Source of the DNA: a virus | Taxonomy: Duplodnaviria; Heunggongvirae; Uroviricota; Caudoviricetes | Direction: 5' to 3' (one strand) | Virus record (IMG/VR): IMGVR_UViG_3300039368_000121 | DNA: 4,746 bases | Part shown: one piece after another, positions 1 to 4,746 of the stretch | How positions within the stretch are numbered: position 1 is the stretch's first letter | Layout: each line of letters begins with the position of its first letter | Notes under the pieces: generated by a model | What the model saw: only the letters and a program-made list of their open reading frames with translations | The model's database searches: none | Told to the model about the DNA's origin: nothing | Program-made: the position numbers and the translations under genes

Positions 1-502
1 CCGGCGGCTGCAGGTGCAGAGTGATTTGCCGTGGTGGCTGGTCTGCCGGGGGACGATTCATAAATTCCGCTGTGTGCCGCATCTCACCGGGCGGCGCTTT
101 GAGCACGGGGTGACGGACTGTTACACGCTGTTCCGGGATGCTTATCATCTGGCGGGGATTGAGATGCCGGATTTTCATCGCGAGGATGACTGGTGGCGTC
201 ACGGTCAGAATCTCTATCTGGATAATCTGGAGGCCACAGGGCTGTATCAGGTGCCGTTGTCATCAGCACAACCGGGCGATGTGCTGCTGTGCTGTTTTGG
301 TTCATCGGTGCCGAATCATGCCGCCATTTACTGTGGTGATGGCGAGCTGTTGCACCATATTCCTGAACAACTGAGCAAACGAGAGAGGTATACCGACAAA
401 TGGCAGCGACGCACACACTCCCTCTGGCGTCACCAGGCATGGCACGCATCTGCCTTTACGGGGATTTACAACGATTTGTCCGCCGCATCGATCTGCGTGT
501 GA
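1..502 (+). CDS. K: Tail tip assembly protein K, C-terminal NlpC/P60 peptidase-like domain; 5'-partial, the reading frame is open to the window start (codons at 2-13 have no stop) and the N-terminal part lies upstream of the window
   Basis: The translation (…VTDCYTLFRDAYHLAGIEMPDFHREDDWWRHG…NHAAIYCGDGELLHHIPEQL…) matches my memory of the lambda gpK C-terminal region. The NlpC/P60-type catalytic residues are present: Cys codon tgt at 119-121, His codon cat at 317-319, His codons at 353-358. Stop TGA at 500-502. The track's start at 14 is a GTG with an open frame upstream, so the true start is outside the window. Position immediately upstream of I and J fits lambda gene order. Confidence 0.85.
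   Translation, partial: RRLQVQSDLPWWLVCRGTIHKFRCVPHLTGRRFEHGVTDCYTLFRDAYHLAGIEMPDFHREDDWWRHGQNLYLDNLEATGLYQVPLSSAQPGDVLLCCFGSSVPNHAAIYCGDGELLHHIPEQLSKRERYTDKWQRRTHSLWRHQAWHASAFTGIYNDLSAASICV
381..388 (+). promoter_or_regulatory. Shine-Dalgarno-like purine run (GAGAGAGG) upstream of the I start codon
   Basis: GAGAGAGG at 381-388 ends 11 nt before the ATG at 400. The spacing is on the long side but it is the only good ribosome-binding site near either candidate start of I. Confidence 0.4.
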
Positions 503-1041
503 AAACGGGGGCCGAAGCCATCCGGGCGCTGGCCATGCAGATCCCGGCGTTTCGTCAGAAGCTGAGCGACGGCTGGTATCAGGTACGCATTGCCGGGCGT
601 GATACAGGTGAAACGGAATTATCAGCCCGTCTGAATGAACCGCTGGCAAATGGTGCTGTGATCCATATCGTGCCGCGTCTGGCAGGAGCCAAAAGTGGCG
701 GTGTGTTTCAGGCTGTGCTGGGGGCGGCTGTTATGGCGGTTGCTATATGGATGCCGGGGGTAGGAATTATGGCGAGTAATCTGCTGTTTTCTCTCGGTGC
801 CAGTATGACGCTTGGCGGTGTTGCACAGATGCTGGCCCCTAAACCCAAAACCCCCCGCACACAGACAACGGATAACGGCAAACAGAACACCTATTTTTCT
901 TCACTGGATAATATGGTTGCCCAGGGCAATGTTCTGCCCGTTCTGTACGGTGAAATGCGCGTGGGATCACGTGTGGTATCTCAGGAGATCAGCACAGCAG
1001 ATGAAGGTGATGGTGGTCAGGTTGTGGTGATTGGTCGCTGA
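400..1041 (+). CDS. I: Tail assembly protein I (lambda gpI family), 213 aa
   Basis: The N-terminus (MAATHTLPLASPGMARICLYGDLQRF…) and C-terminus (…NTYFSSLDNMVAQGNVLPVLYGEMRVGSRVVSQEISTADEGDGGQVVVIGR) match my recollection of lambda gpI, with a Gly/Ala-rich hydrophobic middle segment. ATG at 400 is the first start after the in-frame stop at 364-366; an alternative in-frame ATG lies at 439. Stop TGA at 1039-1041. The gene overlaps the 3' end of K by 103 nt in a different frame. Confidence 0.85.
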   Translation: MAATHTLPLASPGMARICLYGDLQRFVRRIDLRVKTGAEAIRALAMQIPAFRQKLSDGWYQVRIAGRDTGETELSARLNEPLANGAVIHIVPRLAGAKSGGVFQAVLGAAVMAVAIWMPGVGIMASNLLFSLGASMTLGGVAQMLAPKPKTPRTQTTDNGKQNTYFSSLDNMVAQGNVLPVLYGEMRVGSRVVSQEISTADEGDGGQVVVIGR

Positions 1042-1059
1042 TGAAAAACGTTTTATGTG

Positions 1060-1088
1060 AAACCGCCTCCGGGCGGTTTTATCGTTTA
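1060..1088 (+). terminator. Terminator-like hairpin in the I-J intergenic spacer: perfect 8-bp stem, 4-nt loop, T-rich tail
   Basis: AAACCGCC (1060-1067) pairs perfectly with GGCGGTTT (1072-1079) around the loop TCCG (1068-1071), followed by T-A-T-C-G-T-T-T-A (1080-1088). Five of the eight stem pairs are G:C. The T tract is interrupted, so this may be a weak terminator or an mRNA-stabilising or processing hairpin. Confidence 0.4.
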
Positions 1089-1089
1089 T

Positions 1090-1093
1090 GGAG
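1090..1093 (+). promoter_or_regulatory. Shine-Dalgarno sequence (GGAG) for J
   Basis: GGAG at 1090-1093 lies 8 nt upstream of the J ATG at 1102-1104. Confidence 0.6.
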
Positions 1094-1101
1094 CATGACG
1101 A

Positions 1102-4100
1102 ATGGGTAAAGGCAGCAGTAAGGGGCATACCCCGCGCGAAGCGAAGGACAACCTGAAATCCACGCAGCTGCTGAGTGTGATTGATGCCATCAGCGAAGGG
1201 CCGATTGAAGGTCCGGTGGATGGATTAAAAAGCGTGCTGCTGAACAGTACGCCGGTGCTGGACAGTGAGGGGAATACCAATATATCCGGCGTCACGGTGG
1301 TGTTCCGGGCAGGTGAGCAGGAGCAGTCACCGCCGGAGGGATTTGAATCCTCCGGCTCCGAGACGGTGCTGGGTACGGAAGTGAAATATGACACGCCGAT
1401 CACCCGCACCATTACGTCGGCAAACATCGACCGTCTGCGCTTTACCTTCGGTGTACAGGCACTGGTGGAAACCACCTCAAAGGGTGACAGGAATCCGTCG
1501 GAAGTCCGTCTGCTGGTTCAGATACAGCGTAATGGTGGCTGGGTGACGGAAAAAGACATCACCATTAAGGGCAAAACCACCTCGCAGTATCTGGCCTCGG
1601 TGGTGGTGGGTAACCTGCCGCCGCGCCCGTTCAATATACGGATGCGCAGGATGACGCCGGACAGCACCACAGACCAGCTGCAGAACAAAACGCTCTGGTC
1701 GTCATACACCGAAATCATCGATGTGAAACAGTGCTACCCGAACACGGCACTGGTCGGCGTGCAGGTGGATTCGGAGCAGTTCGGCAGCCAGCAGGTGAGC
1801 CGTAATTATCATCTGCGCGGGCGCATTCTGCAGGTGCCGTCGAACTATAACCCGCAGACGCGGCAATACAGCGGTATCTGGGACGGAACGTTTAAGCCAG
1901 CATACAGCAACAACATGGCCTGGTGTCTGTGGGATATGCTGACCCATCCGCGCTACGGCATGGGGAAACGTCTTGGTGCGGCGGATGTGGATAAATGGGC
2001 GCTGTATGTCATCGGCCAGTACTGCGACCAGTCAGTGCCGGACGGCTTTGGCGGCACGGAGCCGCGCATCACCTGTAATGCGTACCTGACCACACAGCGC
2101 AAGGCGTGGGATGTGCTCAGTGATTTCTGCTCGGCGATGCGCTGTATGCCGGTATGGAACGGGCAGACGCTGACGTTCGTGCAGGACCGGCCATCAGATA
2201 AGGTGTGGACCTATAACCGCAGTAATGTGGTGATGCCGGATGATGGCGCGCCGTTCCGCTACAGCTTCAGCGCCCTGAAGGACCGCCATAATGCCGTTGA
2301 GGTGAACTGGATTGACCCGAACAACGGCTGGGAGACGGCGACAGAGCTTGTGGAGGACACGCAGGCCATTGCCCGTTACGGTCGTAACGTCACGAAGATG
2401 GATGCTTTTGGCTGTACCAGCCGGGGGCAGGCACACCGCGCCGGGCTGTGGCTGATTAAAACAGAACTGCTGGAAACGCAGACCGTGGACTTCAGCGTGG
2501 GTGCCGAAGGGCTTCGCCATGTACCGGGCGATGTCATTGAAATCTGCGATGATGACTATGCCGGTATCAGCACCGGCGGGCGCGTGCTGGCGGTAAACAG
2601 CCAGACCCGGACGCTGACGCTCGACCGTGAAATCACGCTGCCATCTTCCGGCACCACGCTGATAAGCCTGGTTGACGGGCAGGGGAGTCCGGTCAGCGTG
2701 GAGGTTCAGTCCGTCACCGACGGCGTGAAGGTGAAAGTGAGCCGTGTTCCTGACGGCGTTGCTGAATACAGCGTATGGGGGCTGAAGCTGCCGACGTTGC
2801 GCCAGCGCCTGTTCCGCTGCGTGAGTATCCGTGAGAACGACGACGGCACGTATGCCATCACCGCCGTGCAGCATGTACCGGAAAAAGAGGCCATCGTGGA
2901 TAACGGGGCGCACTTTGACGGCGACCAGAGCGGCACGGTAAATGGTGTCACGCCGCCAGCGGTGCAGCACCTGACCGCAGAAGTCACCGCAGACAGCGGG
3001 GAATACCAGGTGCTGGCGCGCTGGGACACGCCGAAGGTGGTGAAGGGCGTGAGCTTCCTGCTTCGCCTGACCGTGGCAGCGGATGACGGCCGTGAGCGGC
3101 TGGTCAGCACGGCCCGGACGACGGAAACCACTTACCGCTTCACACAACTGGCTCTGGGGAACTACAGGCTGACAGTCCGGGCAGTAAATGCGTGGGGGCA
3201 GCAGGGCGATCCGGCGTCGGTATCGTTCCGGATTGCCGCACCGGCAGCGCCGTCGCGGATTGAGCTGACGCCGGGCTATTTTCAGATAACCGCCACGCCG
3301 CATCTTGCGGTTTATGACCCGACGGTACAGTTTGAGTTCTGGTTCTCGGAAAAACGGATTGCGGATATCAGGCAGGTTGAAACCAGCGCGCGTTATCTTG
3401 GTACGGCACTGTACTGGATAGCCGCCAGTATCAATATCAAACCGGGCCATGATTATTATTTTTACGTTCGCAGTGTGAACACCGTTGGCAAATCGGCATT
3501 CGTGGAGGCTGTCGGTCAGCCGAGTGATGATGCATCAGGCTATCTGGATTTTTTCAAAGGCGAGATAGGGAAAACCCATCTGGCTCAGGAGCTGTGGACG
3601 CAGATTGATAACGGTCAGCTTGCGCCTGACCTGACTGAAATCAGGACGTCCATAACGGATGTCAGCAATGAAATAACACAGACCGTCAATAAGAAACTGG
3701 AAGACCAGAGTGCAGCGATCCAGCAGATACAGAAGGTTCAGGTTGATACAAATAATAACCTGAACAGCATGTGGGCAGTGAAGCTGCAGCAGATGCAGGA
3801 CGGACGCCTTTATATTGCGGGTATCGGTGCCGGTATTGAGAACACCCCTGACGGCATGCAGAGTCAGGTGCTGCTGGCAGCAGACAGGATTGCGATGATT
3901 AATCCTGCGAATGGCAACACAAAGCCGATGTTTGTTGGTCAGGGCGATCAGATATTCATGAATGAAGTGTTCCTGAAACGCCTGACGGCCCCCACCATTA
4001 CCAGCGGCGGTAATCCTCCGGCATTTTCCCTGACATCAGACGGGAGACTGACGGCGAAAAATGCGGATATCAGTGGCAGTGTGAATGCGAACTCAGGAAC

Positions 4101-4599
4101 GCTCAACAATGTCACGATTAACCAGAACTGTACGATTAAGGGCATGCTGGAGGCGACCCAGGTCAGAGGAGATTTCGTTAAAGCTGTATCAAAAGCCTTC
4201 CCGAAAAAAGTCGGTACGTGGGGTAACACGGAAACACCAAACGGTACGGTTACAGTCACCATCAGCGATGATCATAACTTTGACCGCCAGATTATTATTC
4301 CGCCCATTATTTTTAACGGTATAGCGTATGACGATCCGGGGAGCGGAAATAACCCAGGAGGCACGCGATACACGGGTTATGGTTTTGAAGTTCGCAAAAA
4401 CGGCGTATTAATCGCATCCAGAGAAACTAAAGGGGCCATTCCCGGTAGTTACAGTGCAGTTATTGATATGCCGAGTGGCAGGGGAAGCGTCACTCTGGAG
4501 TTTAAGATTTTCCAGAAAGGCAATCAGGGGGCAGGCAATATCACCGACTGTACGGTGATTGTGACCAAAAAAGCCGCTTCCGGCATCAGTATTCGTTGA
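1102..4599 (+). CDS. J: Host specificity protein J / central tail fibre (tip attachment protein), 1165 aa
   Basis: The N-terminus ([58 protein letters not shown]…) matches lambda gpJ as I recall it. The length is close to lambda J (1132 aa as I recall). The middle region contains two fibronectin type III-like segments (about nt 2950-3240 and 3240-3530, e.g. …[37 protein letters not shown]…). The C-terminal region (…[19 protein letters not shown]…[13 protein letters not shown]…[14 protein letters not shown]) is recognisably gpJ-like but diverged. The ORF is uninterrupted, has a good ribosome-binding site, and stops at TGA 4597-4599 ahead of a strong terminator. Confidence 0.95.
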
Positions 4600-4617
4600 A
4601 ATATTTATAACCCCAAT

Positions 4618-4646
4618 AAAGGGCGTCAGGAATGACGCCTTTTTTA
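4618..4646 (+). terminator. Rho-independent (intrinsic) terminator downstream of J
   Basis: GGCGTCA (4622-4628) pairs with TGACGCC (4633-4639) around the loop GGAA (4629-4632). The stem is extendable by AAAG/(C)TTT flanks and is followed directly by a run of six T (4640-4645). It sits 19 nt after the J stop codon. Confidence 0.8.
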
Positions 4647-4673
4647 TTGCAGAAAAGCGAGAGGTAATTATGG

Positions 4674-4705
4674 TAAGCGTCAACGGAGCACCGTATTGAC
4701 GCTTA
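4674..4705. repeat. Perfect 10-bp inverted repeat (TAAGCGTCAA / TTGACGCTTA) with a 12-nt spacer
   Basis: The segment 4674-4683 is the exact reverse complement of 4696-4705, with spacer CGGAGCACCGTA. It overlaps a 9-codon mini-ORF (4670-4699) that has its own ribosome-binding site and contains a TTGACG -35-like hexamer (4696-4701). Confidence 0.5.
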
Positions 4706-4746
4706 TTTATTGGTGAGTACTACGTTCCATGGCAGGAGTTCGTCAA

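Follow-up and report, generated by a model that had tools for sequence, protein, structure and literature searches.

The window analyzed here, 4,746 nucleotides of DNA from a tailed phage (Caudoviricetes; IMG/VR record IMGVR_UViG_3300039368_000121), contains the end of tail gene K, genes I and J and, between the latter two, a short spacer with a hairpin (Table 1). Its closest overall matches are the lambdoid phages mEp332 (97%) and Ayreon (94.7%). An initial annotation, made from the sequence of the window, had drawn attention to the I–J spacer, and everything it stated about the sequence itself (the I stop, the ATG at 1041, the 22-codon open reading frame [ORF], the J start, the GGAG, the 8-bp stem, and the T-rich tail) is correct. 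The phage 21 record labels the GGAG a ribosome-binding site, and the motif is invariant in 39/39 unique lambda-type junctions.

Table 1. Coordinates of the features discussed; positions are those of the window except in the last line, which refers to phage lambda
Feature	Coordinates	Strand	Remarks
Tail gene K, end part	14..502		End overlapped by I, as in lambda
Tail assembly gene I (213 aa)	400..1041	+	ORF list; Pfam PF06805 Lambda_tail_I, E = 1.2e-23; homologue of lambda I, 14773..15444
Gene I stop, TGA	1039-1041		
22-codon ORF	1041..1109	+	Begins within the TGATG; runs to 5 nt beyond the J ATG
I–J intercistronic spacer, 60 nt	1042..1101	+	Same element as lambda 15445-15504 (53/60 identical)
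Sense-strand hairpin	1057..1082	+	8 Watson-Crick pairs at the core, 11 with G·U, U-A, and G·U
T-rich tract TTTTATCGTTTAT	1077..1089	+	Interrupted U-tract; first three T's pair with AAA at 1060-1062
GGAG Shine-Dalgarno of J	1090..1093	+	8 nt before the ATG, 10 nt after the hairpin core
Central tail fibre/host-specificity gene J (1165 aa)	1102..4599	+	Pfam PF13550, PF24421, PF24801, PF24489, PF09327, PF12421
Second terminator-like hairpin, just past the J stop	4618..4645	+	AAAGGGCGTCA-GGAA-TGACGCCTTTT plus T run
Lambda (L131) hairpin-bearing gaps	6080-6134, 7161-7201, 18904-18964, 19586-19649		Sense strand

The core of the I–J hairpin, AAACCGCC-UCCG-GGCGGUUU (DNA arms AAACCGCC and GGCGGTTT), pairs positions 1060 to 1067 with 1072 to 1079 in eight perfect pairs, five of them G-C, and closes on a cUNCGg-type tetraloop, UCCG, at 1068-1071. 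This is the GC-rich stem with a short loop on the transcribed strand, about 5 to 14 bp, by which intrinsic terminators are recognized. When folded as RNA, the segment 1057-1082 reaches -17.4 kcal/mol (z = -5.3), with 0/200 shuffles being as stable. The whole spacer folds with z = -3.3 on the sense strand and z = -1.4 on the antisense strand, and the minus-strand copy of the hairpin has no T tail. By a rule of our own making, terminator-like hairpins are present in 35 of 3,672 control 70-nt windows from related loci (0.95%). The I–J hairpin is real and strand specific, and it is more than a chance occurrence.

The U-tract reads UUUUAUCGUUUAU, and three of its first four U's pair with the upstream AAA; an interrupted tract (UUUUAUCG or UUUUGUCA) is common to the lambda-type junctions. 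As the maximal stem absorbs part of the T run, a consensus terminator scan did not call the I–J hairpin in either the window or lambda, and the analysis therefore relied on folding against shuffles, on our own rule with its controls, and on flagged homologues. The same scan, for whose rule the window's tract is too interrupted, calls the counterparts in locus L119, HK542, and T1, which have cleaner T runs, terminator-like. Searching Rfam 15 over the spacer gave SAM-SAH as the best match, whose 17 bits (E = 2.4) fall short of the gathering score of 40, and nine related loci gave no Rfam matches at E ≤ 0.1.

To the initial annotation, the spacer looked like a small insertion that had uncoupled I and J, on the premise that the two genes overlap in lambda through a TGATG junction. 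The lambda records (NC_001416 and J02459) instead place I at 14773..15444 and J at 15505..18903, leaving the same 60-nt gap. Window positions 940-1200 align end to end with lambda 15343-15603 without any net change in length (261 bases in both), and the J start, which had been thought to have moved 61 nt downstream, lies at the same spacing in lambda. The lambda I–J region (15445-15504) shares the stem (AAACCGCC/GGCGGTTT), the TGATG, the frame of the 22-codon ORF, the GGAG, and the context of the J start. Seven substitutions separate the two spacers: one changes the loop (UGCG in lambda, UCCG in the window, both UNCG type), and the others fall in the flanks, at 1044, 1049, 1081, 1084, 1095, and 1099.

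Much the same junction is found well beyond lambda. We compared 112 related loci, taken from genomes and viral contigs: almost all have a spacer of 59 to 61 nt with the same hairpin, and 12 have one identical to that of the window. A 141-nt stretch spanning the spacer (1000-1140) occurs at 8,130 places in 4,242 of 5,426 complete Escherichia coli genomes. That lambda and essentially all lambda-type junctions carry a 59- to 61-nt spacer is the very observation that the initial annotation had named as speaking against an insertion. The spacer is ancestral, the ordinary lambda I–J junction and not an insertion; as a sequence the element is already known, being the textbook lambda junction.

In a translationally coupled TGATG junction, the ATG that overlaps the stop would be the start codon of the following conserved gene. 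Here, ATG 1041 opens nothing but a nonconserved mini-ORF, and J has its own start at 1102 with an invariant GGAG, as in lambda; I and J are separate translation units. Judging from the lambda maps, I and J neither overlap nor are coupled there, and the TGATG is not vestigial relative to lambda. The 22-codon ORF does not fare better as a meaningful remnant, since 12 of 13 polymorphic changes in its frame among lambda-type spacers are nonsynonymous, and the 59-nt spacer variants, which have a 1-nt deletion, shift the frame. ATG 1041 is gone wherever the 5' part of the spacer is replaced. By these comparisons the mini-ORF is without sign of coding constraint, and the TGATG and its ORF are incidental.

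The stem, by comparison, is strongly conserved. Among 39 unique lambda-type junctions, its 16 positions are invariant except in one degraded prophage copy, and the variation lies at loop position 1069 (C or G, a UNCG loop either way) and in the flanks. Stem diversity is 0.016, against 0.08 to 0.13 at neighboring third codon positions. The HK97/HK022-type phages, whose J N termini are only about 35% identical to that of the window, carry AGGCCACC-NNNN-GGTGGCTTTTTTTATGG in the corresponding place between I and J, a cassette that can be aligned with the lambda-type one. When lambda-type and HK97-type hairpins are aligned together, 89.5% of cells pair and four of the eight pairs change on both sides; cells with double changes number 12, compared with 4.5 ± 2.2 in shuffles, and 0/500 shuffles reach the observed value. 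As the MAFFT alignment mis-registers four hairpins with 3- or 5-nt loops (four rows), the pair counts are conservative. In the aligned junctions the stem thus appears as a maintained structure, compensatory changes included. Two degraded prophage copies in E. coli and Shigella chromosomes, L039 and L040, have fragmented I and J frames; the hairpin is intact in L039, and the stem is damaged in L040 (AACCGCC..GGGGTGGTT).

The comparison was carried to more distant phages through a locus search for J homologues, seeded with a three-sequence alignment of J N termini. Homologues of J occur in 1,519 phage records. By our rule, a terminator-like hairpin is present in 53/59 distinct I–J gaps, which amount to only about 8 to 10 independent sequence families, versus 0.95% of control windows. 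Hairpin-bearing gaps are found even where J is only 33 to 40% identical. Hairpins occupy the I–J position in HK542, T1, Serratia phages Bigdog and PhooPhighters, Klebsiella phage phi1_146046 and its relatives, and Stx-type phages, and the stems of the T1-like, Klebsiella, Serratia, and Stx-type phages are unrelated. Perfect 7- to 8-T tracts, typical of terminators, follow the hairpins of T1, HK97, and Bigdog type; in PhooPhighters the hairpin is present and the T run is poor. Six of the 59 gaps fail the rule, as does Yersinia phage P400, and five of these six gaps and P400 are without a hairpin, the sixth being that of PhooPhighters, indicating that the hairpin is dispensable. P400 has no I–J gap at all, and a few loci have gaps of 12 to 33 nt.

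GenBank records carry "terminator" labels between gpI-like and gpJ-like genes in phage 21 (OL657228), Ayreon (MF807953), and T1 (AY216660), all of which are computational annotations, not experiments. In phage 21 and Ayreon, the labeled sequence is homologous to the window, with the same position and strand, a GC stem, and a T run. The T1 terminator has the same position and strand, but its stem, AACCCGC/GCGGGTT, is unrelated and is followed by a perfect 8-T tract and then by a -10-like motif, TGTATAAT.

Several of these gaps have peculiarities of their own. In T1 (L128:891-967) and the Klebsiella phages (L132-L154), a conserved extended -10-like motif, TGTATAAT or TGTACAAT, lies 10 to 15 nt past the hairpin; 17 nt upstream of this motif, the hairpin loop contains a TTGCGC. 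Hairpin and motif may form a coupled terminator-promoter ahead of J; it may also be that the hairpin in the virulent T1-like phages simply marks an operon boundary. The gap of the Stx-type phages PhiR12_2 (L123:752-1000) and PhiR12_4 (L124:747-1000) measures 249 to 254 nt and holds two strong hairpins and an annotated hypothetical ORF of 32 aa, with J starting at a GTG. This gap gave no Rfam or PHROG match and could hold a small RNA or a mini-moron. In HK542 there are near-twin hairpins (L129:268-287 and 929-948), AAACCACC-TACG-GGTGGTTT and AAGCCACC-TCCG-GGTGGCTT, each followed by TTTTTATGG. One comes after the gp20 moron and before the I-like gene, in the K–I gap, and the other precedes the J-like gene. 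Each is similar to the hairpin of lambda-type I–J junctions.

The I–J gap also receives genes. Moron cassettes of lambdoid phages are described by Juhala et al. 2000, as summarized in PMC3594210. In HK022, gp22 and gp23/srb, annotated as "moron gene product," lie between the I-like and J-like genes and so occupy the I–J gap, of which the gap in the window is the empty form. In another group of loci (L103-L107 and L114-L120; e.g., L119:2143-2620), 477 to 478 nt separate the I stop from the J start, mostly insert, with a GC content of 0.33 to 0.40 versus 0.55 to 0.61 in the flanks. The insert encodes a 112-aa lipoprotein-like protein (MNKTILFCTIIALTGC...) that matches phrog_914 (function unknown) and gave no Pfam or NCBIfam match. 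Directly 3' of this gene is a compensated variant of the hairpin, GAGCCGCC..GGCGGCTT; with the low-GC gene placed after the I stop and ahead of it, the hairpin would there serve as the gene's 3' terminator.

A reverse-strand Cu/Zn superoxide dismutase gene, sodC (PF00080), occupies the gap in three further loci, L026 (2149-2862) and L072 and L076 (about 2143-2841). The Citrobacter locus L026 has kept the hairpin before J despite sodC. In L072 and L076 that hairpin is lost, J has no obvious Shine-Dalgarno before it, and a different hairpin, AATCACCG..CGGTGATT, adjoins the I stop. True inserts at the site thus place 477 to 714 nt between the I stop and the J start, with low GC in the one profiled (L119). 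The window's spacer has none of the marks of a moron: it contains no extra DNA relative to its relatives, no promoter-like match in or near it, and no conserved ORF. Long I–J gaps, of 402 to 731 nt, are also seen in the HK97-type loci L155, L192, L194, and L205; in L155 and L192 the gap has a GC content of 0.43 to 0.44, compared with 0.51 to 0.55 in the flanks, and only short ORFs. In L155, L192, and L205, the hairpin has kept its place just upstream of J.

Few gaps in the otherwise tightly packed late operon of lambda reach 40 nt, and each of those that do (D–E, E–FI, I–J, J–lom, and lom–stf) holds a sense-strand GC hairpin with a T run. The other four hairpins share build and strand with the I–J hairpin and differ from it in sequence, and the T tracts of D–E and lom–stf are cleaner. 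All of them must be read through by Q-modified polymerase (Q antitermination). The J–lom hairpin is analogous to the second hairpin of the window, which begins 19 nt past the J stop, folds with z = -4.0 on each strand, has T runs on both strands, and is matched by the consensus scan on the minus strand. The Ayreon record has two terminators under its match to the window. With one such hairpin on either side, J is bracketed by terminator-like hairpins.

Taken together, these observations lead us to favor, at somewhat better than even chances, a canonical, ancestral lambda-type spacer whose core is an intrinsic-terminator-type hairpin that Q-modified polymerase reads through. With ordinary RNA polymerase, the hairpin and U-tract would cause termination, which we infer purely from the anatomy. 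It would probably be partial, because the U-tract is interrupted and the distance from the I stop to the stem is short (15 to 18 nt in the window). In a tR2 reporter system, termination efficiency ranged from 0.12 to 0.8 at a stop-to-terminator distance of 17 to 18 nt and was maximal beyond about 27 to 30 nt (PMC4824070). Termination at this point would shield J and the genes beyond it from stray transcription and from transcription arising in morons, and any gene inserted upstream would find a terminator already in place. In lytic growth, Q-modified polymerase coming from pR' would read through the I–J hairpin as through those at D–E, E–FI, J–lom, and lom–stf, a read-through by late-gene antitermination that can reasonably be inferred from established lambda biology. 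Since a 3' end formed at the hairpin, or trimmed back to it, would be protected from 3' exonucleases, stabilization of the upstream tail-gene mRNA is a likely side function. A literature search on a lambda I–J terminator or late-operon 3' ends found no experimental study of the I–J site; the conserved sites reported for EHEC prophage small RNAs are downstream of pR', not at I–J (PMC4104026).

The initial annotation had also suggested that the hairpin acts within the late tail operon as a terminator or as an RNA-stability element, possibly insulating J in the prophage state. The first part stands as a reasonable reading of the anatomy, the sense-strand orientation, and the "terminator" labels in phages 21, Ayreon, and T1. 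A purely prophage-state insulator cannot be the whole story, as the virulent T1-like phages have retained a hairpin in this place.

Other readings of the hairpin fit parts of the same evidence. It might be mainly an mRNA stability or processing element, with termination irrelevant: after endonucleolytic cuts in the 26-kb late transcript, it would guard the tail-gene mRNA upstream of it from 3'-to-5' exonucleases and would thereby fix the ratio between the transcript segments that precede and follow J. A role of this kind agrees with the stability of the stem and its cUNCGg-type loop, with the similar hairpins that follow the highly expressed lambda D and E genes, and with the conserved position in virulent phages, which have no prophage state. 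A pure stabilizer, however, needs no 3' T run, yet a sense-strand T run is present in nearly every lineage and extends to perfect 7- to 8-T tracts in the T1-, HK97-, and Bigdog-type hairpins, so that we consider this reading unlikely, if deserving of some weight; it and the terminator reading are not mutually exclusive. Rather improbable is a scar of moron traffic, largely neutral: a gene cassette once inserted between I and J would have left its terminator behind when it was lost, and the hairpin would persist for want of selection against it. In favor of a scar, the gap is a proven insertion site, the low-GC gene inserted in the L119-type loci ends exactly at the hairpin, and in HK542 the gp20 moron of the K–I gap is followed by a near-twin of the hairpin cassette before J. 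But the stem is more conserved than neighboring third codon positions, its pairing is kept by compensatory changes, and distant lineages without an insert have hairpins of unrelated sequence at this very position, which together argue for selection rather than drift.

The spacer could also be a module boundary, a conserved linker promoting homologous exchange of J alleles, just as the initial annotation had considered a recombination joint at which a different J allele was grafted on. Inserts do enter at the I–J gap, and the hairpin and a TTTATGG motif are common to lambda-type and HK97-type phages, whose flanking proteins are about 35% identical. Against this, a patch of 20 to 40 nt is short for homologous recombination, and the breaks lie elsewhere: identity to lambda drops inside I (window 601-900, 56 to 83%), J is 95 to 100% identical over its N-terminal 2.4 kb and diverged from about 3500, and identity across the spacer is 90 to 96%. 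The mosaic joints are therefore not at the spacer; a grafting joint there does not survive the comparison, and a linker role seems to us very unlikely. Equally hard to credit is a relay in which ribosomes that have completed I start again at AUG 1041, read across the hairpin to a stop 5 nt beyond the J AUG, and pass on to J, so that translation of the mini-ORF would melt the terminator and both read-through and J translation would depend on translation of I. This would make sense of a TGATG that is invariant in lambda-type junctions and of an ORF that ends within 6 nt of the J ATG in the 60-nt and 59-nt variants alike. It is at odds with the absence of coding constraint and of a conserved frame, with the lack of the ATG in moron-bearing, Citrobacter, HK97-type, and T1-type junctions, and with the invariant GGAG of J itself; moreover, about 38% of random 20-codon stretches are open. 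Finally, a recent 61-nt insertion that split an overlapping I/J, left a vestigial TGATG, and shifted the J start downstream can be virtually dismissed. The TGATG at the I stop speaks for it and nothing else does, while the identical architecture in lambda, in almost all of the 112 related loci, and in about 4,200 E. coli genomes, and the hairpin-bearing gaps of phages with J 33 to 40% identical, speak against it.

In place of an insertion, which rested on a mistaken lambda map, the main use of the result is this correction and the context it provides. The I–J hairpin is structurally constrained, recurs across distant siphophages, and marks a cargo site (sodC, the lipoprotein-like gene, and HK022 gp22/gp23). 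In prophage annotation, a gap with a terminator-like hairpin is to be expected before J, and where the gap is long it is worth looking for cargo genes. For phage engineering, the I–J gap is a natural, tolerated insertion point that adjoins the host-range gene.

A wider generalization, which we put forward as speculation and think doubtful, is that a terminator-type hairpin upstream of J is selected and near universal in temperate and virulent J-bearing siphophages, and that the bracketed J would constitute an insulated unit of transcription or RNA stability, possibly with gating, in lambda-type phages, by translation through the TGATG mini-ORF. In the literature we found, neither J insulation nor mini-ORF gating is described or tested.

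Two minor observations concern the genes on either side. The diverged C-terminal part of J (3500-4599) includes the receptor-binding domain and is mosaic relative to lambda. A set of short, low-coverage contigs (L013-L025, L029-L038, and L041) encodes an I protein 79% identical to that of the window, and at least L037 and L041 have the exact I–J spacer of lambda. These contigs come from assemblies of unrelated bacteria (Neobacillus, Pseudomonas, Shewanella, Bradyrhizobium, Enterococcus, and others) and look like phage lambda contamination or spike-in rather than real prophages.

Follow-up and report, generated by a model that had tools for sequence, protein, structure and literature searches.

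The window analyzed here, a stretch of 4,746 nucleotides of a tailed phage, contains lambda-like tail genes followed by the end of an insertion element (Table 1). As in lambda, the genes follow the order K-I-J-lom and the first 103 nt of I lie within K, with lom being represented only by its ribosome-binding site and start codon ahead of the insertion sequence. In the matching phages, the counterpart of K is annotated either as K or as a C40 peptidase. The center of gene I (nt ~601-800) shows only 51-59% DNA identity to both lambda and phage 434, between flanks of about 90% or higher, and appears from the alignment to be another small mosaic patch. A terminator is annotated in the 434 record at the place homologous to the hairpin located just past J, and a terminator scan reported this hairpin (4622-4645) in the minus-strand reading only. 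The Rfam scan of the whole window returned no match.

Table 1. Features of the window, with positions counted from its first nucleotide.
Feature	Position	Strand	Description and evidence
K (3' part)	1..502	+	Tail tip assembly (NlpC/P60 peptidase), truncated at the left edge of the window; ORF 14-502; Pfam NLPC_P60
I	400..1041	+	Tail tip assembly, 213 aa; Pfam Lambda_tail_I
J	1102..4599	+	Tip attachment / central tail fiber protein; intact ORF, 1165 aa
J aa 1-800	1102..3500	+	Hub and FNIII/Ig domains; 94-100% aa identity to lambda and to 434
J aa ~801-950	3500..3950	+	Variant module, alpha-helical shaft / upper central fiber; alignment, DNA identity
J aa ~951-991	3951..4074	+	Conserved lower central fiber; 92-94% to lambda and 434
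J aa 992-1165	4075..4599	+	434-type receptor-binding module: junction, connector, Ig-like domain, stop codon
Terminator-like hairpin	4622..4645	+	GGCGTCA-GGAA-TGACGCC then TTTTTT, just past J; read from the sequence
lom start	4660..4672	+	Ribosome-binding site and ATG; alignment with 434, lom annotated here in relatives
IS66-family element (ISEc47-like)	4673..4746		Terminal ~74 nt, beginning with GTAAGCGTCAACGG; truncated at the right edge of the window

The IS66-family element is inserted directly after the lom start codon and disrupts this gene. All phage and Escherichia coli matches to the window end at nt 4676, including that of the best complete E. coli genome, which is 98.1% identical up to this position. 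The exact junction between J and IS66 was found neither in the GTDB species-representative genomes nor in the complete E. coli genomes.

The protein encoded by J displays the Pfam series Phage-tail_3, FNIII-A_GpJ, Ig_J, Ig_J_second, Phage_Tail_Tip and Ig_GpJ_C in the expected order and above the cut-offs. This succession of hub, FNIII/Ig domains, tail-tip fiber and C-terminal Ig-like receptor-binding domain, together with the gene order, places it among the lambda-like gpJ proteins. All of the J peptides quoted in the original prediction are present in this ORF. Several other reading frames lie inside or across J (4085-4324 on the plus strand, 3948-4262 and 4408-4683 on the minus strand) and were discarded, being without any support. 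A longer unsupported ORF of 418 aa is located on the minus strand (2194-3450), wholly within J, and most likely reflects only the composition of this gene.

We compared J of the window (1165 aa) with those of lambda (1132 aa) and phage 434 (1137 aa) in a three-way alignment. The original prediction had proposed that the N-terminal and central parts of J are close to lambda, whereas the C-terminus has diverged within a conserved gpJ framework. The former holds for the first 800 residues and fails for aa ~801-950, which are only 28-60% identical to lambda and equally to 434. The latter was confirmed. The identity to lambda is about 93-94% in aa 951-1000 and drops to 28-48% in aa 1001-1165, where the identity to 434 is 91-100%. 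Likewise, the last 174 aa (nt 4075-4599) are 41.9% identical to lambda J in BLASTP, with 5 gaps, far from the near-identity over the C-terminal segment that the original prediction had named as evidence against it. We therefore discarded the possibility that the window carries the LamB-binding allele of lambda (lambda aa 964-1132), the DNA of this region being only 39-59% identical.

At the DNA level, the identity to lambda is still 89% at nt 4001-4100 and falls to 59%, 54%, 39%, 47% and 46% in the five consecutive bins of 100 nt that follow, while the identity to 434 over nt 4101-4600 is 95-99%. This step from ~95 to ~50% identity to lambda is far more than chance variation. The fall past nt 4100 places the mosaic break of J at nt ~4095-4155, within or just past a conserved junction peptide. 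This junction stretch forms the left edge of the module, where aa 992 of the window is equivalent to aa 964 of lambda, and the lower central fiber preceding it (aa ~951-991) serves as the joint at which the receptor-binding domain is recombined. The segment singled out previously (nt 4080-4599) hence coincides with a real mosaic module.

The Ig_GpJ_C family (PF12421) covers aa 1029-1164 with 88.9 bits, against a Pfam cut-off of 26.2. We modeled this domain with AlphaFold2 using 25 homologs (mean pLDDT 78.3) and searched the PDB with Foldseek. The four best matches (8xck, 8xcj, 9wca and 9wcb; E about 1e-15, TM 0.68-0.69) are the receptor-binding domains of lambda gpJ (8xck, 8xcj) and of A8 gpJ (9wca, 9wcb). 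Both the profile score and the fold, which is that of the lambda receptor-binding domain, assign the C-terminus of J to the Ig_GpJ_C receptor-binding domains.

Phage 434 J (UMO75286.1) matches the last 174 aa of the window's J at 169 positions (97.1%, BLASTP) without gaps, and the DNA of the module (megablast, nt 4080-4599) is 97.5-97.7% identical to 434 and to lambda h434 imm21. The same search matched 74 phage records, eight of which are 100% identical: mEp332, PhiR34_1, PhiR42_1, PhiR68_2, ev243 (two records), Kati and phiSTEC1575-Stx2k. Over this region, several Stx2 phages reach an identity of 98-98.5%. In tblastn searches of the phage records, the distribution of identities was bimodal, as 74 records showed at least 90% and 172 less than 60%, with none in between; the module therefore belongs to a discrete allele class. 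The window falls within the 434 type by sequence, with at least 90% identity over the whole module, no indels and a clear separation from other alleles. The module is thus the 434 ('h434') allelic form of the J receptor-binding domain, an allele that has already been described rather than a new one. It is also widespread, as we found it in 2118 of the 5426 complete E. coli genomes (about 39%), with an identity of at least 99% in 565 of them.

Only five substitutions separate the window from 434: N1047D, R1127G, I1136V, Q1138H and G1143R, the second of which falls in the DMPSGRG stretch. All five sites are recurrently polymorphic within the allele class, and the window carries the majority residue at each of them. 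Therefore, the window represents the common form of this allele and the laboratory 434 a minority form.

Phage 434 is reported to use OmpC, and lambda carrying 434 J to bind OmpC instead of LamB (PMC11101478, PMC3509688). The 434 allele serves as the host-range alternative to lambda h+. Because the module is 97% identical to this characterized allele, the receptor of the window's J domain is, by homology, very likely OmpC. The original prediction that the receptor is probably not LamB is thereby supported, the domain being the 434 allele. The use of OmpC is not restricted to 434: among the receptors of the lambdoid mEp phages it is reported to rank second in use, with the individual phages left unspecified (PMC11893012), and the J domain of Gifsy-1, from the same family, also uses it. 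For the phages with an identical module (mEp332 and the PhiR phages), we found no direct receptor data in the literature; the SNIPE preprint tested the mEp332/PhiR panel for ManYZ dependence only. A literature search on h434 together with OmpC returned no matching paper.

The classical hybrid, lambda h434 imm21 (OM418627), must be interpreted cautiously as evidence for the J domain alone, and we did not retain it as such. In this record, the sequence changes from lambda-type to 434-type between positions ~17619 and ~17637, at about codon 706 of J, and from there the 3' end of J, lom, stf and tfa are all of 434 type. Therefore, the hybrid cannot separate the J domain from the side fiber, and the 434 side fiber could formally be involved in its OmpC dependence. 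More specific evidence comes from engineered particles in which lambda gpJ was fused at aa 964 to other alleles and combined with a P2-type Stf, and which delivered DNA into lamB-deleted cells (PMC11338833). Chimeras with the A8 and 1A2 alleles lost their LamB dependence and needed OmpC (PMC11338833), and the structure of A8 gpJ in complex with OmpC is available (9wcb). These chimeras show that the module downstream of the junction peptide suffices to set the receptor. Their joint at lambda aa 964 corresponds to aa 992 of the window, and these independent data narrow the gap between J and the side fiber as determinants.

Taken together, we consider it highly probable that the C-terminus of J is an exchangeable 434-type receptor-binding module that docks on OmpC. 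Three copies of the Ig-like domain form the tip of the trimeric central tail fiber and, from the homology with 434, would dock on the trimeric porin OmpC and not on LamB, their surface loops inserting into the porin trimer. Docking would spread the lower ends of the three domains, and new hydrogen bonds would then compact and twist the beta-prism fiber. As a consequence, the helical shaft would flip, the FNIII strings would dissociate and the tail tip would open for DNA ejection. Such a trigger mechanism has been described for lambda gpJ and LamB (PMC11101478), and we infer it for J of the window by analogy with lambda gpJ-LamB and A8 gpJ-OmpC. The module itself was gained by recombination at the conserved junction, the same joint as in the engineered receptor-swapped lambda particles.

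Other readings of this module have to be considered. Instead of the K-12-type OmpC, or besides it, the 434-like domain could use another receptor such as OmpF, or it could be limited to some of the OmpC variants. Its five departures from 434 are indeed located at polymorphic hot spots. In phi21, receptor use shifts with one to four substitutions in J, and single substitutions can add receptors, from LamB to OmpC to OmpF (PMC11336670). Furthermore, gpJ alleles tell OmpC variants apart, as 1A2 takes the OmpC of EDL933 and not that of MG1655 (PMC11338833). Nevertheless, we find this reading unlikely, since the window has the majority residue at all five sites, with 434 being the minority form, and its domain is 97% identical to 434 without indels. 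Moreover, the phages with a DNA-identical module include some recorded as grown on K-12 MG1655 or ECOR13. A related speculative idea, to which we give little credence, is that the majority 434-type form may recognize other OmpC variants or an extra porin compared with the laboratory 434. OmpC is polymorphic, and the hot spots would in that case reflect an ongoing arms race with this porin, while the longer shaft of the window might alter the transmission of the signal to the tip.

That LamB is still bound despite the divergence seems scarcely credible. The native receptor of phage 21, whose J is also diverged, is LamB (PMC11336670), and the window's domain folds like that of lambda and shares about 42% of its residues with it. 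However, the domain is nearly identical to an allele reported to be OmpC-dependent, and its surface stretches, among them one insertion and one deletion of 6 aa each, are unrelated to those of lambda. It is also very doubtful that J is the relic of a decaying prophage, without a current role in adsorption whatever its specificity. In support of decay, the IS66-family element, inserted 71 nt past the end of J, interrupts lom, and fragmentary and frameshifted copies of the domain are abundant in E. coli assemblies. The insertion is at least one hit to the prophage, so that virions may never contain this J, a point that also counts against the main reading. Nevertheless, the J ORF is intact over its 1165 codons, K, I and J keep the arrangement of lambda, and lom of lambda is dispensable for virion formation; the window is also too short for judging the rest of the prophage. 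An OmpC-docking 434-type module therefore remains our preferred reading.

The C-terminus is not the only part of J that differs from lambda. In the diverged region upstream (aa ~801-950), the shaft between YLDFFKG and MWAVK has 76 residues versus 48, the additional 28 aa being equal to four heptads. The DNA of nt 3500-3900 is 100% identical to that of Kati, PhiR34_1, PhiR42_1, PhiR68_2, phiSTEC1575-Stx2k and vB_EcoS-569R4. This region is a second exchanged module, comprising the alpha-helical shaft and the upper central fiber, which is already present in sequenced phages. Residues 902-932 of lambda J, with Q922 and F924, trigger the prophage defense protein HepS (PMC13043305). The triggering peptide is conserved in the window at nt ~3880-3975 (J aa ~930-960) with its Q-I-F core kept, and HepS would probably still sense this J.

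With these results, OmpC can be proposed from sequence alone as the probable receptor of the prophage. They also confirm that the C-terminal module of J is a separate cassette that is always exchanged at the same joint, which is of use for host-range annotation and for the choice of modules in engineered lambda particles. Nevertheless, earlier descriptions exist of this allele, of the receptor reported for it and of its modularity, and no new question is opened. This is an ordinary allele, widely distributed and characterized before, so that the C-terminus of J is less informative than originally supposed, when it was regarded as the most informative part of the window.

Among the known systems, the closest relatives of the module are phage 434 and lambda h434 imm21, in which the junction with a lambda-like body, the downstream terminator and the start of lom are all as in the window. 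In contrast, upstream of the junction, 434 has the helical shaft of lambda, where the window has the different, longer module. This variant shaft is shared at 99.3-100% by the phages with a DNA-identical receptor-binding module (mEp332, PhiR34_1, PhiR42_1, PhiR68_2, ev243, Kati and phiSTEC1575-Stx2k), which are 96-98% identical across the whole window. However, their lom is intact, whereas the window has the IS66-family insertion there.

Lambda gpJ (8xck in the closed form; 8xcj with LamB) belongs to the same Pfam family as the window's domain and has the same Ig-like fold. Both share the framework motifs, namely the junction peptide, DDHxFDRQ, DMPxGRG and KKxAxGIS, but they differ in four unrelated surface stretches (aa ~1035-1047, 1074-1096, 1103-1118 and 1134-1150), the window having six extra residues in the second and six fewer in the last. 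The reported receptor of lambda gpJ is LamB, unlike that reported for the 434-type allele. The gpJ proteins of A8 (9wca; 9wcb with OmpC) and 1A2 are natural prophage alleles with the same module boundary and fold as in the window. Nevertheless, the window carries neither of them, as its domain is 47.5% identical to A8 (9wca) and 44.9% to the 1A2-like P0070; the 3' end of 1A2, taken from an OCR-damaged copy, matches the P0070/P0077/P0082 group and not the window. Finally, J of phi330, whose receptor is OmpC as determined by knockout and complementation (PMC12502783), has a C-terminal domain of the same family that is 47.2% identical to that of the window.

What the first reader, a model, noticed from the sequence alone, without database searches (positions are those of the whole stretch)
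3540..4599. GC content drops in the 3' third of J, pointing to a mosaic recombination joint
By eye, the 5' two-thirds of J (for example 1300-3300) is GC-rich with G/C-ending codons, whereas from about 3540 onward the sequence is visibly more AT-rich (for example 3650-3790: …aatgaaataacacagaccgtcaataagaaactggaagaccag…caggttgatacaaataataacctgaac…). Such a shift inside a single ORF is typical of modular exchange of tail-fibre distal segments between phages, so the recombination joint should lie near 3300-3550, at the end of the second FN3-like domain.
Basis: seen in the sequence. Interest (0 to 1): 0.4.

Follow-up and report, generated by a model that had tools for sequence, protein, structure and literature searches.

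The report
GC step inside mosaic J gene
The tail-tip gene J of this lambda-like E. coli prophage does switch from GC-rich to average composition two-thirds of the way along and is a recombinant, but the switch is an old feature shared by its relatives, so this is an ordinary, already described kind of phage mosaicism.

Summary
The GC drop is real. A single maximum-likelihood changepoint lies at nt 3277 (codon 725 of J): GC falls from 0.602 to 0.495 and GC3 from 0.735 to 0.546 (LLR 21.6; the largest of 500 permutations was 7.9).

J is also mosaic. The window allele matches an ev207/lambda-type allele at 545 of 563 informative sites up to nt 3408-3513. It matches an Stx2d_112808-type allele at 185 of 188 sites from 3510-3518 onward (MaxChi 648; permutation maximum 20).

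However, the GC step is not the signature of that joint. It maps to the same position in 12 of 14 J alleles examined, including lambda, both parental types and Stx-phage alleles only 57-87% identical in the 5' part. The crossover joined two stretches that were already low in GC.

The step coincides with an independent joint in a relative (3264-3276). It is the 3' edge of the GC-rich morphogenesis block.

The distal cassettes are an Stx-type helical shaft, 28 aa longer than lambda's, and a 434-type (OmpC-type) receptor-binding domain. Modular exchange of distal J is already published, and identical 3' sequences exist in five sequenced phages. Interest is low.

The parts
14..502 (+). 3' part of tail-tip assembly gene K (C40 peptidase family in the annotation of relatives)
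   Evidence: ORF list. Annotated as K / C40 family peptidase under the match in relatives.
400..1041 (+). Tail-tip assembly gene I. It contains its own divergent patch at about 570-850.
   Evidence: ORF. Sliding identity is 56-74% to lambda, Stx2k and ev207 but 95-100% to mEp332 over about 600-850.
1102..4599 (+). Gene J, the tip attachment / central tail fibre protein (1165 aa)
   Evidence: ORF. Pfam matches: FNIII-A_GpJ 86-207, Phage-tail_3 330-498, Ig_J 610-714, Ig_J_second 716-818, Phage_Tail_Tip 872-1000, Ig_GpJ_C 1029-1164. Matches solved lambda gpJ 8iyk.
1102..3276 (+). GC-rich proximal part of J (hub domains plus FNIII-1), lambda-type lineage
   Evidence: GC 0.602, GC3 0.735. 96-100% identical to lambda, 434, ev207, Ayreon and Stx2k; 57-87% to Stx-type alleles.
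3264..3277 (+). Position of the compositional step (changepoint nt 3277, support 3251-3430). It is also the joint mapped in the relative Stx2d_112808.
   Evidence: same changepoint in 12 of 14 alleles. Stx2d_112808 switches from Stx2a_JNE122398-like to window-like between 3264 and 3276; mismatches to Stx2d_112808 fall from 9-14 per 30 nt to 1-4 per 30 nt exactly here.
3277..3516 (+). Low-GC FNIII-2 segment, still of the lambda/ev207 type. Its 5' part is a local minimum of diversity across lineages.
   Evidence: GC 0.50. Zero or one mismatch per 30 nt to ev207. 12 of 14 alleles are at least 90% identical here. Diversity is 0.099 at 3262-3381 against 0.19 immediately upstream.
3409..3517 (+). 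Crossover interval of the window's J allele (codons 770-806, inside FNIII-2)
   Evidence: The last run of ev207-type informative sites ends at 3408. Stx2d_112808-type sites start at 3510/3518. MaxChi 648 against a permutation maximum of 20.
3517..4050 (+). Stx-type cassette: end of FNIII-2, alpha-helical shaft and upper central straight fibre. It carries 28 extra residues relative to lambda, at about nt 3607-3699.
   Evidence: 99-100% identical to Stx2d_112808 and WGPS6; 24-65% with a gap to lambda, 434 and ev207. Protein alignment. Domain names from PMC11101478.
4051..4599 (+). Lower straight fibre plus the 434-type receptor-binding domain (Pfam Ig_GpJ_C, nt 4186-4593)
   Evidence: 99% identical to phage 434 at 4102-4476 and 97-100% to Stx2d_112808 and phage 2851; 40-53% to lambda. 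The joint in 434 relative to lambda lies at 4056-4095.
4619..4648 (.). GC-rich hairpin followed by a T run after J, terminator-like
   Evidence: Seen in the sequence and in the scan. A terminator is annotated at the equivalent place in phages 434 and Ayreon.
4673..4746 (.). End of an IS66-family (ISEc23-like) insertion sequence interrupting lom just after its start codon at 4670
   Evidence: Homology to relatives stops at 4676. The ORF from the ATG at 4670 is only 9 codons. The megablast match lies under features annotated 'IS66-like element ISEc23 family transposase'.

Best explanation
The window carries K(3')-I-J of a lambda-like E. coli (pro)phage. J consists of two compositionally distinct blocks. 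The proximal block (hub domains plus FNIII-1, nt 1102-3276) belongs to the GC-rich tail-morphogenesis block (GC about 0.60, GC3 about 0.74). The distal block (FNIII-2, alpha-helical shaft, central straight fibre and receptor-binding domain, nt 3277-4599) has GC about 0.49, as do the downstream side-fibre-like gene and hypothetical ORF in relatives (lom is intermediate at 0.55). This step is an inherited, family-wide feature of E. coli lambdoid J genes and lies at the FNIII-1/FNIII-2 boundary. It is not a scar of a recent event. Distal to the step, J is assembled from exchangeable cassettes separated by conserved stretches: the start of FNIII-2, and the fibre segment around lambda residue 964. 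Homologous recombination between co-resident or co-infecting lambdoid phages is inferred to cross over in these stretches. The window's allele combines a lambda/ev207-type proximal part (through about nt 3408-3516), an Stx-phage-type shaft/fibre cassette that is 28 aa longer than lambda's, and a 434-type receptor-binding domain. It is therefore predicted to use OmpC and not LamB. Shown here: the step, its conservation across alleles, the breakpoints and the cassette types. Inferred: the recombination mechanism, the direction of exchange, the cause of the lower GC (a different gene-pool history) and OmpC use.
For: The GC3 fall is synonymous: the 3' amino-acid sequence read with the 5' part's codon choices would give GC3 0.715, against 0.548 observed. 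The same changepoint (window nt 3277) appears in 12 of 14 alleles. FNIII-1 is 0.62-0.67 and FNIII-2 is 0.48-0.55 in all 14. In phiSTEC1575-Stx2k the only large step in 8.1 kb is at this point (0.599 to 0.494, LLR 53) and the low level continues through lom and stf. Breakpoints are at 3409-3517 in the window, 3264-3276 in Stx2d_112808, 4056-4095 in 434 and 2862-2874 in Stx2c_PV98; none of 1000 permutations reached the observed chi-square in any case. Cassette types reassort among alleles. The 28-aa insertion and the identity to Stx2d_112808 and 434 are. Published work states that the J specificity region is an independently recombining module (PMC6646904), that the 434 J confers OmpC use, and gives the domain layout HD/FNIII-1/FNIII-2/AHS/CSF/RBD (PMC11101478). 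[quoted passage not shown] By my own coordinate conversion this is close to the 4056-4095 joint.
Against: Only 14 alleles were aligned, although several thousand E. coli genomes carry J. Breakpoint clustering at the conserved stretches therefore rests on four mapped joints. Triplet analysis cannot say which allele is the recombinant. Two alleles (WGPS6, phage 2851) place the GC changepoint slightly later, at 3326 and 3526. In lambda the step is weak (0.593 to 0.532, LLR 6). The cause of the lower GC is not established. About 40% of the total drop lies in codon positions 1 and 2, which means amino-acid composition (more I, N, K, F; fewer R, V, L). Receptor use was not tested.
Confidence: 0.85

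Rival explanations
1. One reading: the GC drop is the footprint of a recent acquisition of a foreign, AT-richer distal segment by this phage, so the step itself is the recombination joint.
For: The distal part does have different relatives from the proximal part. A real joint exists within 3300-3550. In one relative (Stx2d_112808) a joint falls exactly at the step.
Against: The step lies at the same position in 12 of 14 alleles, including both parental types and lambda. The window's own crossover (3409-3517) lies downstream of the step and joins two stretches of equal GC (0.50 and 0.51). No second changepoint is detected. ev207 is essentially identical to the window on both sides of the step.
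Confidence: 0.07
2. The drop is a by-product of protein composition: the helical shaft and beta-prism fibre need N/K/I/Q-rich sequence, which is encoded by AT-rich codons.
For: GC at codon positions 1 and 2 falls from 0.535 to 0.469. GC2 reaches 0.28-0.35 in the shaft, at codons 841-900. I, N, K and F rise while R, V and L fall.
Against: GC3 falls by 0.19, and amino-acid composition explains only about 0.02 of that (expected 0.715, observed 0.548). GC3 at four-fold sites falls from 0.80 to 0.61-0.66. The step occurs between two homologous FNIII/Ig domains of similar fold, before the shaft begins.
Confidence: 0.05
3. Selection on synonymous sites in the distal part (for example slower translation for co-translational trimer folding, or mRNA structure or stability near the operon end) maintains the lower GC3 regardless of history.
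For: The step is position-conserved across deeply divergent alleles. Distal GC3 drops also occur in the distant J genes of HK97 and Klebsiella phage VAC113.
Against: GC level varies with cassette type at the same position. The lambda RBD is 0.54 against 0.48 for the 434 type, and phage 2851 FNIII-2 is 0.55 against 0.50. The low level continues into the downstream side-fibre-like gene and hypothetical ORF (0.48), lom being intermediate at 0.55. This fits shared history better than a J-specific constraint. No direct test was possible.
Confidence: 0.08

Closest known systems
Phage lambda gpJ (tip attachment protein J; PDB 8iyk, 8k35, 8xcg)
   Same: Same gene order K-I-J-lom and the same six Pfam domains. 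The first 2175 nt of J are 96.4% identical. The GC changepoint is at the same position.
   Different: From nt 3517 the shaft/fibre cassette is 24-65% identical and 28 aa longer. The receptor-binding domain is 40-53% identical. Lambda's own GC step is much weaker (LLR 6 against 19) because its distal part is richer in GC.
Phage 434 J and the classical lambda h434 host-range hybrid (OmpC-using)
   Same: The receptor-binding end (4102-4476) is 99% identical to 434. 434 itself is lambda-like up to a joint at 4056-4095. The 434 J confers OmpC use (PMC11101478).
   Different: 434 has the short lambda-type helical shaft, whereas the window has the long Stx-type shaft.
J 'specificity region' as an independently recombining module (Maddamsetti et al. 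2018, PMC6646904)
   Same: The phylogeny of the distal part of J disagrees with that of the rest of J, with recombination between them. The same is seen here.
   Different: That study defined the module as lambda residues 960-1132. Here a second exchangeable cassette (FNIII-2 end, shaft, upper fibre; nt 3517-4050) and joints further upstream (3264-3276, 3409-3517) are mapped. No mention of composition was seen in the passages of that paper read here.
Segmental base composition of lambda DNA: GC-rich left arm against a less GC-rich central region (Skalka, Burgi and Hershey 1968; Sanger et al. 1982). This is from my own knowledge and was not checked here.
   Same: A GC-rich head and tail gene block is followed by DNA of lower GC. 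The J-internal step is the edge of that block in this phage group.
   Different: I did not find a paper that places the boundary at the FNIII-1/FNIII-2 junction inside J. In lambda itself the boundary at this point is weak.
Engineered gpJ chimeras A8 and 1A2 (Brodel et al. 2024, PMC11338833; PDB 9wca)
   Same: Natural distal gpJ ends are fused to lambda J at a conserved stretch (lambda aa 964) to switch the receptor to OmpC. The same junction region is used by natural recombinants.
   Different: The window's receptor-binding domain is only moderately similar to A8's, roughly as distant as it is from lambda's. It is the 434 type.

Membership tests
Lambda-type tip attachment protein J (gpJ) | Domain architecture: hub domains, FNIII/Ig domains, tail-tip fibre and C-terminal receptor-binding Ig domain | tested here: met
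   All six Pfam gpJ domains score above their curated cut-offs, E-values 1e-25 to 1e-43. Matches solved gpJ chains at 2e-230.
Lambda-type tip attachment protein J (gpJ) | Position in the tail-tip operon, after K and I and before lom/stf | tested here: met
   ORFs K and I lie upstream. Relatives are annotated K-I-J-lom-stf. The lom start is present at 4670 but is interrupted by an IS.
434-type (OmpC-using) J receptor-binding domain | Sequence identity of the C-terminal domain to that of phage 434 | tested here: met
   99% nt identity at 4102-4476. Only a handful of amino-acid differences in the last 170 residues or so.
434-type (OmpC-using) J receptor-binding domain | Adsorption or infection depends on OmpC and not LamB | not testable with these tools
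   Inferred only from the similarity to 434 and the statement in PMC11101478.
Intragenic recombinant (mosaic) allele | A significant breakpoint with each side matching a different sequenced lineage | tested here: met
   MaxChi 648 against a permutation maximum of 20. 545 of 563 sites are ev207-like on the left and 185 of 188 are Stx2d_112808-like on the right.
Intragenic recombinant (mosaic) allele | Segment types reassort among alleles (incongruent groupings) | tested here: met
   Single-linkage groups at 90% identity differ between the five blocks of J.
Compositional island marking a recent foreign acquisition | The GC shift coincides with the joint and is absent from relatives that lack the acquired segment | tested here: not met
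   The step is at 3277 and the joint at 3409-3517. The step is present in 12 of 14 alleles, including both parental types.

The most novel reading that the evidence does not exclude
The FNIII-1/FNIII-2 junction of J may be a fixed hinge in E. coli lambdoid phages. It would be the 3' edge of the vertically co-inherited, GC-rich morphogenesis block. The conserved low-GC stretch just after it (3277 to about 3400) and a second conserved stretch at about 4000-4100 would act as homology 'linkers' where recombination repeatedly swaps shaft/fibre and receptor-binding cassettes. A fall in synonymous GC towards the receptor-binding end may be general for J-like central fibres, since it is also seen in HK97 and a Klebsiella Webervirus. 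That would reflect a separate, wider gene pool for host-recognition modules.
Probability: 0.35. Interest if true: 0.3.

Novelty: already known. Interest (0 to 1): 0.15.

Why it matters
The practical value is modest. The analysis gives nucleotide-level positions of natural crossover points in J (3264-3276, 3409-3517, 4056-4095), which are sensible fusion points for engineering host range. It also shows that a GC shift inside a phage fibre gene should not be read as the location or the date of a recombination event. Here the shift is ancestral, and the actual joint lies in compositionally uniform DNA downstream. It predicts OmpC, not LamB, as the receptor for this prophage's tail tip. None of this changes the current understanding of lambdoid mosaicism.

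Tried and rejected
1. Chi sites (GCTGGTGG) as a cause of the joint position: there are none in the window.

2. Looking for published J typing or GC comments. PMC12315714 (the Chi / lambdoid phage paper) had no relevant text, nor did PMC9836094 (co-transfer in lambdoid phages).

3. Finding the exact source genome. The best full-length match among complete E. coli genomes is 98.1% and among phages 97.0-97.7%, so the window is not an exact copy of any record searched.

4. Assigning the receptor-binding domain to the structurally solved OmpC-binding A8 gpJ. The match is only moderate, about as distant as lambda's, so this was rejected in favour of the 434 type.

5. Amino-acid composition as the sole cause of the drop: rejected by the codon-usage swap test.

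6. Multi-changepoint segmentation of the lambda locus found no significant step at the threshold used. The strong step is therefore a feature of alleles with 434/Stx-type distal parts and is only weak in lambda.

7. One paper search failed because a term had fewer than three characters.

8. Structure prediction and the large protein-database searches were not used. Close annotated and structurally solved relatives made them unnecessary.
Full report
**What the window is**

The window holds the 3' part of K (14-502), I (400-1041) and a complete J (1102-4599, 1165 aa). After J come a terminator-like hairpin and the first codons of lom.

J has all six Pfam gpJ domains:
- FNIII-A, aa 86-207
- Phage-tail_3, aa 330-498
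- Ig_J, aa 610-714
- Ig_J_second, aa 716-818
- Phage_Tail_Tip, aa 872-1000
- Ig_GpJ_C, aa 1029-1164

It also matches the solved lambda gpJ structures. In the published nomenclature the last four domains correspond to FNIII-1, FNIII-2, the alpha-helical shaft plus central straight fibre, and the receptor-binding domain (PMC11101478).

Megablast finds 270 phage records, mostly E. coli lambdoid and Stx-converting phages, the best at 97.0-97.7% over 95-99% of the window. Matches occur in 5274 of 5426 complete E. coli genomes, the best at 98.1%. The window is therefore a lambda-like E. coli (pro)phage, and it is not identical to any record searched.

**Checking the observation**

The GC drop is real.
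- The sliding profile is 0.57-0.65 up to about 3300 and 0.47-0.53 after it.
- The maximum-likelihood changepoint lies after codon 725, at nt 3277. This holds for GC3 (0.735 to 0.546, LLR 21.6; the largest of 500 permutations was 7.9) and for total GC (0.602 to 0.495).
- Support intervals are 3172-3394 for GC3 and 3251-3430 for GC.
- Recursive segmentation of the window finds no other step.

In practice this is the FNIII-1/FNIII-2 boundary. FNIII-1 is the most GC-rich part of J (0.67), which sharpens the step.

About 60% of the drop is at third codon positions. If the 3' amino-acid sequence used the 5' part's synonymous choices, its GC3 would be 0.715, not 0.548. GC3 at four-fold sites falls from 0.80 to 0.61-0.66.

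**Is J mosaic, and where are the joints?**

I aligned J with 13 other alleles fetched from phage records and computed sliding identity.

- *Proximal part.* Up to 3276 there are two deep lineages. The window, lambda, 434, ev207, Ayreon, mEp332, ev058 and phiSTEC1575-Stx2k are 93-100% alike. Stx-type alleles (Stx2d_112808, WGPS6, phage 2851, Stx2a_JNE122398) are only 57-87% identical to them.
- *Against Stx2d_112808.* Mismatches to the window fall from 9-14 per 30 nt to 1-4 per 30 nt exactly at 3277, and to zero from 3427.
- *Against ev207.* ev207 has zero or one mismatch per 30 nt up to 3516. From there it diverges sharply, and 84 nt of the window have no counterpart.

Triplet MaxChi tests give the following joints:

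| Allele | Left of joint | Right of joint | Joint |
|---|---|---|---|
| Window | ev207-like, 545 of 563 informative sites | Stx2d_112808-like, 185 of 188 sites | 3409-3517 |
| Stx2d_112808 | Stx2a_JNE122398-like | window-like | 3264-3276 |
| 434 | lambda-like | Stx2d_112808-like | 4056-4095 |
| Stx2c_PV98 | Stx2a_JNE122398-like | lambda-like | 2862-2874 |

For the window the chi-square is 648 against a permutation maximum of 20, and the crossover lies in codons 770-806, inside FNIII-2. In no case did any of 1000 permutations reach the observed value.

Grouping the alleles at 90% identity block by block shows that cassette types reassort:
- three shaft/fibre types
- four receptor-binding-end types
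- two hub types

Triplet tests cannot say which allele is the recombinant.

**Is the GC step the mark of that joint?**

It is not.
- The total-GC changepoint maps to window nt 3277 in 12 of 14 alleles. The exceptions are WGPS6 at 3326 and phage 2851 at 3526.
- All 14 alleles fall from 0.62-0.67 in FNIII-1 to 0.48-0.55 in FNIII-2.
- Both parental types have the step, and so does lambda, weakly (0.593 to 0.532, LLR 6).
- The crossover at 3409-3517 joined two stretches of about 0.50 GC and left no compositional trace.

In the 8.1-kb phiSTEC1575-Stx2k locus the only large step is at this same point (0.599 to 0.494, LLR 53). The lower segment average continues downstream: the side-fibre-like gene and the following hypothetical ORF are at 0.48, and lom is intermediate at 0.55. 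The J-internal step is therefore the 3' edge of the GC-rich morphogenesis block in this phage group.

The step coincides with the point where one Stx-type allele joins the common distal pool (3264-3276). It also coincides with a local minimum of diversity (0.099 at 3262-3381, against 0.19 just upstream). In a deeper sense the distal third does look like a separately circulating module. The step is old and shared, not a recent scar.

**Relatives of the two parts**

The best hits are the same phages for both parts: phiSTEC1575-Stx2k (98.5% and 100%) and PhiR42_1 (97.9% and 100%). PhiR42_1's J protein is 99.7% identical to the window's.

Five phages are 100% identical to the window over 3277-4599. 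The recombinant allele is therefore established and circulating.

Beyond the top hits the two parts behave differently. For the 5' part, 103 phage records are at 95-99% and 146 are at 60-80%. For the 3' part, identities spread from 100% down to 60%, and only 25 records cover at least 80% of it. In E. coli genomes, 4367 hold most of a 1-kb 5' probe but only 1163 hold most of a 1-kb 3' probe.

**What the distal cassettes are**

Nt 3517-4050 is the Stx-type end of FNIII-2, helical shaft and upper fibre. It is identical in protein to Stx2d_112808 and 28 residues longer than lambda, 434 and ev207 in the shaft.

Nt 4051-4599 is the 434-type lower fibre and receptor-binding domain, 99% identical in nucleotides at 4102-4476. 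The 434 J confers use of OmpC (PMC11101478), so OmpC is the predicted receptor. This is an inference and was not tested. The domain is only moderately similar to the solved OmpC-binding A8 gpJ.

**Comparison with what is known**

Exchange of the distal end of J between lambdoid phages is classical (the h434 hybrid). It has also been shown phylogenetically for the 'specificity region', lambda residues 960-1132 (PMC6646904). Engineered chimeras use lambda residue 964 as the fusion point (PMC11338833), which by my coordinate conversion is close to the natural 4056-4095 joint.

Segmental GC heterogeneity of lambda DNA has been known since the 1960s; this is from my own knowledge and was not checked here.

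What this analysis adds is small: the exact position of the step at a domain boundary, its conservation across alleles, and the mapping of a second exchangeable cassette upstream of the specificity region.

**Verdict**

- Observation: confirmed, with the position corrected to about 3277.
- Interpretation: partly supported. The mosaic and the joint location are right; using GC as the marker of that joint is wrong.
- Novelty: an already known kind of feature.
- Interest: low.

Noticed in passing
window 4670-4746: lom is interrupted. Its ATG at 4670 is followed from about 4673 by GTAAGCGTCAACGG..., which matches the end of IS66-family (ISEc23-like) elements in many E. coli genomes. Homology to lom of relatives stops at 4676, and the ORF is only 9 codons long. 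This suggests the source is a resident, possibly decaying, prophage.
   Followed up: partly
window about 570-850 (inside gene I): There is a second intragenic mosaic patch. The middle of tail-tip assembly gene I is 56-74% identical to lambda, phiSTEC1575-Stx2k and ev207, but 95-100% identical to mEp332. The nearest relative therefore changes between I and J.
   Followed up: partly
window 1102-2150: Low-divergence joints also exist within the lambda-type proximal part. Ayreon is 99-100% identical over about 1102-1926 and then 93-97%. ev207 and phiSTEC1575-Stx2k are 94-97% up to about 1476 and then 99-100%.
   Followed up: no
window about 3607-3699: The alpha-helical shaft has 28 extra residues relative to lambda, 434 and ev207, shared with Stx2d_112808, WGPS6, Ayreon, mEp332 and ev058. 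A longer shaft should lengthen the central fibre. Any functional consequence is unknown.
   Followed up: partly
L011 2465-6355 (HK97 J); L015 2474-6244 (Klebsiella phage VAC113 J): Distantly related J genes also show a significant fall in GC3 towards the distal end. In HK97 it is 0.652 to 0.333 at codon 1128 of 1296. In VAC113 it is 0.612 to 0.424 at codon 850 of 1256. This may be a general trend in central-fibre genes.
   Followed up: no
window 4619-4648: A GC-rich hairpin (GGCGTCA-GGAA-TGACGCC) followed by TTTTTTATT lies 20 nt after the J stop codon. Terminators are annotated at the equivalent place in phages 434 and Ayreon.
   Followed up: partly
L002 7472-8123; L006 7135-7272: Relatives carry type III effector genes or remnants (nleC pseudogene, NleB-like pseudogene) downstream of the side-fibre genes. 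This is typical cargo at the end of the low-GC region. It lies outside the window.
   Followed up: no
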